The notes below the pieces were generated by a model. It ran no database searches and had not been told where the DNA came from. It worked only from the letters and a program-made list of their open reading frames with translations. Both the position numbers and the translations under genes were made by a program. A DNA stretch of 64,000 nucleotides from Candidatus Hydrogenedentota bacterium. Lineage in GTDB: Bacteria > Hydrogenedentota > Hydrogenedentia > Hydrogenedentales > SLHB01. Positions 1-64,000 of this stretch are shown piece after piece. How positions within the stretch are numbered: the stretch's first letter is position 1; each line of letters begins with the position of its first letter. The stretch covers positions 8,144 through 72,143 of the forward strand of contig BTWA01000032.1 in NCBI GenBank assembly GCA_045863295.1. The letters run 5' to 3'.

Positions 1-714
1 GATCCCGAGGAGTTAGCGCAGTTGCCTGAAGGCGCGAACATGGGGTTGTCTTGCGGCAATCCCGTTGCACTGGCGTCTTTGAAGCCGGGCGAAGTGGTCG
101 TGGATTTGGGATCGGGCGGTGGTTTCGACATTTTTCAGGCGGGCAAGAAAGTGGGCGCCACGGGCCGCGCGATCGGCGTGGACATGACGCCTGAGATGCT
201 GGCGAAGGCGCGGCGGAATATTGCGGTGTACGAAGAGCGCACGGGACTTTCCAATGTGGAGTTCCGTCTGGGGGAAATTGAGCATTTGCCGTTGCCCGAC
301 AACAGTGTCGATGTGATCATCTCGAATTGCGTCATCAATCTTTCTCCGGACAAGCCGCAGGTGTGGCGTGAGATGGCGCGCGTGTTGAAGCCGGGCGGGC
401 GCGTGGCTGTGTCGGACCTGGCGCTGCTTCAACCGCTTCCCGAGGCAGTGAAGAGCATGGTAGAAGCGCTCGTTGGTTGCGTGGCCGGCGCGGTGCTCGT
501 TGAGGAGACGGAAGGCATGGCGCGCGCGGCGGGATTTACACAGATCGTGCTGGAGAAGAAGGCCGGGTACGTCGATGCGCTGACCGAGTGGAACGATCCG
601 ATGTACCAAGCGGTGCTCGAGCAACTGCCCGCGGGCGTAAAGGCCGGCGACTTTGTGACGAGTTTGAGCGTGAGCGCCGTGAAGGCGACGCGCACGCCAT
701 GCTGCGGCGGTTGA
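1..714 (+). CDS. arsM: Arsenite S-adenosylmethyltransferase, 5' end outside the window
   Basis: Frame is open from base 1. Motifs [23 protein letters not shown] and GCVAGA, C-terminal CC. Adjacent to acr3. Confidence 0.93.
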
Positions 715-740
715 TCGCATCCGCGTTTTGTATGTTCATT

Positions 741-772
741 CCCCCCGGTGTTCATGACCCCGGGGGCTTTTT
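741..772 (+). terminator. Probable intrinsic terminator after arsM
   Basis: CCCCCGG...CCGGGGG stem followed by CTTTTT. Confidence 0.6.
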
Positions 773-899
773 GTATGACCGATATCCCGGATATTTCACG
801 GTATTGTCCCATTAATTGCGTGGCTGCACTAGCGCTCGGCAATTCTCGAAACTGCAGTTCTCACAGAATGCGGACTATCAACGAAGGCAGGGGGAAGCT

Positions 900-2093
900 A
901 TGGGTACGAAAACCGGAGGCGGGCACGTGCAGGAAGGCGAGAAGGCGATGTCAGTCTTTGAGCGGTATCTTACGGTGTGGGTTGGGTTGTGCATTGCCGG
1001 GGGCATCGTGCTGGGCAAGGTTGCGCCGAACCTGGCGAAAACACTGGATGGAATGTCGGTGACGGTGGATGGCGCTCCCGTGGTCTCCATTCCAATCGCG
1101 GTCTGTCTCTTCTTCATGATGTATCCGATCATGGTGAAAATCGATTTTGCGGAGGTGGTGAAGGCAGGGAAGAGCTTTCGGCCGGTGTTGCTGACGCTGG
1201 TGGTGAACTGGGCCATCAAGCCGTTTACGATGTATGCCATTTCGCTGCTGTTTCTAGGTGTGCTGTTTCGCGGTTTCATCGGGGCGGATGCCGTGGATCT
1301 GGTCAAGATGCCGATGGGCCTGGATTTGGCTGAAGGCGCGACACACGGCGCCGGCACGGTGGTGCTGGTGGACGGCGTGAAGATGTTGCAGGTGCCCTTG
1401 TGGCGCAGCTATCTGGCGGGATGCATTCTGCTGGGCGTCGCGCCGTGCACGGCGATGGTGCTGGTGTGGGGCTATCTGGCCAAAGGGAATGACGGCCACA
1501 CGCTTGTCATGGTGGCGATTAATTCACTGACCATGCTCTTGCTTTACGGCGTGTTGGGCGGATTCCTGCTGGGGGTCGGAAGACTGCCGGTACCTTGGCA
1601 AGCGCTTTTGTTGTCCATCGCGATCTATGTTGCATTGCCCCTTGTCGCGGGTTACCTCTCTCGACGATGGATTATCGCCGCGAAAGGGGAAGCCTGGTTC
1701 AAGGAACGCTTTCTCCATGTCTTAACGCCGATCACCATTGTCGCGTTGCTGACCACTTTGGTGTTGCTCTTTTCATTCAAAGGCGAAGTTATTCTGGGCA
1801 ATCCGTTGACGATACTTTGGATTGCCGTTCCCTTGTTTCTGCAGACCGTGTTGATATTTGCACTGGGGTATGTGGCGGCCCGCGTTCTACGGTTTTCCTA
1901 CGAAGACGCAGCACCTTCGGCGTTGATTGGGGCGTCAAACCATTTTGAAGTGGCTATTGCCACGGCGGTGATGCTATTTGGTTTGTCGAGCGGGGCCGCG
2001 CTGGCGACCGTGGTGGGGGTATTAATTGAAGTTCCGGTGATGTTGATGCTGGTGAAGGTGTGCCAAAGGACAGAGGGTTGGTTTGTGCGATGA
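900..2093 (+). CDS. acr3: ACR3-family arsenite efflux transporter
   Basis: Motifs [38 protein letters not shown] and [18 protein letters not shown] before ATG 900. Confidence 0.95.
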
Positions 2094-2264
2094 ACAAGGC
2101 CAATGGGACGGAGGGGCAGAAGGGGCAGAATTTTGAGAAGGGTTCTTAGTCACTGGTCGCGTCGTGGGCTGTTATTGGGACCGCGGAGGCGCAATTCGAA
2201 GCATTCTGCGCACGATTTTGCCCTAGTCCGGCGTGATCCGAGGACTGAATGACCCTTTGGCAAA

Positions 2265-2585
2265 ATGGACCTGATGCGGAAAGATGATCTCATGTCGATC
2301 TGGATTCTGACACGGAAGCCCATGACCAATGGGCGGTGGTGGATATCGGTCAGCTTTCCCATGCTGATCCTTGTTGCGGCGATTTCGATTCTAACGGGGT
2401 ATCTGATGCCCTACTTCGGCCCGAATCCTTGGCGCGCGGCTGTCGGGTCGCTCATACTGGGTACCGGGCTTCTCACAGTTGGCATGTGGCGGCTGAGGGG
2501 CCGCGTCTATTTTACCTGGTTTGGGGTTGTCCTTTTCACCTTGGGTCTAATGCTTGTCCTGACCGCTGCCATTCGGGCGTTCTAA
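2265..2585 (+). CDS. Small hypothetical membrane protein (about 3 TM), start uncertain
   Basis: Three hydrophobic segments in the ORF. Confidence 0.55.
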   Translation: MDLMRKDDLMSIWILTRKPMTNGRWWISVSFPMLILVAAISILTGYLMPYFGPNPWRAAVGSLILGTGLLTVGMWRLRGRVYFTWFGVVLFTLGLMLVLTAAIRAF

Positions 2586-2705
2586 ACGGATATCTTTGGC
2601 CGATTTATCGTACTTTTCCAGTGCTTTTGGCCTGCCCGAACACACCCGCACACTCATGGTTATCATCAGATTTGCAACAAGCCGATATTTATTAATAAGA
2701 AACTC

Positions 2706-2745
2706 TTGATTTATATACTAAACATAGGTACTATTACTAAATAGT
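2706..2745 (+). promoter_or_regulatory. Sigma70-type promoter of the DUF1559-hmu operon with an overlapping inverted repeat
   Basis: TTGATT(2706)-N17-TACTAT(2729). ACTATT-N4-AATAGT at 2730-2745 within an AT-rich island. Confidence 0.55.
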
Positions 2746-2878
2746 TCGGTCTGTTATGTGGAGAAAACTTTAGGGAATAGTCGCTACAAAAAACGAGCCT
2801 GCTGACTCTTCCGTCTTCGCGAACCGTCAAATTCTTCGAAGCCGGTTTGCCAGCAGGCCCGCTATGGGAGACACGAAA

Positions 2879-3847
2879 ATGAAGAAGCGCGGGTTCACGC
2901 TGATTGAACTGTTGGTTGTAATCGCGATTATAGGCATTTTGGCGGCCATTCTGCTACCGGCCTTGGCGCGGGCGCGGGAAGCGGCGCGGCGAGCGAGTTG
3001 TCAGAATAATCTGAAACAGTGGGGGTTGGTGTTCAAGATGTACGCCAACGAAGCCCCAAATGCTTCCTTTCCGAATTTCCAGGCGTCTTGGGAACCCATT
3101 GTCAACTGCAGCACGGGAGCCATCGTGCAGCCGGGCGCGCCCTTTGCGGGTGCTCCGACCCACTGGCTGAATCCGTACATGCGCGCGGTGTATCCGGATT
3201 ATTTGACCGATCCGGCGATTGTGCTGTGTCCTTCCAATGCATCCCTCGACGAAGAGGACCTTCAAAACCCCACGACGGGCGAATGGGAAGCGCACAAGGT
3301 GTGCTTTGCGCCGATCCCGGGACCTCCGTTTGGTCAGTTCGATTCCGACCGGGGATTGGCGTTGTTGGCGGACAACTACTGGTATACGGGCTACCTGTAC
3401 GACCGGGTGGGCGAAACGGATCCGCAAGCGCCGATATCTATCTTGGAAAGTGCCTCGACGGAGACCGGATCGGCCCAGTTGATCTGGGGCATGACCATGG
3501 CCATCGGCAACTTCTTCGGGGGCAGCGTGGGCAACGACATCAACCTGAGCAGCGTAGCGCCGGGGATGGGAAATTCCGGCAGCAACACGATCTACCGGTT
3601 GCGTGAAGGGATCGAACGGTTCCTGCTCACGAATATCAACAGTCCCGCGAGCGGCACGGCCTCGCAGAGTGCCGTTTTTGTCATGGGCGATCGGCTAAGT
3701 ACTTATCCCAAGGAGTTCAACCACATTCCCGGCGGCGCCAACGTGTTGTTCATGGACGGTCATGTGTCCTTTATCCGTCTCCATGACAAGGCGCCCGTGG
3801 TTCCGGGCGTGGCCAAAGTGTTTGGCGAACTTTCAATACACGGATGA
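2879..3847 (+). CDS. DUF1559 / prepilin-type N-terminal cleavage-methylation protein with C-terminal H-X9-DG-like motif
   Basis: [20 protein letters not shown]...CQNNLKQ, C-terminal [24 protein letters not shown] before ATG 2879. Confidence 0.93.
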
Positions 3848-4761
3848 CCAGAATGAAGACAGTTTTATCGACGTTCAGAAACGTCCAATGGATTGCGATC
3901 GTTGTCCTGTTGGCGTCCGCAATACCGGTCGCCCGTGGTGCGGAGCCTCCCCGCATCGTGAGCACGGATGGAACCACTACGGAAACCCTGTTTGCGTTGG
4001 GCGCGGGCGAATACGTGGTTGCGCGTGATTCGGGTTCGTTGTATCCGGCCGAGGCCGCGAAACTGCCGGATATTGGTACGGGCCATCAGTTGAACGCGGA
4101 AGCGATCATCGCGCAGAAGCCCACGTTGATCATCGGGAAAGACCGCGACATGAGCAAGCCGGGGTTTCAGATTCTGGAATCCACGGGTGCGGAAGTCGTG
4201 CGTCTTTCCGCGGACGCGAGCGTGGATGCGGCCAAGGAAAACATTCGTGCCGTGGCCAAGCTGGTGGGGAAAGAGGCCGAAGGCGAGACGCTCGTCAAGA
4301 CGATAGACGACGATTTGGCCGCGCTGGCAAAGCACATGGAAGGCTTGGGCGACGTGCCGAAACCCCGGGTGTTGATGTTGTACCTTCGTCCGGGTACGGC
4401 GTTGCTTCTGGGCAATGACAGCAATGCGGCCGCGATGGCGAAATTGGCGGGCGCCAATTACGCGCTTTCGGTGAAGGGGTATCGCAACCTAAACCCCGAA
4501 GCGCTCGTTGCCGCGCAGCCTGACGTCTATCTTTGCTTTACTTCCGGCCTTGATGCGGTGGGAGGGGTCGATGCGTTCCTGGAGCAACCGGGTATCGCGG
4601 AGACTCCGGGCGGCAAGTCCAAGCGGGTTATTGCCATGGACGATTTGTTGTTGGGTGGATTCGGTCCGCGCTTGGGCAAAGCGGCATTGGAGTTGTTCGA
4701 TGCGTTGCACCATAAGCAGGGTGTATATGTGGCGAAACATGACCACACCCCGGGAACGTGA
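3844..4761 (+). CDS. hmuT: Heme ABC transporter periplasmic binding protein
   Basis: Signal peptide, RIVS...[30 protein letters not shown]. Lies in an operon with hmuUV and hemS. Confidence 0.85.
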
Positions 4762-4764
4762 CCG

Positions 4765-5775
4765 GTGAGTCACTCTCGCTATCGCACTGCGCTCATTGCG
4801 TTGGGTGTGGCTTTGCCGGTGGTGTTACTTATATCCGCCGGTTTGGGCGCTTACTTTGTCGCGCCGTGGGATATTCCTCGGGTGCTTGCCGGGTCTCACG
4901 ACGAGGCGGCCTTTCGCGTGCTTGCGTACATTCGATTTCCGCGTGTGGTGTTGAGCGCGCTCGTAGGCGCGGCGCTTGCGGTGGCCGGTGCGGGAATGCA
5001 AGGCCTGTTCCGCAATCCCCTCGCCGACCCGCAGTTGGTCGGCGTGACCGGCGGTGCGGCAGCGGGCGCTTCCATCAGTATCGTGTTTTTTGGCGCGGCG
5101 GGTCTTGGGTTGTGGACCGTGCCCGTGGCCGCTTTCCTGGGAAGCTGTCTGGCGGTGACGGTCGTGTTGAAGATTGCGCAACTTTCCGGGACCGGCCGGA
5201 CCGCGACGTTGTTGTTGACGGGTATCGCGGTTAATGCAATTGCTTTTGCCTGCATCGGTCTGATGATCACGTATGCCAACGATCAACAGTTGCGCGACAT
5301 CACGTTCTGGCAGTTGGGCGGTTTCAGTCATTCCACGTGGCCGCTTGTCCTTGCGTCGGCCGTGTTCATGGCGGTGGGCATCGTGGTCCTGTTGCGGCTG
5401 GGGTCATCGTTAAACGCGTTGGCGTTGGGCGATCGCGAGGCGTTTCATCTGGGCATTTCGCTGCCGAGTGTGCAACGGAGATTGGTGGTTGCGTCCGCGC
5501 TGGTAGTGGGCGCCGCGGTGAGTGCCGCGGGCAGCATCGGCTTTGTCGGGCTGATCACGCCCCACATGTTGCGTCTCACAATGGGCGCGGATCACCGGTG
5601 GCTGCTGCCGGCCTCGGCGCTGGGCGGCGCAATTCTGCTGACGTTGGCGGATTTGGCGGCCCGTACGATTGCCATGCCGACGGAGATTCCCGTGGGAATC
5701 ATCACGGCGATCGCGGGCGGACCGTTCTTTATCTGGTTGATTCTGCGTAACGGGAGGAGGCATAGCCATGCTTGA
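4765..5775 (+). CDS. hmuU: Heme/iron ABC transporter permease (FecCD family)
   Basis: IRFPR, QGLFRNPLADP, GSIGFVGLITPH, EIPVGIITA. Confidence 0.92.
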   Translation: MSHSRYRTALIALGVALPVVLLISAGLGAYFVAPWDIPRVLAGSHDEAAFRVLAYIRFPRVVLSALVGAALAVAGAGMQGLFRNPLADPQLVGVTGGAAAGASISIVFFGAAGLGLWTVPVAAFLGSCLAVTVVLKIAQLSGTGRTATLLLTGIAVNAIAFACIGLMITYANDQQLRDITFWQLGGFSHSTWPLVLASAVFMAVGIVVLLRLGSSLNALALGDREAFHLGISLPSVQRRLVVASALVVGAAVSAAGSIGFVGLITPHMLRLTMGADHRWLLPASALGGAILLTLADLAARTIAMPTEIPVGIITAIAGGPFFIWLILRNGRRHSHA

Positions 5776-6613
5776 GGCCGTCCAAACAGGGTATCGGGCG
5801 CACAACGGGCAATGGCTGCTGCGCCGTGTATCGCTTTCCGTCCAGCCTGGCAGGTTTTACGCGATTGCCGGAGCCAACGGCGCGGGTAAGACCACCCTGC
5901 TTCGGCTGTTGTGCGGCGAGATGCCTCCAAGCGAAGGCTGCGTCACTTGGCAGGGCCGTTCGGTCGCAACGATCTCCGCACGTCAGATGGCGCGCACGCG
6001 GGCATGCCTGGGGCAGAACCACGAAGGACAGTTTCCTTTTACCGCGTATGAAGTGGCCCTGATGGGCCGTACGCCGCATTTGCAGGGGGCGTACGAATCG
6101 GCCGAGGACCATGCCATCGTGCGGGCTGTGATGGACGAAACCGATGTGTCCGCGCTGGCGAACCGGCACTATCCCACGTTGTCGGGCGGCGAGGCAACGC
6201 GCACGCACGTGGCTCGCATTCTGGCACAGGACACGGCGGTCGTCCTCTTGGACGAGCCGACCAATCACCTCGATTTACGTCGGCAGGTGGAGACCCTTTC
6301 CATGTTCAGGCGCAAGACCGCCCAGTCAGGGATGGCGGTGGTGGCCGTGCTGCATGATTTGAATCTGGCATCCCTGTATGCGGATGAATTGCTGGTGTTG
6401 CAGAAGGGCGTGACGGTGACGCAGGGCGCGCCGCGCGATGTGCTGACGCCGGAATTGGTCCGCGATGCGTTTGGCCTGCAATGCGTTGTCTGGCAGCATC
6501 CGTCGGGATGCCCTTGGGTGGTGCCAGTGCATGACGTGTCTTTACTGTCTGAAACCGTAGACCTTGCGATGCGCGATACTGCGCACGCTGTTTTGGAGGA
6601 GAGCCTGCGATGA
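5768..6613 (+). CDS. hmuV: Heme ABC transporter ATP-binding protein
   Basis: GANGAGKT, YPTLSGGE, LLDEPTNHLD, VLHDLNLASLYAD. Confidence 0.92.
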   Translation: MLEAVQTGYRAHNGQWLLRRVSLSVQPGRFYAIAGANGAGKTTLLRLLCGEMPPSEGCVTWQGRSVATISARQMARTRACLGQNHEGQFPFTAYEVALMGRTPHLQGAYESAEDHAIVRAVMDETDVSALANRHYPTLSGGEATRTHVARILAQDTAVVLLDEPTNHLDLRRQVETLSMFRRKTAQSGMAVVAVLHDLNLASLYADELLVLQKGVTVTQGAPRDVLTPELVRDAFGLQCVVWQHPSGCPWVVPVHDVSLLSETVDLAMRDTAHAVLEESLR

Positions 6614-7671
6614 CCCCAGAATCGGCTACCTTGGATCGCGTGGAAGAACTGAAAGCGCGCTGGACCGCGTATCGAGACTCGCAGAAGCGCGCAAATATGT
6701 ACGACGCCGCGGAACAGTTCGGTGTAAGCGAGGCGGAACTCCTGGCAACTGGCACGGGCGACACCGTAACGCGATTGCGTCCGGAGTGGGGGGAGATTCT
6801 CGGCGGCCTGGAGGCCTGCGGCCACGTGATGACACTGACGCGCAACCGTTATGCCGTGCACGAGAAGCACGGGGTATATGCGCCCTACACGCACGGCGCG
6901 CATGCTTCGCTTGTTGTGAGCGAGGCCATCGACCTTCGCATATTCACGACGAAGTGGTTGTACGGATTCGCCGTGAACAACCCGTTGGGAAAGGCGTACA
7001 AGCTCAGTTTTCAGTTTTTTGACGCGCAAGGCGATTCCGTGCACAAGGTGTTTGTGCCTGATAGCGCTGCCGAAGCGTTTGAGGCCTTGCGAAATCAGTT
7101 CCTGCACGACGATCAATCGCCGGCGCTTTCGGGAGTGCAGCGGCCGGCAGCGTTTCAGGTGCCGCAAGAGAATGCGGATGCGGCTGCACTGCGCGAGGCT
7201 TGGGGCGCGATGAAAGACACGCACGACTTCTTCGGAATGCTCAAGAAGGTGAAATACGATCGCCTGCCGGCGCTGAAGCATGTGGGCGCTGTATTTGCCG
7301 AACGTCTGAGCACGACGGCTTACCGCGACGCCATGGAGTCCGCGTCGGCGTCAGGCATGCCGATCATGATCTTCGTGGGCAACACCGGGTGCATTCAGAT
7401 TCACACGGGTCCGGTGAAACGGCTTGTGGCCATGGACGAATGGTACAACGTGCTGGACGAGGATTTTAACCTGCACCTGCGCACCGGCGGCGTGGCGGAG
7501 ACGTGGCTTGTGCGCAAGCCGACCACCGACGGCATGGTGACCTCCGTCGAACTGTACGACGCGGACGGCAAAGAGATCGGACTGATTTTCGGCAAGCGTA
7601 AGCCGGGGATTCCCGAACTGAGTGAATGGCGGCAACTGGCGGAATCGCTGCCGCGTTGGGCAGGCAACTAG
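6610..7671 (+). CDS. hemS: HemS/ChuS/PhuS-family heme trafficking/degrading protein
   Basis: GVSEAELL, TRN..AVHEK.G.Y, IDLRIF, DTHDFF, IMIFVGN.GCIQIHTG, FNLHLR, FG.RKPG.PE. Confidence 0.93.
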   Translation: MTPESATLDRVEELKARWTAYRDSQKRANMYDAAEQFGVSEAELLATGTGDTVTRLRPEWGEILGGLEACGHVMTLTRNRYAVHEKHGVYAPYTHGAHASLVVSEAIDLRIFTTKWLYGFAVNNPLGKAYKLSFQFFDAQGDSVHKVFVPDSAAEAFEALRNQFLHDDQSPALSGVQRPAAFQVPQENADAAALREAWGAMKDTHDFFGMLKKVKYDRLPALKHVGAVFAERLSTTAYRDAMESASASGMPIMIFVGNTGCIQIHTGPVKRLVAMDEWYNVLDEDFNLHLRTGGVAETWLVRKPTTDGMVTSVELYDADGKEIGLIFGKRKPGIPELSEWRQLAESLPRWAGN

Positions 7672-7694
7672 GGCTATTTAATCAAACCCAGCAC

Positions 7695-7740
7695 AACGGC
7701 GTCTCTGGTTTGCTCCGGCGGATTGGGGGCGCCGTTTCTT
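7695..7740 (+). terminator. Long hairpin terminator between convergent genes
   Basis: 19-bp stem AACGGCGTCTCTGGTTTGC / GCGGATTGGGGGCGCCGTT with many G-U pairs (viable on the + strand), TCCG loop, then TCTT. Confidence 0.7.
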
Positions 7741-7748
7741 GATCTACT

Positions 7749-8966
7749 TCACACGGCCGCGCGAATCGCAATCCACGCAGCGGCGATGGCCAACGTCGCG
7801 ATGGTGACGGGCACGCCAATGCGGGCGTGATCCCGCCATGTGATGGGAATGCCCTGCCGCGCCGCTTGCTCGACTACGATGATGTTTGCAATGCTGCCGA
7901 CGATGAAGAGATTTCCTGCGAGCGTACTCGCCAGCGTGAGGATGATACCCGCCATTTCGTGCGTGGCCGCGGGGAGCAGCAGCATGGTGGCCGGCACGTT
8001 TGACACGAGGTTCGACAAGACCACGGTAATGCCAAACAGCCACGCGGGATGCTCGATGTCCATGCCCATACCTGCCAGTCTTGCCATCCCGACCGCCAGC
8101 AAGCCCGTTTCCTGCAAGGCCGCGTTCACCACGAAGAGTCCCGCGAACAACACGAGCAAGTGCCAATCGATTTCGCCAATCATCTGTCGCGAATGCATCT
8201 TCCGGCTCAACAACAGAATCCCTGCGCCGCCGAGCGCGAGCACTTCGCGCGGTGCGGGGACGAACAGGAATCCGGCCACCAGTAGCAGCAGGACTACGAT
8301 TCCCTTGCCCGTTTGCCAGCCATTGAACGGGGGTGGTTCGACATGGGAGGGCGCCGAATCGCCCCGCCATCGCCCACGGGAGAGCACTGCGATAATTGCC
8401 CACGAGATCGCTAAACCCGCAGCCGTGGGCAGGGCCGCCTCGAGCATGTAGCCGCCAAAAGGAAGGTTGAGGCTTTGGCCGATGAGCATGTTTTGCGGGT
8501 TGCCGATCAGTGTGGCGGCGGAGCCGATGTTGGTGGCGCAGGCGAGAGCGATGAGAAAGGGTTTGGGATCCAGCTTTCTCCGGGCGCAGCCCTCGGCCAG
8601 CAGCGGCGCCATGGCCAGACAAATAATGTCGTTGGTTAGAAAAGCCGAGAGCGTCGCGGACACCGCCATTACGAGCGCGAGTAATGTGGGTGGCGTGACC
8701 TCGGCAGCGGCCACCTTGCGCGTGATAGCGGCATAAAAACCACCCAACCGGAATTGCGCCGACACAATCATCAATCCGAAGAGCAGGCCCATGGTAGGCA
8801 CGTCCATCACAGCAAGGGCATGCTCCGGGGCGACGACTCCGGCCGCCATGAGGACGATGGCGCCCAACAGCGCGACTCCGGTGCGATCCAGGGCCAAACC
8901 GGGGTATTTCCCGGCGATCATGCCGAGATAGACCAGGGCAAAGACGATCAGGGTCACGGTGTGCAT
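7749..8966 (-). CDS. Ion transporter superfamily (ArsB/NhaD, YbiR-like) anion permease
   Basis: LDRTGVALLG, AFLTND, TNIGSAATLIGNPQN, SNLVSNVPA, STLAGN. Confidence 0.88.
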   Translation of the reverse strand: MHTVTLIVFALVYLGMIAGKYPGLALDRTGVALLGAIVLMAAGVVAPEHALAVMDVPTMGLLFGLMIVSAQFRLGGFYAAITRKVAAAEVTPPTLLALVMAVSATLSAFLTNDIICLAMAPLLAEGCARRKLDPKPFLIALACATNIGSAATLIGNPQNMLIGQSLNLPFGGYMLEAALPTAAGLAISWAIIAVLSRGRWRGDSAPSHVEPPPFNGWQTGKGIVVLLLLVAGFLFVPAPREVLALGGAGILLLSRKMHSRQMIGEIDWHLLVLFAGLFVVNAALQETGLLAVGMARLAGMGMDIEHPAWLFGITVVLSNLVSNVPATMLLLPAATHEMAGIILTLASTLAGNLFIVGSIANIIVVEQAARQGIPITWRDHARIGVPVTIATLAIAAAWIAIRAAV

Positions 8967-9032
8967 GTGGGCGCGGATTCTACGGTTATGGACTGACGGG
9001 TGCAAGAATAACCGGCCATTGCGCCTTGGGGG

Positions 9033-9071
9033 TTGACACGGACGACAAATTGTATTAAAGTCTTAATACAA
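9033..9071 (+). promoter_or_regulatory. Sigma70 promoter with a palindromic GntR/YtrA operator over the -10
   Basis: TTGACA(9033)-N17-TAAAGT(9056). Perfect inverted repeat TTGTATTAA-AGTC-TTAATACAA at 9050-9071. Confidence 0.85.
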
Positions 9072-9089
9072 TCTTTGGACGGCAACACC

Positions 9090-9488
9090 ATGAACATTCA
9101 TATCAGCCCGCAAAGCGGGGTACCCATCTATCTTCAAATCGTCAATCAGGTCAAATACCTGGTGGCGTCCAACCGGTTGTCTCCCGGCGATGAGTTGCCG
9201 CCGATTCGAACGCTTGCGGAGGGTCTCCTAGTCAACCCGAACACGGTCGCGCGTGCGTACCGCGAACTCGAAGTGGCGGGCATCCTCAATAAGCGCCAGG
9301 GTGCAGGCACGTATGTCTCTGGCAACGGGTCTCCCCTGGCGCGCCGGGAACGCATTCGGATTCTTTCCGACCGCATTGACGCGCTGCTGGCGGAGGCGCG
9401 CCAGATGGATGTGCCGGTTACGGAAATCAAGACGTTGATCGATCAGCGCCACGACGCTCTGAACACAGGGAAAGAGGGGACACCATGA
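9090..9488 (+). CDS. GntR-family (YtrA subfamily) transcriptional regulator
   Basis: PIYLQI, LPPIRTLA..L.VNPNTVARAYRELE..G, short C-terminal domain, followed by an ABC ATPase. Confidence 0.93.
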   Translation: MNIHISPQSGVPIYLQIVNQVKYLVASNRLSPGDELPPIRTLAEGLLVNPNTVARAYRELEVAGILNKRQGAGTYVSGNGSPLARRERIRILSDRIDALLAEARQMDVPVTEIKTLIDQRHDALNTGKEGTP

Positions 9489-10387
9489 GCGAGACTCCAG
9501 TTATTGTCGCGGAAAAACTTACCCGGCTGTACGGCAAGAAGCTGGCGTTGGATGCGGTGGACATTGTCGTGCCGGAGGGGTGCGTGTTTGGCTTGGTGGG
9601 AGAGAATGGCGCGGGAAAGACGACGTTTATCAAGCATTGTCTTGGTTTGCTGAAGCCGCACGGCGGGTCAATCCGCGTGTTTGGCCTGGATCCCGTTCAG
9701 ACGCCGGAGAAGGTGCTGGCGGGGATTGGGTATTTGTCCGAAGATCACGATTTGCCGAATTGGATGCGCGTGGGCGAGTTGATGCGGTACATGCAGGCGT
9801 TCTACCCGAAATGGGACGAGAAATACGCGGAGGAATTGCGCGACTGGTTCGATCTCGATCCGCGCGCCAAAGTACGCACGTTGAGCCGGGGGCAGCGGGC
9901 GAAAGCGGGGTTGCTGGTGGCGTTGGCGCACCGGCCGCCGCTGTTGTTGTTGGACGAGCCTTCGTCGGGACTGGATGCCGTGGTGCGGCGCGACATTCTG
10001 GGCGCGATCGTGCGGACGGTGGCGGAAGAGGGACGCACGGTGGTGTTCTCCTCGCATTTGCTCGATGAAGTGGAGCGCGTGGCCGATCGCGTGGTGATGA
10101 TTTCGGGCGGCAAGGCCGTCTTGTCGGACAAGCTGGATGATCTGAAGGAGCGGCACCGTGCCATCACCTTGCGTTTTCCGGAGGCGGTGAAAGCGCCGCC
10201 GTCGTGGACCGGCGCGCTGGGTTGGAGCGGTCACGGCCGCGACTGGACGGTGGTGTGCGATGGAGCGCTGGATTCCGTGAAGGCACAGGCGGTATCCGCG
10301 GGTGCGGAGGTTGTTAGCGAGTCGGTGCCATCGTTGGAAGACATATTTGTTGCGCGCGCGGGCCGTAAAGCGCGTACGGAGGAGTGA
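9485..10387 (+). CDS. ABC-2 type ATP-binding protein (YtrB-like)
   Basis: GENGAGKTT, LSRGQ, LLLDEPSSGLD, SSHLLDEVER, SLEDIF. Confidence 0.93.
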   Translation: MSETPVIVAEKLTRLYGKKLALDAVDIVVPEGCVFGLVGENGAGKTTFIKHCLGLLKPHGGSIRVFGLDPVQTPEKVLAGIGYLSEDHDLPNWMRVGELMRYMQAFYPKWDEKYAEELRDWFDLDPRAKVRTLSRGQRAKAGLLVALAHRPPLLLLDEPSSGLDAVVRRDILGAIVRTVAEEGRTVVFSSHLLDEVERVADRVVMISGGKAVLSDKLDDLKERHRAITLRFPEAVKAPPSWTGALGWSGHGRDWTVVCDGALDSVKAQAVSAGAEVVSESVPSLEDIFVARAGRKARTEE

Positions 10388-10391
10388 GGCG

Positions 10392-11954
10392 ATGAGGGCA
10401 ATCATCACGCTGATACGCTCTCGGATTGCGGCGGTTGCGCCTGCGATGGCGGTGTCGTTGGCCGTGGGTTGCGTGCTTGCGTATGGGGCCTCGAGAGACA
10501 ACGGGCTCAAGAGGTTTGATGTTACCGACTACACCATGCTCTCCGTGTTTCCCGAGATGGTGTTCGGGTTGGGGCTTGTGGCGATCTTGTGCATTTTGAT
10601 GGTCAACGATACAAGCAAGCGGGGCATTCGCATTGGTTTCCCGGAGCATCTAAAGTCGCTGCCGGTGTCCACTCCGTTGCTGGCGCTGGCGGAGGTGCTT
10701 TCCGGGGTCGCGTTGGTCGGATTTCACGTGCTGGTATCCGCTACGGTTCTGGATTGGATGAGCGATCGACTTGGGATGGTCAGTTCGTCGCGTGTGGGTC
10801 TCTGGCAGCCCTGGTTTTGGGTGGCGTCCACGGCGTGGGCGTACGGCCTCGTGTGGACCGTCGGATCGATTCACGTGCTTCTGGTGGTTGCGGGGTTTGG
10901 AGCTTGGTACTTGTGTCTTGGGCTATTGAACGCCGGTGATGCGGGCCTCGCCTTCATGTCGGCGCTTGGCCTTGGGCTGGCCATGATTGGAGCGCGACTG
11001 TCGCGGCGCGGCACGCTGCGTCCGGTGCGGGCGTCGGTCGAAACCGGCGTTTTCGCGGGCGAGCGGGCCTCCGGGTTTTTTGATGCTGTCGAAGCCCAGG
11101 CGTGGTTCGAATCCCGGCGGTCGGGGCGGTGGTTGTGGTTGATGTTCGGGATCGCCCTGATGGTGACGTTTGTGCCTCGTGTTGTCATCGCGTTTCCTGA
11201 AATGCACACCAGCGATTTCAATTCAATAAACCTTCGGCGTGAAATCGCTTGGGGAGGCAATGCGGCTATTGGGTTGTTCTTGTTGACCGCGTGGTTGTAT
11301 GGAGCGCTCCGGCTCGTGTCGCGGACGCGGGCCCTCTGGATCGGCAAACAGCCCTTCGGGCTGTTGCAACCGCTGCCATCAGCGGCGATGTCGAATGCGA
11401 CCTTGCGCGCGCAAGCCATTGAGATGGCGGGACCTTGGGTGATCGTGATCCTGGTGAACGCGCTGGACGTGTTCTTCGTGCGCGCCGACGGCGAGGGCAG
11501 CGGCATCTACATCGAATTGTTGCGGGGCACGCACGATTATTGGTTTGTTGAAGTGATCGCCTTCGCGGCCATTTCGCTCTCACTCTATGGACTTGCCTGG
11601 ATCGCGAGCCAGTTTGGTGTGCTGCTTGTGGTCACGTTTGCCGTCGCGTTAATTGGCGGTCTGGACGGCGACGCAGTCCAGTTGTGGATGTCCATAACGT
11701 TGGCGGTGGCCGCGGTGTTGACCGTCGTCGCGATTGCCCGTTCGCCGCGTGCCATGCGCGATGCACTCCGCCTTGCCGGCGAAGTTCTGTTGCTCATGCT
11801 GTTTTTTGGCCTTGCCGTCGTTGGGCTGAAAGGGCCGCAATCGCTTGACCTCATGCCGCTTAAGTCGATTGGAATCCTGTTGACCGTCTGTCTGCTGGCG
11901 GTCCTGCCGGCGTATGTGACTCCCTTGACGATCAAATGGCAGCGGGTCCATTGA
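10392..11954 (+). CDS. Polytopic membrane protein, putative ABC permease (paralog 1)
   Basis: Many TM segments. Shares GF...L..LP(V/M).T, W.E.R and terminal QR motifs with the next two genes. Confidence 0.75.
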   Translation: MRAIITLIRSRIAAVAPAMAVSLAVGCVLAYGASRDNGLKRFDVTDYTMLSVFPEMVFGLGLVAILCILMVNDTSKRGIRIGFPEHLKSLPVSTPLLALAEVLSGVALVGFHVLVSATVLDWMSDRLGMVSSSRVGLWQPWFWVASTAWAYGLVWTVGSIHVLLVVAGFGAWYLCLGLLNAGDAGLAFMSALGLGLAMIGARLSRRGTLRPVRASVETGVFAGERASGFFDAVEAQAWFESRRSGRWLWLMFGIALMVTFVPRVVIAFPEMHTSDFNSINLRREIAWGGNAAIGLFLLTAWLYGALRLVSRTRALWIGKQPFGLLQPLPSAAMSNATLRAQAIEMAGPWVIVILVNALDVFFVRADGEGSGIYIELLRGTHDYWFVEVIAFAAISLSLYGLAWIASQFGVLLVVTFAVALIGGLDGDAVQLWMSITLAVAAVLTVVAIARSPRAMRDALRLAGEVLLLMLFFGLAVVGLKGPQSLDLMPLKSIGILLTVCLLAVLPAYVTPLTIKWQRVH

Positions 11955-11971
11955 TGAGGAGGCGTTAACCC

Positions 11972-13525
11972 ATGCGCGCAGCCAGTGCATTGATCTGGAG
12001 CCAATGGCGGCAGACGCGGTGGTACGTCGTGGGCGTGCCTGTGCTGTGCGCGTTGTGGGCGTACGCCATCCGGGGCTCGCTGGAACATTTTCAATTGAGC
12101 AGCCTGGTCATCCTGTTTATCGGAATCCTTGCGCTGCTTGTGCGGTTGATCACAATGCATGGCGATTCCGGGAACCTGCGTTTTGGTTTTTCGCCGGCCC
12201 TGTACCGGCTGCCTGTTTCCACGGGTATGCTGGTCGCAGTTCACGTGATTTTTGCTTTCGTTGCGGTTGCAACGGTGTATCTAGTTTCTTCGCTCGTCAT
12301 TCGCGAAATCACGACCAGCCCGTATTTCTCATCCAGGTTGACCGAGACCTCCCGGTTTCTACTGGCGGTGTTTGCCGTTGGGGCGATGGCGCTTGCCGTT
12401 GCCTGGACTTTGGGCGCAATTCACGCCTATCTGGCGTTTGTTTCGATTCTGCTCTTTGGCGTCGTGTTCACTTACATTGCGTTAAGGCATTCCGCCGCGC
12501 TGCCCGCATTTCTGCTTGCGTGGGGAGGCGGATCGCTCGCGGTCGCCCTGGCAGGCGCATACCGGGGCCGAAGCGGCGGATTCCGGCGATTTCCTTCTGT
12601 CACGGAGAGCGCTCCGCGGCAAGAACCTCGCGCATTCCGACGGGCCCTATGGGCGGTGGCCTGGTCCGAATACCGCCGGCTTGGAATATGGTTCGTTCCT
12701 GCGTACTTGCTGCTGTTGCTTCTTTTTTTCTGGGCCGGTGCGTCCGCTCAAGGAATCTATAACCATGGGCCTCGAAGCGCACTGGCCAATTCCGTGGAGT
12801 TTGCCGCCTACGGGTCGTTGGCGGCATTCCTGAGTGCGGCCGTCCTGTACAACATCCTGCTCATTGGCGACGATTTGGGAAGCGGCCGAAAGCTATCGTC
12901 CGGCATCTGGCGTAATCCCTTGGGTGACATGCGCGCAATTGCGAATGGGCGGTTGCTGGCCGGCCTGATGAGTCTGATTGTCCCCTGGGTAGTGACGTGT
13001 GCGCTGTTCGACGCTTATTTTGCGGTTGGCATCGAAAGCCATGCGCACAGCCCCGTTGCGACGATTGACGTACTTATTTGGGGCATGGACTATGGGCCAA
13101 CCGGACCTGGCGAGTACGGCGTGGTTCAGTTCGTGCTTGGCTCCATGGTGTTGTTGGGCGTCGGATGGGTGGTCCAACAGTGCGGCATTCTGTATCTGCT
13201 TTTCTTAGTCGTGTTGTCGAACGCCATCAACCTGTTTGACCTTGAATCGTTGCGGATCGACTATGTCGGTTCATTCCTTCTCTTCCCGTTTGGCATCGCC
13301 TGTGTATTTCTGATCAAGAACGCGGGCGACTTGCGCTATGTGCGAACCGTTGCGGCGGTGTGGCTGGTCGCCTTCCTGGCGGCGCTACTGGCTTTTTTCG
13401 CCGGATTTTATGAGCCCATCGTGCGCGATCACAGCGTGTGGATCGCCGCGGCAGCCGTGGCGTCGATGATCTGCGTTCCCATGTTGCTTGCGTCCACCAT
13501 TTTTCGGTTTCAACAGCACCGTTAA
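11972..13525 (+). CDS. Polytopic membrane protein, putative ABC permease (paralog 2)
   Basis: MRAASALIWSQWRQT start, same motifs as its neighbours, GAGGAGG RBS. Confidence 0.78.
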   Translation: MRAASALIWSQWRQTRWYVVGVPVLCALWAYAIRGSLEHFQLSSLVILFIGILALLVRLITMHGDSGNLRFGFSPALYRLPVSTGMLVAVHVIFAFVAVATVYLVSSLVIREITTSPYFSSRLTETSRFLLAVFAVGAMALAVAWTLGAIHAYLAFVSILLFGVVFTYIALRHSAALPAFLLAWGGGSLAVALAGAYRGRSGGFRRFPSVTESAPRQEPRAFRRALWAVAWSEYRRLGIWFVPAYLLLLLLFFWAGASAQGIYNHGPRSALANSVEFAAYGSLAAFLSAAVLYNILLIGDDLGSGRKLSSGIWRNPLGDMRAIANGRLLAGLMSLIVPWVVTCALFDAYFAVGIESHAHSPVATIDVLIWGMDYGPTGPGEYGVVQFVLGSMVLLGVGWVVQQCGILYLLFLVVLSNAINLFDLESLRIDYVGSFLLFPFGIACVFLIKNAGDLRYVRTVAAVWLVAFLAALLAFFAGFYEPIVRDHSVWIAAAAVASMICVPMLLASTIFRFQQHR

Positions 13526-13540
13526 AAGGAGTCAAAGCTC

Positions 13541-15157
13541 ATGCGCGCGGCTACGATGCTTTTGTGGAGCCAGTGGAAGCAAACGGGTTGGTTTGCTTTG
13601 GCGGGTGTGGTGTTTTCGGCGTTATTTGTCTGGTTGATTCATGTGACGCCGCCCGATCCCGAGTATGACGGGATGATGCTGATGTATATGTTCCTGGCTC
13701 GCATGACGGCGTTGCTTTCGTTGAGCGTAGTGGTTTTGTGGTCGTTGTTCATGCACATGAACCGGGATCGGCTTGGATTTGGGTTTTCGCGGCACCTGAG
13801 CATTTTGCCGATGCGTACGGGATCCATGGTGGCGCTTCAAATTGGATACAGCCTTGCACTCGTGCTTGCCATGATCGTGGCGTTCCGATGGATGTTTTTT
13901 TCGATTCCGGAATCCAAGAATCTGGATTTCAACGTGTTGGACGGGGCGGTTTTTCGCGTCTCCACGTGGAGCGTCATCGTTGCGGTGGGGTATGGCATGG
14001 TGTGGTCGTTCGGCTGGTTAAAGTCGTGGGCAGCGGCATTGCCGTTTGCAGTGTTAATGGCATTGTTGGTGGTGTCCTCGGCATTTCCGGACTCGTATAC
14101 CTATCTGGGCGGCGCGGGAATGGCCGCCGCCGTGGCCGGGGCCTATCTGGCGCGCACAGGCCGGGCGTTTCCGGCTCGGGTGCCGCCTTTGAGCGGAGCG
14201 GCGACGATGGCCGACGCGCCGAAACGGTTTGCTTCGGCGGATGCGGCGCAATGCTGGTTTGAGACGCGGTCGCGCGGGTGGTGGCTGTTCGCCGCGCACG
14301 GGGCCTGCATGGTGGCAGTGCCTTTGCTGGTGCTGTTCGATGCGCCGGATGCGCTGGAAGCCGCCGCGGATATTCTTTCCAGACCAAAAGACATCTATCT
14401 GCTTCTGGTTGGATGGGTCATTGTGCCATTTCCCTGGGCGATGTTGATCTGCAGCGTATTCATCTTGGCGCGCGAGATCATGATGCACCGCACCAAGGAA
14501 GGGTTCTGGATGTTCACACGCCCGATGGGGACAGCCGATCTGGCTTCTGCCCGCATCCGGGCCAACGCACGGCAGTTTATGTATCACTACCTCGCGATGG
14601 CCGTGCTGGCGTTGCCGTTGCTGCCGGAAGCGGCCCGAGAGATCAGTGGTGAGTTTCAACAGGCGGGATTTACGTCTGTCTTTTTGACTACGACAAGCGG
14701 CGCCGGTTCCCTGATCGTGGCGGTGGCGGTAGCCGGCGGTGTTTTCATCTGGTCCCTGCCGTTTCACGTGGCAACGTTTGGTTTAGGCGTTTTCGTCTTG
14801 CTGGCGCCGCAAACCATTGCCATGTTTCTCATTGCGAGGGGACCGGATATGCGGTTCAACGAAACGCACAAGGATTTGATAGAGGGGTTGACCATCGGTT
14901 CGGCGGTTTTTCTGTGGGCCGCGGTTCTGTTGTTGATCGGCCTGGCGTTTTACCGCCATTTCCTAAGTTGGAAGCACGCACTGTTCATAGTGGTTTCGTT
15001 CGGCACAAGCCTTTGCCTGATCGCCCTCCTTTCCTACGTGGATTCGGAGTTCCGGTTGGAGGGAACGATGTGGCTGATCGGCGGACTGATCGCGCTGGCT
15101 CCCGGCCTCGCGATTGCGCTGGTGCCATTGAACATCCAGTGGCAGCGGCACCGGTAG
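13541..15157 (+). CDS. Polytopic membrane protein, putative ABC permease (paralog 3)
   Basis: MRAATMLLWSQWKQT start, ends WQRHR, AAGGAG RBS. Confidence 0.78.
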   Translation: MRAATMLLWSQWKQTGWFALAGVVFSALFVWLIHVTPPDPEYDGMMLMYMFLARMTALLSLSVVVLWSLFMHMNRDRLGFGFSRHLSILPMRTGSMVALQIGYSLALVLAMIVAFRWMFFSIPESKNLDFNVLDGAVFRVSTWSVIVAVGYGMVWSFGWLKSWAAALPFAVLMALLVVSSAFPDSYTYLGGAGMAAAVAGAYLARTGRAFPARVPPLSGAATMADAPKRFASADAAQCWFETRSRGWWLFAAHGACMVAVPLLVLFDAPDALEAAADILSRPKDIYLLLVGWVIVPFPWAMLICSVFILAREIMMHRTKEGFWMFTRPMGTADLASARIRANARQFMYHYLAMAVLALPLLPEAAREISGEFQQAGFTSVFLTTTSGAGSLIVAVAVAGGVFIWSLPFHVATFGLGVFVLLAPQTIAMFLIARGPDMRFNETHKDLIEGLTIGSAVFLWAAVLLLIGLAFYRHFLSWKHALFIVVSFGTSLCLIALLSYVDSEFRLEGTMWLIGGLIALAPGLAIALVPLNIQWQRHR

Positions 15158-15202
15158 CCGGGTTCGATTACCTGCTCGCGCGGGGGAAGTACGCCGGGGA
15201 GG

Positions 15203-16102
15203 ATGAAGGCCATGAAGAAGTCTGGGTTCACGCTTGTCGAGCTTCTGGTGGTGATCGCGATCATTTCGATTCTTGGGGCATTGTTGATGTCCGGTTTGAG
15301 CCGGGCGATGGAACTTGGCCGGCGCACGACGTGCGTCAACAATCTCAAGCAGATCGGCATCGCGTTCATGCTGTTTGCCGATGAAAACCGGGACTATTGG
15401 CCGCCACGCCATGTGCCATACTTTAATTCGTATTCGCCAAACGTCGGGTGCTACGCAAGTTTCGACGGGGAGTTCGTGTATCCCGATTACTTGACGGATG
15501 CCAACGTTCTCCTTTGTCCGAGCGACGGCGAGTATTTTGTGGAAGGGCGATTGGAGAGCAATCTACAAATGCCGGTGGGTCCGGGGTGGAACGCGTCAAA
15601 CTTTCACAATCCGGTGCGGAACAAGGCGACGTTTGTTCACATGCCGGACTATTCGTATGTGTATTGGGGATACATGATTAATCCCGCCGATGCCGCGACA
15701 ACGCCGGATGTGGATGCGTTGGCGTTGAAGCTGGTGAACATTCATCCGGATGCGGTCAACTTCACCACGCGCTGGAGCGACCTTGAGGTTACGTTGCCGA
15801 CGTGGGCCGATCCGATAACACTGCACCGGTTGCGCAATGGTATCGAACGGATCATGATTACGGATATCAACAGTCCGGCGGCGGGTTCGCACAGCGCGTC
15901 GGAGGTGGCCGTGATTTGGGATCACGTGAGCCGGCGCGGCGGGGCCTTCTACATGCCCGACCGCAATCACTTGCCACTGGCGGCCAACGTGTCGTTTCTC
16001 GATGGACATGTGGAGTGGGGGCGGTATCCGCAGCCTTCGGGGTCAAAGTTTTTCATGCTGACGGAAGCGGCACAGGCGTGCGCGGTGGATGAATTTCCGT
16101 GA
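15203..16102 (+). CDS. Second DUF1559 / prepilin-type protein with H-X9-DG-like motif (start 15203 or 15212)
   Basis: [17 protein letters not shown]...[50 protein letters not shown]. Confidence 0.92.
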
Positions 16103-16125
16103 AGGATACCGGGCGAGTAGCCGAA

Positions 16126-16158
16126 TTTGTCCGCAGATGAAGCCGATTGGCGTAGTTG
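16126..16158 (+). repeat. Dispersed short repeat (CCGCAGATGAA.GCCGAT type), copy 1
   Basis: About 29/34 identical to the reverse complement of 62768-62801. Confidence 0.6.
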
Positions 16159-16343
16159 CACTTTGCGAGAAGCGCATTCGTTACGTTGGTTTTTCTATCT
16201 CCGCTACAGGGACCATGGCCGCGACACGGAAATTGTGAATACAACCCAAAGGCCGAACCCAATCCAAGCGTGTTTTTGATTCTTGACGGGCAGCGGGACT
16301 AGATTGTGATCGACCAGAGGCTGGCGTTCAGGAGTGCTCCGTC

Positions 16344-17276
16344 ATGTTTCGCTCTGCAAACGAATCCCACTCGCGAACATGTTCTGTGCATTTACTTTGG
16401 TTTTGGCTTCCATTTGTCCTTTCATCAGTTGTCCTGTTTGCGTTAAGCCAATTTGATTGGCTATCCATTTACGTGTCGAATTCGGTACCGCTGCCTTCTC
16501 TTGGGGAAGGAGCGGCGAATGCGACTCGATCTTCCCTTCTGATTGCGGCGATATTTTACAGCATCGTTCAGGCCATTGCTGACTTTAGACCAGGAAGTGC
16601 CATGTACCTCGTTGCTGGTTCCTTGCATGCAAGTGCGATCTCCGAGTTAGCGCGTAATCGCGTATGGCGCCAAATGCGTTTATTGGCTTGGCCGTCAGCG
16701 GTGTATCTTCTATTGAGTGCTCCTGGATTCTTTCACCGTATTCATCCGATATCGGCCGAGAATGTACTGTACGTCGCTGTAGGGGCTGCGGGACTGATTT
16801 CGTTTCACCTTGTCGTATTGCTGAAGGCTTGGGTACTGTTGAATCTTGGCTGGGCGGCGGTCCTGCTGTATGTAATCTGCTTCCTTCCCTTGTTGGCTTC
16901 CGGGGTGGTTGCCGATCTTTATTCCCAGGTGTTGCTTATGGCTTGCCTTATGTTGGGCCTCAGCGTTTTTGCCGCGGTTGGGTTGTACCGGGTGGTCAGG
17001 CTGGTTGGCGTGAGGGCAGGCGTGGATCTCGTGCCGCGAAAGAATCTGTTGCTTGCGGGCAAGTTCTCATTCGGCGGTTTGTGTATCGCGCTGGCACATG
17101 TCTGCATTCTTCGGTCATACGTGCCGGCATTGGACCCGTTTTTGTGGGCGCTGCCCATTCTGGCCGGGGTTCCACTGATTTCCATACCATTGATGCTTTA
17201 TTATGGCATTCGCTACGGCGATACGAGTTCAATTGATCGCACAGACGTGGCCCAATCCGGTGTCACCCGGCCTTGA
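16344..17276 (+). CDS. Hypothetical membrane protein
   Basis: AGGAG RBS, multiple hydrophobic segments, no recognised motif. Confidence 0.6.
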   Translation: MFRSANESHSRTCSVHLLWFWLPFVLSSVVLFALSQFDWLSIYVSNSVPLPSLGEGAANATRSSLLIAAIFYSIVQAIADFRPGSAMYLVAGSLHASAISELARNRVWRQMRLLAWPSAVYLLLSAPGFFHRIHPISAENVLYVAVGAAGLISFHLVVLLKAWVLLNLGWAAVLLYVICFLPLLASGVVADLYSQVLLMACLMLGLSVFAAVGLYRVVRLVGVRAGVDLVPRKNLLLAGKFSFGGLCIALAHVCILRSYVPALDPFLWALPILAGVPLISIPLMLYYGIRYGDTSSIDRTDVAQSGVTRP

Positions 17277-17420
17277 TTCTTTCGCCCAAAACCCACTAGT
17301 CTCTACGGGCTGAAGAGCGGGGAGGCGGGGACTGCACGCGCTTGGGCGCTGATCCTTCCTGTCCATCATGATTGCCAAAATATGCGGGGCGAGAAGTATG
17401 CCCGCGGAGGAGCGTGTGCC

Positions 17421-18728
17421 GTGACGGATGTGTTGTTTGGCAAGAAGAAGTGGACTGACGGTCTGACAGGGTACCACTGGCTGGTGCTGACGGTCGTGTC
17501 GCTGGGGTGGATGTTCGACACGATGGACCAATGGCTGTACGTGGCCGCTCGCCAGCCCGCTCTAAAGGATTTGTTGGGACCCGGCGCGTCTCCGGAGCAA
17601 CTGAAATTCCTGGGAGGCGTCGTCAACGGTATATTCATATTCGGTTGGGCAACCGGTGGTTTTCTATTTGGCATGGTTGGCGATCGCTTAGGCCGTACGC
17701 TGACGATGGCCATAACCGTTCTAGTCTACGCCGTGTTTACCGGTTTGAGCGGTCTGTCCACCAATTGGGAAATGTTTGCCGCCTGCCGTTTCCTCACGGG
17801 ACTTGGCATTGGCGGCGAATTTGCGGCGGGTGCGGCGCTGGTTGCGGAAGTATTCCCAAATCATGCGCGGCCCGTGGCTTTGGGGATTATGCAAGCCTGT
17901 TCAGCCATCGGCAACATAATGGCTGGCTTTATCAGTTTGACGGTGTTTAGCACGGTTACAGACGCGAGCAGTTGGCGATATATCTTTTTTGTCGGATTCG
18001 TTCCTGCTTTGTTGGTGTTTGCCATCCGGCTTTTCGTGAAAGAGCCGGAACAATGGCATGAGGCCAAGGCCAAAGCAAAAAAGGGCGACATTGAGATTGG
18101 ATCCATCCTGGGGTTGTTTACCGATCCGATCTTGAGGCGGAATACCATTGTGGGCGTATGTCTTGCCGCGGTCGGCGTAATCGGTTTTTGGGGCATTGGC
18201 ACGTTTTCGTCCGACTTCCTCCGGGGAATTGTGAACCCGGATGGCTTGGAAGAACTCCGCGGCAAGGCGGATCGGTTCGCAAGTTATGCGATCATGGTCC
18301 AAAACGCGGGCGCGTTTTTCGGTATCCTAGCTTGGGCGTGGCTTGCGCAACGCATTGGCCGCAAACCCACTTTTGCGATAAGTTTCATCGCGTGCGCGAT
18401 AGTTGTGCCTATCACGTTTAATATCGGCGATTCCACGACCGTCGTGCTTATCATGTTGTCGATCATGGGGTTCTTCCTGACATCTCTCTTTGGCGGGTAC
18501 GCAGTTTACTTCCCCGAATTGTTTCCGACGAGACTGCGCGCAACAGGCACGGGATTCTGCTACAACGTGGCCCGGTATATTTCCATTTCCGGGCCGTGGA
18601 CATTTGGTTTGCTGAGTGCGCAAATTGGAATTTCGTGGTCGGCCGCGGTCATGTCCATCGTGTTTGTGCTTGGCCTGCTCGTGCTGCCGTTTGCGCCGGA
18701 AACGCGGGGCAAACCCTTGCCGGAGTGA
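17421..18728 (+). CDS. MFS transporter (sugar/aromatic acid/sialate-like)
   Basis: GMVGDRLGR motif A, GLGIGGEF, ELFPTRLRATG, PETRGKPLPE. GGAGG RBS before GTG 17421. Confidence 0.92.
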   Translation: MTDVLFGKKKWTDGLTGYHWLVLTVVSLGWMFDTMDQWLYVAARQPALKDLLGPGASPEQLKFLGGVVNGIFIFGWATGGFLFGMVGDRLGRTLTMAITVLVYAVFTGLSGLSTNWEMFAACRFLTGLGIGGEFAAGAALVAEVFPNHARPVALGIMQACSAIGNIMAGFISLTVFSTVTDASSWRYIFFVGFVPALLVFAIRLFVKEPEQWHEAKAKAKKGDIEIGSILGLFTDPILRRNTIVGVCLAAVGVIGFWGIGTFSSDFLRGIVNPDGLEELRGKADRFASYAIMVQNAGAFFGILAWAWLAQRIGRKPTFAISFIACAIVVPITFNIGDSTTVVLIMLSIMGFFLTSLFGGYAVYFPELFPTRLRATGTGFCYNVARYISISGPWTFGLLSAQIGISWSAAVMSIVFVLGLLVLPFAPETRGKPLPE

Positions 18729-18870
18729 TTTCAGGGAACAGGTCAACCGAATCATTTGTCGACGCCGCGCCTTCTGGGTGCGGCGTCGTTGCTTCCGGCG
18801 CGGTTTGGATAGTAGAAATCCCATGATATAGTTCGCCCGTGCCGGTTTCGCTTATTAAAAGCGTTCGGCA

Positions 18871-19110
18871 ATGACTACACGATTGGACGAAGTAACAGCC
18901 CTGGCTCTAGAGCTTCCGCTTCGTGACCGTGTGATTTTGGCACAACGTCTGACAAGCGGCGTCAATCCTGGGCCAGAAAGCACTTTGCAGATTGACGAGA
19001 CGTGGTTCGAACTCGCCGAGAAGCGCGCGCGGGAACTCAGTAGTGGTGAAGTGCAAGCGGTGGACTCAGATGTCGTGTTTGCTCAGGCACGCAAAGACTT
19101 GGGACGATGA
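18871..19110 (+). CDS. Putative addiction module antitoxin (TIGR02574-like)
   Basis: ALELPLRDRVILAQRL...IDETW...AEKR...SGEVQAV pattern, 79 aa. Confidence 0.8.
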   Translation: MTTRLDEVTALALELPLRDRVILAQRLTSGVNPGPESTLQIDETWFELAEKRARELSSGEVQAVDSDVVFAQARKDLGR

Positions 19111-19204
19111 AAGTTTGGTTTCCATAGTGTACGATTTGCGCGATGAGTATATTTTCATAATGCACGATCGGCGGATGCCCTCTTGTTGGTCATCTCCTCT
19201 TTGA
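19107..19204 (+). pseudogene. Internally deleted RelE/ParE-type toxin remnant
   Basis: ATGA overlap with the antitoxin stop gives MKVWFP*. A different frame continues as SIVYDLRDEYIFIMHDRRMPSCW, which resembles a ParE C-terminus (IVY...MH.RR.P.YW). Confidence 0.65.
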
Positions 19205-19687
19205 ATTGTCTCTGACGTCAGCCCGAAATGGCCTGTTCCCATCGCCAACGTGAAAGACCGCGTTATGCTCTCCACGCTCCAGGCTTAACGCCAGTTCTCC
19301 GTGTGTAGCGTAGAGGTTCTCGTCCGGCACACGCACGCTGTCGATCCAGATGGCCACGTCGCGGTCGTGGTTATACACAAGGTTTATCGGCGCGCTGACT
19401 TTGGTTTCGAATGTACACCGAAGTAACGCGGGGGTCTTTGCAAGCGCGATCTCTCCTGTTAAGGAAGCGCTAATTGTGCTCCATTTATACGGGGCCGGAT
19501 TGACGAGCAAGGCCTCTACGTCGAAGTCTTTCAAGTCAGCAGGCGATCCGTTTTCAAACGTCAACATGTGCCAGCGAAGGATTGTTGGACTCGCGGGTTC
19601 ACTGCTTATCGTCAGGCAACCTTGTATGAGGGCGAATGTGACCATAATGCATGCTATCGCGTATAGCGTTCTGGAATATCCGTTCAT
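19190..19687 (-). CDS. Hypothetical exported/lipoprotein
   Basis: MNGYSRTLYAIACIMVTFALIQGC signal/lipobox-like N-terminus. Confidence 0.55.
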   Translation of the reverse strand: MNGYSRTLYAIACIMVTFALIQGCLTISSEPASPTILRWHMLTFENGSPADLKDFDVEALLVNPAPYKWSTISASLTGEIALAKTPALLRCTFETKVSAPINLVYNHDRDVAIWIDSVRVPDENLYATHGELALSLERGEHNAVFHVGDGNRPFRADVRDNSKRR

Positions 19688-19766
19688 TTCGTCATCTACT
19701 CGCCTGAATCGAGGTTTCGTAACTGATGAGGGGACTCGCAAGCGTCGGGATGCCGCTTCTACTACT

Positions 19767-22454
19767 TCAATGCACGGGATCGCGCCGGGGTTGCAGCAGT
19801 TTCGCGATGAGTCCAGTCCAGCCGGTTTGTTGAAGCGCGCCGAGGCCTTTGCCGTTTTCTCCGTGAAAGTATTCGCTGAAGAACAGATAATCGCGGAAGT
19901 GCGGGTCCTCCTGCAGCAGCGAATAATCGCCAAATACCGCACGTTTTCCGCCGGAGTCCCGCAGAAAAATCCTGGCCAGTCTCCGGCTGAGTTCCTCTGC
20001 GGCGCCAAAAATCGTGGTGTACTTACCGGAACCCGCCGGACATTCGATCTTGAAATCGTCGCCGTAATAGTGGTGAAAACGCTGAAGCGATTCAATGAGC
20101 AGATAGTTGACCGGGAACCAAATAGGACCCCGCCAATTGGAATTGCCGCCGAAGAGTCCGGAGTCCGACTCGCCCGGTTGATACCGGACTTGAAGCGTGT
20201 CCCCGTTGACATGAAAAACATAGGGATCGTTGTGGTGGTGCCGTGACAGCGCGCGCACGCCGTAATCGGACAAGAATTCATGGGGATCGAGCATGCGGCG
20301 CAAGAGACATTTCATGCGATGGCCGCGGAGCAACGAAAGCAGGCGGCGTTCGCCCCGTCCGGGCTCGTTCCAGCGTGACACCAGGTTGGCCAATTCCGGC
20401 CGGTTGGTGAGACACCACTCAAGTCTCCGTGTGAACTCGGGCGCATGTTCGAGTAGTTCCGGTTCCAGCGTTTCCACCGCGAATAGCGGGATGAGCCCCA
20501 CCATGGAGCGAATCTTCAACGGCACCGTGTGACCATTGGGCAGGTGCAATGCGTCGTAGTAGAACTCGTCTTCCTCGTCCCATAACCCCACGCCTTCGTG
20601 ACCCATGTTGGTCATGGCGTAGGCGATGAACAGAAAATGTTCGAAGAATTTCGATGCGACATCCTGATACACCGGATTGTGGAGCGAGAGTTCCAGCGCG
20701 ATGCGCATCATGTTCAGACAATACATGCCCATCCAACTGGTGCCGTCCGCCTGCACAATGTGTCCGCCGGTGGGCAGTGGTCTGCTGCGATCGAATACCC
20801 CGATATTGTCCAAGCCGAGAAAGCCTCCCTGAAACACGTTGTGCCCCATGGGGTCTTTGCGGTTCACCCACCAGGTGAAATTGAGCAGGAGCTTGTGATA
20901 CACGCGCTCCAGAAACTCGAGGTCTCCTTTGTCGCCGCGATGCTTTCGATCCATTTGAAACACGCGCCAGGTGGCCCACGCATGTACCGGCGGATTCACA
21001 TCGCTGAAGTTCCATTCGTACGCCGGCAATTGGCCGTTGGGATGCATGTACCATTCGCGCGTGAGCATCACGAGTTGATGCTTTGCGAATTCGGGATCGA
21101 GCATTGCCAGCGGCAGCGTGTGAAAGGCGAGATCCCATGCCGCGTACCACGGATATTCCCACTTGTCCGGCATGGACAGAATGCCCGCGTTGTTCAAGTG
21201 TTCCCAGTCTTCGTTCCGGCCCAGTTCAATGCGTTCCGGCGGGGGTGGAGGATTGGGATCGCCCGCGATCCACCTTGCCACGTCGTATTCGTAATACTGT
21301 TTGCTCCACAGCATGCCTGCCAGTGCCTGCCGCTGCACGAGGCAAGCGTCGCGATCACTGAGGCCTTCCTGCAAGTGCAGGTAGTAGGCATCCGCTTCCG
21401 CGCTCCGCTGATCGAACACGGTGCCGGCATCCTCAAACGGATTGGCAATGGCACACGGGCTCAGGCGCACATGGACGGTCGCGCTTGCGCCTCCTTGAAT
21501 TTCCAAGCGGCGCCACGCGGCGCATTTTGTGCCGGTGTTGGCGGGGTTTACCGCATTCGAACAGCCGCGCACAACCCGGTCATGAATGGCATCCTTGGGA
21601 AATGGCGACTTGTTCGGGACGTCGTACAACCGCTGCACGTTGGTCTCGTTATCGCAGAAGAGCCATTGCGGATTGCCGTCACAATACATGCGTCGTCCGT
21701 TCATTGCGGCATGCTTGACCTCGACGGACCGGTCTCTCGCAAGGTCGAGCGACGGAACTTCCTCCGGGTCGCCCCAGGCCCACGTGTTGCGGAACCAGAG
21801 GTGTGGCAGCACGTGAATCTCCGCCGTTTCGTGCCCGCGATTATGTATGGTAATGCGGGCGGCGATGTCGTCGTGCGTGTATTTGGCGTACTCGATGAAT
21901 ACGTCGAAGTAACGGCCGTTCTCGAACAGTCGCGTGTCTATCAACTCGTATTCAGGTTCCGTCCGGCTCCGATGCTGATTCTCCAGCACCAGTTCTTCGT
22001 AGGGAAAGGGCTGTTGCGGGTACTTGTAGAGCATTTTCATGTAGGCATAACTGGGCACCGCATCCAGATAGTAATAAAGCTCCTTGACGTCCTCGCCGTG
22101 GTTGCCTTCCGAATTCGTGAGTCCGAACAGGCGTTCTTTCAAGATCCTGTCGCGTCCATTCCACAAGGCGATTGCAAAGCACAAGGTCTGTTTGTCGTCA
22201 CATAGGCCGGCCAGGCCGTCTTCGCCCCAACGATAGGCCCGGCTGCGCGCCATGTCGTGCGTGAAATACCCCCAGGCATCGCCATCCGCGCTGTAGTCTT
22301 CGCGCACAGTGCCCCATTGGCGTTCGCTGAGGTAAGGACCCCACTGGGTCCACGGTGCGTGCTTCCCTCGCATTTGAGCGATACGGTCGAGTTCAGCCGT
22401 TGCTTTACCGGACCGTGGCATTGCGGACTTTTTGGACAGGGTTCGTTTAGGCAA
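19767..22454 (-). CDS. MGH1/GH63-like glucosidase
   Basis: WGPYLSERQWGTVREDYS, SMPDKWEYPWYAAWDLAFH, GGNSNWRGPIWFP, EYFHG...QTGWT. Confidence 0.92.
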   Translation of the reverse strand: MPKRTLSKKSAMPRSGKATAELDRIAQMRGKHAPWTQWGPYLSERQWGTVREDYSADGDAWGYFTHDMARSRAYRWGEDGLAGLCDDKQTLCFAIALWNGRDRILKERLFGLTNSEGNHGEDVKELYYYLDAVPSYAYMKMLYKYPQQPFPYEELVLENQHRSRTEPEYELIDTRLFENGRYFDVFIEYAKYTHDDIAARITIHNRGHETAEIHVLPHLWFRNTWAWGDPEEVPSLDLARDRSVEVKHAAMNGRRMYCDGNPQWLFCDNETNVQRLYDVPNKSPFPKDAIHDRVVRGCSNAVNPANTGTKCAAWRRLEIQGGASATVHVRLSPCAIANPFEDAGTVFDQRSAEADAYYLHLQEGLSDRDACLVQRQALAGMLWSKQYYEYDVARWIAGDPNPPPPPERIELGRNEDWEHLNNAGILSMPDKWEYPWYAAWDLAFHTLPLAMLDPEFAKHQLVMLTREWYMHPNGQLPAYEWNFSDVNPPVHAWATWRVFQMDRKHRGDKGDLEFLERVYHKLLLNFTWWVNRKDPMGHNVFQGGFLGLDNIGVFDRSRPLPTGGHIVQADGTSWMGMYCLNMMRIALELSLHNPVYQDVASKFFEHFLFIAYAMTNMGHEGVGLWDEEDEFYYDALHLPNGHTVPLKIRSMVGLIPLFAVETLEPELLEHAPEFTRRLEWCLTNRPELANLVSRWNEPGRGERRLLSLLRGHRMKCLLRRMLDPHEFLSDYGVRALSRHHHNDPYVFHVNGDTLQVRYQPGESDSGLFGGNSNWRGPIWFPVNYLLIESLQRFHHYYGDDFKIECPAGSGKYTTIFGAAEELSRRLARIFLRDSGGKRAVFGDYSLLQEDPHFRDYLFFSEYFHGENGKGLGALQQTGWTGLIAKLLQPRRDPVH

Positions 22455-22605
22455 TGGTCATCCCCTTTACCGTATTTCACACTAACGGGAGGGGTAAGAT
22501 CGAACCGGCCTCAATGGTGGTCATATTTACCCTTGGAGACAAGATCAGTATGCTAAGTCGAGCAGACCGCGAAATCATCGGTTAGACGGTCACCTGGGAC
22601 AAGCC

Positions 22606-23319
22606 ATGCTGGTTTCAGTAGTCACGCTTTCGGTTTACATTATTGCCGCCTACTGCGCTACCGGAATTGTTGTAGCGTTGTGCCTGCACGCGCGCGGTCT
22701 TGCCAAGGTTGACCCAGGGACGCGCGGTGCGAGCGTCCTTTTCCGGCTGCTGATTACTCCAGGGCTGGTTGCCCTTTGGCCGGTTTTCGCATTGAAGTGG
22801 CGCAGGGCGGTTTGCGGCTCGCTGAACATGGAGCCCGCGGCGCCTGTACCTCTGCATCGACTCCGGGTTCTTCATGGCGCTGCAATTCAGCTTCTGGCTG
22901 TAATGACGCCTATTATGGCAGGAGCGGCTATCTACTATCGGCCGCCCGTACCCATACGCGCTGCGCTCCCTGCCGGGGCGGTCACAACATCCTTGCCGGG
23001 CGAATTCCACGCTGTTGCTGTTAACACAATCGTAGACAGTGACACGTCAGTTGAACTGATGTCCGACGGGGCGCAACTCTTTTTGTGTGTAAAGAGCCGG
23101 CGGGATTGGACGATTGGACTTGCCGGACTGTACTGGTCACCGACTGCGGACGAAGAAGAAACACCTGCGCGGCCGATTTTTCTGGGAACGTATTCTGGTG
23201 AGGACAGACGATACTACCGGATCCCTACCACGTCGCCGGGTGGAATTCTGCACGTGTATTCATTTCGTGAGGCGGATTTTGTAGACAAGGTCCGGCTCGC
23301 TAGCCGCGCTGACGAATAA
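22606..23319 (+). CDS. Hypothetical membrane protein preceding the ferric reductase-Rieske gene
   Basis: N-terminal TM segments with VDP...FRLLI.PG..LWP, then a further TM and a soluble domain. Confidence 0.7.
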   Translation: MLVSVVTLSVYIIAAYCATGIVVALCLHARGLAKVDPGTRGASVLFRLLITPGLVALWPVFALKWRRAVCGSLNMEPAAPVPLHRLRVLHGAAIQLLAVMTPIMAGAAIYYRPPVPIRAALPAGAVTTSLPGEFHAVAVNTIVDSDTSVELMSDGAQLFLCVKSRRDWTIGLAGLYWSPTADEEETPARPIFLGTYSGEDRRYYRIPTTSPGGILHVYSFREADFVDKVRLASRADE

Positions 23320-23329
23320 GGGCGTATTC

Positions 23330-25162
23330 GTGTCGACACACTACAAAAGCGTTCATTGGAACCGGCAAAAGCGGACGTACGATACGACGATCGCCTATTC
23401 CGTATTCCTGTGCATGTGTGTCTACATGGTGGCTTCCGTGATAATGAATCCGATGCTGACGGTCGAAACGCTGATCCTGCGCGGCACTTCCCTCACCGCC
23501 TTCGTCTTGTTGCACGTGATACTCTGCATTGGGCCGTTGGCCCGGTTGCGTCCTCGATACATTCCGTGGCTGTACAACCGCCGTCACTTGGGCGTAACGA
23601 TGTTTCTGTTGGCGATCGTACACGGTGTTTTCGCCATGATTCAGTTCCATGCGCTGGGCGACGAGAACCCGATAGTCAGCATATTCACCGCCTATCGCCG
23701 GGATTATTGGCCGGTGGATGGGGTTCCTCATTGGGTCGCGCAGTTTCCCTTCGAGCCCTTTGGGTTCTTTGCACTTGTCATTCTTTTTCTAATGGCGGCA
23801 ACGAGCCACGATTTCTGGTTGCGCAACCTGGGCGCTGTGTATTGGAAACTGATGCACATGGGCGTGTACTGCGCCTATGGGATGATCCTTGTGCATGTAG
23901 CGTACGGCGTGCTGCAGTCGGAACGCAGCCCGCTGTATGTGGCGCTGATTGCGACAGGATTTATTGCTGTTGTGGGACTGCATCTTGCCGCGTGGCGAAA
24001 AGAAGGGAAAACCGACGCCGGGACGGAAGGCGAGGTCCACCCCGATGGGTATGTGTTTGCGTGTGAGGTCAACGCGCTCAAGGAGGGAAGGGGCAAGATC
24101 GTCAAAGTGAGTGGCGTGCGTCTGGCGGTTTTTCTGTATCAAGGCCGCGTGCATGCCGTGTCCAACGTGTGCCGCCACCAAGGCGGCCCTATCGGTGAGG
24201 GACGCATCCTGGACGACGGCTGTATCACGTGTCCCTGGCACGGTTGGCAGTACAAGCCGGATACCGGAACGAGCCCGCCGCCCTTCGCGGAGGTCATACC
24301 GACTTACAATGTCCGCGTGGAACACGGGCGTGTGCTCGTGCATCCGTTACCCAACGCTCTGGGCAGTGTTTGTATGGGCGCGCCGGCCATCGAATATGAG
24401 AATGCCGCGCTGTTGCCGGAGCCATTCTTCGTCGGATACCGGCAAACCGCGCCGAGTTACCTTGCGCGTTTTGACAAAGGGCGCTACTTAGTTCTAACGG
24501 CATGTTTGTCGGCGATTGTATTCACGATTTCAATGGCGCAGTCGCAGGCCGATCACGGCAAGTTTGAGTTTGGCGTGGTGAAGCCGTTTCACGGGGTAAT
24601 TTCGGAGCAGCCCGTACCCATGATTCATCTTTCCGCACCCATGGGAAAAGCCGTCAGTGCCATACTCGTCAATGCAGGCAAGTGGGGTGCGCCGGAATAC
24701 GTGCGAGGCAGCCATGGCCACATGGTTCAATTCAACGGTACTCTGATTTATCGCGATGGTCTGGTAATGGTTGAGATGAACGATCCTGAGTCGTTCAAGA
24801 AACTGGATGCAGCCACAATCAGCGCCGGGATACCGAGTGTCGAAGTGCTGGGGAATACGACGATCACGGGCGAACTTGTCGATACCAAATGTTTTCTTGG
24901 GGTCATGAGGCCTGCCACGGGAAAAGTGCACCGGGCCTGTGCCGTTCGTTGTCTGAGCGGCGGCATACCGCCCGGCGTTCTGGTACGTGGAGCCGATGGA
25001 GAGACCTTCGTATGCGTGCTCGCGGGCGACGACGGCGCGGCACTTGACATCGATCCGCAGTGGGCCGCGCTCGATGTGCGTGCGGAAGGGCGGTTGGAAA
25101 TGCACGACGGTTTACCGATTCTTCGGGTGAAGACGCTCAGGCTTGTTGCCGAGTCACCATGA
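23330..25162 (+). CDS. Ferric reductase-like TM domain + Rieske 2Fe-2S + Cys/His-rich C-terminal domain fusion
   Basis: RRHLG...HG...ATSHD...H...H heme-b pattern, Rieske CRHQGG/CPWHG, C-terminal DTKC...HRACAVRC. Confidence 0.85.
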   Translation: MSTHYKSVHWNRQKRTYDTTIAYSVFLCMCVYMVASVIMNPMLTVETLILRGTSLTAFVLLHVILCIGPLARLRPRYIPWLYNRRHLGVTMFLLAIVHGVFAMIQFHALGDENPIVSIFTAYRRDYWPVDGVPHWVAQFPFEPFGFFALVILFLMAATSHDFWLRNLGAVYWKLMHMGVYCAYGMILVHVAYGVLQSERSPLYVALIATGFIAVVGLHLAAWRKEGKTDAGTEGEVHPDGYVFACEVNALKEGRGKIVKVSGVRLAVFLYQGRVHAVSNVCRHQGGPIGEGRILDDGCITCPWHGWQYKPDTGTSPPPFAEVIPTYNVRVEHGRVLVHPLPNALGSVCMGAPAIEYENAALLPEPFFVGYRQTAPSYLARFDKGRYLVLTACLSAIVFTISMAQSQADHGKFEFGVVKPFHGVISEQPVPMIHLSAPMGKAVSAILVNAGKWGAPEYVRGSHGHMVQFNGTLIYRDGLVMVEMNDPESFKKLDAATISAGIPSVEVLGNTTITGELVDTKCFLGVMRPATGKVHRACAVRCLSGGIPPGVLVRGADGETFVCVLAGDDGAALDIDPQWAALDVRAEGRLEMHDGLPILRVKTLRLVAESP

Positions 25163-25168
25163 AAATCG

Positions 25169-25972
25169 TTATGTGTTGCGAAGGTTTCCGAGAATCAACG
25201 CCACGAAAAAGCAGCCGGCCTGAAACAGGATGATCGCGGGTCCCGGCGGCAGCGAAAAGGCGTACGATATCCAAAGACCGGCTACCGCGCTCGTCATCCC
25301 CAGTGCGACGGAAAGCAGTGTCATGCCGGAAAACGTTTTGGTTACCAGCCTTGCTGCGGCGGCGGGAATCACGGGAAATGCCGCTATCAACAAGATTCCA
25401 ACCACCTTAATCGACACCACGATGATGACGGCAATAAACGCGGACAAAATGTAATCGTCCTTGCCGGTTTGGATGCCGTCCGACTTTGCGAGACTGGGAT
25501 CGAACGTGGCATAGGCCCACCGGCCCCAATAGGGAAAAAGAGCTACAGTGGCGGCGACGAGCACTCCGATTATGGCAATGTCACCGGCTTTGACCGTCAG
25601 CAGCGAACCGAACAACACACCAAACGCGTCGCCTGCGTACCCTTCCGTGTAGTAAAGCAGGATGATGCCAAACGCCATGGACACGGCGAAGAAGATTCCG
25701 ATGGCGGTATCGTGACGCAACGGCGTCTTATCGCGTACCCAGACGATGGCCAAGGCCACCGCCACGGTAAACGGCACGGCGATCCACAGCGGTTCCGTTT
25801 GCAACCACAGGCCAAGAGCCACACCGCCGAACGCGGCGTGCGCCAATCCACTACCCAGGAATCCCAAACCGCGCTGCACGACAAACGGCCCGACGTAACT
25901 TGCCAGAAAACCGACCAGCAGGCCCGCGACGAGGGCCCGTTGCATGAATGGATAGCCCAACATCTCAACCAT
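25169..25972 (-). CDS. znuB: Zn/Mn ABC transporter permease
   Basis: FMQRAL, LAHAAFGGVALG, DTAIGI, LFGS, KVVGILLI. Confidence 0.88.
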   Translation of the reverse strand: MVEMLGYPFMQRALVAGLLVGFLASYVGPFVVQRGLGFLGSGLAHAAFGGVALGLWLQTEPLWIAVPFTVAVALAIVWVRDKTPLRHDTAIGIFFAVSMAFGIILLYYTEGYAGDAFGVLFGSLLTVKAGDIAIIGVLVAATVALFPYWGRWAYATFDPSLAKSDGIQTGKDDYILSAFIAVIIVVSIKVVGILLIAAFPVIPAAAARLVTKTFSGMTLLSVALGMTSAVAGLWISYAFSLPPGPAIILFQAGCFFVALILGNLRNT

Positions 25973-26720
25973 GTCCGTTGCCCTTGAGATGCGTTTTTTT
26001 GAGATGCCCCGCATGCCCAAACACGTGCAGCATCCGCTGTTCTTCCAAGGCGATGTCGGGCGTGTCAAACGCGACTACCGCCCGATTCATCAACAAGACG
26101 TGGGATGCGTGGTAGCGAGCCCCTTCCCAATCATGCGTGACCATGATGACGGTTGTATTGTGATCCTTCTGATACGCTTCGAGGATGTGGTACAACTCGG
26201 CCTCGCCCGCCATATCCATGCCCGCCGCCGGTTCGTCGAGAATAATGATACGCGGATTCCGCACCAGGCTACGCGCCAGATAGACCCGCTGCATTTCGCC
26301 GCCGGACAGTTGCCGGACTGGACGCGTTGCCACGTGCGCGGCGCCCACCCGTTTAAGCATGGCCATGGACTGATCCGCCTCCGGCCCACGCAGACGCCAC
26401 GGCCAACGCCGGCGAAGTCCCGTTGCCACGAGTTCGATGGCCAACGCGGGAAACGTGCGATCCATGGTCTTTAATTGCGGTACGAAGCCCAACCACTCCG
26501 CCGGATACTCGCCGGGCAATTGGCCAAAAATGCGCACTTCTCCGGACGTGGGACGGGTCAACCCTACGAGAATATTGAGAAGCGTGGATTTCCCCGCTCC
26601 GTTGGGTCCAACCACTGCCGTGAACGTTCCCGCCGGTACGCTGAGATTGATATTGTCCAAGGCGCTGAAATCGCCATAACGGAGGGCAACTTGCTTTATG
26701 GAAACCGCCATTTCACTCAT
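25965..26720 (-). CDS. znuC: Zn/Mn ABC transporter ATPase
   Basis: GPNGAGKST, GFVPQ, LSGGEMQR, LDEP, VTHD. Confidence 0.88.
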   Translation of the reverse strand: MSEMAVSIKQVALRYGDFSALDNINLSVPAGTFTAVVGPNGAGKSTLLNILVGLTRPTSGEVRIFGQLPGEYPAEWLGFVPQLKTMDRTFPALAIELVATGLRRRWPWRLRGPEADQSMAMLKRVGAAHVATRPVRQLSGGEMQRVYLARSLVRNPRIIILDEPAAGMDMAGEAELYHILEAYQKDHNTTVIMVTHDWEGARYHASHVLLMNRAVVAFDTPDIALEEQRMLHVFGHAGHLKKTHLKGNGHG

Positions 26721-27640
26721 GAAAGAGCCTCCGCCAACACTTTTGCGTTGTATCGAATCAAGTCGGAATAGGTGTTGCGTCCTTCAATTCCGCCGTTTGG
26801 ATCCAATTCGTAAAGCGGAACGTCCAGCGATTCCGCCAACACTTCCGCATTGCGTCGAGGTAACTGCGGTTCTGTAAATAATACGCGCGTATGGGCCGCC
26901 TGGGCTTGATCGATGAGGTTCTTTAAATCGCGTGCGGAAGGCTCCTTGCCGGGGGAAGGCTCGATCACTCCGGTAACCGTCAGACCGTACCGGTGCAACA
27001 AATAGCCCATGGAAGGATGCATCAAGACCACGCCCGCGCCCCGCACCGGCGCCAGAACAACCTCCAATTCGCCATGCAATGCATCCAGTTCCTGGGCAAA
27101 TGCAATCGCGTTGGAGCGATAAACGGCCTCACCCTCGGGATCGGTGTCGGCTAGCGCTTTGACAAGTGCGGGCAATGTGGCCTTCACCATGACGGGGTCC
27201 ATCCAGAAGTGCGGGTCGTCCCCTGCGTGGGAGTGGTCGTGATCGTGGTCTTCATGCGCGGCAAGTGCATCGTCAAACGACAAACGCAACTCCTTCGGCG
27301 TGAGCGCGTACACTTCCACCCGGGTTGCCGACGGCAATTGCGACGCCCATCCGTCCAGAGCGGCATCGGTAAAGAATAGACAGCGCGACTCTTCCGACAC
27401 CCGGATATCCCTGGGTAATGGCGTATAGGTATGCGGCGAATCTTTGGCAGACAACAGTACATGCACCTTGGCGCGGCCCTCCGTCAATTCGCGCACGATG
27501 AATCCCAGAGGCTGCACAGTGCAAACGAATCCTGTACCGCCGGGACTTGGACTGGTACAGCTGGACGCGAAACATAGTGCCAAGACGACACCAAGGTGCA
27601 GCCGAGGGCTCTGAAGGGGAAGTTTCGGCATTTGCATCAC
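26717..27640 (-). CDS. znuA: Zn/Mn ABC substrate-binding lipoprotein
   Basis: SPHTY, His-rich loop HEDHDHDHSH, DPHFWMDP, PGKEPS. Confidence 0.9.
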   Translation of the reverse strand: MMQMPKLPLQSPRLHLGVVLALCFASSCTSPSPGGTGFVCTVQPLGFIVRELTEGRAKVHVLLSAKDSPHTYTPLPRDIRVSEESRCLFFTDAALDGWASQLPSATRVEVYALTPKELRLSFDDALAAHEDHDHDHSHAGDDPHFWMDPVMVKATLPALVKALADTDPEGEAVYRSNAIAFAQELDALHGELEVVLAPVRGAGVVLMHPSMGYLLHRYGLTVTGVIEPSPGKEPSARDLKNLIDQAQAAHTRVLFTEPQLPRRNAEVLAESLDVPLYELDPNGGIEGRNTYSDLIRYNAKVLAEALS

Positions 27641-27718
27641 GTTGCCCGCGATTTTGACCCATTTTCGGAGAGTTAAGTGCGTTTGGTATACTGAACCCGC
27701 TCAGTGCCCACAGTGTAG

Positions 27719-27744
27719 TTTAATGAGAACCGGATTTCAATAAA
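27719..27744. promoter_or_regulatory. Fur-family (Zur-like) palindromic operator between the divergent znuA and fur genes
   Basis: TTTAATGAGAACCGGATTTCAATAAA matches its reverse complement at 20/26 positions. Confidence 0.7.
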
Positions 27745-27754
27745 GGATAACGTA

Positions 27755-28132
27755 GTGCTGCGAGACACCTCCCAGCGAAGGGCCATACGGCAGACGTTTC
27801 TCGATGCCGGGCGCCCCCTGAGTCCGCAGGAAGTCCTTGATGCGTCTAAAGATGCTGTACCCAACATGGGCATCGCGACGGTGTATCGGAATGTCAAGAA
27901 CCTGACCGAAGAAGGCTGGTTGGTACCGGTGGAATTGCCCGGAGAACCTCCGCGTTACGAAGTATCTGGCAAAGAACATCACCATCATTTCAGTTGCAGG
28001 GTTTGCGGAGGCGTGTATGAATTGGAGGGATGTCCCGGTAATCTGTCAAAGATTGTGCCAACGGGCTACAAACTGGAACGCCACGAACTGGTTCTATACG
28101 GACTGTGCAACTCCTGCAACGGGCGCAAGTAG
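27755..28132 (+). CDS. Fur-family metal-responsive regulator (Zur-like)
   Basis: TSQRRAI, GIATVYRN, HHHHFSCRVC, C-terminal YGLCNSC. Confidence 0.92.
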   Translation: MLRDTSQRRAIRQTFLDAGRPLSPQEVLDASKDAVPNMGIATVYRNVKNLTEEGWLVPVELPGEPPRYEVSGKEHHHHFSCRVCGGVYELEGCPGNLSKIVPTGYKLERHELVLYGLCNSCNGRK

Positions 28133-28162
28133 TGGGTCTTGGGTCTCTGCCATGGGGTCCCC

Positions 28163-30337
28163 ATGAAGCAGCATGTCTTCAAAATCCAAGGAATGGATTG
28201 CGCGGAGGAAGCGGCCTTACTGCGACGGGCTCTTTCACCGCTTCTTGAAGACGAACGAGATCTTTCGTTCGATGTACTCCACGCCAAGATGATTCTGACC
28301 GGCGATCGGTATTCCACCGAAAACGTAGTAAAAGCGGTCGCCGGAACCGGCCTCAAAGCGTTGCCCTGGCAAGATACCGCGCAGACTGCGCCCCCATCCG
28401 CTTGGTGGGGAAGGCATGGCCGCACCTTGGTGTGCGCCTTTTCGTGCATCCTGCTTGCCGTGGCGTTTGTTGCTCACGGACTTCAACAAGGATTCTATGC
28501 AGCCGTCGCGGCCGGGGAAGGAGGAGGTACCTCTTACCCATGGGCGGCGGTGGCCGCCTATGCCGCTTCCATAGTACTCAGTGCTTCGTTCTTTGCGCCC
28601 AAAGCCTGGGTGGCCGTCCGTTATATGCGTCCGGACATCAATTTGCTTGTAGTGATTGCGGCGGCAGGCGCGGTGGTCTTGAACAACTGGTTTGAAGCCG
28701 CCACCGTGTCGTTACTATTCGCGTTTGCGCTACTGCTGGAATCCTGGAGCGTGGGCCGGGCGAGACGCGCGATAACAAAACTGATGGATCTCTCGCCTGC
28801 GACGGCGCGTTACCGTTGCCCACACGACGGCGACATTTTGGAAAAACCCGTGGATCAAATCCCACTTGGAGCCAATGTTCTTGTTCGGCCGGGCGAACGC
28901 ATTCCGCTGGATGGAACCGTGATCCAAGGGTCGACTTCCGTCAATCAGGCGCCCATTACAGGCGAGTCGGTGCCGGTGTACAAACAGATAGGCGACCCGG
29001 TTTTCGCGGGGAGCGTCAACAACGAAGGCGCTTTCGAATTCCGTGTGGACAAGACCTCGAGCGATACCACACTCGCGCGAATCATTCACATGGTGGAAGA
29101 GGCGCAGTCACGGCGGGCGGTTGCCGAACAATGGGTAGAGTCGTTTGCCCGATACTACACGCCGGCCATGATGATCGTAGCGGTGGCAGTGGCGGTGTTG
29201 CCACCCATCTTGCTGTCGGCCTCGTGGTCGTACTGGTTCTACGAATCGCTTGTCGTGTTGCTGATCGCATGTCCGTGTGCGCTGGTGATATCCACGCCGG
29301 TTACCATTGTCGCGGGGTTGGCTTCGGCCGCGCGGCACGGCGTACTGATCAAGGGCGGCGCCTATTTGGAAATCCCAGCCCGCTTGCGTGCGGTCGCCTT
29401 GGACAAGACCGGTACGTTGACGTATGGGGAGCCTTCCGTGCGCCGGGTGGTTCCGTTTAACGGTCATACCGAAGCGGAGTTGCTCGAACGCGCGGCCGCG
29501 GTCGAATCGTTGAGCGAACATCCGTTGGCCCGGGCCATCGTGCGCCACGCAGACGACAACGGTATTGCTTACGAATCGGCAGGTTCGTACACGACAGTGC
29601 CGGGCAAAGGGGCAGAGGCTACTATGGATGGACGCCGCTTCTGGGTCGGCAACGAAGCCATGGCCCGTGAGTTTGGAAACAGCACGCATGCAGAAGTGAG
29701 TGTTCAGGCTGCGTTGTACGAAGAGCGGGGTAATTCCGTCGTCATGATAGGCACGGATCGGCACGTGTGTGGACTTATTGCCCTGGAAGATGCCATTCGT
29801 CCCAACACCGCGGACGCCATCCGGGTTTTGAAGCGCGACGGCATCGAACATGTCGCCATGTTAACGGGGGACAATCACGGAACGGCCGAAGCGTTGGCGA
29901 GCAAGGCCGGTGTGGATGAATTTCACGCGGAAATGCTGCCGCAGGATAAGGTCCACGCGGTGGAAGCCCTGCGCCAACGGTTTGTCCATGTTGCCATGGT
30001 CGGAGACGGCATTAACGATGCCCCGGCCATGGCGGCCTCATCTCTCGGTATCGCGATGGGAGCGGCGGGCGCCGACGCGGCAATCGAAACGGCGGATGTT
30101 GCGTTGATGGCGGATGATTTGACCAAAGTCGCCTGGCTAATCCGGCATTCCCGCCGGACCCTCCGCATCGTGCGCCAGAATGTCGTGCTTGCCCTTGGAA
30201 TCAAAGGCGTGGTCATGCTCTTGGCGATATGCGGGGTCGCGACGTTGTGGCTTGCGGTACTTTCCGATATGGGTGCGTCGCTTCTTGTCATTTTTAACGG
30301 GTTGCGCCTCCTGCGCGATCCCATCAGGTCCACATGA
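28163..30337 (+). CDS. P1B heavy-metal (Zn/Cd/Pb) translocating P-type ATPase, CadA/ZntA-like
   Basis: GMDCAEE metal-binding domain, TGES, CPC, DKTGT, SEHPL, GDGIND, TM K and DMG. Confidence 0.95.
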   Translation: MKQHVFKIQGMDCAEEAALLRRALSPLLEDERDLSFDVLHAKMILTGDRYSTENVVKAVAGTGLKALPWQDTAQTAPPSAWWGRHGRTLVCAFSCILLAVAFVAHGLQQGFYAAVAAGEGGGTSYPWAAVAAYAASIVLSASFFAPKAWVAVRYMRPDINLLVVIAAAGAVVLNNWFEAATVSLLFAFALLLESWSVGRARRAITKLMDLSPATARYRCPHDGDILEKPVDQIPLGANVLVRPGERIPLDGTVIQGSTSVNQAPITGESVPVYKQIGDPVFAGSVNNEGAFEFRVDKTSSDTTLARIIHMVEEAQSRRAVAEQWVESFARYYTPAMMIVAVAVAVLPPILLSASWSYWFYESLVVLLIACPCALVISTPVTIVAGLASAARHGVLIKGGAYLEIPARLRAVALDKTGTLTYGEPSVRRVVPFNGHTEAELLERAAAVESLSEHPLARAIVRHADDNGIAYESAGSYTTVPGKGAEATMDGRRFWVGNEAMAREFGNSTHAEVSVQAALYEERGNSVVMIGTDRHVCGLIALEDAIRPNTADAIRVLKRDGIEHVAMLTGDNHGTAEALASKAGVDEFHAEMLPQDKVHAVEALRQRFVHVAMVGDGINDAPAMAASSLGIAMGAAGADAAIETADVALMADDLTKVAWLIRHSRRTLRIVRQNVVLALGIKGVVMLLAICGVATLWLAVLSDMGASLLVIFNGLRLLRDPIRST

Positions 30338-31395
30338 CGGCGCACGAAAAATCACATCAAAAAGGTGTCCGCGCGTACACCGCAAGCTCGCGAACTGCAA
30401 TCGCCGACCGACTCGCCGCGACGCCTTTCGTGCCGGCCTGGTGGCTTCCCGGCGGCCATCTGCAAACGGCCTGGGGGCCTCTGTGCAGGCAGAATCCACG
30501 CAATCCCATGAGAAAGGAGATTTGGACTACACCGGACGATGATGAACTCAACGTATATTTCCGCGACGGTGCTTCCGGCAGGCCTATTGTTCTTCTTTTG
30601 CATGGTCTGGAAGGCTCCGTCCAATCCAAATATGTTCAGGGGCTTGTGCGTTCGTTTAGCCGGTTGGCATGGACCACGGTGGTTATGGAATACCGGACGT
30701 GCGACGGCGTAATGAATCGTGCGCAACGAATGTATCACGCAGGCGAGACCAGCGATCTGGCGTTCGTTATGGAGAATACCCTGCGGCGTTTTCCCGGCTC
30801 CGCGTTGTTTCTTTGCGGCATATCCCTTGGCGGCAATATATCCGCGAAGTGGCTTGGCGAACAGGGAGACACTGTGCCGCCTGCCTTGCTTGGGGCGGCC
30901 ATGATATCCGCGCCCTATGACTTGGCCCGTTGCGCCGAACACATCGACAGCGTCAGGGACGGCGTATACGCCCGGTGGTTTCTCAAGTCGCTTATTCCGA
31001 AGGCCATTGCCAAAGCGGAACGAGTCCCGGGTGTAATGGACGTGGAAAAGATCCGCAACGCCCGCACATTCTGGGAATACGATACCTACGCCACGGCCGC
31101 CCTGCACGGGTTTGAGAGCGCGGAAGATTATTGGGCTCGCAGCAGTTGCGGCCAGTTTCTGCCGTCAATTCGCGTCCCTTCGATGTTTGTCAGCGCCGAA
31201 GACGATCCGTTTACTCCCGGCGCGTTGATCCCCAAGCGCGAAATGGAGCAACTGCCCTTTCTTTATCCACAGATAACGGCTCACGGGGGTCATGTCGGCT
31301 TCGTCTCGGGCGCAGCACCGTTTACCGCGCGGTATTGGGTGGAACATCAAGTCCCCGCGTTTTTTGACGCGCTCGCACAATTGAATGGCGCCTGA
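30334..31395 (+). CDS. YheT-family alpha/beta hydrolase
   Basis: GGHLQT, HGLEGS, GISLGG, EDDPF, GGHVGF. Confidence 0.9.
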   Translation: MTAHEKSHQKGVRAYTASSRTAIADRLAATPFVPAWWLPGGHLQTAWGPLCRQNPRNPMRKEIWTTPDDDELNVYFRDGASGRPIVLLLHGLEGSVQSKYVQGLVRSFSRLAWTTVVMEYRTCDGVMNRAQRMYHAGETSDLAFVMENTLRRFPGSALFLCGISLGGNISAKWLGEQGDTVPPALLGAAMISAPYDLARCAEHIDSVRDGVYARWFLKSLIPKAIAKAERVPGVMDVEKIRNARTFWEYDTYATAALHGFESAEDYWARSSCGQFLPSIRVPSMFVSAEDDPFTPGALIPKREMEQLPFLYPQITAHGGHVGFVSGAAPFTARYWVEHQVPAFFDALAQLNGA

Positions 31396-31547
31396 ATTAT
31401 CACGCGCGCGGGTTGCGCCGCGAGTGTGGGAATGACTACCCTTTCCCGCACTTCGGTGAGCGCGTGGCGCTCATGGGCGGAAACGCACCTTGGGAATGAA
31501 GACTGGAATCGACCGGCGCGCAATCACGGTGGCCGGACGGAGCGAAC

Positions 31548-32372
31548 ATGGCCAATGTTTTTCGGAGAATTCAGCGCCGCATTCTCATACGGCTTGTGCG
31601 GCTTGTCCAGAAGAGTCTGATTCGGTATCAATACGGCATGATCAGCAAATTGCCGATCAACGATAACGAACTGCTGTTCTTGAATTACGGTTATTTGGAC
31701 GGCGAAACCGGTGCGCTGACGTTGAACCCGGAGGAAGAACCGTTTCGAACATCCATTCACCTGTACCACCGCACAGCGGCCCTGGGATCCCCGCAAGACA
31801 AAGACGTGCTCGAAGTCGGTTGCGGCCGCGGCGGCGGATCGGCGCATATCATGCGCGCGTTCCAGCCGCGGAGCATGACCGCCATTGATCTCTGTGCCTC
31901 GGGCATCGACTTTTGCCGGCGGCACTTCGCATCCAGTGGCGTGCGGTATCTTACCGGTGACGCGGAGTCAATTCCGCTTCCCGACGCGGCATTTGATCTC
32001 GTGATAAACGTCGAGTCTTCCCATTGCTATCCCAAACTCGATCGTTTTCTGGCCGAAGTGCATCGGGTTCTCCGGCCCGGCGGACTCTTCTGCTATACCG
32101 ACTTTCGCGCAAGAGACCAGATGAACGGATGGCGTGCCGCGCTGGCGGCATCGGGTCTGGAGATGATCCAAGAAGAGGACATCACCGCCCCCGTCGTTGC
32201 GGCCTTGGCGAGTGATAACGAGCGCAAATTGGGGCTTATCGAAACGAAAGTTCCTTTACGAATGCGCGACTATTTTGCCAAGTTTGCGGCCATTGAAGGC
32301 GCGCCGTTGAACACGGCATTCAAAAACGGCACGGCCCAGTATTGGGTGTTCGTTATGCGCAAATCACGATAG
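31548..32372 (+). CDS. Class I SAM methyltransferase (resembles mycobacterial fatty-acid O-methyltransferases)
   Basis: FLNYGY, VLEVGCGRGGG, VINVESSHCY, RVLRPGG. Confidence 0.88.
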   Translation: MANVFRRIQRRILIRLVRLVQKSLIRYQYGMISKLPINDNELLFLNYGYLDGETGALTLNPEEEPFRTSIHLYHRTAALGSPQDKDVLEVGCGRGGGSAHIMRAFQPRSMTAIDLCASGIDFCRRHFASSGVRYLTGDAESIPLPDAAFDLVINVESSHCYPKLDRFLAEVHRVLRPGGLFCYTDFRARDQMNGWRAALAASGLEMIQEEDITAPVVAALASDNERKLGLIETKVPLRMRDYFAKFAAIEGAPLNTAFKNGTAQYWVFVMRKSR

Positions 32373-32900
32373 AGTTTCGCTTGCGAGTCGAATTTTCTCA
32401 CGTTCCGCAATCAACTCGTCGCAGGCTGACCGATTCGCAGGTTCCATGACATCGAATCCGATTAACTCCCAGCGCGGATCGTCCGGATTCAGTCCCAGGA
32501 ACTCGATATAACCGCGATCCGCAATAAAGCACTGTCCCAAAGCCGGCAACAGATAGCCGCCGGATTCCGCCAAATAGTCGCGCGCTTCGTCATGATTGCG
32601 GCACCAATTGTGCCAGTAGGCGCTGGAATTGGGCGGACTCCACAGAGTGTCCGCCGCATCCTTCAATTTCTTCCAATTGAGGTATCCGTGCTCCCGTGCA
32701 ATCACGTCAAGCGCATGTTTGTGCTGGACCAGGTGCCGTTCGCGTATGACGGCTTCGAGCGGCATTCCCTTAAACGGTTGAATGCGTTGAAACCGCATGG
32801 CCGCGGCTTCGACTTGCGCGATCGTTGCGCCGTGCAGGTCCTTGACGAGGAGTTCGGCTGCATTCTTGCATTTGTCTACGGATGGGATTGGGCGTGACAC
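32364..32900 (-). CDS. Hypothetical protein with an 'IAREHGYxxWxxLK' helical N-terminal module
   Basis: GTG start 8 nt after an AAAGGAA RBS. ALDVIAREHGYLNWKKLK motif, then WHNWC...YLLP...CFI...GLNPDDPRW. Confidence 0.75.
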   Translation of the reverse strand: MSRPIPSVDKCKNAAELLVKDLHGATIAQVEAAAMRFQRIQPFKGMPLEAVIRERHLVQHKHALDVIAREHGYLNWKKLKDAADTLWSPPNSSAYWHNWCRNHDEARDYLAESGGYLLPALGQCFIADRGYIEFLGLNPDDPRWELIGFDVMEPANRSACDELIAEREKIRLASETLS

Positions 32901-32904
32901 GGGA

Positions 32905-33056
32905 TGCGTTCCTTTGTATTGCGTGGACTTGAATCCGCTTGAGTCCACAAAGGAAGACACTTATTAAAGACTACGGGTATCGGGGAGTGGTACGACCTTT
33001 CGCGGATGAGGCGCCTCCCGGCACCTGACCTGTGAATAGTACCGCATCGTAGCCCA
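32905..33056 (-). ncRNA. Candidate multi-stem cis-regulatory RNA with an SD-sequestering hairpin, family not recognised
   Basis: Stems GGGCUACG/CGUAGUCU, GGUAC/GUACC, AGGUGCC-GGGA-GGCGCCU, and UUCCUUU-GUGGACU...AGUCCAC-AAAGGAA covering the RBS. Confidence 0.65.
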
Positions 33057-33084
33057 CACACTCAACTCAATCGTTCAAGAGGGT

Positions 33085-34551
33085 TCAGCGACGACGGGAT
33101 ATCGTTTCGTACGCGGCAAGGGCCAGTTTGCGCGCTTCAGCGTGATCGACAACGGGGGCCGGATAGGTATTGCCAAGCGCGACACCGGCAGACGCCAGCT
33201 CGATAGGGGAAGCCTCCCAAGGCTTGTGAATCAAGCCGTCGGGCAGGCTGCAAAGTTCAGGCACCCACCGGCGAACGTATTCGCCTCGGGGATCAAACTT
33301 CTCGCCCTGGCTGACCGGGTTAAACACGCGAAAGTAGGGCGCGGCATCGGCCCCGCATCCCGCCGTCCACTGCCATCCCTGCGTGTTGCTAGCCAAATCG
33401 GCGTCCACCAAGGTGTCCCAGAACCAGACAGCGCCGTCGTGCCACGATATCAGCAGATCCTTGGTCAGGAATGAGGCGACAATCATGCGCACGCGATTGT
33501 GCATCCAGCCCGTAGTCCAGAGTTCCCTCATTCCTGCGTCCACAATTGGATATCCGGTAAGGCCTCGCTGCCAGGCTTTGAGTGCGTGTTCATCTGCTTG
33601 CCACGGAAACGCGCGAAAGGCATCACGAAGAGGCTCCCTGGGCAGCGTTGGAAAGTGATACAGCAAGTGGTATGAGAATTCACGCCATCCGATTTCGGCG
33701 AGGAATTTTTGTGCCGCATCGCTCGTGTCCCGGTCGCGTTCTGCGGCCATGCGGTCATGGGTCGCATGCCATATCTGCCGAGGACTGATTTCGCCGAAAT
33801 GAAGATGGGGAGACAATCGAGACGTTCCGGGCTGACTTGGCGTATCGCGGCGCAAGCTGTAGTCACCAATGTTTTCGTCCAGAAATGTTTCCAGACGATC
33901 CATAGCAGCTACTTCGCCAAATCGCCATGCTGAAGCAATGCCCTTGGCCCACGGAATGCGCGGTTCCAGTTTCAGATTGCCGAGTGCGAGCGATCGAGGC
34001 CACGTTGAGGGCGTTCTCAAAGAATTGGGCGCGGCCAGTGGATCAGCGGGTTCCGCCGTTCCCAGACAGGTACGCCAGTACGGCGTGAATACTTGATAGG
34101 GGCGCCCTTCCTTCGTCTGAACTTCCCAGGGTTCGAACAACAAGGATGCGTTAAAGGTGCGGCAATCGATGCCCAGTTCTGTCAGACGATGTTCGACACT
34201 GCGATCGCGCGCCAATACCTGCGGCTCGTACCGCCGATTCCAGAATACCACCGTGCCCCGTGATTCGTGGGCAATCTCGCTCAAGGCAGTCGCGGCCGGA
34301 CCTTTCCGAATGATTAAACGGCTGCCACGTTTCTCCAGGGATTGACCCAGCGATTCGAGTGACTGATGCAACCAGTAACGGCTGGCTCCGCCGGGCGCCC
34401 ACGGGTATTCCTCTTCCGGACACCAGATGTAGACGGGTAAAACCGGGAGGCCGGTGCGTATGGCTGCGTCTAGTGCCGGATTATCCGCAAGTCTTAAGTC
34501 CTGCCGAAACCAAACGATAGCGGCGGCGTCTATATCCCGCTGTTTTGCCAA
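33085..34551 (-). CDS. phrB: Deoxyribodipyrimidine (CPD) photolyase
   Basis: WFRQDLRLADNPAL, TSRLSPHLHFGEIS, WREF, TGYPIVDAGMREL, MHNRVRM, PYFRVFNP. TTG start after AAGGAG. Confidence 0.95.
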   Translation of the reverse strand: MAKQRDIDAAAIVWFRQDLRLADNPALDAAIRTGLPVLPVYIWCPEEEYPWAPGGASRYWLHQSLESLGQSLEKRGSRLIIRKGPAATALSEIAHESRGTVVFWNRRYEPQVLARDRSVEHRLTELGIDCRTFNASLLFEPWEVQTKEGRPYQVFTPYWRTCLGTAEPADPLAAPNSLRTPSTWPRSLALGNLKLEPRIPWAKGIASAWRFGEVAAMDRLETFLDENIGDYSLRRDTPSQPGTSRLSPHLHFGEISPRQIWHATHDRMAAERDRDTSDAAQKFLAEIGWREFSYHLLYHFPTLPREPLRDAFRAFPWQADEHALKAWQRGLTGYPIVDAGMRELWTTGWMHNRVRMIVASFLTKDLLISWHDGAVWFWDTLVDADLASNTQGWQWTAGCGADAAPYFRVFNPVSQGEKFDPRGEYVRRWVPELCSLPDGLIHKPWEASPIELASAGVALGNTYPAPVVDHAEARKLALAAYETISRRR

Positions 34552-34953
34552 AATCACTCCTTTACCCCGATTGTATTCACGGTCAAGGACATTTCCTGTC
34601 ATGGTGCGCGTTGTCACTTTACTAACTAATTTTGCCTGTTCGTTACAATGATTGAAGCGATATCACGACTGTGTGTACGACGAATCACACTGAACGTGGT
34701 TATTACCTTGCGGAATATTGACCCATACTGTCACAATGCCAGCCAACGTATCCTTTCAAATCGGGGATTGTGGGGGTATGCGCCGAGGCAACGTGCGGAT
34801 TCTGGGTGTCATGCTCTCCATTGGCCCGGGAGTCTGCCTGAACTCGCCGGAAACAAATCGGCTAGCTTTCATCCCCGGGGGTGGACGGAAGCGGCTACTG
34901 ATAGTGTTCAGAATCTTCCGAATGCAATCACGCCGCGACGGGAACTGATCTCG

Positions 34954-37900
34954 ATGCTGGTTTTGAATCTCATACAGAATGTCGCCTTGCTGGTCACGCT
35001 CGTTGTCGTCCATCCACTTCTGGCCCGGCGCTTTCGCATACGGTATCCATGGTTTCACATACTTTCCGGTTTGCTTTTTGGCGGCGTCTGCGTGATCGGC
35101 ATGATGGCGCCCGTGCAAATCGCACCGGGCGTCATATTTGACGGACGTTCCATCGTACTGAGCGTGGCAGGATTGTTTGGCGGCCCCATCGTTGCGTTGG
35201 TTGCCGCGATTGTCAGTGGCTCATATCGTCTGTACATTGGCGGCAGCGGCGCTATTCCCGGCATCGTGGTCATCGTGGAAGCAACCACGATAGGTCTCGC
35301 GTTTAACTACCTGGGCCGACGTGACTCGAAATTCATGTCTCTGTTTTGGTTTTGGGTGTTGGGTCTTGTCGTGCATGCGGCCATGATCTTTACATTGTTG
35401 CTGATGCTGGGCGACCAGCTTGGACCGAACCCAATCCTGAATCTCGGCGCACCCATCCTCGTTCTCTATCCGATCGCAACCATGGTTATTTGCCGGATTC
35501 TCCAGGATTACGAGGAGCGCCTGGAGATTGAGGAAAACCTCAAACAAAGTCAGGAAAAGTACCGCATTCTTGTGGAAAATGCCGCCGAGGGCATCGTGGT
35601 CGTTCAGGACGCCCACATCGTATTTGCGAACGCCGCGTTGGCGACCATTGTTGGTTACACGCAGGATGAACTGCTTGTCAGGCCATTCGTCGATTTTGCA
35701 CACCCCGATGATCGCCGGATGCTGATCGAGCGGCATCAGCTCCGGCTGGAAGGAAAAGAATTTCCCTCAATAGGCGAGTTGCGAGTCATTCACAAGTCAG
35801 GGGCTGTACGCTGGGTCGAGTTGAACGCGGTTCGAATTGAATGGAATTCACGGGTCGCCGTGCTCAACTTCATCACTGATATTACCAACCGGAAGAGCGC
35901 GGAAAAGGCGCTTGCCGAGAGCGGCATTCGCTACAAGTCGGTAGTCGACGCATTGGGCAGTGCTGTTCTGGTCCACGCTTCCGATGGAACCATCATCGAG
36001 TGCAACGCCGCCGCGGAACAGGTACTCGGCATCTCACGAGGTCAAATCTTGGGGTCTGGCCCGCAGACCTCGGAATGGCCGGCCATATTTGAAGACGGTT
36101 CTCCATTTCCCGTGGAAGAATATCCCGTCGTAATCACCCAGCGCACAGGCATTGCGCAGCACGGCGTCGTTATGGGGTTGACCCGGCCCGACGGCAAACA
36201 GATTTGGATCATCATCAATACAGTTCCCTTGTCAGGGCCCAACAGGGACAAACCATTCGCCGTGGTTTCCAGCCTTGTCGACATTACCGAGTTAAAACGT
36301 TTATCGGAAGCGCTCGCTCGGAGCAACGACGAACTGGAATTTATGATCCAGGCATTGCCCGACCTGCTGTTCCATATGTCCGGCGACGGTACAATTAAGG
36401 ATTTCCGCGCGCAAGACCCTGCGACGCTTTATCTTCCGCCGGACGAATTTATCGGGCGAAAGCTGCAAGATGTCCTGCCACCGGATGCCGCCAAAGCGAT
36501 CTCCGAAGGTCTTGCGGAATTGTACCGAGGCGACAAGATTGTCTCCGTAACGTACAAGTTGCCCATGCCCAACGGCGACCACTGGTTTGAAGCCCGTTTC
36601 AACACGCTTTCGAGTTCCGACGAAGTAGTCGCCCTCGTTCGTAACATTACCGATCGCAAGCGTGTTGAGGATGCGCTGCTGGAAAACCAGGCGTATCTCG
36701 CCGCATTCATTAAACATGCGCCGGCGGCGGTGGCCATGATGGATACGGAATTGCGCTATATCGCCTGTTCCGCCCGCTGGATGTCGGACTATGGGATCGA
36801 AGGCCGGGATATCGTGGGTATTTCACATTACGAAGTTTTTCCAGAGATTCCTGCACGGTGGAAGGAAATCCACCGACGTTGCCTCCAGGGGTCCATCGAG
36901 CGTTGCGAAGAAGATCCGTTCGCACGAAGTGACGGAACTATTCAGTGGCTGAGTTGGGAAGTACATCCCTGGTATACAATCGATGGCCGTATCGGCGGAT
37001 TGATGATGTTCACGCAAGACATCACGCAAAGCCGCCAGGCCGATGAACGGCTCCGGCATGAAAGAGAACGTTTCGCGGCGATTATCGAGGCCACCAACAT
37101 TGGCACGTGGGAATGGAACGTTCAGACGGGCGATGCGATATTCAATGAACGGTGGGCCACCATTGGGGGATATACGCTGGAGGAATTGGCTCCTCACAGC
37201 ATCCAAACCTGGATTGATCTCGCGCATCCCGATGACCTTGCCCATTCCATTGATCTTATTTCGAAGCACTTCAGCGGGGAGATCCCGTACTACGATTGCG
37301 AATGCAGGATGCGGCACAAAGACGGATCCTGGGTGTGGGTCCACGACCGGGGCAAAGTTACGGAGTGGGGTAGCGACGGTTCTCCGCACGTTATGGCCGG
37401 CACGCATACCGACATAACCGGGCGAAAGCAGGCCGACGAGGCACTGAGAGAACTCACGGAACGGTTCAAGAAAATCGCGGCACAGGTTCCGGGAGTCGTG
37501 TATCAATACAAACTCAGGCAGGACGGGACTTCGTGTTTTCCCTATGCGAGCGAAGGAATCCGTTCCATTTATCGCGTCGATCCCGACGACGTCCGGGAGG
37601 ACGCCAGTGCGGTATTCGAAGTGCTTCATCCCGAGGACTACGACGGCATTGTCGAATCCATACAGGTATCCGCCAGAAACATGACAACCTGGCGGCATGA
37701 ATACCGGGTGAAGTTTCCCGATGGCGATGTGCGCTGGTTGTACGGAAACGCCATACCGCAGGTAGACACGGACGGCGCAGTGCTATGGCACGGATTTATC
37801 TCCGATATTACCGAACAACGCCGGCTGCGAGACGAGACAGAAGCGTTGCAAGGCCAGTTGCTGCAGGCGCAGAAAATGGAGTCTGTTGGAAGGCTTGCCG

Positions 37901-38994
37901 GCGGGGTCGCGCATGATTTCAACAACATGCTGGGCGTAATTCTTGGACACACCGAAATTGCCCTGATCAATACACGCAAGGACAACCCCATTCACCACGA
38001 CCTTGCGGAGATTCAACGCGCAGCACAACGATCGGCTGACCTTACCCGGCAACTGCTGGCTTTCGCCCGGCGCCAAACCGTGAACCCCCAACCGCTCGAC
38101 CTGAATGAAACCGTGGGGGGCATGTTGAAAATGCTGGGAAGGCTCACCGGCGAAGCGATCGAGCTTCTGTGGCTGCCTGGACCGTCGTTGTGGCGTGTGA
38201 AGATAGACCCGTCCCAAGTGGATCAGATTCTCACGAATCTAATCATAAACGCCAGGGACGCCGTTAAGGGTTCCGGCCGTGTCTCTATCCAAACCGAGAA
38301 TGCCCACGTGCATGAATCTGACGGCTCCAGCGAACTGCAGGCCGTACCCGGCGAGTATGTGTTGTTGTCCGTCAGCGATAACGGGTGCGGCATGACCAAG
38401 GAAGTTCTCGCCAAGGTTTTCGAGCCGTTTTTCACCACCAAACCGGTCGGCGAGGGTACTGGACTTGGATTGTCCACCGTATATGGCATTGTGAAACAAA
38501 ACGACGGCTTCATCCACGTCGACAGTGAATGGGGCGGGGGTTCTGTGTTCAAGATCTACTTCCCGCGCCATACTCAAGAAGTCATTGAAGACAAGAGCAT
38601 TATCGCGGCCCGTTCGGCGAAACGAGGCACCGAAACTATTCTTCTGGTCGAAGACGAAGTGTCCATTCTCGAACTGAGCAAGCGTATACTGGAAAGTCTG
38701 GGATATACCGTGATGGCCGCCTCCAGCCCCGGGGAAGCCATTCAGGTGTGCAGCCGATTCGAGGGGGTCATTCATTTGCTGGTAACCGATGTCGTGATGC
38801 CCGAGATGAACGGCCGGCAACTGGCCTCAAAATTGAACGAAATGCGGCCCGGTATGAAGTGCCTTTTCATGTCCGGTTACACCGCGGATGTGATCGCCGA
38901 TCACGGGGTGCTGGACAAGGATGTGCGATTTATTCAAAAGCCCTTTTCCATCGCCGATCTTGCAGTCAAGGTGCGCGAGGCCATGGAAGAATGA
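34954..38994 (+). CDS. Hybrid sensor histidine kinase: 5TMR-LYT-like membrane domain, six PAS domains, HisKA, HATPase, receiver
   Basis: PGVIFDGR TM block, six PAS/PAC repeats ending DIT/NIT, AHDFNN, GTGLGL, LLVTDVVMP. Confidence 0.93.
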   Translation: MLVLNLIQNVALLVTLVVVHPLLARRFRIRYPWFHILSGLLFGGVCVIGMMAPVQIAPGVIFDGRSIVLSVAGLFGGPIVALVAAIVSGSYRLYIGGSGAIPGIVVIVEATTIGLAFNYLGRRDSKFMSLFWFWVLGLVVHAAMIFTLLLMLGDQLGPNPILNLGAPILVLYPIATMVICRILQDYEERLEIEENLKQSQEKYRILVENAAEGIVVVQDAHIVFANAALATIVGYTQDELLVRPFVDFAHPDDRRMLIERHQLRLEGKEFPSIGELRVIHKSGAVRWVELNAVRIEWNSRVAVLNFITDITNRKSAEKALAESGIRYKSVVDALGSAVLVHASDGTIIECNAAAEQVLGISRGQILGSGPQTSEWPAIFEDGSPFPVEEYPVVITQRTGIAQHGVVMGLTRPDGKQIWIIINTVPLSGPNRDKPFAVVSSLVDITELKRLSEALARSNDELEFMIQALPDLLFHMSGDGTIKDFRAQDPATLYLPPDEFIGRKLQDVLPPDAAKAISEGLAELYRGDKIVSVTYKLPMPNGDHWFEARFNTLSSSDEVVALVRNITDRKRVEDALLENQAYLAAFIKHAPAAVAMMDTELRYIACSARWMSDYGIEGRDIVGISHYEVFPEIPARWKEIHRRCLQGSIERCEEDPFARSDGTIQWLSWEVHPWYTIDGRIGGLMMFTQDITQSRQADERLRHERERFAAIIEATNIGTWEWNVQTGDAIFNERWATIGGYTLEELAPHSIQTWIDLAHPDDLAHSIDLISKHFSGEIPYYDCECRMRHKDGSWVWVHDRGKVTEWGSDGSPHVMAGTHTDITGRKQADEALRELTERFKKIAAQVPGVVYQYKLRQDGTSCFPYASEGIRSIYRVDPDDVREDASAVFEVLHPEDYDGIVESIQVSARNMTTWRHEYRVKFPDGDVRWLYGNAIPQVDTDGAVLWHGFISDITEQRRLRDETEALQGQLLQAQKMESVGRLAGGVAHDFNNMLGVILGHTEIALINTRKDNPIHHDLAEIQRAAQRSADLTRQLLAFARRQTVNPQPLDLNETVGGMLKMLGRLTGEAIELLWLPGPSLWRVKIDPSQVDQILTNLIINARDAVKGSGRVSIQTENAHVHESDGSSELQAVPGEYVLLSVSDNGCGMTKEVLAKVFEPFFTTKPVGEGTGLGLSTVYGIVKQNDGFIHVDSEWGGGSVFKIYFPRHTQEVIEDKSIIAARSAKRGTETILLVEDEVSILELSKRILESLGYTVMAASSPGEAIQVCSRFEGVIHLLVTDVVMPEMNGRQLASKLNEMRPGMKCLFMSGYTADVIADHGVLDKDVRFIQKPFSIADLAVKVREAMEE

Positions 38995-39019
38995 ACCGAC
39001 GGAGGGATTGGAGTGGCAA

Positions 39020-40312
39020 CTATCGCTCGGGCAGTTCGAAATAGGCATGCCAGAGTTCGGCTTCTTGTGTGCTCTGGCCGGATTCATCTTTCAGATACTT
39101 GACGCTGAGCAGATGTACGGTATCTCCGGCGTCCTCACCTCCAAAGCGCGCCGGACATAACGCATGCACCACATACGCTTCCAGGTTGGCCGAATTCGAC
39201 ACAGTCCATTCCCGCAACGCCTTGAAGGTCGACGTGTCCAACTGCCAGAGATGTAAGTCTCCTGCGACCGGGCGGCCAATCAAGAACATGCGGCCATCGC
39301 CGGCCATAAGCATGCGCGAAAGACCGGGGTTGAGACCCGTCTCATGCGAATCGACCGCGAGGTTCGGCGCAATATGTGCGATGTAATGCGGCGTTCCCGG
39401 CGTTTTCAAAAGTTCCTCGTGCGATGCCGCGCTGGCGTGTGCATACGACACGTAGGCGCCGCCGTTGCCATCGGGGATCATATCCTGCAATGCCGTGCGC
39501 CCGTCCAAAGGCATAAGCCAACCGATATTCTTCCAATTGCCCACGGTCAGATCCTCGCACGACGCCAGCCGGACATGACGCCAGGAATATTTAGTGCCTT
39601 CGCCGTCCGAGTGATCAGGGTCGTATAACGCGGAATTCAACACCGCAATTGCCCGTTTGCCCGTTAGCAGAATGCCTTCGTATCCGTAGCGGCCTTCCGG
39701 CGTCTCCATGCGGCTCGTGTGCCACGTTCCATCGGCTGCATCGAAGAACGCGGCGATGATCGCGTTGGGCTTTCCATACTGCATTTCAGCGGTTTCGGCA
39801 TACAACGTCAGAAAATTGCCTTCCGGGCTAATCGCCGCGCCCATATAGGCATTGGTACCGGTGTGCACTTCCTCTATAGACGAAAAATCGACCGGTTCTT
39901 TCGTGCGGTTAATGTGCACGTTTGCGTAATCGGTTGACCCCGTGATCCACACGCGTTTGTCCGGTCCCGCAAGCATCATGTAGGGGGGATAGGGGAGCGT
40001 GCCTACTTCGTTCCAGGTTCCATTGTCCTCACGGCGATAAAACGCCCCGGGATGCGAATACGGCCAGTCCGGTTTTTCCGGGTTGGGATTACGAATCGTG
40101 GCGCATGCGTAAAGGCGACCGTCGATTTTAAGTAGGCGGTTGCTGTGCCAACCGTGAATCGTTCCGGAAAATACTCTCGCAGCGACGAGTTCCGCTTTTC
40201 CTTCAACGATTGAGTGTGTGGCATCTTGGGCATCCGCATTGAACATAGCCACCAAGGCCAAGACCACGTTGAGTAAGGCAAGGTGCCACTGAATCGAGTT
40301 AGTCTTTGTCAC
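39020..40312 (-). CDS. Secreted hypothetical protein, possibly a beta-propeller
   Basis: Signal peptide ending ADA|Q, beta-rich sequence, overlaps the upstream small gene. Confidence 0.65.
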   Translation of the reverse strand: MTKTNSIQWHLALLNVVLALVAMFNADAQDATHSIVEGKAELVAARVFSGTIHGWHSNRLLKIDGRLYACATIRNPNPEKPDWPYSHPGAFYRREDNGTWNEVGTLPYPPYMMLAGPDKRVWITGSTDYANVHINRTKEPVDFSSIEEVHTGTNAYMGAAISPEGNFLTLYAETAEMQYGKPNAIIAAFFDAADGTWHTSRMETPEGRYGYEGILLTGKRAIAVLNSALYDPDHSDGEGTKYSWRHVRLASCEDLTVGNWKNIGWLMPLDGRTALQDMIPDGNGGAYVSYAHASAASHEELLKTPGTPHYIAHIAPNLAVDSHETGLNPGLSRMLMAGDGRMFLIGRPVAGDLHLWQLDTSTFKALREWTVSNSANLEAYVVHALCPARFGGEDAGDTVHLLSVKYLKDESGQSTQEAELWHAYFELPER

Positions 40313-40622
40313 GGGATTCCAATTCCTTCCGAAGCCGCTCCAATTCGTGCGCCACTTTGCCGAGTTCCAGGCGCGTCCGCCTGTTTTCTTTGGCCATTCC
40401 CAGCAGGTACCAGATTGCGAATACAAGTATTCCCGCTTTCAGAAGAAGTACCGGAAGGCTAAGCGCCCCAATTAATACCCACTCCCATCCTCCAGGCATT
40501 TCTGACAAAGCATACGCAGGCAGTCTCAACGAACGCATTTGCAGGAGCCCTGGTGATCTCTGCATTTCAGCCCTACACGTAGATTCACCCACGTGACCTC
40601 GTGCCTTGTGCGTGGTTTTCAA
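40299..40622 (-). CDS. Small membrane protein, paralog 3 (MPGGWE...TM...RLELGKVAHELE)
   Basis: Shared C-terminal motif with the two neighbours. TTGA start/stop overlap. Confidence 0.75.
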   Translation of the reverse strand: MKTTHKARGHVGESTCRAEMQRSPGLLQMRSLRLPAYALSEMPGGWEWVLIGALSLPVLLLKAGILVFAIWYLLGMAKENRRTRLELGKVAHELERLRKELESRDKD

Positions 40623-40861
40623 TCCTCGTCTCGCTTCCTCATCGCTTCCACTTCATGCGCGAGTTTGCTGACTTCAATCCTGAGCCGCCGGCGCTCTTTG
40701 TCGCCGTTGACAAAGTATCGGATAACCATGAACAAAACCGCCAAGGGAATCGCCAGAATGCACAGGATTACGATGATTTCAAAACCGCCCGGCAACGTAA
40801 ACATCGCATAACGGGGAATACTGCTCCTGTGCCACGTACGATCGCATTCCTGGTGTACCAT
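40619..40861 (-). CDS. Small membrane protein, paralog 2 (LPGGFE...TM...RIEVSKLAHEVE)
   Basis: GAGGAG RBS, TM segment, shared motif. Confidence 0.78.
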   Translation of the reverse strand: MVHQECDRTWHRSSIPRYAMFTLPGGFEIIVILCILAIPLAVLFMVIRYFVNGDKERRRLRIEVSKLAHEVEAMRKRDED

Positions 40862-40912
40862 ACGTCATCTCCTCGAATGTAGTGCGCCACAGTGCGTACG
40901 GTCCGGCGAGCG

Positions 40913-41110
40913 TCAATTGCCCTGCTTCTTGCGCAGTAATTCCAACTCGCTGCCAATTTTGCCTACCTCAAGTCGAAGCAACCGCTGCTCATCCGATCGC
41001 CGTCTAAGATATCTCGCCAATCCCACTATCGCGCGCACTACCGCGTACGCGATCAAGATCAAGATAAGGATCGGCACAATGGCAACTACGCTGTATCCAG
41101 AAGGCATCAC
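40913..41110 (-). CDS. Small membrane protein, paralog 1 (MPSG...TM...RLEVGKIGSELE)
   Basis: GTGA overlap with the HTH gene stop, shared motif. Confidence 0.78.
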   Translation of the reverse strand: MMPSGYSVVAIVPILILILIAYAVVRAIVGLARYLRRRSDEQRLLRLEVGKIGSELELLRKKQGN

Positions 41111-41304
41111 CCTTCCCCTCCATTTCCGTTCGGATGCACCTTTTTCGCCTCAAGCCACGCGTCCACATCGGCCCGGTCGAACTTGATATTCTTGGCACTG
41201 ATCCGGATGTAGGGCGGACAATCCCCCGAAGCGATGTACTTGTAGATGGTCCGCTTCGAATCACCCAAGTAGGCCGCCAAATCCTCGATGGACATCAACT
41301 GCAT
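41107..41304 (-). CDS. Excisionase/BldC-like helix-turn-helix (HTH_17) DNA-binding protein
   Basis: LMSIEDLAAYLG.SKRTIYKYI...PP.IRI....KFDRADVDAWL, 65 aa. Confidence 0.9.
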   Translation of the reverse strand: MQLMSIEDLAAYLGDSKRTIYKYIASGDCPPYIRISAKNIKFDRADVDAWLEAKKVHPNGNGGEG

Positions 41305-41330
41305 ATTCGATTCCCGCATTTCATCGGTAT

Positions 41331-41370
41331 CATTATGTCGCAATATGTCATAATATGCAATGATATTCTT
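41331..41370 (-). promoter_or_regulatory. Four 10-bp-period direct repeats covering a sigma70 promoter
   Basis: + strand CATTATGTCG CAATATGTCA TAATATGCAA TGATATTCTT. Minus strand TTGCAT-N17-CATAAT. Confidence 0.75.
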
Positions 41371-41530
41371 TACCGGCTTCACCAGGGTAGGCTGAAAAAT
41401 ACGCTGTCCAATGCGTCAACACGCACGGAACGCAGACGACTTCAAAGTGTAGAATAGGCAAAATCCGGCATGCTGCCGCCGGCGAATGGGCTCCGAGGCT
41501 GTCGCCATTTCACGGCGAGGAGGGGTTTAA

Positions 41531-42106
41531 ATGGGGCGTCGTATCGCGTACGCATTGGTTGTTGTCGGGCTTGTACTTGCGCTCGGGTGTTTTAAGAAGG
41601 TCCCGCGAGAAAAGCTTCAGCCGTTGTTTGGCGATGATGCCGGCGGCGCCGTATCCGGCGACTTCCCAGTCTTTGAAGAAGGGGGATCCCTGAAATTGAC
41701 CGTGCAAGGTGCGATGCGGGAAATCCCCTTGAATGAGATCTACTATTGCAATACCGAAGGCGATTTCCCGGACTACATCGAGTTTTCCGGCGAGGGCACC
41801 TATTTCGAAGCGGTAAATGAAGCAAAACTGCCGGGTGACGACGAAGATGACTGGAGCGCGCCCCATGCTTCGATTGTCTCGAAGGCGTTGCCCATAAAAT
41901 CCATTAATGACAGACCCATGGAAATGACTATCCCTGGATTGGGGAAATATGCGGTAACCGGTGGAACCATCACCATGACACGGAATCAAGGGGGAATGGA
42001 GGGGGTGGTCTGGTGGGAAGGGACCATCAACGTCATTTGCGATACGTCCACCGGCCCCGCCACGGCTCCCGGCACTTTTGCCTTTGGCATGGTGCCGGTC
42101 TGGTAG
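41531..42106 (+). CDS. Hypothetical lipoprotein
   Basis: GAGGAGG RBS, signal peptide with LALGC lipobox. Confidence 0.75.
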   Translation: MGRRIAYALVVVGLVLALGCFKKVPREKLQPLFGDDAGGAVSGDFPVFEEGGSLKLTVQGAMREIPLNEIYYCNTEGDFPDYIEFSGEGTYFEAVNEAKLPGDDEDDWSAPHASIVSKALPIKSINDRPMEMTIPGLGKYAVTGGTITMTRNQGGMEGVVWWEGTINVICDTSTGPATAPGTFAFGMVPVW

Positions 42107-42195
42107 TGATCGTTTGGCGTGCACGTGATTTCTGCTCAGCAAAACCGCGGGGTTTGACAATATCCTGTCCGCAATGGCACGATGAGAGCCTCATC

Positions 42196-42277
42196 GGCCT
42201 GCCGTGACTGGCGATGCAAGGTGGAACCAACCACCGGGGAGCGGCGGGTCTTGGGTTTCTTGCCGATCGCCTGGGCG
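42196..42277 (+). ncRNA. ZMP/ZTP (pfl) riboswitch
   Basis: P1 GGCCUGCCG/CGGCGGGUC, conserved GUGACUGGCG, P2 GGUGG/CCACC then GGGGAGCG, 3' GCCGAUCGCCUGGGC with a GGCG/CGCC pseudoknot. TTGACA upstream at 42154. Confidence 0.9.
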
Positions 42278-42361
42278 CTCTGAATTGAATGTGTTGCGGG
42301 GAGTGGTGCGTCCATTCTCCGCCGGCAACATGCCACGGAGTGCGGCATGGCGGAGGCCCGG

Positions 42362-43429
42362 ATGCAACAGACCCCCTTGATCGGCGAATACGAAGCGCAC
42401 GGCGGCAAGGTCGTCGATTTCCACGGTTGGGCGCTTCCTGTGCAGTTTCGCCACGGTATTGTGCAGGAACACCTTCACACTCGAACCAAGGCGTCGCTCT
42501 TCGACTGCTCCCATATGGGCGAGTTTCTCATTTCTGGTAAAGACACAATCGACGCCTACCATCGCCTGGTCATGACCGACGTGTTGGGTATTAAGCCGGG
42601 GAGGGGACGCTACGGCGCCCTGCTCAATGAGAAGGGAGGCATTGTTGACGACATCATTACTTTTCGACTTGGAGAAGATGATTTCTTTGTCGTCACCAAT
42701 GCCGGCCCTCTTGACGTGGTCGCCCCTCAAATCACTGCATGCGGACCCGGCGCCACGGATATTTCCAGCGAGACCGCAAAGATCGACATACAAGGGCCGT
42801 TAAGCCGCGAAATTCTAGTGCTCGAAATGCCTGAGGCTGCGAACCTTAAGTACTTCCAAGCGATTCGCACTCATTGGAAGGGCAGCCCCGTCGTCCTCGC
42901 CCGGACAGGGTATACCGGCGAACTCGGCTTCGAAATTTTTGTCCCTGCCGCCGTGGCCGTGCCCCTTTGGCGCGCACTTGCCGGATACGATGCCGTCGAA
43001 CCCGCGGGTCTGGGCGCACGCGACACACTACGCACCGAAGTGGTCTATTCGTTGTCCGGCCAGGACTTTAATGAGTCGCGAACACCCCTGGAGGCCGGGT
43101 TGGATGCCTATATTGCATGGGATACCGAGTTTACCGGCAAGGCCGCGCTGCAACAACAGCGCGACGCAGCGGACTACCCCGTGCTGACTCCAGTCAAGAC
43201 CGCCGACCGGCGCGCGCCACGCCATGATTTTGAGGTTACGCACAATGGTGATCGCGTTGGTGTGGTGACCAGCGGAACCTATGGACCCAGCGTTGGGTAT
43301 GGAATTGGTCTGGCGTACTTACCCCGGCATTTGGCCAAGCCCGGTACCACGCTTGTCGCCGGACCACGTGAATTACCCATTGAAACCGCCACGGCCCCGT
43401 TTTATAGACAGGGCACGTGCCGCATATAA
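42362..43429 (+). CDS. gcvT: Glycine cleavage system aminomethyltransferase
   Basis: FHGWALPVQF, LFDCSHMGEF, QGP, RTGYTGELGFE, GLGARDTLRTE, VTSGT. Confidence 0.96.
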   Translation: MQQTPLIGEYEAHGGKVVDFHGWALPVQFRHGIVQEHLHTRTKASLFDCSHMGEFLISGKDTIDAYHRLVMTDVLGIKPGRGRYGALLNEKGGIVDDIITFRLGEDDFFVVTNAGPLDVVAPQITACGPGATDISSETAKIDIQGPLSREILVLEMPEAANLKYFQAIRTHWKGSPVVLARTGYTGELGFEIFVPAAVAVPLWRALAGYDAVEPAGLGARDTLRTEVVYSLSGQDFNESRTPLEAGLDAYIAWDTEFTGKAALQQQRDAADYPVLTPVKTADRRAPRHDFEVTHNGDRVGVVTSGTYGPSVGYGIGLAYLPRHLAKPGTTLVAGPRELPIETATAPFYRQGTCRI

Positions 43430-43440
43430 GGAGACGAGGG

Positions 43441-43830
43441 ATGAGTGCGATTCCCGGGGATTTGAGGTACACCAAAGATCACGAATGGGTCAGGCAGGAA
43501 GCGGAAGTGTATGTCGTCGGCATCACGGCGCACGCCGCCGATCAGCTCGGCGACGTGACCTTCGCGGAGGTCCCCATGGTGGGTAAGAACGCCCGAAAGG
43601 GTGAGGCCATTGCCACCGTGGAATCCGTTAAGGCGGCAAGCGACGTGTATGCGCCGCTGAGCGGCACCGTTTGCGCCGCCAACGAGACCCTTGTCAACGC
43701 GCCGGAACAAATCAATCAGGATCCCTACGGGACAGGCTGGTTCTTCAAGTTGGAAAACGTCAATGCGGCCGAATACGACTCATTGATGGATGCGAAGGCC
43801 TATCAAGCCCATGTGGAGGCTTCGTCCTGA
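43441..43830 (+). CDS. gcvH: Glycine cleavage system H protein
   Basis: YTKDHEW, VESVKAASD lipoyl-Lys, NQDPYGTGW. Confidence 0.97.
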   Translation: MSAIPGDLRYTKDHEWVRQEAEVYVVGITAHAADQLGDVTFAEVPMVGKNARKGEAIATVESVKAASDVYAPLSGTVCAANETLVNAPEQINQDPYGTGWFFKLENVNAAEYDSLMDAKAYQAHVEASS

Positions 43831-45113
43831 TGTCTTGGATTCCGACCACACCTACCGAACGCGATGAAATGCTGGCCGTGATCGGGGTGAAAACAATTGA
43901 AGACCTATTTGCGTCGATACCCGCCGATCTGCGCCCGAAATCATTCAACTTGCCAGACGCTTTGTCAGAGTACGCCGTGCGCAGCATGATGGAAACGCAA
44001 GCAGCCCGAAACGCAGGTTCAGCCATCTGTTTTCTGGGGGGCGGGTTTTACGATCATTTTATTCCGGCCGCCGTTGATGCGTTGACTTCGCGTGGCGAGT
44101 TCTACACGGCATACACGCCGTACCAGCCCGAAGCGGCGCAAGGCACACTGCAGGCCATATACGAATACCAGTCCGCGATTTGCCGGTTGACGGGTTTGGA
44201 TTTCGCCAACGCCTCGCTCTACGACGGCGGGACAGCCGTCTTCGAGGCGACGACCATGGCCATTCGCGTCACGGATCGCCGCCGCGTGGTAGTGCACGAG
44301 TCCGTCAATCCCCGCTATCGCGAAATGCTGTTTACGCATGCCGCCAATCTCGATCTGGATTTTTGCGATGGCGACAACCCCGGCGAAGCGGCGTGTGTCA
44401 TCGTCCAGAATCCGTCGTTCCGGGGCGATGTGGCTGATTTTTCCGAACTTGCCGAAAAGTGCCATGCCGCGGGCGCGCTTTTGGTGGTCCTGTTCTACCC
44501 GATATCGCTCGGGCTCTTGAAAACGCCCGGAGAAATGGGCGCGGACATTGCCATTGCCGAAGGCCAGTGCCTTGGCACGCCATTGTTTTTTGGAGGCCCG
44601 TATCTCGGCATCATGGCGGTTCGAAAGGATTACGTGCGCAAAATGCCCGGGCGCATTGGAGCAATGACCCAGGATCACGAAGGCCGACGCGGCTTTGTGC
44701 TTACCCTGCAAGCGCGAGAGCAACATATCCGCCGAGGAAAGGCCATGTCGAACATCTGTTCCAATGAAGCGCTGATTGCGTTGCGCGCCCTGATTTATTT
44801 AAGTCTGCTTGGAAAAGAAGGTCTGCGTGACGTGGCAACGCAGTGTCACGCCAAAGCGCAGTATCTGAAGTCAAAATTGACTTTCGCCAAAATCCTGAAT
44901 ACGGGAACCACGTTCAATGAGTTCGCGGTGCGCCTTCCCAAGAATGCCGAAGATGTTGCTGCACATCTGTTGAAGCAAGGATTTATTGCCGGTCTTCCCC
45001 TGGCCAGTTTGGGATCCGGTGAACCCAACGATCTATTGATTGCCGTTACTGAAAAACATACCCGCGCCATGCTGGACACCTTTGCCGCCGCGCTGGAAAT
45101 AGCCTGCCGGTAA
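43830..45113 (+). CDS. gcvPA: Glycine dehydrogenase subunit 1
   Basis: FLGGGFYDH, YTAYTPYQPE, ASLYDGG, REQHIRR.KA.SNICSN. Confidence 0.96.
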   Translation: MSWIPTTPTERDEMLAVIGVKTIEDLFASIPADLRPKSFNLPDALSEYAVRSMMETQAARNAGSAICFLGGGFYDHFIPAAVDALTSRGEFYTAYTPYQPEAAQGTLQAIYEYQSAICRLTGLDFANASLYDGGTAVFEATTMAIRVTDRRRVVVHESVNPRYREMLFTHAANLDLDFCDGDNPGEAACVIVQNPSFRGDVADFSELAEKCHAAGALLVVLFYPISLGLLKTPGEMGADIAIAEGQCLGTPLFFGGPYLGIMAVRKDYVRKMPGRIGAMTQDHEGRRGFVLTLQAREQHIRRGKAMSNICSNEALIALRALIYLSLLGKEGLRDVATQCHAKAQYLKSKLTFAKILNTGTTFNEFAVRLPKNAEDVAAHLLKQGFIAGLPLASLGSGEPNDLLIAVTEKHTRAMLDTFAAALEIACR

Positions 45114-45135
45114 TCTCCGGTAAAAGAGGAAGTGC

Positions 45136-46596
45136 ATGCGTCACGACGCCCAAACACCACTCATTTTCGACATGTCCAAACCCGGACGTCGCGCAATCGT
45201 ATTCGATGCGCTCGACGTGCCCTCGGTTACGCTGCCCAGTGAACTGTGCCGCGACGAACCGGCTGGACTGCCGGAAGTGAGTGAACTCGATGTAGTCAGG
45301 CATTTCACCAATCTCTCACGAAAGAATTTCGGCATTGACAGCCATTTCTATCCGCTGGGGTCGTGTACCATGAAGTACAATCCCAAAATGGCGGAGGCCG
45401 TGGCCGCGCTGCCCGGATATGCGCGCCTTCATCCCCATCTGTCGTCCAGCGAAGCGTATTGGGAAGGCTGTCAGGGCGCGCTCGAATTGGTATACGAAAC
45501 AGAGCATATGCTTGCCGAGATCGCGGGTATGCGTGAAGTCAGTCTGCAGCCCATTGCCGGTGCGCACGGAGAATTGACCGGTACGCTTTTGATGGCAGCC
45601 TACCATCGCGACCGGGGCCATGCACACAAGGACACCATTCTCATTCCCGATTCCGCTCACGGCACCAATCCGGCCAGTGCAGTCATTGCCGGATTCAACA
45701 TCGTCGAGATTCCATCCGGACCGGATGGACTGGTGCACCTGAGTGAAGTGGAAAAGGCCATGAGCGACAATGTGGCCGGGCTCATGACAACGTGCCCCAA
45801 CACGCACGGTTTGTTTGAACCGGAAGTCAAGCGCGTGGCTGACATGCTTCATGAAGCCGATGCCCTGTTGTATTACGACGGCGCGAATCTCAACGCCATT
45901 CTGGGTAAGGCCCGCCCCGGCGATTTGGGCTTTGATGTCATGCACTACAATCTGCACAAAACCTTCGCCACGCCCCATGGCATGGGCGGGCCCGGATGCG
46001 GACCCGTCGGAGTGGGGGAAAGACTGTTGCCGTATTTGCCGGGTCCGCGCGTTGTGAAAGAAGGCGATCGTTTTGCGTTGCGGTCTCCGGAAAAATCGAT
46101 TGGCCGTGTGGCCGCATTCTTCGGCAATTTCATGATGGCCGTGCGCGCATACGCCTACATGCGCCACTACGGAAAAGCTGGACTGATAGACGTATCTGAA
46201 ATCGCCGTTCTGAACGCGAACTACGTCTTTGCCCGCCTCAAACAGGCGTACACGGCCGCCTTCAATCGCGAATCCGGCTTTCTCCACGAATGTGTATTCA
46301 CGGGCGTTCCCCAAGCGAAGAAGGGAGCGAAAGCGCTCGACATTGCAAAAGCACTTTTGGACTACGGATTTCACGCGCCTACCGTATATTTCCCGCTCAC
46401 TGTCAAAGAGAGCATTATGATCGAGCCAACGGAAACGGAATCGAAAGAGACGCTGGATGCTTTCTGTGACGCCATGCTTGAAATTGCGCGCCGGATCGAC
46501 GAGAACGATCCGGCACTCCTGGAGGCGCCTGTGTCCACACCCGTGGGCCGCCTTGATGAAGTGCTTGCCGCAAGGCAGCTCAATTGCGCCTGCTGA
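45136..46596 (+). CDS. gcvPB: Glycine dehydrogenase subunit 2
   Basis: YPLGSCTMKYNP, AGAHGE, YDGANLNA, NLHKTF.TPHG (PLP Lys), IEPTETE. Confidence 0.96.
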   Translation: MRHDAQTPLIFDMSKPGRRAIVFDALDVPSVTLPSELCRDEPAGLPEVSELDVVRHFTNLSRKNFGIDSHFYPLGSCTMKYNPKMAEAVAALPGYARLHPHLSSSEAYWEGCQGALELVYETEHMLAEIAGMREVSLQPIAGAHGELTGTLLMAAYHRDRGHAHKDTILIPDSAHGTNPASAVIAGFNIVEIPSGPDGLVHLSEVEKAMSDNVAGLMTTCPNTHGLFEPEVKRVADMLHEADALLYYDGANLNAILGKARPGDLGFDVMHYNLHKTFATPHGMGGPGCGPVGVGERLLPYLPGPRVVKEGDRFALRSPEKSIGRVAAFFGNFMMAVRAYAYMRHYGKAGLIDVSEIAVLNANYVFARLKQAYTAAFNRESGFLHECVFTGVPQAKKGAKALDIAKALLDYGFHAPTVYFPLTVKESIMIEPTETESKETLDAFCDAMLEIARRIDENDPALLEAPVSTPVGRLDEVLAARQLNCAC

Positions 46597-46597
46597 A

Positions 46598-47326
46598 ATG
46601 CGTGTCCTGGACTTCTCTTTTGCCGAACCGGACCGCAATCTGGCCCTCGATGAGGTGCTCTTGGACGCGGTGGAGGCCGGCGATTCCGATGATGTGCTCC
46701 GGTTCTGGGAATCCCCGGTTCCGTTTGTCGTGCTTGGCGTATCCCAGGTGCTCCACGATCATGTATGGGCGGATGTCTGTCGTGCTGAAGGCGTGCGCGT
46801 CCAGCGCCGTTGTTCAGCTGGCGGGTGCGTTCTCCAGGGGCCGGGCAGCCTCAATTTTGCCCTGGCACTCCGATACTCGTCTGACCCCGCCTACCCCAGC
46901 CTCCGTGGATCGTATTGCCGGATTCTGGAACTGGTTGGCAAGGCACTCGCCACGGCCGGTTGTTCGGTGACTCCCCAAGGCGTTTCGGACTTGGCGGAGG
47001 GGGAGCGGAAAGTCTCGGGAAATGCTCAGAAGCGCCGCAAGTATGCCTTTCTGCACCACGGCACCTTGCTTTATCGGGTAAATGCGGCGGGTATGACCCG
47101 ATATCTGAAAGAACCGGAAGACCGCCCCGCGTATCGAGGAGGGCGGACCCACGAATCCTTTCTTACGGCGTTGCCACTTCAACCGGAAGTAATCAAGTCC
47201 GCTCTGGCCGCGCGTTTCTGTCCCGGTGCTGTGACCGGTACCCGGTTGGAGGATACCCTTCTCGAAGCCACCAATTTGCTAGTGGATGAAAAGTATTCCC
47301 GGCAAGATTGGATACACAGGCGGTAA
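46598..47326 (+). CDS. Lipoate-protein ligase A family protein
   Basis: NLALDE.LL, LRFWE, RR.SAGG.V, KVSGNAQ, HHGTLL. Downstream of gcv. Confidence 0.88.
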   Translation: MRVLDFSFAEPDRNLALDEVLLDAVEAGDSDDVLRFWESPVPFVVLGVSQVLHDHVWADVCRAEGVRVQRRCSAGGCVLQGPGSLNFALALRYSSDPAYPSLRGSYCRILELVGKALATAGCSVTPQGVSDLAEGERKVSGNAQKRRKYAFLHHGTLLYRVNAAGMTRYLKEPEDRPAYRGGRTHESFLTALPLQPEVIKSALAARFCPGAVTGTRLEDTLLEATNLLVDEKYSRQDWIHRR

Positions 47327-47523
47327 GGAATGCGGTATACTAGATACACGGGGGGATTGGGGCGGCATCACCGTCCGTTTTCACCCGAAACTGGGCGGCA
47401 ATCCCGTTCTTGGCCAACGCACGAGGGTGGCTATGCGATTCTCCCGCTGAGGCAAACCCCGTTCACTTTCCCCGCGATCATGCGGGAGACTTGAGTCGGC
47501 AATACAGCATTAAGATTCGTTCC

Positions 47524-48192
47524 ATGAAGTTATTACGTAACATACCGGTCGGCACGTGGGTCTCCGTGGCCAGTGTTGGCTGTCTGGCGGTCTACGGCGC
47601 GGTGGCCTATCGTCATATGTTGGACGGTGGGTCCCCAGCCCTTTCGACTCCAGTCTCGGCCGAAGTGGAAACCGCGAAGGATCCGCCCGTCGTAAGTCAA
47701 GAACCGACTAGGGTTTCGGATAGTGTGGCCATGCGCTATGCGCGATCCGTCCAGTCCCGTGACTGCGAAGAGGTCGTTCGAATGACTTTCTGGATGCAGG
47801 AGAGAATCAAGTTCGCGATGTTGTCAGGGCAGCCCCGGGAAACGGTTGAACGTGAGTTGTGCCTCGATTTGCAGGACATCAAGCGCGAGAATAACGTGCT
47901 GGCCAGCGAAGGCGTCGAAGACAAATACCTGTTTGCCACGGACACAACGCTTCAATCCCAGGGGGAAGACGCGGGCCGCAAAGACCTTGAGGACGCCCCT
48001 GCGGCCGTACGCGAATGGATCAAGGTCACCTATTCCAATCCCTTGACTGCCCTGAAGGATGGGCAGGGCAAGCCGATACGTTCCATCACGGTTGGGGTGA
48101 ATGTTTCGCAAGAAGGGTATATATTAAAGGCAGGGATAGTTGGAAATCTCGACATCGGCCGGAATTCCATCTCCTATGATTGGCCAAATTGA
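47524..48192 (+). CDS. Hypothetical protein with an N-terminal membrane anchor
   Basis: ORF with one N-terminal hydrophobic segment. Confidence 0.65.
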   Translation: MKLLRNIPVGTWVSVASVGCLAVYGAVAYRHMLDGGSPALSTPVSAEVETAKDPPVVSQEPTRVSDSVAMRYARSVQSRDCEEVVRMTFWMQERIKFAMLSGQPRETVERELCLDLQDIKRENNVLASEGVEDKYLFATDTTLQSQGEDAGRKDLEDAPAAVREWIKVTYSNPLTALKDGQGKPIRSITVGVNVSQEGYILKAGIVGNLDIGRNSISYDWPN

Positions 48193-48207
48193 TGAGGGCC
48201 CCGATCC

Positions 48208-48654
48208 ATGGCACTAGCCTCGTGTCCGCGCTGTCAAAAACTGTTTGAAAAAAAGAGCGCTCGCGTCTGCCCCAAGTGCGTGCCCGAGGAGGACGAAGAC
48301 TACGAAAAAGTCAGGGCGGCGCTTGCGGCCACACCCAATCAGTCCGCGGAAGAAGTGGCAAAGGAAACCCAGGTTTCATTGGATTGCGTGCTGCGGCTGC
48401 TGGAAGATGGCCGGATTGTTACAACGTTGGCAAGTAAGCAGATTAAATGCGGCCGTTGCGGCGCTCCCGCCATCAGCCTGAGCAAAAAGCTGTGCGAACG
48501 GTGCTTGAATGAGCTGAACGCCAAATTGGCCATAGAGCAATCCAAAATCCGGTTGCCGAAAAAGAAAGATGTGGAAGTCGGCACGGCGCTCAATACGTTT
48601 ACAAGGGCCGTGGACGACGACAACAAGACCGGGGGCACGAAGTACAACCGGTAG
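48208..48654 (+). CDS. YvyF-like (flagellar operon) double zinc-ribbon/HTH protein
   Basis: CPRC..LF...CPKC..EE.EDYEKVR, helical middle ending DGRI, CGRC...LCERC. Confidence 0.75.
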   Translation: MALASCPRCQKLFEKKSARVCPKCVPEEDEDYEKVRAALAATPNQSAEEVAKETQVSLDCVLRLLEDGRIVTTLASKQIKCGRCGAPAISLSKKLCERCLNELNAKLAIEQSKIRLPKKKDVEVGTALNTFTRAVDDDNKTGGTKYNR

Positions 48655-48736
48655 GCATGCAGGGAGCTAAGCGCCGCGATTCGGCAGGATGGACCCCGCG
48701 GCAATCAAAGGCGCTTAATTGAAAGCAGGTAGGGAA

Positions 48737-48895
48737 ATGACTCGCAGGGATTTGATGGGCGTGTTTTTCCTGGTGACACTCTTTATCGTGCTCATAGTGG
48801 GATTGGTTTTGACATTTCAACCCAAGGGCGAAGGCAATGATCCAAGTGAGAGTGTCTTTGTTCAGCAGCGGGTTCGGAATCTTCAAAAACAATAG
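48737..48895 (+). CDS. 52-aa single-TM small protein, below the ORF track cutoff
   Basis: AGGG RBS, MTRRDLMGVFFLVTLFIVLIVGLVLTFQPKGEGNDPSESVFVQQRVRNLQKQ. Confidence 0.55.
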   Translation: MTRRDLMGVFFLVTLFIVLIVGLVLTFQPKGEGNDPSESVFVQQRVRNLQKQ

Positions 48896-48999
48896 AGTGC
48901 GAAAATAACTGAATTCGTGGCCATTGGGCCGGTTTTGTCTCGTCAAGCAATTCCCAAACGCGTTACCATAGGGCTATATCCAATCTTTACGGTGTTTCA

Positions 49000-50199
49000 G
49001 TGAAACCGGACGTGTATTCGTCTCCAAACAAACAACATGCATCAGACTCAAATCTGCGGGGCGTTGTGAGAAACCGGATGTGCTGTCACGGCATTCGGGC
49101 CTGTATCGTGACGCTAGCTTGTCTGTGCGGTTTGATCCCGGTTTCCTCGTTCGCCCAAACCCTTACCGGGAACATTGGATTGCGTGCCATGGTGTCGGAA
49201 AACGAAAGGGAAGGGACCATTTCGCTGTACGATATCGAATCGACAGCCTATGTTTCACTCGAAGAACTCATCAAGGCGCTCGGAGGCGGAATTACAGTCT
49301 ATACCGATCGCGTCAAGGCGGATCTTGCGGGCGGAACGGCTTGGTTGTCGGTTGGCGGACAAAACGTGGACGCTTCCGGCGGACAGTTTGAGCTCAAACG
49401 CCCGTTGCTCCAATTCGAGCGAAAAGTCTACATCGCACTCAGCGACACCGTTCCATTTCTTGAATCCTCGTTCAAAGTTGTCGCAACCGTTGATTTGGAC
49501 TCCTCCACCGGAAACGCTCCGGATGCCCCGGTGGACAATACAACCCCGGACTCCGAGACACTCCCGTCATCCGGAATGGATATAAGCAACCGATCCGGAT
49601 CCGCGACCGTGTCACCCACGGTGAAGGTCATCCTTATTGACCCCGGCCACGGCGGTCAAGACGCCGGCGTAGAAGGCAAGACGACGGGACTCAAAGAGAA
49701 AGACTTGACGCTTACCCTCGCACTGCAGTTGCGGGATGCGCTTGCCACTACGACTTCGGCACGCATCGTGCTCACGCGTGACGACGATTCCGGTCCGACC
49801 CCTGAACAGAGGGCCAGCATGGCCAACACAAGCGGGGCCGACTTGTTCATCAGTCTTCATGCCGGCGGAAGTTACGCCCCAGGCGCGGCCGGGTTTGCCT
49901 TGTTCATTGGCGAGGGAAGCAGGGGTCAAGCCGCCTTCGCCGCTCAAGTGGCCCGTGCCCTCGAAGCTAAGATGATCCAAGCGGCGAATGCGGCCAGCTT
50001 GGGGATACACGCGGTTCCGTGCCGCATTTTCAGAAATGTACAAATACCATCCATCCTTCTCGAGGTGGGGATGTTAACCAGCAGTCAAGAGGAGACTCTG
50101 TTGGCTTCCTCGGAGTACCAGGAAAAACTCGTACAAGCCTTGGCCGCGTCCATTGTAGATATTGCGGGTCCACGTCCTTCCGAGGAACCTGTCCAGTGA
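49000..50199 (+). CDS. N-acetylmuramoyl-L-alanine amidase (Amidase_3), start uncertain
   Basis: IDPGHGG, EKD, LTR, DLFISLHA, ILLEVG, signal peptide. Confidence 0.9.
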   Translation: MKPDVYSSPNKQHASDSNLRGVVRNRMCCHGIRACIVTLACLCGLIPVSSFAQTLTGNIGLRAMVSENEREGTISLYDIESTAYVSLEELIKALGGGITVYTDRVKADLAGGTAWLSVGGQNVDASGGQFELKRPLLQFERKVYIALSDTVPFLESSFKVVATVDLDSSTGNAPDAPVDNTTPDSETLPSSGMDISNRSGSATVSPTVKVILIDPGHGGQDAGVEGKTTGLKEKDLTLTLALQLRDALATTTSARIVLTRDDDSGPTPEQRASMANTSGADLFISLHAGGSYAPGAAGFALFIGEGSRGQAAFAAQVARALEAKMIQAANAASLGIHAVPCRIFRNVQIPSILLEVGMLTSSQEETLLASSEYQEKLVQALAASIVDIAGPRPSEEPVQ

Positions 50200-50858
50200 G
50201 CGTATACGACAGGCCGAGTCTGCTGAAGAAAATTCTCTTTGCCGCATGGGGTATGGTCACTCTGATTCTGGTCTTCAGCGTCATGCTGTTGATCAATGAA
50301 CTGGTGCGCCAGGGCCACAACCCCATGGAATTGCCGACCGAAGTCCCTCGGCCCGCATCGGTTTCGTCCATCGAGAAGTCCACGGAATCCCGCGAGGTCA
50401 CCCTTTACTTCGCCTCCGCCGACGGATCAAAACTCGAACCGGAAACGCGGCTCGTCGCTTTCGGGGAAGCGACCGTGGAGAATTGCCGCGCTGTGCTCGA
50501 AGCATTGGTGCGCGGCTCCATGAACAACAAGCCAAGGATACTTCCGCCATCGGTCAGCGTGCGGGCCCTGTACCTGTTACGCGGCGGGGAGCTTGTTGTC
50601 GACTTTGCGGATGACTTGCAGATGGCCGACTCCACTAGCGCCTTGTCTGAATCGCTGCTTGTATATGGAATCGTCAATTCGGTGTCACAGCCGGGTGTCC
50701 GCGGATCCGATAATCAAATCGTTCGCTCGGTCCGGTTTCTTGTGGGTGGAGAAGAACCCTCCGGCCGGTTTCCCGGACACGTCGACTTCTCCCAGCCTTT
50801 TGCGCCTCAGCCTGCCTGGATTCAGCAAGCAGACCGCCGAGCTTCAGCGAATGGCTAA
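50196..50858 (+). CDS. GerMN-domain membrane-anchored protein
   Basis: TM, VTLYFA...L.PE.R, L.RG, VVDF, E.L.VY.IVNS, VRFLV.G. Lies between the amidase and murI. Confidence 0.8.
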   Translation: MSVYDRPSLLKKILFAAWGMVTLILVFSVMLLINELVRQGHNPMELPTEVPRPASVSSIEKSTESREVTLYFASADGSKLEPETRLVAFGEATVENCRAVLEALVRGSMNNKPRILPPSVSVRALYLLRGGELVVDFADDLQMADSTSALSESLLVYGIVNSVSQPGVRGSDNQIVRSVRFLVGGEEPSGRFPGHVDFSQPFAPQPAWIQQADRRASANG

Positions 50859-51651
50859 AGGTCGCGGAGCAGTGGGCATTTTTGATTCCGGCGTCGGTGG
50901 CCTGACCGTGTTGCGCCGAGTGGCCGAACGTCTGCCGCACGAGTCCATCGTCTATTTGGGGGATACGGCCCGCGTGCCCTATGGAACGAAATCGGCGGAA
51001 ACCGTCGTTCGCTACGCGAAAGCCTGTGCGAACGTGCTTATCGATCGTGGCATCAGCCTGCTCGTGGTGGCATGCAACACGGCCTCAGCCTATGCCTTGG
51101 AGGCGCTTCGGCATGAGTTGACCATACCGGTGATCGGCGTAATCGATCCTGGAGCGCGCCGTGCCGTACGCAGCACGCGATCGGGGCGCATTGGCGTCAT
51201 CGGAACGAAAGGCACCATTTCCAGCGGCGCGTATCAAAACGCAATAGCCGCGCTACAGCCGGATCATGCCGTTTTTGGCCAGCCCTGCCCGCTATTTGTT
51301 CCCCTGGCCGAAGAAGGCTGGCTGGAAGGCGAAGTGCCATTGTCCGTCGCCCGCACCTACTTGCGGCCACTTTTGGATCACGATATTGACACGCTTGTGC
51401 TCGGTTGCACACATTATCCCTTGCTGAAAGACGTCATTGCCGAAGCGGCTGGCCCTGGAGTCACCCTGATTGATAGTGCCGAGGCCACCGCTGAAACCGT
51501 CGCGACTTACCTGCAGAAACAGGACAACTCGCCAGCAAACCAGGAATCCCGTTTTCACTATCTGGTAACCGATGACCCGGATTCGTTCGCTCGCGTGGGG
51601 CGCGGATTTCTGGGATACGCCATAGACACCGTAGAGTGGGTGGACATCTAA
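50851..51651 (+). CDS. murI: Glutamate racemase
   Basis: FDSGVGGLTV, DTARVPYG, VACNTAS, LGCTHYP. Confidence 0.97.
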   Translation: MAKGRGAVGIFDSGVGGLTVLRRVAERLPHESIVYLGDTARVPYGTKSAETVVRYAKACANVLIDRGISLLVVACNTASAYALEALRHELTIPVIGVIDPGARRAVRSTRSGRIGVIGTKGTISSGAYQNAIAALQPDHAVFGQPCPLFVPLAEEGWLEGEVPLSVARTYLRPLLDHDIDTLVLGCTHYPLLKDVIAEAAGPGVTLIDSAEATAETVATYLQKQDNSPANQESRFHYLVTDDPDSFARVGRGFLGYAIDTVEWVDI

Positions 51652-53273
51652 ACTTGCCACAAGATAAAACAACGGAAACCAAGTCGCCGCCTGCGCCCTA
51701 TCCATGGACAGGTGTTCTGGTGGGGCTGATCACCTGCGCTCTCCTCGGAGCGGGAGTACTGACCGTACTTAAACGCCAATTCAAGGATGCGCCCGAGAGT
51801 CTGGACGACCGTACGCTCGCCTTGACGGATGCCGTGGACCGTTTCCTGGAAGAGCAATTCATACCCCGATCGGCCATTACGCGCAAAGAATCAACCGCGC
51901 AAGCAGATTCCGGCATGCGCTGGCGGCACACGCAGTTCGACGTAGCGTTGCCTGCCTCCGTGACCGTGCCGGGAATTACGAGCTTGCTGCGTGTCGCCAT
52001 GGCGGAACACGGAGTGACCATCAGCGACGATCCGTTACCGGATGGTCATGGTTGGAAACTGCACTTCTTCGTGAAGAACCGGGAATTCATCGATATGGCG
52101 ATACGCGGCTACTTCGTGGACTCGCTCGCGCCCGCCGACTACACCCAAGAGACGGCGGCCCTTGCCGAACAACTTATTGGCGTGCTGGCGCACGACATGC
52201 CGGCCGGATCGCAATTCAATGATGTCCAGACTGAAATTGCCGCCGATCAGTCCTCACGCTGGACGCTGACTCGTTTTACCCTCGCCCTCGCCGGCGGCGC
52301 GTCACAACAATACATTCTCGATTCCGCCAATCGGTTCGCCGGCGAGAATCAAATGGATATTTCCCTCGAAACTTCAACGGAAACGGGCGGCATACTACGC
52401 GCATTTCACCGTGGTTTACAGATCGTCGAAGCGGATTTCACCTCACCTACACCCGAACCCGCCAATGGCGTTGAGACGAACGAACCCATTTCACCGGCCA
52501 TGGATGCCGCCGAAATGCCCGACGTCCCCTTGAATTCCCAGGACCTTGCGGAGACGGGCGAAACCGTGGAACCCGATCTGACGGGGGAACGCGTCTCCGA
52601 TCAACTTCGCCTTGCCCTCATCGTCGACGACGGCGGATACGGAGGCAATACCACGGAACGGCTGCTGCAGCTCGACCCAAACCTTACACTGGCCATCATT
52701 CCTGGAACCCCTTACGGCACCGAAACCGCCACCCGGGGCGCGGAACTCGGTTTTGAAATCATGATTCATATGCCCATGGAATCGCACGGCGAAGGAATCA
52801 ACGGAGCCAACCGGACACTTCCAGAGTTCATCACGATCGATATGCCTGCGGAAGATATCGCCAATGCTGTCAAGCGCGCGATCGAAGATATTCCCCATGC
52901 CGTCGGCTTGAACAACCACACTGGATCGAAATACACCATGTACGCGGATCCAATGAAGGTCGTGCTGGAGACGTTGAAGGAAAACAACCTCTACTTTATC
53001 GACAGTATTACCACCGGTAAGTCGGTTGCATATCAGACGGCTCAGGAAGTGGGCGTTAAATCGGCCAAGCGCGATCTTTTTCTCGACAACGAGGCCAATA
53101 CCGAATACATCCGGGCGCGCTTCAAAGAGCTGATCGGCATCGTGAAACGAAAGGGAGAGGCCATTGCCATTTGCCATTTCCGTCCACGGACTATTGACGT
53201 GCTCGAATCGATTCTACCTGAATTAAAGGATCAGGGAATTGAACTGGTACACGCTTCGGAGATGATCCATTGA
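51636..53273 (+). CDS. Divergent polysaccharide deacetylase family protein with a long N-terminal region
   Basis: C-terminal IVDDGGY, HMPME, GLNNHTGS, FIDS.T, RDLFLDN, AICH. Confidence 0.85.
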   Translation: MGGHLNLPQDKTTETKSPPAPYPWTGVLVGLITCALLGAGVLTVLKRQFKDAPESLDDRTLALTDAVDRFLEEQFIPRSAITRKESTAQADSGMRWRHTQFDVALPASVTVPGITSLLRVAMAEHGVTISDDPLPDGHGWKLHFFVKNREFIDMAIRGYFVDSLAPADYTQETAALAEQLIGVLAHDMPAGSQFNDVQTEIAADQSSRWTLTRFTLALAGGASQQYILDSANRFAGENQMDISLETSTETGGILRAFHRGLQIVEADFTSPTPEPANGVETNEPISPAMDAAEMPDVPLNSQDLAETGETVEPDLTGERVSDQLRLALIVDDGGYGGNTTERLLQLDPNLTLAIIPGTPYGTETATRGAELGFEIMIHMPMESHGEGINGANRTLPEFITIDMPAEDIANAVKRAIEDIPHAVGLNNHTGSKYTMYADPMKVVLETLKENNLYFIDSITTGKSVAYQTAQEVGVKSAKRDLFLDNEANTEYIRARFKELIGIVKRKGEAIAICHFRPRTIDVLESILPELKDQGIELVHASEMIH

Positions 53274-54244
53274 GCCGGATACTCGCCATCGAAACCTCCT
53301 GCGACGAAACCGGCGTGGCCATCATCGAAGACGGCCGCCGGATTGTCGCCAACGAAGTCGCGTCCCAGATCGCCTTGCATGCGCCGTTTGGCGGCGTGGT
53401 GCCGGAATTGGCGTCCAGGCAACATACGCGGGTGATTACGCAATTAACCGAAAAAGCTATCAAGGATGCGGCAGGCGAAATCGATGCCGTCGCGGCAACC
53501 ACGGGTCCCGGCCTGATGGGCTCGCTGCTTGTGGGGGTCTGTTTCGCAAAAAGCCTCGCCTATTCATGGAAAAAACCGTTTATCCCCGTTCACCATATCG
53601 AGGGTCACATCTTTTCGGTGTTTCTCGCAGAGGAAGCCCCTGAGTTTCCATTTCTGGCGCTTATTGTCAGTGGCGGCCATACCCAACTTGTCTGGTGCCC
53701 CGCGCCGCATCAATACGAAATTCTCGGTGCCACACGCGATGATGCCATCGGTGAATGTTTCGACAAGGTCGCCCGGCTACTCGAATTGCCATACCCCGGC
53801 GGACCGTCCATTCAAAAGGCAGCCGAAGGCGGCGATCCGCACGCCCATAAATTTCCCCGCGCCATGACCGATTCCGGCAACCTCGATTTCAGCTACAGCG
53901 GCCTCAAGACAGCCGTCCTGTATGCCCTGCGCGACAACGGAAGCACAATAAACAAGGCCGATCTCGCCGCGAGCTTTCAGTACGCGGCCGTTGATGCATT
54001 GTTGATCAAGACTCGGCAAGCCATTGCTCAAATTGGGGCTGAACGGCTCGTGCTGGCGGGAGGGGTGGCCGCAAACCGTCTCCTCCGGCAGCGCCTTCCC
54101 GAATTGGGGGTGCCAGTGTTCATGCCCTCCATCCCGTTGTGCATGGACAACGCCGCCATGATCGGCGCGGCCGCCCATTCGCTGTGGATGCACGGTAAAA
54201 CCGCTGGCATGCGATCCACGCCCCGGTCCGACCTGCCGCTTTGA
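53270..54244 (+). CDS. tsaD: tRNA N6-adenosine threonylcarbamoyltransferase
   Basis: IETSCDET, GGVVPELASR.H, HHIEGH, VSGGHT, DFSYSGLKT, DNAAMIG. Confidence 0.97.
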   Translation: MSRILAIETSCDETGVAIIEDGRRIVANEVASQIALHAPFGGVVPELASRQHTRVITQLTEKAIKDAAGEIDAVAATTGPGLMGSLLVGVCFAKSLAYSWKKPFIPVHHIEGHIFSVFLAEEAPEFPFLALIVSGGHTQLVWCPAPHQYEILGATRDDAIGECFDKVARLLELPYPGGPSIQKAAEGGDPHAHKFPRAMTDSGNLDFSYSGLKTAVLYALRDNGSTINKADLAASFQYAAVDALLIKTRQAIAQIGAERLVLAGGVAANRLLRQRLPELGVPVFMPSIPLCMDNAAMIGAAAHSLWMHGKTAGMRSTPRSDLPL

Positions 54245-54302
54245 GGCGTCCATTGCCCAGCCCGTGGTATGATTCCACGAGGACCTTCCAAGGAGATGCT
54301 TC

Positions 54303-55376
54303 ATGATTCTTGAAGACCTGATGTACAAAGCCGTGGAAATCAAGGCTTCCGATATCCATATCAAGACGGGTAATCCGCCCATCTTTCGTATTGACGGTGA
54401 CCTTAAACGCGAAGATGGACCGGGGCTGACCAACGATCAGGTCATCCATTTGTTGGCGTCCATTGCTGCCCCCGCGGATATGGAACGCTTCAAGAAGGTG
54501 CTCGAACTGGATATTTCCTACATGCTCGGCGACATCGCGCGGTTCCGTGTAAACGCCTGCCGCGAAGACGGCGACGTGCGTATTGTGCTGCGCGTTATTC
54601 CCAAGGTGATTAAGACGATCGAAGAGTGCGCCTTGCCTGCCATCATGAACAAAATCGCCCTCGTGCGCGATGGGCTCGTTCTGGTGACAGGCGTCACCGG
54701 TAGCGGCAAATCCACCTCCCTGGCCGCCATGATCGACAAGATCAACACCACAAAGGGCGTCCACGTCGTAACCGTGGAGGACCCCCTGGAATTTGTCCAT
54801 CAGGACAAGAAATCCATCATCACCCAACGCGAAGTCGGCCACGATACACTTTCGTTTACAAATGCGCTTCGGGCAGCCCTCCGGCAGGACCCCGACGTTA
54901 TTCTGGTCGGCGAAATGCGCGACACCGAGACGGTACGCACCGCGATTTCCGCCGCGGAAACAGGTCACCTCGTATTCTCGACGTTGCATACCGTCGATGC
55001 CGTCGAGACCCTGCACCGCATCATGGATTTCTTCGAGCCGCACCAGCAACCCCAAGTGCGCAAGCAATTGGCCAGCGTATTGCGCGCCGTCATATCCCAG
55101 CGCCTCCTGCCCAAAAACAATGCCCCAGGGCGTGCAGTCGCAGCCGAAATCCTCATCGGTAACAGGACCGTTCGCGATTTCGTGGAACAGGGGAAGAGCT
55201 TCAAAGACATTACGCGCCTGATCGAGGAAGGCCGCGATCAATACGGCATGCAAACGTTCGATCAGGCGTTGTACGATCTCTACAAGAAAGGCGAGATCAC
55301 GGAAGAGGTTGCCCTTATCAATGCAACCAGCGCGCGCGATCTCAAACTGAAAATTCAGGGCATGGCCAAATCCTAG
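54303..55376 (+). CDS. pilT: Type IV pilus retraction ATPase PilT/PilU
   Basis: ASDIH, TGSGKST, EDPLEF, QREVG, LRQDPD, GEMRD, TGHLVFSTLHT, GMQTFDQ. Confidence 0.93.
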   Translation: MILEDLMYKAVEIKASDIHIKTGNPPIFRIDGDLKREDGPGLTNDQVIHLLASIAAPADMERFKKVLELDISYMLGDIARFRVNACREDGDVRIVLRVIPKVIKTIEECALPAIMNKIALVRDGLVLVTGVTGSGKSTSLAAMIDKINTTKGVHVVTVEDPLEFVHQDKKSIITQREVGHDTLSFTNALRAALRQDPDVILVGEMRDTETVRTAISAAETGHLVFSTLHTVDAVETLHRIMDFFEPHQQPQVRKQLASVLRAVISQRLLPKNNAPGRAVAAEILIGNRTVRDFVEQGKSFKDITRLIEEGRDQYGMQTFDQALYDLYKKGEITEEVALINATSARDLKLKIQGMAKS

Positions 55377-55404
55377 GCCGCATGCTCTCGCTCAAGGTGA
55401 AGCG

Positions 55405-56271
55405 ATGATTTCGTGGGCGATCTTGTACGGTGTCTGCACAACCGCGACTGCCGCAAACGCTTTGGTAAACGCCGGGTTTGAATCCATTGCCGGCGACAAA
55501 CCCGCACAGTGGCTCGTCTACGTGGAACCGATGGACGGTGCCGAGTACGCCGTGGATACTGACGTGCATCGCTCCGGAGGCGCGAGCATTCGGCTTCACA
55601 ACCCCCGGTTGTACGCCGAAGAGCCCGCCAACAATTGGAGCCAGAATATCCTCCGGAACTACTCCGGAAAAAAGGTCAAACTGACCGCATACATAAAGGC
55701 TGACAATGCGACCGAGGCCGCGGTCTGGATCCAAGCCTTTCGGAAATCTCCCCTGCGATTGCTGCTGCAAGCAAGCTCCTCCGACACCGTCCACATGGGC
55801 GGAACCCAGGATTGGACAGAGGTCGCCGTGGAAACCACGATCCCAGCCGGCTCTGATTTCCTGGTGGTTCGATGTGTATTGAAGGGCGAGGGTACCGCTT
55901 GGTTCGACGACCTCCAACTGGAGGTGGAACAACCGCCCTCCACGCCTCCGGTTGACGCCGCGGAAAACGACGATACAATCGTCACGGAAAAGCCCGTGAC
56001 CGATGCCAGCACCATCCAGGATCCCGGTTCCAACATCGCGCAAGACAAAGCCGCCCTGGAAGCCATTCAGTCCATGCGCGAAGCCGGTGAATCCATCCAA
56101 GAATCCAACCGTGCCATCATGGAAGAAATCCGGCACATGCGGGAGGAAATGCAGGCCCTGCAGAACGAGCTGGATGCCAAGCAGGCGGAACTAAAGGAAC
56201 TGCAGGATGCGGCAAAACCGCCCGCGCCGCCCCTCGTGCCGAGGTTGGATCAAGAAAGGCGGCGGCCGTAA
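55405..56271 (+). CDS. Secreted protein with a galactose-binding/CBM-like jelly-roll domain and a C-terminal coiled coil
   Basis: NAL.NAGFE...WFDDL pattern, C-terminal heptad repeats. Confidence 0.7.
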   Translation: MISWAILYGVCTTATAANALVNAGFESIAGDKPAQWLVYVEPMDGAEYAVDTDVHRSGGASIRLHNPRLYAEEPANNWSQNILRNYSGKKVKLTAYIKADNATEAAVWIQAFRKSPLRLLLQASSSDTVHMGGTQDWTEVAVETTIPAGSDFLVVRCVLKGEGTAWFDDLQLEVEQPPSTPPVDAAENDDTIVTEKPVTDASTIQDPGSNIAQDKAALEAIQSMREAGESIQESNRAIMEEIRHMREEMQALQNELDAKQAELKELQDAAKPPAPPLVPRLDQERRRP

Positions 56272-56435
56272 TGATGACCATGGCCCACATGGCCCTCGCA
56301 CTTCTTGCGGGATTCTCCGTCGCCGGCATGGTGTGGTATGGATGGGGCGCGATTGAAAACCTAGCCCACCGTTTCGCACGGCCCAAAGCCGCCGCGCCAG
56401 CCCCAAAAGCGAAGGAGAGTACGGATGAAAAGTAA
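56271..56435 (+). CDS. 54-aa single-TM small protein, below the ORF track cutoff
   Basis: TAATG coupling to the upstream gene, MMTMAHMALALLAGFSVAGMVWYGWG..., overlaps the next gene. Confidence 0.55.
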   Translation: MMTMAHMALALLAGFSVAGMVWYGWGAIENLAHRFARPKAAAPAPKAKESTDEK

Positions 56436-56619
56436 TCCGGGCCGCCCTTCACCCCGGCCGTTTCTGGGCGTGCGCTTCAATTGTTGCGGTGTTTACAGCC
56501 GCATCTACCTCAATCGCACCGGAACTGCGTTCGCGGGGCATTGTCCTCGTTGCGCCGCCCCCCTCACCATCAAAGTGGGGCCCGGCGGAAGCGACTCCAA
56601 ATTCTGGGTTGTTGAATAA
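56425..56619 (+). CDS. Small Cys-rich (zinc-ribbon-like) protein
   Basis: AAGGAG RBS, FLGVRFNCCGVYSRIY...GHCPRC. Confidence 0.75.
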   Translation: MKSNPGRPSPRPFLGVRFNCCGVYSRIYLNRTGTAFAGHCPRCAAPLTIKVGPGGSDSKFWVVE

Positions 56620-56847
56620 AACCCGCTTGCCGGTTGTTTTCTCGTTGGTCGCTCAATGCGAAAGCAGGAAATCGAACGGGGATTACTTGCCAGTAACGTG
56701 CCGAAATGCGAAATAACGCCGGCAACCGGATTCTCGCCTGATCCTGTCACTTCCATATAACTTCCTCATACCAGAACGCTTATAAACGAAACTGCTGCAT
56801 CCACCGCACGCAACAAGCGGGGGTACGCGAACAAAGGACGTGGCCAT

Positions 56848-58146
56848 ATGGTCAAACATAAGGTGCTCATCATCGGCGGCGGATTTGCCGGCCTGTGCTG
56901 CGCCCGCAAACTAACCCATCCCGATATCGAAGTGACGCTCATCGACAAAAGGAACTTTCATCTGTTCCAGCCGCTTCTCTATCAGGTCGCAACCGGAGGG
57001 CTGTCACCAGCCAACATCGCCGCACCGCTCCGATCCCTCGTGCGCACTCAGGAAAATGTCACCGTCCTTCTCGGCGAAGTTACTACGTTTCACACAGACA
57101 GAAAAACTGTCGATACCACCATCGGCGTGCTTTCATACGACACGCTGGTGGTGGCCGCCGGGGCCGCCCATTCCTACTTCGGACACCCGGAATGGGAACA
57201 GTACGCCCCCGGATTGAAAACCATCGAGGAGGCCACTGAAATCCGGAGCCGCATCCTCCTGGCCTTTGAGGAAGCCGAGAGGACCAAAGACCCTGAAGAG
57301 CGTTCGAGTCTCATGACCTTCGTGATCATCGGCGGCGGACCCACCGGGGTGGAGTTGGCAGGTGCGCTCAGCGAAATCGCGCGCCACACATTCGTCGATG
57401 ACTTCAAGGAAATCTTCCCCGAAGAAGCCCGCGTGTTGCTCATTGAACACGCCGATCGTGTGCTGCCCTTCTACCCGAAATCGCTCACCGATAAAGCGCT
57501 CGGACATCTGACGTCGCTCGGCATCCGCGTCATGACAGGCTCCAAAGTGACCGACATAGGCCCCGGAGGGGTAACAGTCGATCGCAACGGCGCCAGCGAG
57601 TTCATCAAGGCCCGCACCGTACTCTGGGCAGCAGGCGTGCAGGCGTCGCCCCTTGCCCGGCTAATTGCCGAGGCTACTGGCGCAGCGAGCGACCGGTCAG
57701 GCCGAGTCGAAGTCGACCGGTATCTGAATATTCCAGGTCACCCCGATATTTTTGTCGTGGGCGACATGGCTTGCTTTAAACAACAGAGCGATAAACCACT
57801 GCCCGGACTCGCGCCCGTGGCCATGCAACAAGGGCGCCACGTCGCCAGAATTATCAACAACCGGTTCCTGAAAAAGGCGAGCAAGCCCTTTCGCTATACC
57901 GACCGCGGTTCCATGGCCACCATCGGCCGCGGTAAAGCCGTCGCGCAGATCGGCGAAATCCGGTTCAGCGGATACGCCGCCTGGCTCGCATGGCTGTTCA
58001 TCCATCTGATGTATCTGGTGCAGTTTCAAAACCGCGTGCTCGTACTGTTCCAATGGTCATGGAACTACTGGACATGGAACCGCGCCGCCAGGCTCATTAC
58101 CGGCGATACTCCCGGGGAACAAGCAACCGCTTCGCAACAGTCGTAA
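56848..58146 (+). CDS. ndh: Type II NADH dehydrogenase family FAD oxidoreductase
   Basis: GGGFAG, FQPLLYQVATG, GGGPTGVELAG, WAAGV, A.QQG, GSMATIGR. Confidence 0.92.
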   Translation: MVKHKVLIIGGGFAGLCCARKLTHPDIEVTLIDKRNFHLFQPLLYQVATGGLSPANIAAPLRSLVRTQENVTVLLGEVTTFHTDRKTVDTTIGVLSYDTLVVAAGAAHSYFGHPEWEQYAPGLKTIEEATEIRSRILLAFEEAERTKDPEERSSLMTFVIIGGGPTGVELAGALSEIARHTFVDDFKEIFPEEARVLLIEHADRVLPFYPKSLTDKALGHLTSLGIRVMTGSKVTDIGPGGVTVDRNGASEFIKARTVLWAAGVQASPLARLIAEATGAASDRSGRVEVDRYLNIPGHPDIFVVGDMACFKQQSDKPLPGLAPVAMQQGRHVARIINNRFLKKASKPFRYTDRGSMATIGRGKAVAQIGEIRFSGYAAWLAWLFIHLMYLVQFQNRVLVLFQWSWNYWTWNRAARLITGDTPGEQATASQQS

Positions 58147-58149
58147 TTC

Positions 58150-59733
58150 CTATCGCGCGTCTGGCTCCGCCTGCGTGCGCGCAATTAACGCCGTGCGGGG
58201 CGCAAGCAAGTACGCGTTCACGCGGAGGAAGCGCTGCATCTCCAGCACATCGAAATACTCGTTGAGATGGTTCACGAATGCATCATCGGGGAACGGATCG
58301 GCGCTCAGATACCAGACGTACTTCGGATTACGGTTTGCGACCAACCCGTCCAGGGCATCCGTCCCGTCACGTCCTGCGACCAACGCGGGCCGCATGTCCG
58401 AACCAAACCGCTTCAAGTAGTAGTCGTATGTAAATGGCAAGTTCGACAACACCACAAGTTCCGCGTCGGGATATAGCCCTTCTCGATCCACCACGTACCC
58501 GATCGCCTCGCGAAATTGGTCTTTGTGGGGATAGGCATAATAACCGGACGTAACCAGACGCAATGCGCAAACCCCCACCACCATGCCCGCGAAACACCAT
58601 GACAACGCCTTCGGCACGGGAATCCGCGCCACCGCGAACGCCACCGCCAGATAAACCGCCGGCATGGAAATGATGAGATTTCGGTGTGTAAAGATCGAAG
58701 CCGACGTGACAGACTTGGCGTACGCCAGCAGAAACGGGATCACTAGCCACGCCACCAACAAGCCCACCCCCGTCAAGGCGGCACTCCATCGCCCCCCACG
58801 ATACGCGGCCCATACGGTCCCGCAGAAGGAAAAAGCCAAAAGCAACATCACAAGCCATACAACCAACCACGATGCCCATGTTCCCGTCTGGCCGTGGCTG
58901 AACGCGGAATTCAAATAGTCGCGGAATGCAACGAATACATTGACGTCCACCGGTGGCATTTGCGGACCGTTTGCCTGATTCCGCAGATGGCCCCACATGC
59001 TTGGCAGCCACGGAAGAAATGCTAGTGCAATACATCCAAACAAGGCCGTGGCTCGTGCCAGATGCAAGGGCTTGCGCAACAACAGCGCAAACGTCAACAA
59101 GCCCTGCAGAAAAACAAAGAGCAAACCGAAATAGTGCAGATAGCAGCAACCGATCGCGGCGATCGCATACACCGCAAGACCCCACACAGGCGCCGGACGC
59201 CGCGCATCCCACGCCTCAATGACATACGTCCAGGCCAATACACAGATCAGCACGAGACATTGAAGCAGTGCGTACGGACGCGCCTCCTGTGAATAGTAAA
59301 TGGGGAAGAGAAGAAACGCCAACAGTCCTGCCGAAATTGCCGCCACCCGCCGGTTGCCAGCGCGAAGCGCCACCAAATACAACAGCGGAACGGATAACGT
59401 GCCCGCAACCGCGCTCGGAAACCGAAGCATCCATTCGGAGATCCCGCCAACGGCCATCACGTAGTGCGTGAACACGCCATACCCCGGCGGATACAAATTC
59501 CACGATCGATCCGCGAACACAACATCCCGAAGCGACGAGTAGGCTCCCGTGTGCCACGTCGCGATTTCGTCAAACCACAGCGACTGACGGCCCAGCGCGT
59601 AGAATCGAACCACGGCCGCCGCGGCCGTGAAAACCAATGGCAAGACAAGGCCCCTTCGCGACTTCAATTCGCTTCGCAGCGGATGAAAGTGCAGGCGAGG
59701 CTGTAAACGTTCGCATTCGCCGGATTCGGACAT
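58150..59733 (-). CDS. GT39/ArnT-like membrane glycosyltransferase
   Basis: SLWFDE, YPPGY, LRFPS, YSQEARPY, multiple TM segments. Confidence 0.88.
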   Translation of the reverse strand: MSESGECERLQPRLHFHPLRSELKSRRGLVLPLVFTAAAAVVRFYALGRQSLWFDEIATWHTGAYSSLRDVVFADRSWNLYPPGYGVFTHYVMAVGGISEWMLRFPSAVAGTLSVPLLYLVALRAGNRRVAAISAGLLAFLLFPIYYSQEARPYALLQCLVLICVLAWTYVIEAWDARRPAPVWGLAVYAIAAIGCCYLHYFGLLFVFLQGLLTFALLLRKPLHLARATALFGCIALAFLPWLPSMWGHLRNQANGPQMPPVDVNVFVAFRDYLNSAFSHGQTGTWASWLVVWLVMLLLAFSFCGTVWAAYRGGRWSAALTGVGLLVAWLVIPFLLAYAKSVTSASIFTHRNLIISMPAVYLAVAFAVARIPVPKALSWCFAGMVVGVCALRLVTSGYYAYPHKDQFREAIGYVVDREGLYPDAELVVLSNLPFTYDYYLKRFGSDMRPALVAGRDGTDALDGLVANRNPKYVWYLSADPFPDDAFVNHLNEYFDVLEMQRFLRVNAYLLAPRTALIARTQAEPDAR

Positions 59734-59888
59734 ATCCACACGAAACTCCATGTGCGGCTGTACCGGTACAAGGCAGGTCGGCCACGGACACAACGAATCT
59801 TCCGTAGCAATTTTCAGTGTAACACAGGTGAGTAATACGATCAATACATTATGGAAAAGCGCGTGACAGAATATTGGTGTGAAAAAAG

Positions 59889-60182
59889 CTAAAAACCGTA
59901 TTCCCGCTCCACCCGGCAGACCCGGACCCGGTACCACCGGTACCACTCCCGGCCTCGACCCTGAGCGTCCAGATGCTCCAGATTCGATTTCCACGCCCGG
60001 ATAGCGTCCAGGCTCTCCCAGTACGAAACCGATATCCCTATCTCCGAACGCGCCGACTCGAACCCCAAGTACCCCGGTTGTTCCTTCGCCAACGCCACCA
60101 TACGCTCCGCCATTTCGGCATAGCCCTGGTCTCCGTCCGTGCGAACAGAAGTGAAAATAACGGCATAGTAGGGAGGGTTCAT
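59889..60182 (-). CDS. Antibiotic biosynthesis monooxygenase (ABM) family protein
   Basis: PPYYAVIFTS, QPGYLGFESAR, ISVSYW, H..AQ..GR.WY. Confidence 0.88.
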   Translation of the reverse strand: MNPPYYAVIFTSVRTDGDQGYAEMAERMVALAKEQPGYLGFESARSEIGISVSYWESLDAIRAWKSNLEHLDAQGRGREWYRWYRVRVCRVEREYGF

Positions 60183-60545
60183 TCGATCATCTTCCTGAAG
60201 TATGTTTGCGTTTACGATGGGTAGAGGCGCGTGGAACGGCTTTACGGACTGCACCGCTCTTACGTCGCCTGCAACAAATGCGTCCAATTCAGGCACATAC
60301 CCTTGGCCAAACGCAACGGAACCCATCCAAGGAATCGTTGCACAATGCATACCTTTCTGAGACCTGGCCCGCAAAATGGCCGCAATCACAACCTGCAATG
60401 GCCCATGCGGTAACGTGCGCTTTCAACGCTCCATGTAAGGGTTCGAAATTTGCCGGGGACTTTTCGAATGCTTCAAGCCCAGCGATTGCTACGCGTGTCA
60501 CGCAGTACAGTTGATTCCCTCGCTCACCCCATGCACCATAACCGT

Positions 60546-61253
60546 ATGACTGCCCAGAACAGCCGCACCGATTGGCGCCAAGTCGCGATCCTCATCGCGT
60601 TGGCGCTAGGCATTGGGCTGTTGTGGAGCACCATAGCGGTCTATCCCCTGCGCGTGTTGGTGGTTCTGTTCCACGAACTCAGCCACGGCGCCGCGGCCAT
60701 TCTCACGGGCGGCGAAATTGTCGAAATCCATATCGACTACCGCGAAGGCGGACACTGCCTAACACGCGGCGGCATTCAGTTCCTTATCGTGTCGGCCGGC
60801 TACGTCGGCAGCCTCGTCTGCGGCGCGGCAATCCTATACGCCACCACCCGCACGCGTTCCGCTCACTATCTCGCGGGCATACTCGGCGCAATCCTGCTCC
60901 TCGCAACCTGGATCTGGATTCGGCCATTCATCGGCTTCGGCTTTGTCTTTGCAAACCTCGCCTCCGCCGCACTGCTCCTGACCGCCTTCCACCTGCCCCA
61001 CAATCCCAATGACATCGTGCTGAAAGTCATTGGACTCACGAGTTGCCTCTATGCCCCCCTCGATATCAAGAGCGATATCTTCGACACCTCCCATGCCACC
61101 TCCGACGCAACCCTGCTCGCACAACAAACCGGCATCCCGGCCTTCATCTGGGGAACCCTCTGGCTTACCGCATCGCTCGCGATCGCGTTGTTCACCCTGC
61201 GAAAAGTCTGCACATCCACCACAAGCATAAACGCCGACAGTCCTCGTGTTTGA
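60546..61253 (+). CDS. M50B-family membrane metallopeptidase
   Basis: YP...V.FHELSHG, SAGY.GS, SDA..LA. Confidence 0.85.
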   Translation: MTAQNSRTDWRQVAILIALALGIGLLWSTIAVYPLRVLVVLFHELSHGAAAILTGGEIVEIHIDYREGGHCLTRGGIQFLIVSAGYVGSLVCGAAILYATTRTRSAHYLAGILGAILLLATWIWIRPFIGFGFVFANLASAALLLTAFHLPHNPNDIVLKVIGLTSCLYAPLDIKSDIFDTSHATSDATLLAQQTGIPAFIWGTLWLTASLAIALFTLRKVCTSTTSINADSPRV

Positions 61254-61291
61254 ACGGTGGGCATGAAGGCCGTGCTATGGCGCGGACGTAA

Positions 61292-61723
61292 TTAGGCCAG
61301 TGGATTGGTCACACGAAGACCGCGGAACCGGCTGAAACCGCTATCCGCAGTGCACAAGGTCAAACCGTGCTCAATGGCCAGCGCCGCCAAATGGGCATCA
61401 GGAACATGGTTTCCCTGGAGAAACGACTGCGATGCGATCAACGTGCCCAGCACGTCCACGTGGCGCTCCGTCGGATTCGGTATCCAAACGGTGTCACACG
61501 CAATCCAATCGCAAATTTGTTCCCAGGCCACTGTAATCGGTTCGGGCAATTCAAACACGCGCGGATTCGTTACAATGCGCAAGAAAGACGTCAAGCTGGA
61601 CCAAGGCAATCCAACCGGAGATGCGCCGTTAAGTTGTTCGTCCAACCATTGGACCGCCCGGCCATGCTGCGCAAGCGATTCCACATGGGCATAGATCAGC
61701 AAATTGGCATCGACCAGAATCAC
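61292..61723 (-). CDS. vapC: VapC PIN-domain toxin
   Basis: ILVDANLLIYA, FLRIVTNPR, GN.VPDAHLAALAIEHG, D..F.RF.GL..NPL. Confidence 0.93.
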   Translation of the reverse strand: MILVDANLLIYAHVESLAQHGRAVQWLDEQLNGASPVGLPWSSLTSFLRIVTNPRVFELPEPITVAWEQICDWIACDTVWIPNPTERHVDVLGTLIASQSFLQGNHVPDAHLAALAIEHGLTLCTADSGFSRFRGLRVTNPLA

Positions 61724-61968
61724 CGGTAATCGTCGCCTTCGGCAATGGCCAAAACGTCCGGAATACAATCCAAACTGCCAATCTTGCATCGGCCCAACGA
61801 AACAGATCGCGTCTTGAACGTGCCGGACTGCTTGGACCCGCCCTGCAACGACTTCAGTCCGGCGCGCAAGGTGTCGTTAACGACGTCCTTAAAAGAAGCG
61901 TCACGCGTTTTCCGAAGCCGTTCAAGCGCTTTGGCAACATCATCGTCTAGGGTAAGCGTAGTTCGCAT
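61720..61968 (-). CDS. vapB: VapB ribbon-helix-helix antitoxin
   Basis: MRTTLTLDDDV...SFKDVVN..LR.GL. GTGA overlap with vapC. Confidence 0.9.
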   Translation of the reverse strand: MRTTLTLDDDVAKALERLRKTRDASFKDVVNDTLRAGLKSLQGGSKQSGTFKTRSVSLGRCKIGSLDCIPDVLAIAEGDDYR

Positions 61969-61975
61969 GGAATCC

Positions 61976-62004
61976 ATCGTAATCCTATGATGTAGTGATG
62001 TCAA
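61976..62004 (-). promoter_or_regulatory. vapBC promoter, probably giving a leaderless mRNA
   Basis: Minus strand TTGACA-N17-TACGAT, ending 7 nt before the ATG. CATC/GATG repeats lie around it. Confidence 0.7.
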
Positions 62005-62161
62005 GGCAATTGCATCTTGATGATAACCCCTGTTCCCTCGCGCCTCGCACGACGTGCGCGACAGGTGCATCGGATACGGGTAAAAACAGGGGGTAAAAAC
62101 AGTGACAGACTACGAATCAAATTGAATTGTGGACCCTCTCTTTCGGTACACATTTCCCATC

Positions 62162-62600
62162 ATGAGCAGAGTAGCACGCATTGTGGTGCCGTGGTTTCTG
62201 CACCATGTGACGTAGCGGGGGAACCGGCGGGCGGATGTCTTCGAGACGGATGACGACCGCCTCGCGTACTTGCGGTTTCTGAAGACGTACGGCGATCGGC
62301 ATGGCCTTGACATCTGGGCGTATTGCCTGATGACGAACCACATTCGCCTCATTGTCGTGCCGGAACGGGAAGAGTCGCTGGGGCGGGCGTTGCGCGACGC
62401 GCACACGGTGTATGCGATGCGCTTCAACACGCGCACGCAAATGACCGGCCACGAGTGGCAGGGGCGTTTTTATTCGTGCGTGCTTGACGAATCCCACCTG
62501 TGGGCGGCCGTACGCTACGTGGAGCGCAATCCCATCCGCGCGGGGATGGTGAAGCAGGCCGTGGACTATCCGTGGTTCAGCGCGCGAGCCCACTGCGTCT
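62162..62600 (+). pseudogene. Inactivated REP-associated tyrosine transposase (RAYT/Y1_Tnp)
   Basis: MSRVARIVVP..HHVT*RGNRR with an in-frame TAG at 62213. AYCLMTNHIR (HUH degraded), WQGRFYS, YVERNPIRAG, YPWFS, then the similarity ends. Confidence 0.88.
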
Positions 62601-62606
62601 TTCCCT

Positions 62607-62632
62607 CGTTCCCAAGCTTCCGCTTGGGAACG
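62607..62632. repeat. REP-like palindrome
   Basis: CGTTCCCAAGC-TTCC-GCTTGGGAACG perfect 11-bp inverted repeat at the RAYT breakpoint. Confidence 0.8.
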
Positions 62633-62767
62633 CGCTCCCGAAAAGCTCTGCTTTGTCTTCTTCTCCGTACTGAACTAAAATGCCTTCAACGCGAAAGGAG
62701 GCCCTATGCTGACGTCGCACGCATCCAACCCGCACATCAGCAATAACCGCCTCCCATCAAATCGTCC

Positions 62768-62801
62768 CATCTGCGCCCATCGGCGTTCATCTGCGGATAA
62801 A
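62768..62801 (-). repeat. Dispersed short repeat (CCGCAGATGAACGCCGATGGGCGCAGAT), copy 2
   Basis: Internal 10-nt periodicity (CAGAT/CCGAT), matches 16126-16158. Confidence 0.6.
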
Positions 62802-62908
62802 ACTCTTCGTCGTCCCCGGAAATGCGTAGTCTTTCCCTGTATTTCCCCTTCTAGCTTAAAGGACCATAAGATCGAAGCCGGAGAAATTAATGGTCACGGT
62901 GACCTTAA

Positions 62909-63226
62909 GTGTCTGATGTAACGTGGCGTGTGAACAAAACGATTTCGGAGCCGTTACTCTTGTCTCAGCGATGCCAAATCTGTGTTGCAGTTTCTATCAA
63001 GACATTGATTGCTTTGTTGTTTTCGTCTGGAGGCATCATTTCAACTTTTGCTCTCTTAGGACTGCCATTACCTGAATGGTTATCGCTCGATGCAAAGCAC
63101 ATAAGTGGATTCGCAAAGTTGGCCGCGTTTGTCTCTGTTTGTTTGTGTGTTTATATATCAATCAAAGAAGTTTGGGATATTGTTATTCTGTTCTCGCGCA
63201 ATTCTGATGCGCAACGTTCGAGATAG
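62909..63226 (+). CDS. Hypothetical 2-TM protein in an AT-richer segment
   Basis: Two hydrophobic segments, no motif. Confidence 0.4.
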   Translation: MSDVTWRVNKTISEPLLLSQRCQICVAVSIKTLIALLFSSGGIISTFALLGLPLPEWLSLDAKHISGFAKLAAFVSVCLCVYISIKEVWDIVILFSRNSDAQRSR

Positions 63227-63290
63227 GGGAAAACAGGAACAGGGTAAAATAGGGACTGAGAGAATATCCGGGGTGGAGAGAGTGGATTCA

Positions 63291-63962
63291 ATGAAGGGCG
63301 AGTGCAAGTATTCCCGCGAATTCAACGTTTGTATGTTTGGACTTGTCGTATTGCTTCTGGCCGGTTGCCGGTTTAGCAATCAGGCCGAAACGAGCACAGG
63401 TGCGGTACGCCAAAACCATGCCATACACCGATATGCGGGCGAGTTGCTGGAGACAATTGCGCTTTCAGGGACTAAGCTCGACGAAAATGGAGCAAGATTG
63501 TTGATTGCCAGAGCCCCCTCGAACCGCCACAAGCAAATCAGGGATTCGGATCTTGCTCCGACTTCTATTCAAGTGGGCAGGGTTACGTTTAACTCTGACA
63601 AGGCAAATATTGGCATCAAAATAAGAGTCTCAAATGTTTCAAAGGAAGACTATGAATTAGTAGTTGCCGATACTTACATCGGAATTCCCAATTCTTCGCC
63701 GAAAGATAGCAGTCGATGGAGCAAGGTTCAGCAGCAAAGTAACGTCATCGTATATCCAGGAACCGTGGTCTTCGGGGTTGCGGAAGAGTACATAGATACG
63801 AGTGCGGAACCATCTCTGTTAGCTGGCAACGAAGAAAAGACGTTCGACATAGGCTTTGATAGCGTACTTGACGTGCCGCCACGATTCGTAGTTACTTTTC
63901 GGCAAAGCTCGATTGGCAAACTTGTTGTATTTATTGTCGAGTGTCCAAAGTATCGCGACTAG
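63291..63962 (+). CDS. Hypothetical lipoprotein
   Basis: VVLLLAGC lipobox, AT-richer composition. Confidence 0.6.
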   Translation: MKGECKYSREFNVCMFGLVVLLLAGCRFSNQAETSTGAVRQNHAIHRYAGELLETIALSGTKLDENGARLLIARAPSNRHKQIRDSDLAPTSIQVGRVTFNSDKANIGIKIRVSNVSKEDYELVVADTYIGIPNSSPKDSSRWSKVQQQSNVIVYPGTVVFGVAEEYIDTSAEPSLLAGNEEKTFDIGFDSVLDVPPRFVVTFRQSSIGKLVVFIVECPKYRD

Positions 63963-64000
63963 CCTTGGTGGGTTCTCTGTGCTGCTCGTACTGGTTTTCA

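Follow-up and report, generated by a model that had tools for sequence, protein, structure and literature searches.

Five consecutive genes on the forward strand make up a heme-uptake locus in the window, a stretch of 64,000 nucleotides from a Candidatus Hydrogenedentota bacterium. The features annotated at this locus are the following.

2690-2740, forward strand: putative AT-rich promoter-like region (scanner match and a motif found by eye)
2786-2873, forward strand: structured 5' leader, an A-run followed by a long two-helix hairpin (nhmmer, covariance model, pair counts)
2879-3847, forward strand: pilin-like DUF1559/H-X9-DG gene, 322 aa (ORF call and family matches; alternative ATG at 2864)
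3844-4761, forward strand: hmuT, periplasmic heme-binding protein (PF01497, Peripla_BP_2, and solved relatives)
4765-5775, forward strand: hmuU, FecCD-family permease (PF01032, 301 bits)
5768-6613, forward strand: hmuV, ABC ATPase (PF00005, ABC_tran; heme ATPase model PRK13548 borderline)
6610-7671, forward strand: hemS/phuS/chuS-type cytoplasmic heme-binding and heme-degrading protein (PF05171, HemS, and PF06228, ChuX_HutX)
7695-7735, no strand assigned: terminator-like hairpin between the convergent hemS and CitMHS-family genes (folding, 19-bp stem, U-rich tail)

The genes are tightly packed. Read directly, the pilin-like gene and hmuT share an ATGA overlap (3844-3847), hmuT and hmuU are separated by a 3-nt gap (4762-4764), hmuU and hmuV overlap by 8 nt (5768-5775) and hmuV and hemS again share ATGA (6610-6613). 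Open reading frames, junctions and family matches agree with the original prediction of a prepilin-type gene standing first in a tight hmuT-hmuU-hmuV-hemS operon layout. The best solved relatives of HmuT are all heme-binding (5gj3, 6e-47; Yersinia pestis HmuT 3md9, 3e-36; BhuT, ShuT, HutB and PhuT), and the match to BtuF reached only 4e-9. HmuV scored 260.7 bits against a cut-off of 261 for the heme ABC ATPase model PRK13548, whereas HemS matched PhuS (4imh, 2.5e-87), HemS (2j0p, 1e-64) and ChuS (4cdp). Folding of 7665-7760 gave a 19-bp hairpin (-34.7 kcal/mol, z = -2.79) followed by UUUCUUGAUCU, which agrees with the predicted terminator after hemS, though a simple terminator scanner gave none 3' of this gene; the convergent CitMHS-family gene ends at 7749. 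No filament-machinery genes were found within the hmu locus. The PilT gene that had been brought into the proposal (54303-55376) is genuine, with 450.5 bits against a cut-off of 319.1 for TIGR01420, but it is generic, adjoins tsaD and lies 47 kb from the hmu locus, of which it is not a part.

The product of the first gene was found to carry the signatures of both a prepilin-type (class III signal) and a DUF1559/H-X9-DG protein. It matches PF07596 (DUF1559, 'SBP_bac_10') with 41.8 bits (cut-off 23.3; only profile positions 2-28 align), PF07963 with 37.1 bits (cut-off 21.2), TIGR02532 with 37.4 bits (cut-off 16.3) and, at residues 284-300, the H-X9-DG model TIGR04294 with 28.0 bits (cut-off 19). 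Among 69 aligned sequences, F, T, L and E of the class III signal G|FTLIE are invariant, the E being that at +5, as are H282, D293, G294 and H295; G at +14 and P at +22, read from the sequence, are presumably further features of a filament-type N-terminus. The AF2 model (pLDDT 91.3, pTM 0.86) consists of a helix (8-58) plus strands, a pilin/pseudopilin-like fold with large insertions of about 150 extra residues, and its globular domain, at about 265 aa, is big for the major subunit of a filament. Structure comparison gave weak matches, all below the clear level of the tool, to ComP (Z 4.6, rmsd 3.7 A, 102 aligned), PilV (4.5), PilA4 (4.1) and EpsG (4.0). The Foldseek and VIA-align rows were pilins and pseudopilins with no binding-protein chain among them, though absence from the rows does not exclude a family, and no recognised heme-binding domain was found in the model. 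Identity as the T2SS major pseudopilin GspG was rejected (TIGR01710, 41 bits against a cut-off of 88.85).

Three residues, W71, H95 and H321, are invariant in all 45 orthologs and present in 0-17% of 24 near paralogs. H95 and H321, together with W71, are candidate heme ligands. Two of the ligand sites that had been guessed, the THW motif (H95) and the terminal histidine (H321), turned out to be orthogroup-specific invariants, whereas the AHKVC motif is not conserved.

Conservation of the linkage was surveyed in 135 genomes of the phylum, with the orthogroup set by a score gap (at least 432 bits against 316 bits or less for the next match); identity within it is 58-67%. Fourteen of these genomes contain hemS, ten of them in the orthologous type. 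All eight hmu loci with upstream sequence, that of the window and seven others, show the order pilin-like gene, hmuT, hmuU, hmuV, hemS. Genome G084 has the operon divided between two contigs, consistent with the same order, and in G065 the contig ends inside hmuU. The arrangement is not due to chance; it is repeated in all orthologous loci open to examination, and the neighbourhood survey that had been set as a test thus came out in favour of the linkage, with the ortholog heading 8/8 examinable hmu operons. The pilin-like protein is also the most conserved of the five, at 62-67% identity against 49-57% for the others.

A total of 27 ortholog loci were found (25 full-length orthologs in 24 genomes and two contig-end copies). 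The downstream gene is hmuT in nine, a DUF6607 gene in fourteen and another gene in four. The last four have no canonical heme gene downstream; their contexts are a CbiX-domain protein followed by a PepSY_TM-like protein, PepSY_TM, a TAT-signal aldo-keto reductase, and a DUF1559 paralog with CbiX upstream. The ortholog tree contains one hmu subclade and one rhuH subclade, and the 23 heme-linked loci, all from kin, probably represent only about two to four independent gene-order events. Paralogs do not share these contexts: heme-panel genes were found in 0/77 metagenomic paralog loci (51% identity or less) compared with 3/3 for orthologs, and a heme gene (ChaN) in one of 20 near-paralog loci. 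The DUF1559 paralogs in the genome of the window adjoin very varied genes, and an ABC binding protein occurs in none of eleven such regions.

DUF6607 (PF20311) is the RhuH haemophore family, as its match to PDB 8xjc (E 2e-57) shows, and 12 of 16 genes downstream of orthologs score 213-262 bits for it. In the available text of its source, RhuH binds heme with a Kd of 3.4e-11 M, His96 serving as ligand of the iron, and its gene is oriented divergently to rhuR, which encodes a TonB-dependent receptor (PMC11967795). The corresponding heme-ligand His, in KHWRQDW, is invariant in 11/11 RhuH homologs. The ortholog lies directly upstream of the RhuH-family gene in 14/15 loci of the phylum; the RhuH gene of genome G048 has neither an ortholog nor a TonB-dependent receptor (TBDT) nearby, and the genome of the window itself gave no RhuH (DUF6607) matches. 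Among 68 RhuH loci of the proteobacterial type, at least 33 have a TBDT at the position held by the pilin-like ortholog. In non-PVC loci, 36 large ORFs adjoining RhuH-family genes were tested, of which 33 encode Plug + TonB_dep_Rec proteins; five of the non-PVC loci also carry hmuTUV. The pilin-like ortholog thus occupies the TBDT slot beside RhuH-family genes. In ten RhuH loci of Planctomycetota, Verrucomicrobiota and further non-proteobacterial MAGs, neither a TBDT nor a DUF1559 gene was seen beside the haemophore gene, with the exception of a prepilin-type ORF in L053, and a haemophore gene therefore need not adjoin a receptor gene.

A structured leader was observed to be common to the hmu-, rhuH- and cbiX-linked copies and specific to the orthogroup. 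The nhmmer search gave a single copy in the genome of the window (E 6e-10) and 15 ortholog-locus matches, and covariance model R1 gave one strong match per genome in 15/135 genomes, always directly upstream of the ortholog. In the alignment, 73.6% of cells are paired against 28-46% in slid controls, compensatory changes occur in 12/20 pairs, and the covariation of 0.379 exceeds the shuffle mean of 0.148, with 0/500 shuffles as high. The copy in the window taken alone folds with an MFE of -28.3 kcal/mol (z -1.65), and no Rfam match was found for the leader. The hairpin ends about 10 nt before a GGAGA ribosome-binding site and could be a dedicated regulatory RNA of the heme subfamily. Further upstream, the promoter scanner reported TTAATA-16-TATACT at 2692-2719, which is not significant (1 found, 1.9 expected from shuffles), while TTGATT (2706-2711), 17 nt and TACTAT (2729-2734) were recognised by eye; TTGAT...TAnnnT-like motifs also occur upstream of orthologs.

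No TBDT or TonB gene had been seen at the locus, and profile search for the receptor barrel (PF00593), the plug (PF07715) and the TonB C-domain (PF03544) extends this to the whole genome (6.3 Mb, 96.25% complete), with 0 matches to each and working positive controls. A dedicated TonB-dependent heme receptor elsewhere, which had been named as the finding that would speak against the proposal, was thus not found in this genome. The same genome contains 7-8 secretins, 19 T2SS-E/PilT-type ATPase matches and one prepilin peptidase. Among the 26 ortholog-bearing genomes, 12 have 1-3 TBDTs, and the route is therefore not strictly tied to TBDT-free genomes. None of the 17 TBDTs of relatives that were tested reaches heme-receptor cut-offs; 14 belong to the TOL_0244 family, which may have a heme role.

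The gene linkage makes a heme-dedicated role of the pilin-like protein probable. We also lean towards the more specific reading that it replaces a receptor by capturing or relaying heme upstream of HmuT, and on balance our best explanation of the whole is a heme-dedicated envelope component that fills the role of the TonB-dependent heme receptor. Prepilin peptidase would cleave the protein at G|FTLIE, and the pilin N-terminal helix would either anchor it or assemble it on a secretin/type-IV-filament machine. The enlarged globular domain would pick up heme outside the cell, in relatives from the RhuH-type haemophore, and hand it to HmuT for import by HmuUV and cytoplasmic handling by HemS. Heme binding, incorporation into a filament, crossing of the outer membrane via a secretin and retraction are all predicted steps, and the version with a retractile (pseudo)pilus is rather doubtful.

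Three other explanations were considered. The helix could be an anchor only, the protein being an inner-membrane-anchored periplasmic accessory whose globular domain helps HmuT/HmuUV or RhuH as a heme chaperone or by docking; heme would then cross the outer membrane by diffusion, in vesicles, or through a porin or some unrecognised channel. Translation of the gene is indeed tightly coupled to that of the periplasmic binding protein, the globular domain is big by the standard of filament subunits and machinery genes are absent from the locus. Two precedents point the same way, each as given in the available part of its source: Riemerella RhuH travels in outer-membrane vesicles (PMC11967795), and Legionella PilA2 helps iron acquisition without need of piliation or PilD processing, so that a pilus mechanism does not follow from a pilin fold (PMC13170364). 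We nevertheless judge this explanation unlikely, as all filament-assembly hallmarks are kept at the N-terminus, including the invariant E+5, which would be superfluous in a mere anchor, the gene holds the position of outer-membrane receptors beside RhuH-family genes, and secretins and filament ATPases are numerous in the genome but a TonB system is missing.

The remaining two are both very unlikely in our estimation. In one, the protein would be a T2SS pseudopilus subunit that exports or displays a neighbouring heme-binding protein (RhuH, or conceivably HmuT in the window) and is itself no heme binder. GspG is the best NCBIfam model, albeit below its cut-off, 14 loci pair the protein with a haemophore that is secreted or a lipoprotein, and in one genus two rhuH-linked loci have T2SSE ATPase genes in their vicinity; however, the nine hmu-linked loci encode no obviously secreted cargo, pseudopilins are not known to be cargo-specific, and the orthogroup-specific invariant His, Trp and His suit ligand binding better than a piston role. 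In the other, it would be an adhesin or pilus subunit induced by iron or heme starvation, for example for heme-rich particles or prey cells, that shares regulation with the transporter and handles no heme. Such shared regulation fits the leader and promoter-like region common to all linked copies and the varied neighbours of the paralogs in the same genome. The ATGA overlap with hmuT and an adjacency kept across two families of the phylum and two heme contexts exceed what co-regulation calls for, however, and the transporter itself is less well conserved than the pilin-like protein.

To our knowledge, all diderm heme-uptake pathways described so far rely on a TonB-dependent receptor for passage through the outer membrane. 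Here a complete HmuTUV-HemS importer is present in a genome without a TonB system, and its sole co-traveller is a pilin-like gene that also accompanies a haemophore in relatives; the linkage and the absent receptors together point to an undescribed heme-capture route. Our literature search found no paper that ties DUF1559, H-X9-DG, or DUF6607 outside Flavobacteriales to such a role. Few families without an assigned function are larger than DUF1559 in environmental bacteria; for Planctopirus limnophila, the accessible part of PMC10632474 gives 68 paralogs, two of them essential. Receptor replacement by the pilin-like protein, if true, would give these proteins a concrete testable ligand, heme, would show how TonB-poor phyla acquire cofactors, and would supply a candidate molecule behind the fibre-mediated uptake that has been observed in Planctomycetes, the players of which are still called unknown in the available text of two sources (PMC5394234; PMC12673574). 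More tentatively, DUF1559/H-X9-DG proteins may in general be substrate-specific envelope receptors on secretin/type-IV-filament machines. In TonB-poor phyla (Hydrogenedentota, PVC group) they would take the place of TBDTs for heme, for corrinoids and probably for further scarce cofactors, with each subfamily tuned to one ligand. One ligand per paralog subfamily would explain the expansion to dozens of copies per genome, and in the heme subfamily the ligand would then, for the first time, be defined by two independent contexts, namely the operon with HmuTUV-HemS and the pairing with RhuH.

The locus resembles the Hmu/Phu/Shu/Chu loci of Proteobacteria (HmuR-HmuSTUV type) in combining an HmuT-type protein, a FecCD permease, a heme-type ATPase and HemS/PhuS/ChuS in one operon, and differs from them in that a prepilin-type DUF1559 gene comes first and the TonB-dependent receptor and TonB are absent genome-wide. 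The DNA-uptake type IV pili and pseudopili employ the ligand-binding minor pilin ComP, a secretin, PilT, periplasmic ComEA and inner-membrane ComEC. The logic proposed here is alike, leading from a pilin that binds an external ligand through a secretin to a periplasmic binding protein and an inner-membrane transporter, and ComP is the top structural row for the model, if by a weak match; in contrast, the present system would have heme as ligand, an ABC importer, a protein of the DUF1559/H-X9-DG family and a filament that is only predicted. GspG is matched by the N-terminal 110 residues (TIGR01710, E 1.7e-10), and EpsG and PulG are among the structural rows, whereas GspG has about 140 aa against 322 aa here, with a large inserted globular part and an H-X9-DG C-terminus.

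Compared with the Riemerella anatipestifer RhuH/RhuR/RhuA locus (PDB 8xjc), as far as the available text of PMC11967795 describes it, the RhuH homologs of relatives keep the His motif and an abutting partner gene, but this partner in Hydrogenedentota is the pilin-like ortholog in 14/15 loci and not a TBDT, and the genome of the window lacks RhuH. The archaeal bindosome (Sulfolobus sugar-binding proteins with a class III signal and Bas assembly) likewise has a prepilin-type signal on a partner of an ABC importer; in the part of PMC3047682 available, that protein is the canonical binding protein, unlike the separate HmuT and pilin fold found here in a diderm bacterium. Legionella pneumophila PilA2 is a type IV pilin tied experimentally to iron supply, but it is a normal major pilin whose gene shares no operon with a transporter, and its effect is independent of piliation (PMC13170364). 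A further point in favour of our best explanation is that the sole cobalamin (B12) riboswitch of the genome (95.1 bits) directly precedes another H-X9-DG prepilin gene.

The pilin-like gene is the first of five open reading frames (ORFs) that, together with their junctions, were read directly from the sequence of the window, in agreement with the original observation of a tight operon in which this gene has an ATGA overlap with hmuT.

2879-3847, plus strand: pilin-like gene; ORF with prepilin N-methylation motif, DUF1559 profile and H-X9-DG motif
3844-4761, plus strand: hmuT; ORF for a Peripla_BP_2 protein, by family match
4765-5775, plus strand: hmuU; ORF for a FecCD permease, by family match
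5768-6613, plus strand: hmuV; ORF for an ABC ATPase, by heme-ATPase equivalog score
6610-7671, plus strand: hemS; ORF for a HemS/PhuS/ChuS protein (PhuS, E 2.5e-87)

The first and last junctions (pilin-like gene to hmuT, hmuV to hemS) are ATGA overlaps; between them, hmuT is separated from hmuU by 3 nt and hmuU overlaps hmuV by 8 nt. The prepilin motif, DUF1559 and the C-terminal H-X9-DG of the pilin-like protein each score above their curated cut-offs in the profile search. The best solved relatives of HmuT are all periplasmic heme binders (5gj3, Y. pestis HmuT, BhuT, ShuT, HutB and PhuT), with E-values of 6e-47 to 8e-23 against heme-binding structures compared with 4e-9 against BtuF, and HmuV scores 260.7 bits on the heme-ATPase equivalog, for which the cut-off is 261. 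The predicted terminator was recovered by folding as a 19-bp hairpin with a U-rich tail 3' of hemS, although a simple terminator scanner gave no match there. The best matches to a 19-nt Fur box consensus agree at only 9-13 of 19 positions and their locations are not conserved; no site is claimed. Metagenomes of sludge and bioreactors from several studies contain this DNA; none of the listed datasets with it is recorded as RNA, and the single possible RNA run is probably DNA. It is flanked upstream by a gene for an SBF-family transporter (PF01758; window 816-2093, plus strand) and downstream by a convergent gene for a CitMHS-family transporter (window 7749-9005, minus strand), both of which are by Pfam not iron-related.

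The lack of TonB-dependent receptor (TBDT) and tonB genes, originally noted for the locus, extends to the whole genome. The window is part of contig 32 in an assembly of 88 contigs and 6.3 Mb with a completeness of 96.25%, in which profile searches found no TBDT barrel, no plug and no TonB C-terminal domain; the positive controls (E. coli, Caulobacter and Bacteroides) were all matched. Alongside the missing TonB_C, barrel and plug, the type-IV-filament toolkit is strongly expanded over many contigs, with eight secretin matches by profile search (seven above cut-off), 19 T2SS-E/PilT-family matches and one prepilin peptidase. The genome also gives 25 DUF1559 matches. The PilT gene at 54303, proposed as the retraction ATPase, is real but lies 47 kb from the operon among housekeeping genes. 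Heme auxotrophy was considered and rejected, as the genome encodes ALAD and URO-D and is therefore not an obvious heme auxotroph.

HemS was found in 14 of the 135 genomes of the phylum, which is uncultured. An orthologous type (48-53% identity to that of the window) occurs in ten genomes and a distant paralog (30-35% identity) in five, with one genome having both. All 14 loci outside the window were fetched and the distant paralogs were kept out of the count. The order pilin-like gene-hmuT-hmuU-hmuV-hemS was observed in all seven orthologous loci outside the window that have upstream contig sequence; with the window, therefore, eight out of eight examinable orthologous hmu loci in Hydrogenedentota start with the pilin-like gene, and the proposed linkage is seen throughout this gene-neighbourhood survey. 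One orthologous locus lies on a contig that ends in hmuU, and in one genome the operon is divided within hmuV, the genes before it and its first part lying on one contig and its remainder with hemS on a second. The pilin-like protein is the best conserved of the five operon proteins, with 62-67% identity compared with 49-57% for the others. The distant HemS paralogs of genus g57 have ApbE, a dioxygenase and others as neighbours, and neither hmuTUV nor a pilin-like gene was found beside them; they are a different system with unrelated neighbours.

In the converse search, the pilin-like protein was compared with the 135 genomes and matches of at least 432 bits were taken as orthologs. A total of 25 such places were found in 24 genomes (58-67% identity), the next best match scoring 316 bits, and pilin-like paralogs are present in 131 of the 135 genomes. 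Sixteen of the 25 orthologs have no adjoining hmu genes, and in twelve of these a DUF6607 gene lies directly downstream on the same strand. The remaining four are followed by a CbiX-domain protein and then a PepSY_TM-like protein, by a PepSY_TM protein, by a TAT-signal aldo-keto reductase, and by a DUF1559 paralog (the ortholog being preceded there by a CbiX gene), respectively. The DUF6607 proteins match 8xjc, a crystal structure deposited as 'haemophore', at E 2e-57. The corresponding report identifies this protein as RhuH of Riemerella anatipestifer, which binds heme with a Kd of 3.4e-11 M, takes it from hemoglobin and uses His96 as iron ligand, and describes rhuH as divergent from the TonB-dependent receptor gene rhuR (PMC11967795). 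The KHWRQDW motif holding the heme-ligand histidine is invariant in all eleven aligned Hydrogenedentota homologs, several of which carry lipoprotein-type signal peptides.

DUF6607 occurs in 15 of the 135 genomes, the window's own genome not among them, and in 12 of the 15 the ortholog is directly upstream of it. At two further DUF6607 loci the contig begins inside the 3' end of an ortholog, again directly upstream (59% and 62.5% identity), and within 5 kb of the DUF6607 gene of genome G048 there is no ortholog and no TBDT. In the final tally of 27 ortholog loci, the ortholog is followed by hmuT in nine, by a RhuH homolog in fourteen and by other genes in four. In the tree of 25 orthologs, hmu-linked copies group in one subclade and rhuH-linked copies in another, and the many linked loci therefore represent few independent events. 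CbiX-domain (chelatase-fold) proteins lie beside the ortholog in three loci (L016 4136-5104, L024 2329-2958 and L027 2240-2929), one in place of RhuH, one after RhuH and one before the ortholog; this recurrence hints at extracytoplasmic tetrapyrrole handling. One rhuH-linked ortholog locus is preceded by a Cas9-type gene (HNH_4, RuvC_III, Cas9_a; L030 1-2732, minus strand).

Heme genes accompany the orthologs rather than DUF1559 genes at large. Among 80 loci from a metagenome scan, three contain orthologs and the rest paralogs. All three orthologs have heme genes downstream, one of them hmuTUV-hemS and two RhuH (one duplicating a genome locus), and the 77 paralog loci (up to 51% identity), many on short contigs, contain no relatives of HmuT, HmuU, HemS, RhuH, CbiX, PepSY or ChaN. 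Within the phylum, tblastn detected neither HmuT nor HemS at 20 near-paralog loci (46-51% identity), and when 32 ORFs downstream of the paralog at 15 such loci were compared with Pfam, a single heme link emerged. This is locus L129 (G127:C416, minus strand), where a near paralog of about 50% identity precedes a gene of the heme-binding ChaN family in a third, different heme context. The genes after this paralog are, in downstream order:

3447-4367, minus strand: unknown 306-aa gene
2811-3443, minus strand: ExbB-like gene
2452-2814, minus strand: DUF2149 gene
1465-2448, minus strand: ChaN gene

In the window's own genome, the 25 neighbours scanned around eleven paralog regions range from an amino-acid permease, CobW and sulfatase-like proteins to small ankyrin proteins and others, with no ABC binding protein among them.

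The RhuH family also allowed the receptor slot to be compared outside the phylum. Using the DUF6607 alignment as query against one genome per species, more than 581 relatives were obtained, of which the best 80 loci were analysed (68 proteobacterial-type, two Hydrogenedentota, three Planctomycetota, five Verrucomicrobiota and two other). An ORF of at least 550 aa abuts the haemophore gene in 36 of the 68 proteobacterial-type loci, and 33 of these 36 abutting ORFs, which were the ones scanned, are plug and barrel TBDTs. Thus, the slot that a TBDT has beside RhuH-family genes elsewhere is taken in Hydrogenedentota by the pilin-like ortholog, and the substitution originally proposed for the hmu operon is seen independently beside RhuH genes. 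Five proteobacterial RhuH loci also contain hmuTUV. The 35 neighbouring ORFs examined at the ten PVC-type and other RhuH loci include no TBDT and none with a DUF1559 profile. Two Verrucomicrobiota MAGs have a ferritin-like gene shortly before the RhuH-family gene (L047 3700-4182 and L051 3230-3709), and AraC-type regulators are encoded nearby in L047 and L120. In a Phycisphaeraceae (Planctomycetota) MAG, a 252-aa prepilin-type ORF (L053 3967-4725, plus strand) is directly upstream of the RhuH-family gene; it scores 19.0 on TIGR02532 (cut-off 16.3) and lacks the DUF1559 profile.

TBDT barrels above cut-off are present in 39 of the 135 genomes of the phylum, with one to four per genome. The window's own genome has no TBDT at all; 12 of the 26 ortholog-bearing genomes have them. 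Seventeen of these ORFs from ten ortholog-bearing genomes were scored, and none reached the heme/hemoglobin receptor cut-offs of 317 and 324 bits (scores 68-118 bits). Fourteen of the 17 belong to the NCBIfam family TOL_0244, nine above its cut-off, and the TBDT genes of these relatives (L224-L236) often occur as tandem pairs or triplets.

The AF2 model of the pilin-like protein (69 sequences) is confident (pLDDT 91.3, pTM 0.86) and consists of a helix at residues 8-58 and a mixed globular domain. Foldseek returned nothing from the PDB at E <= 1e-3, with only the pilin N-helix matched, and an exhaustive structural aligner placed ComP, PilV, PilA4 and EpsG on top (Z 4.6-4.0), below the level that the tool treats as a clear match. 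A binding-protein fold is absent from these matches despite the Pfam name, and the ESM Atlas gave only Hydrogenedentota DUF1559 clusters and no functional lead. Four cysteines, Y108, Y167, Y169, H282 and H295 are common to orthologs and near paralogs. On the other hand, all 45 orthologs have W71, H95 and H321, which are present in 0%, 12% and 17% of 24 near paralogs, and H95 and H321 are proposed as candidate axial heme ligands from this conservation pattern. When the pilin-like globular domain (30-322), mature HmuT (33-305) and heme were modelled together, the predicted complex scored 0.01, which weighs neither way.

The region preceding the pilin-like gene contains two features.

About 2690-2740, plus strand: AT-rich promoter-like stretch upstream of the conserved leader
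2786-2873, plus strand: structured 5' leader; A-run, then a two-helix hairpin ending just before the ribosome-binding site

The leader has no Rfam match (window 2580-2900) and is single-copy in its own genome by nhmmer. A covariance model detected it in 15 of 135 genomes, in each as a single copy that immediately precedes an ortholog (besides the window, at L002-L008, L016, L017, L019, L021, L024, L025 and L029), with two further weak matches elsewhere; it is common to the hmu-, rhuH- and cbiX-linked orthologs. A dispersed repeat was rejected because there is one copy per genome. Twelve of the 20 pairs show compensatory changes, the share of paired cells is 73.6% compared with 28-46% in slid controls, and the covariation score is above all of 500 shuffles. 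This is suggestive, not proof, of a structure kept through sequence change, because the structure comes from these same sequences, which are related to one another. On the opposite strand the leader resembles an intrinsic terminator, with an A-run before the hairpin, and the terminator scanner lists a minus-strand match. The element may represent either a new cis-regulatory RNA or a terminator of the antisense strand.

The best-supported reading of these data is that the pilin-like protein would be dedicated to heme, which it would capture or relay ahead of HmuT in place of the TBDT step. The version in which it is built into a retractile filament would agree with the machinery that the genome encodes but is unproven; part of its logic is borrowed from DNA-uptake pili. 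The archaeal bindosome lends logic to it as well (PMC3047682). A serious rival is an inner-membrane-anchored periplasmic accessory, especially because a Legionella pilin aids iron acquisition without piliation (PMC13170364). A cargo-dedicated pseudopilin is less likely, as is an adhesin that is merely co-regulated with the heme genes. Full-text searches found no functional account of DUF1559, no mention of DUF6607 and nothing relevant on H-X9-DG, and in the literature retrieved on Planctomycetes pili and uptake and on Hydrogenedentes pilin and heme no pilin-like protein is described in heme uptake. Planctomycetes bind dextran to pili-like fibres, according to Boedeker et al. (PMC5394234), and a 2025 review still calls the players in that fibre-linked uptake unknown (PMC12673574). 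New in this analysis are the heme subfamily with both of its contexts, the comparison at the TBDT slot, and the leader.

Finally, a second paralog in the same genome is tied by regulation to a tetrapyrrole-type ligand. The sole cobalamin riboswitch of the genome (95.1 bits) directly precedes a prepilin-type H-X9-DG gene whose product scores 24.4 on TIGR04294 (cut-off 19), which fits a family-wide role in which H-X9-DG proteins would serve as ligand-specific modules, handling substrates that depend on TBDTs elsewhere. Both features lie outside the window, on contig C24 (locus L237) of the same genome.

L237 1501-1679, plus strand: cobalamin riboswitch
L237 1838-2674, plus strand: monocistronic prepilin-type H-X9-DG gene, followed by recA

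Follow-up and report, generated by a model that had tools for sequence, protein, structure and literature searches.

The 5' leader of a gene for a 178-aa protein in the analysed window, i.e. a stretch of 64,000 nt from a Candidatus Hydrogenedentota contig, looks like an undescribed gene switch. The leader covers about 130 bases (33026-32898, minus strand, as are all features below), has a conserved RNA structure and is associated exclusively with genes that encode a particular N-terminal helical module. We tentatively favour a role of this leader in controlling translation initiation together with the encoded module, i.e. autoregulation, while a new riboswitch class ranks just behind and is nearly as likely.

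The conserved structure starts with hairpin P1 (33009-33026), in which AGGUGCC (33026-33020) and GGCGCCU (33015-33009) enclose the loop GGGA (33019-33016), exactly as the original prediction had described it. The closing pair of P1 varies across the leaders (AU in 28, CG in 16, UA and UG in 4 each, GC in 1). The loop had been taken for a GNRA loop, which is not what other lineages keep: they carry GAGG, GCGAAG, GUGAGG and more, covarying with a downstream strand. The P1 loop is the 5' strand of a pseudoknot (PK1), whose partner strand lies around 30 nt downstream. Just 3' of P1 sits strand J (AUCCGC, 33002-33007), the 5' strand of a second long-range pairing (PK2); its complement, GCGGAU, is part of the loop of a distal hairpin, P3. 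The small hairpin P2 (GGU-CGU-ACC, 32989-32997; 3 bp and a 3-nt loop), identified by covariation, is flanked on one side by an AAA that is unpaired and near-invariant in the alignment (32998-33000) and on the other by an unpaired AC (32988-32987), followed by UCCC (32986-32983) as the 3' strand of PK1, these last two together spanning 32983-32988. The third pair of P2 is GC in 31 leaders, CG in 29, UA in 10 and AU in 1, while 69 leaders have A-U as the second pair; a compensatory change to G-C is seen only in the window and in L043. In PK1, five of the six pairs show both-sided changes. A hairpin formerly read from CC-GCGAAA-GG does not exist, its CC being part of the strand pairing with the distal loop and its GG part of P2.

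Around 25 nt separate the 3' strand of PK1 from the long Shine-Dalgarno (SD) hairpin, and the linker in between (32956-32982) is conserved neither in sequence nor in length. Since its indels are not multiples of three, a coding leader peptide was rejected. Several other lineages have a linker strand that additionally complements the region of the start codon, and the combination of UCAC and a pyrimidine strand presumably resembles the 3' end of 16S rRNA. The hairpin itself is the one originally proposed, i.e. the anti-SD strand UUCCUUU (32949-32955) pairs with the SD AAAGGAA (32909-32915) and is stacked on GUGGACU/AGUCCAC (32948-32942 / 32929-32923). The latter two strands form P3 (32923-32948), whose 12-nt loop contains GCGGAU (32938-32933), the 3' strand of PK2. 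Compensatory changes from A-U to G-C are found in P3 of L060 and L061. The GTG start at 32900, 8 nt past the SD, also agrees with 16/16 homologues. The core of the predicted leader hiding a ribosome site stands (33026-32898, conserved, with the SD predicted to be paired), as does its division into a structured sensor-like domain and an SD-sequestering platform, while its outer architecture does not. The outer stem GGGCUACG/CGUAGUCU and the inner GGUAC/GUACC are neither predicted nor conserved in the alignment; the 5' halves of both fall within a promoter-like spacer and its -10 region, and the 3' half of the outer stem within the variable linker. A repeated AGGUC has no conserved counterpart.

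The putative promoter consists of a -35-like hexamer read from the sequence (TTGAGT, 33060-33065) and a -10-like hexamer identified from aligned hexamers (TACTAT, 33036-33041), spaced by 18 nt. The latter is located 9 nt ahead of P1, so that transcription probably begins at P1 or shortly before it. A TAnnnT hexamer occupies the same alignment column in 12 close leaders, and in most of 68 homologous leaders a TTG-type hexamer is found at a comparable distance, a count made without a control. Within a search range of 3-10 nt, and likewise without a control, the best -10 hexamer ends 5-7 nt ahead of P1 in 55/68 leaders. A consensus promoter scan called no promoter at the locus because the inferred one matches at only 8/12 positions.

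Covariation upstream of homologues, which the original prediction had named as a check, is strong. Among 72 distinct leaders, analysed against 500 shuffles and controls with slid partners, 92.5 % of the P1, PK1 and P2 cells were paired, compared with 80.3 % after shuffling (reached by 0/500) and 35-54 % when the partners were slid. The covariation score was 0.372 vs 0.162 in the shuffles (again reached by 0/500), with both-sided changes in 10/15 pairs. In most of the 74 leaders compared, the best Watson-Crick complement of strand J lay in the apical loop, 31-39 nt ahead of the start codon. PK2 is represented by eight different sequence pairs, whose partners change in step between lineages, and its helix is longer with the own than with a swapped partner (5.48 vs 4.49; reached by 0/5000 permutations). 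In a set of Myxococcota leaders alone, the full structure was 94.5 % paired, being too conserved for covariation, and the PK2 columns were misaligned by MAFFT. Minimum-energy folds predict at least half of the SD window to be paired in 67/68 leaders. The SD hairpin of the window alone reaches -19.1 kcal/mol (z -2.79; 1/200 shuffles as good), while the stability of the 205-nt stretch as a whole is unremarkable (z -0.42; 63/200 shuffles as stable). The signal of the leader is conservation rather than energy. The identity of the leader over 12 relatives amounts to 76 %, while their proteins are only about 56 % identical. Furthermore, a model built from the 12 Hydrogenedentota leaders alone was run on 70 other loci and recovered 61 matches at E<=10, 60 of which were on the strand of the gene and immediately upstream of distant homologues.

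The lack of a match to a known riboswitch class, as noted originally, was borne out by comparison with the 4227 models of Rfam 15, in which a score at or above the gathering threshold of the family was taken as a match. The only match in the whole window was ZMP-ZTP at 42194-42283. For the leader itself, searched at E up to 10, only sR47 came up, on the opposite strand and with 15.9 bits vs the 40 needed. The leaders of L029 and L050, also at E up to 10, had Chlorobi-1 as best hit (16.1 bits vs 50). Among 20 homologous loci, only SAM-I-IV was detected, elsewhere in L035, and among 17 variant loci only a tRNA. The literature searched, which included the text of one 2026 preprint, yielded no description of the leader motif.

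The pairing of RNA and protein suspected from the outset is evident in the genomic distribution. The leader RNA occurs once per genome, always immediately upstream of a member of the family of the 178-aa protein: it is present as a single copy in the genome of the window and as one strong match in each of five other genomes. Among 135 Hydrogenedentota genomes, those with the RNA and those with a strong module match are the same 14, the two features adjoining each other in 14/14, and 15 of 151 Myxococcota genomes carry both, adjoining in 15/15; two extra weak RNA matches fall within unrelated ORFs. Of 401 Pseudomonadota genomes sampled, 36 contained genes with the module. The RNA is conserved in Hydrogenedentota, Myxococcota, Alpha- and Gammaproteobacteria, Trueperaceae, Acidobacteriota and one Brocadiaceae genome. 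The neighbouring genes differ in every lineage examined, the photolyase gene of the window included, and the leader has its own promoter-like element. A link to UV or nucleic-acid damage through the upstream phrB was therefore rejected, as the neighbourhood is not conserved. Transporter or biosynthetic genes were not found near the leader, and the associated genes, all with the same uncharacterised module, offer no pointer to a metabolite or ion.

The gene itself spans 32364-32900, with a GTG start at 32900 that is backed by homologues: 16/16 begin with M-xRPIPS at this position, which favours it over the Met35 start of the public gene call (P0001; 144 aa). Contigs assembled from the single public RNA run span 32364-32513, inside the gene. 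The protein comprises the N-terminal helical module (aa 8-86 approximately; 32879-32643) and a C-terminal alpha/beta domain (aa 84-178; 32651-32367). Its N-terminal domain is basic (pI 9.5), the whole protein near neutral (pI 5.97), with a family median of 8.3. Structure models with pLDDT values of 93.7 and 92.1 gave no Foldseek match at E<=0.001, and structure searches with the whole 178-aa protein or the C-terminal domain alone did not reveal a known fold, the best structural match having a VIA-align Z of 4.5. Solved structures searched by sequence returned designed repeat proteins only (E 0.002), and the ESM Atlas just unnamed clusters and a Myxococcota GIY-YIG fusion.

The 'IARE.G...W..LK' module, which the original prediction had placed at the N-termini of many unrelated proteins, is real. 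Its profile retrieved 613 cluster representatives, some of them fused to other domains, and it weakly matches the N-terminal part of Pfam Glyoxalase_8 in 5/8 homologues and the N-terminus of NCBIfam PRK05973 in 3/5. The window protein scores 15.9 bits against Pfam PF20066 Glyoxalase_8, below the cut-off of 23.7 and confined to profile positions 25-55, and homologues score 14-18 bits; five RNA-carrying genomes searched for PF20066 contain no true member. A word-index search with the module alone returned none of the longer proteins, which the full profile search did recover.

The RNA seems to follow this N-terminal module and not the rest of the protein, judging by the gene sequences it precedes. 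Parsed by eye, leaders that keep the architecture of the window leader but compensate with new sequences are present upstream of two 421-aa proteins (L148 and L149) that have only the module in common with the window protein, and, likewise by eye, upstream of two paralogues in genome G023 (L153 and L155) and of a longer Myxococcota protein with a weak module match (L146). The leader also precedes Myxococcus forms fused to a GIY-YIG-like domain. A related subclass, again parsed by eye, lies upstream of 11/12 Pfam Glyoxalase_8 genes. A strict script descriptor recognized 2/12 of these leaders vs 2/120 shuffles and 3/96 other windows, and model R2 gave no match on the 12 Glyoxalase_8 loci and only 8.7-13.5 bits on L148 and L149, i.e. 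the divergent variants were missed.

According to the mechanism that we cautiously prefer, the RNA would start at P1, whose loop pairs with the pyrimidine-rich strand 30 nt downstream (PK1), and the apical loop of P3 docks onto strand J by 5-7 base pairs (PK2). One compact fold would thereby arise from the ribosome-site hairpin and the 5' pseudoknot domain, with the ribosome site closed. The N-terminal helical module may then bind this fold and stabilize the closed state, and the outcome would be negative autoregulation of translation in the style of ribosomal-protein leaders. In this scheme we infer the transcript start, the block of initiation by pairing and, above all, the protein as effector. 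The co-occurrence of RNA and module in all 14 Hydrogenedentota and all 15 Myxococcota genomes concerned, the persistence of this link across different protein architectures and the basic N-terminal domain argue for autoregulation. On the other hand, no RNA-binding fold was recognized in the protein models (best Z 4.5), the whole protein is near neutral, the variant leaders were parsed by eye, and near-invariant unpaired A residues within a double pseudoknot are a typical sign of ligand-binding aptamers. Moreover, the link between RNA and module could stem from common descent of a 5' gene segment with a swapped 3' end, which fits a riboswitch equally well.

Such a riboswitch, a possible reading in its own right, would bind a small molecule or ion in its P1/PK1/P2 domain and thereby fix the PK2 docking, with the SD hairpin being kept closed or released and the ligand related to the function of the shared module. 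The complex, covarying pseudoknotted fold, the near-invariant unpaired AAA and AC of the core family, the physical coupling of platform and sensor domain, the breadth of conservation from Hydrogenedentota to Brocadiaceae and a protein in which no known RNA-binding fold was recognized all point in this direction, as does an expression platform predicted to overlap the ribosome-binding site in 67/68 leaders and the window. Riboswitches tied to a single gene family do exist, e.g. pnuC/NAD+-II. Nevertheless, every instance examined here is tied to one protein module, and nothing points to a ligand, given that transporter and biosynthetic genes are missing nearby and the neighbourhood is not conserved. 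In addition, the variant leaders, as parsed by eye, keep the architecture while almost all of their sequence differs, leaving few invariant pocket nucleotides.

That nearly all lineages pair the SD within a stable hairpin, and that the structure begins where the transcript is inferred to start, would also suit a cis-acting element without dedicated effector, i.e. a thermosensor, a constitutive translation attenuator or an mRNA-stabilizing 5' structure. We regard this as unlikely, as a simple SD hairpin would do for such roles and known thermometers have no need of P2, the covarying PK2 or a conserved pseudoknot upstream. In ROSE and fourU thermometers, a short, weakly paired SD hairpin suffices without conserved distal structure, and -19.1 kcal/mol is a strong helix for a thermometer. 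Less probable still, and very unlikely, is a self-cleaving ribozyme or separate small RNA instead of a translational leader. Pistol ribozymes do have a hairpin whose loop pairs downstream, and the GIY-YIG-like domain of some Myxococcus homologues matches the group I intron endonuclease model TIGR01453 (E 1e-6, below the cut-off), yet no Rfam ribozyme family matches even at E up to 10, and the position of the element is always downstream of a promoter-like site and upstream of the start codon, with the SD included. Chance complementarity in an ordinary spacer downstream of a photolyase gene would agree with the unremarkable overall stability of the 205-nt region, but is refuted by the strong conservation and covariation across phyla.

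Returning to autoregulation, one might go further: the 'KHALAVIAREHGF.SW..LK' helical module may be a new RNA-binding domain recognizing the double-pseudoknot leader of its own mRNA. Promoter, leader and module would then represent a self-regulating cassette that travels as one and to which various C-terminal domains have been attached (VOC/glyoxalase-like, GIY-YIG-like nuclease, methyltransferase and several unknown ones). If the leader is indeed a switch, it would constitute an undescribed and widespread family of structured regulatory RNAs in at least six phyla, with an unusual architecture: the hairpin that hides the ribosome site is anchored through its loop, by a second long-range pairing, to a sensor pseudoknot. 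It would also provide a first handle on a common module of unknown function, present at the N-terminus of many unannotated proteins and of Pfam Glyoxalase_8. The choice would be between a new RNA-binding domain and a single unknown ligand to which all carriers of the module respond.

Among known systems, autoregulatory leaders of ribosomal proteins, such as the rpsO/S15 pseudoknot, are alike in being structured, often pseudoknotted and inclusive of the ribosome-binding site, and in occurring only before the gene of the presumed binder, with about one copy per genome. In contrast to these, the protein described here is not a known RNA-binder and matches no known fold, its binding to the leader is putative, and its RNA goes with a module that occurs in combination with several C-terminal domains. 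As regards the protein, Pfam PF20066 Glyoxalase_8 has the N-terminal helical module in common (positions 25-55), and genes of this family carry a related leader, while the window protein lacks the rest of the profile and has a different C-terminal domain. NAD+-II (pnuC motif) and similar riboswitches are likewise tied near-exclusively to one gene family and control the SD through a pseudoknot; their genes encode transporters or enzymes that point to the ligand, while the gene product here is uncharacterised. In preQ1-II riboswitches, a hairpin loop pairs with a 3' strand and a small hairpin is embedded just before that strand. The leader resembles preQ1-II (RF01054) in the order of its elements, i.e. 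5' arm of P1, loop with the pseudoknot strand, 3' arm of P1, junction, small hairpin and 3' strand of the pseudoknot, as well as in the control of translation via the SD. It differs from preQ1-II in that it does not match any Rfam model and has no ligand or queuosine-related genes, and in that the 3' strand of its pseudoknot is not the SD, which instead lies around 70 nt downstream in a separate hairpin docking back by the second long-range pairing.

The leader RNA lies at 33026-32898 on the minus strand, downstream of the photolyase gene (33085-34617, minus; Pfam DNA_photolyase and FAD_binding_7), the end of which is 184 nt from the GTG at 32900 that opens a 178-aa reading frame (to 32364, minus; sequence and homologues). 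This GTG, chosen as start in the original prediction, is borne out, since all 16 homologues of 45-60 % identity begin M-xRPIPS at the aligned position, and the 8-nt gap between the SD and the GTG was confirmed as well. Judging from the homologues and the SD spacing, both of which favour GTG 32900, the public gene call P0001 (32364-32797, minus; 144 aa, opening at Met35) is probably too short, its start being annotated too far downstream. Further upstream, the -10-like hexamer TACTAT (33041-33036, minus) occupies the position of a TAnnnT hexamer which the alignment places a few nt 5' of the first hairpin in 12 close leaders, and a TTGAGT hexamer stands 18 nt upstream of it. A promoter 5' of P1, at which the transcript would start, is putative, as the hexamer survey behind it ran without a control and a consensus promoter scan did not reach its threshold at the leader locus. 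Because these hexamers sit there, the 5' halves of the outer stems proposed originally (GGGCUACG and GGUAC) fall in a promoter-like region; they were neither conserved nor part of the RNAalifold prediction.

While the hairpin AGGUGCC-GGGA-GGCGCCU, the UUCCUUU/AAAGGAA pairing and the GUGGACU/AGUCCAC stem are present as first described, reading homologous leaders side by side gives a different overall architecture, that of a conserved leader in which two long-range pairings form. In the first of these, PK1, the P1 loop covaries with a strand 3' of a conserved UCAC (loop/strand GGGA/UCCC, GAGG/CCUC, GGGG/CCCC, GUGAGG/CCUCAC, GCGAAG/CUUCGC, UCGGGA/UCCCGA and GUCAGGA/UCCUGAC), and strand J, a near-invariant AAA and P2 (3 bp, 3-nt loop) lie in between. 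In a MAFFT alignment of 72 distinct core sequences, 92.5 % of the P1, PK1 and P2 cells were paired, versus 80.3 % in shuffles (0/500 reaching the observed value) and 35-54 % with slid partners; 133 cells were changed on both sides versus 45.5 in the control, and the covariation score was 0.372 versus 0.162 (0/500). Five of the six PK1 pairs showed changes on both sides, and the third P2 pair was GC in 31 leaders, CG in 29, UA in 10 and AU in one. Conservation and covariation upstream of homologues, the lack of which would have counted against the original prediction, were both found. The window itself deviates at two near-invariant positions (AAAGA to AAAGG and UCAC to CCAC), which jointly convert a P2 A-U pair to G-C; the same double change arose independently in the homologous locus L043. 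Of note, the P1 loop is purine-rich and SD-like in all leaders (GGGAG, GAGGG, GAAGG; 33016-33019, minus, in the window), its partner being the pyrimidine strand after (U)CAC (32983-32990, minus). Since (U)CAC and this strand appear to resemble the 3' end of 16S rRNA (UCACCUCC), loop and partner might mimic an SD/anti-SD helix.

The second pairing, PK2, joins strand J (AUCCGC, the six nt just 3' of P1; 33007-33002, minus) to its complement GCGGAU in the apical loop of the ribosome-site hairpin (32938-32933, minus); the hairpin that encloses the ribosome site thereby docks onto the 5' domain. Both sides change together between lineages (ACCCGA/UCGGGU, ACCCAC/GUGGGU, ACUCAC/GUGAGU, GUCCGA/UCGGAC, GCCCGA/UCGGGC, GCCCGG/CCGGGC and UCCGCGA/UCGCGGA), and the complement of J is always found 31-39 nt before the start codon. 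With one representative for each of 25 J classes, J matched its own downstream region over 5.48 nt versus 4.49 nt for the regions of other leaders, a difference reached by 0/5000 permutations. On its own, the ribosome-site hairpin has a folding energy of -19.1 kcal/mol, with 1/200 shuffles equally good; the whole 205-nt spacer shows no unusual fold stability (z -0.42). In 67 of the 68 distinct leaders, the minimum-energy fold of the platform left no more than half of the SD window unpaired, mean SD pairing exceeding that with the upstream part shuffled by a modest margin (0.72 versus 0.56). The anti-SD and SD sequences vary between lineages with their complementarity kept (UUCCUUUG/CAAAGGAA; GUUCCUU/GAGGGAC; CUUCUUUG/CAAAGGAG; CCUUC/GGAGG jointly with UUGUUUG/CAAACAA), and in several lineages the linker strand also complements the start codon region. 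In Myxococcota the full structure was 94.5 % paired versus 40-57 % with slid partners; these leaders gave no covariation signal, varying too little to show any.

As anticipated, the leader matched no described class: Rfam 15 gave no family there, at gathering thresholds or at E up to 10. Elsewhere in the window, Rfam places a ZMP/ZTP riboswitch (42194-42283, plus; 67 bits against a gathering threshold of 39) directly upstream of glycine-cleavage genes, i.e. gcvT (42347-43429) and a P-protein gene from 43671.

Searched at the DNA level, 41 related genomes gave matches in two other genera, beginning inside the leader at 33025, and protein-guided searches brought in 54 genomic and 27 metagenomic loci. 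Mean column identity of the 12 close leaders was 76 %, versus about 56 % for their proteins. A covariance model built only from these 12 Hydrogenedentota leaders gave 61 matches (E up to 10) against 70 other loci, 60 of them on the gene's strand and directly upstream of homologues only 30-40 % identical. By record titles, these belong to Myxococcota, Parvibaculum and other Alphaproteobacteria, Gammaproteobacteria including a Legionella species, Trueperaceae, Acidobacteriota and a Brocadiaceae genome. L005, a locus with a record titled Nitrospiraceae, hardly differs in leader and gene from the Hydrogenedentota loci L004 and L014, and its contig may be mis-binned.

The RNA is strictly tied to genes with one protein module. 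A core model detected a single copy in the genome that the window comes from and one strong match apiece in five others, each time at the homologous gene. Among 135 Hydrogenedentota genomes, 16 had RNA matches at E<=0.01, with the protein gene directly downstream in 14; the two weakest matches lay inside unrelated ORFs, and it was in precisely these 14 genomes that the module profile matched strongly, adjoining the RNA. Of 151 Myxococcota genomes 15 had the RNA, and in every one of them the gene followed directly and a module match lay at the same place. Since the neighbouring genes differ in every lineage (TPR proteins, sigma factor, symporter, P450, or, in Parvibaculum, an aminotransferase with biotin synthase), the photolyase neighbour, to which a functional link had been proposed, has no general meaning. 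In two loci (Parvibaculum, Hyphomicrobiales) a 114-aa reading frame directly follows the gene (L030:3557-3898; L071:3570-3911), overlapping its stop codon in L071; it has no Pfam match (E<=1e-5), and in that lineage the transcript may carry it as a second gene.

Variant leaders, all parsed by eye, precede other module proteins; here it was the weak module matches that proved telling. Two Hydrogenedentota genomes encode 421-aa proteins that have only the module in common with the window's protein (BLASTP E 0.005, 16 residues) and no Pfam domain outside it. Both loci show the same architecture with new compensating sequences, i.e. P1 GGUGC/GCGCC or AGGUAC/GUGCCU, J GGGCCUGC complementing loop GCAGGCCC, CUUCUUUUCA complementing UGAAAGGAAG, and AAAG with P2 GAC-NNN-GUC. 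Another genome of this phylum, G023, has at least three module paralogues (frames of 152 aa at a contig end, 446 aa and 678 aa); both loci that include upstream sequence hold a separate leader copy (L153:320-560, minus; L155:290-530, plus; the third locus is L152) of the same architecture, with PK1 GAGG/CCUC and GCAGG/CCUGC and PK2 CUCCUGC/GCAGGGG and GUCUGC/GCAGAC, so one copy per genome is not always the rule. The leader of a longer Myxococcota protein, which the module profile matched weakly, shows it too, with PK1 UCGGUC/GACCGA and PK2 GUCCGC/GCGGAC, and the divergent 189-aa homologue at L147 has a degenerate form keeping P1, PK1 and AAAG. The same leader is kept in long forms of 308-340 aa with an extra C-terminal GIY-YIG-like domain in Myxococcus and Pyxidicoccus (L024, L025, L026, L028, L033, L035, L036, L057, L065); L025 resembles TIGR01453 (E 1e-6, below cut-off), and a cluster member is named GIY-YIG nuclease family protein. 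A related subclass was read about 200 nt upstream of 11 of 12 full-length genes (L156-L167) for Glyoxalase_8, a Pfam family present in 36/401 sampled Pseudomonadota genomes. It comprises a first hairpin, J (GCUCGC, GUCCGC or GCCUGC), a hairpin, a conserved GGUGAAG and an SD hairpin, the J complement (GCGAGC, GCGGAC or GCAGGC) lying within a downstream 'GGCAAUGCGAGCUCCC'-like box. The leader search model R2 recovered 0/12 of these loci, and a strict script descriptor 2/12 versus 2/120 shuffles and 3/96 other windows. No variant locus had a leader match in Rfam.

For the 178-aa protein, Pfam gave nothing beyond one match below threshold, in which residues 54-84 align with the N-terminal part of Glyoxalase_8 (15.9 bits versus 23.7). 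In confident AlphaFold models (whole protein, pLDDT 93.7; C-terminal domain, 92.1) an N-terminal domain of helices is followed by a small alpha/beta domain, the former basic (pI 9.5) and the latter acidic (pI 4.5); Foldseek and VIA-align found no convincing fold, the best Z being 4.5 to calponin-homology domains. The module profile matched 613 cluster representatives at E<=0.001, some of them fused to Glyoxalase/VOC domains, DUF5701, methyltransferases and TPR repeats and, in some Myxococcota, to a GIY-YIG-like domain.

The fold would block initiation, and some factor would probably open or lock it. We tentatively favour autoregulation, in which the module of the encoded protein would act on its own leader, because the RNA accompanies the module in at least five protein architectures and turned up nowhere else. 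This tie could also come by inheritance of the RNA with the 5' part of the gene, and a riboswitch, given the aptamer-like fold and a protein in which no RNA-binding features were recognised, is a possible reading, almost as likely as autoregulation. Roles that need no effector are less likely than these two, and a ribozyme or small RNA still less so.

Our data indicate that the leader RNA is real, widespread and coupled to the module protein, and within a known kind, the translational control leaders; it is apparently undescribed so far, no description of the motif having been found in the literature searched. In logic it is like the ribosomal-protein leaders, and in topology like the preQ1-II riboswitch, in which the loop of a hairpin is paired to a 3' strand, with an embedded hairpin before it. 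The leader belongs to neither of these systems: Rfam gave no match for it, and its ribosome site sits in a hairpin of its own, which a second pairing ties back.
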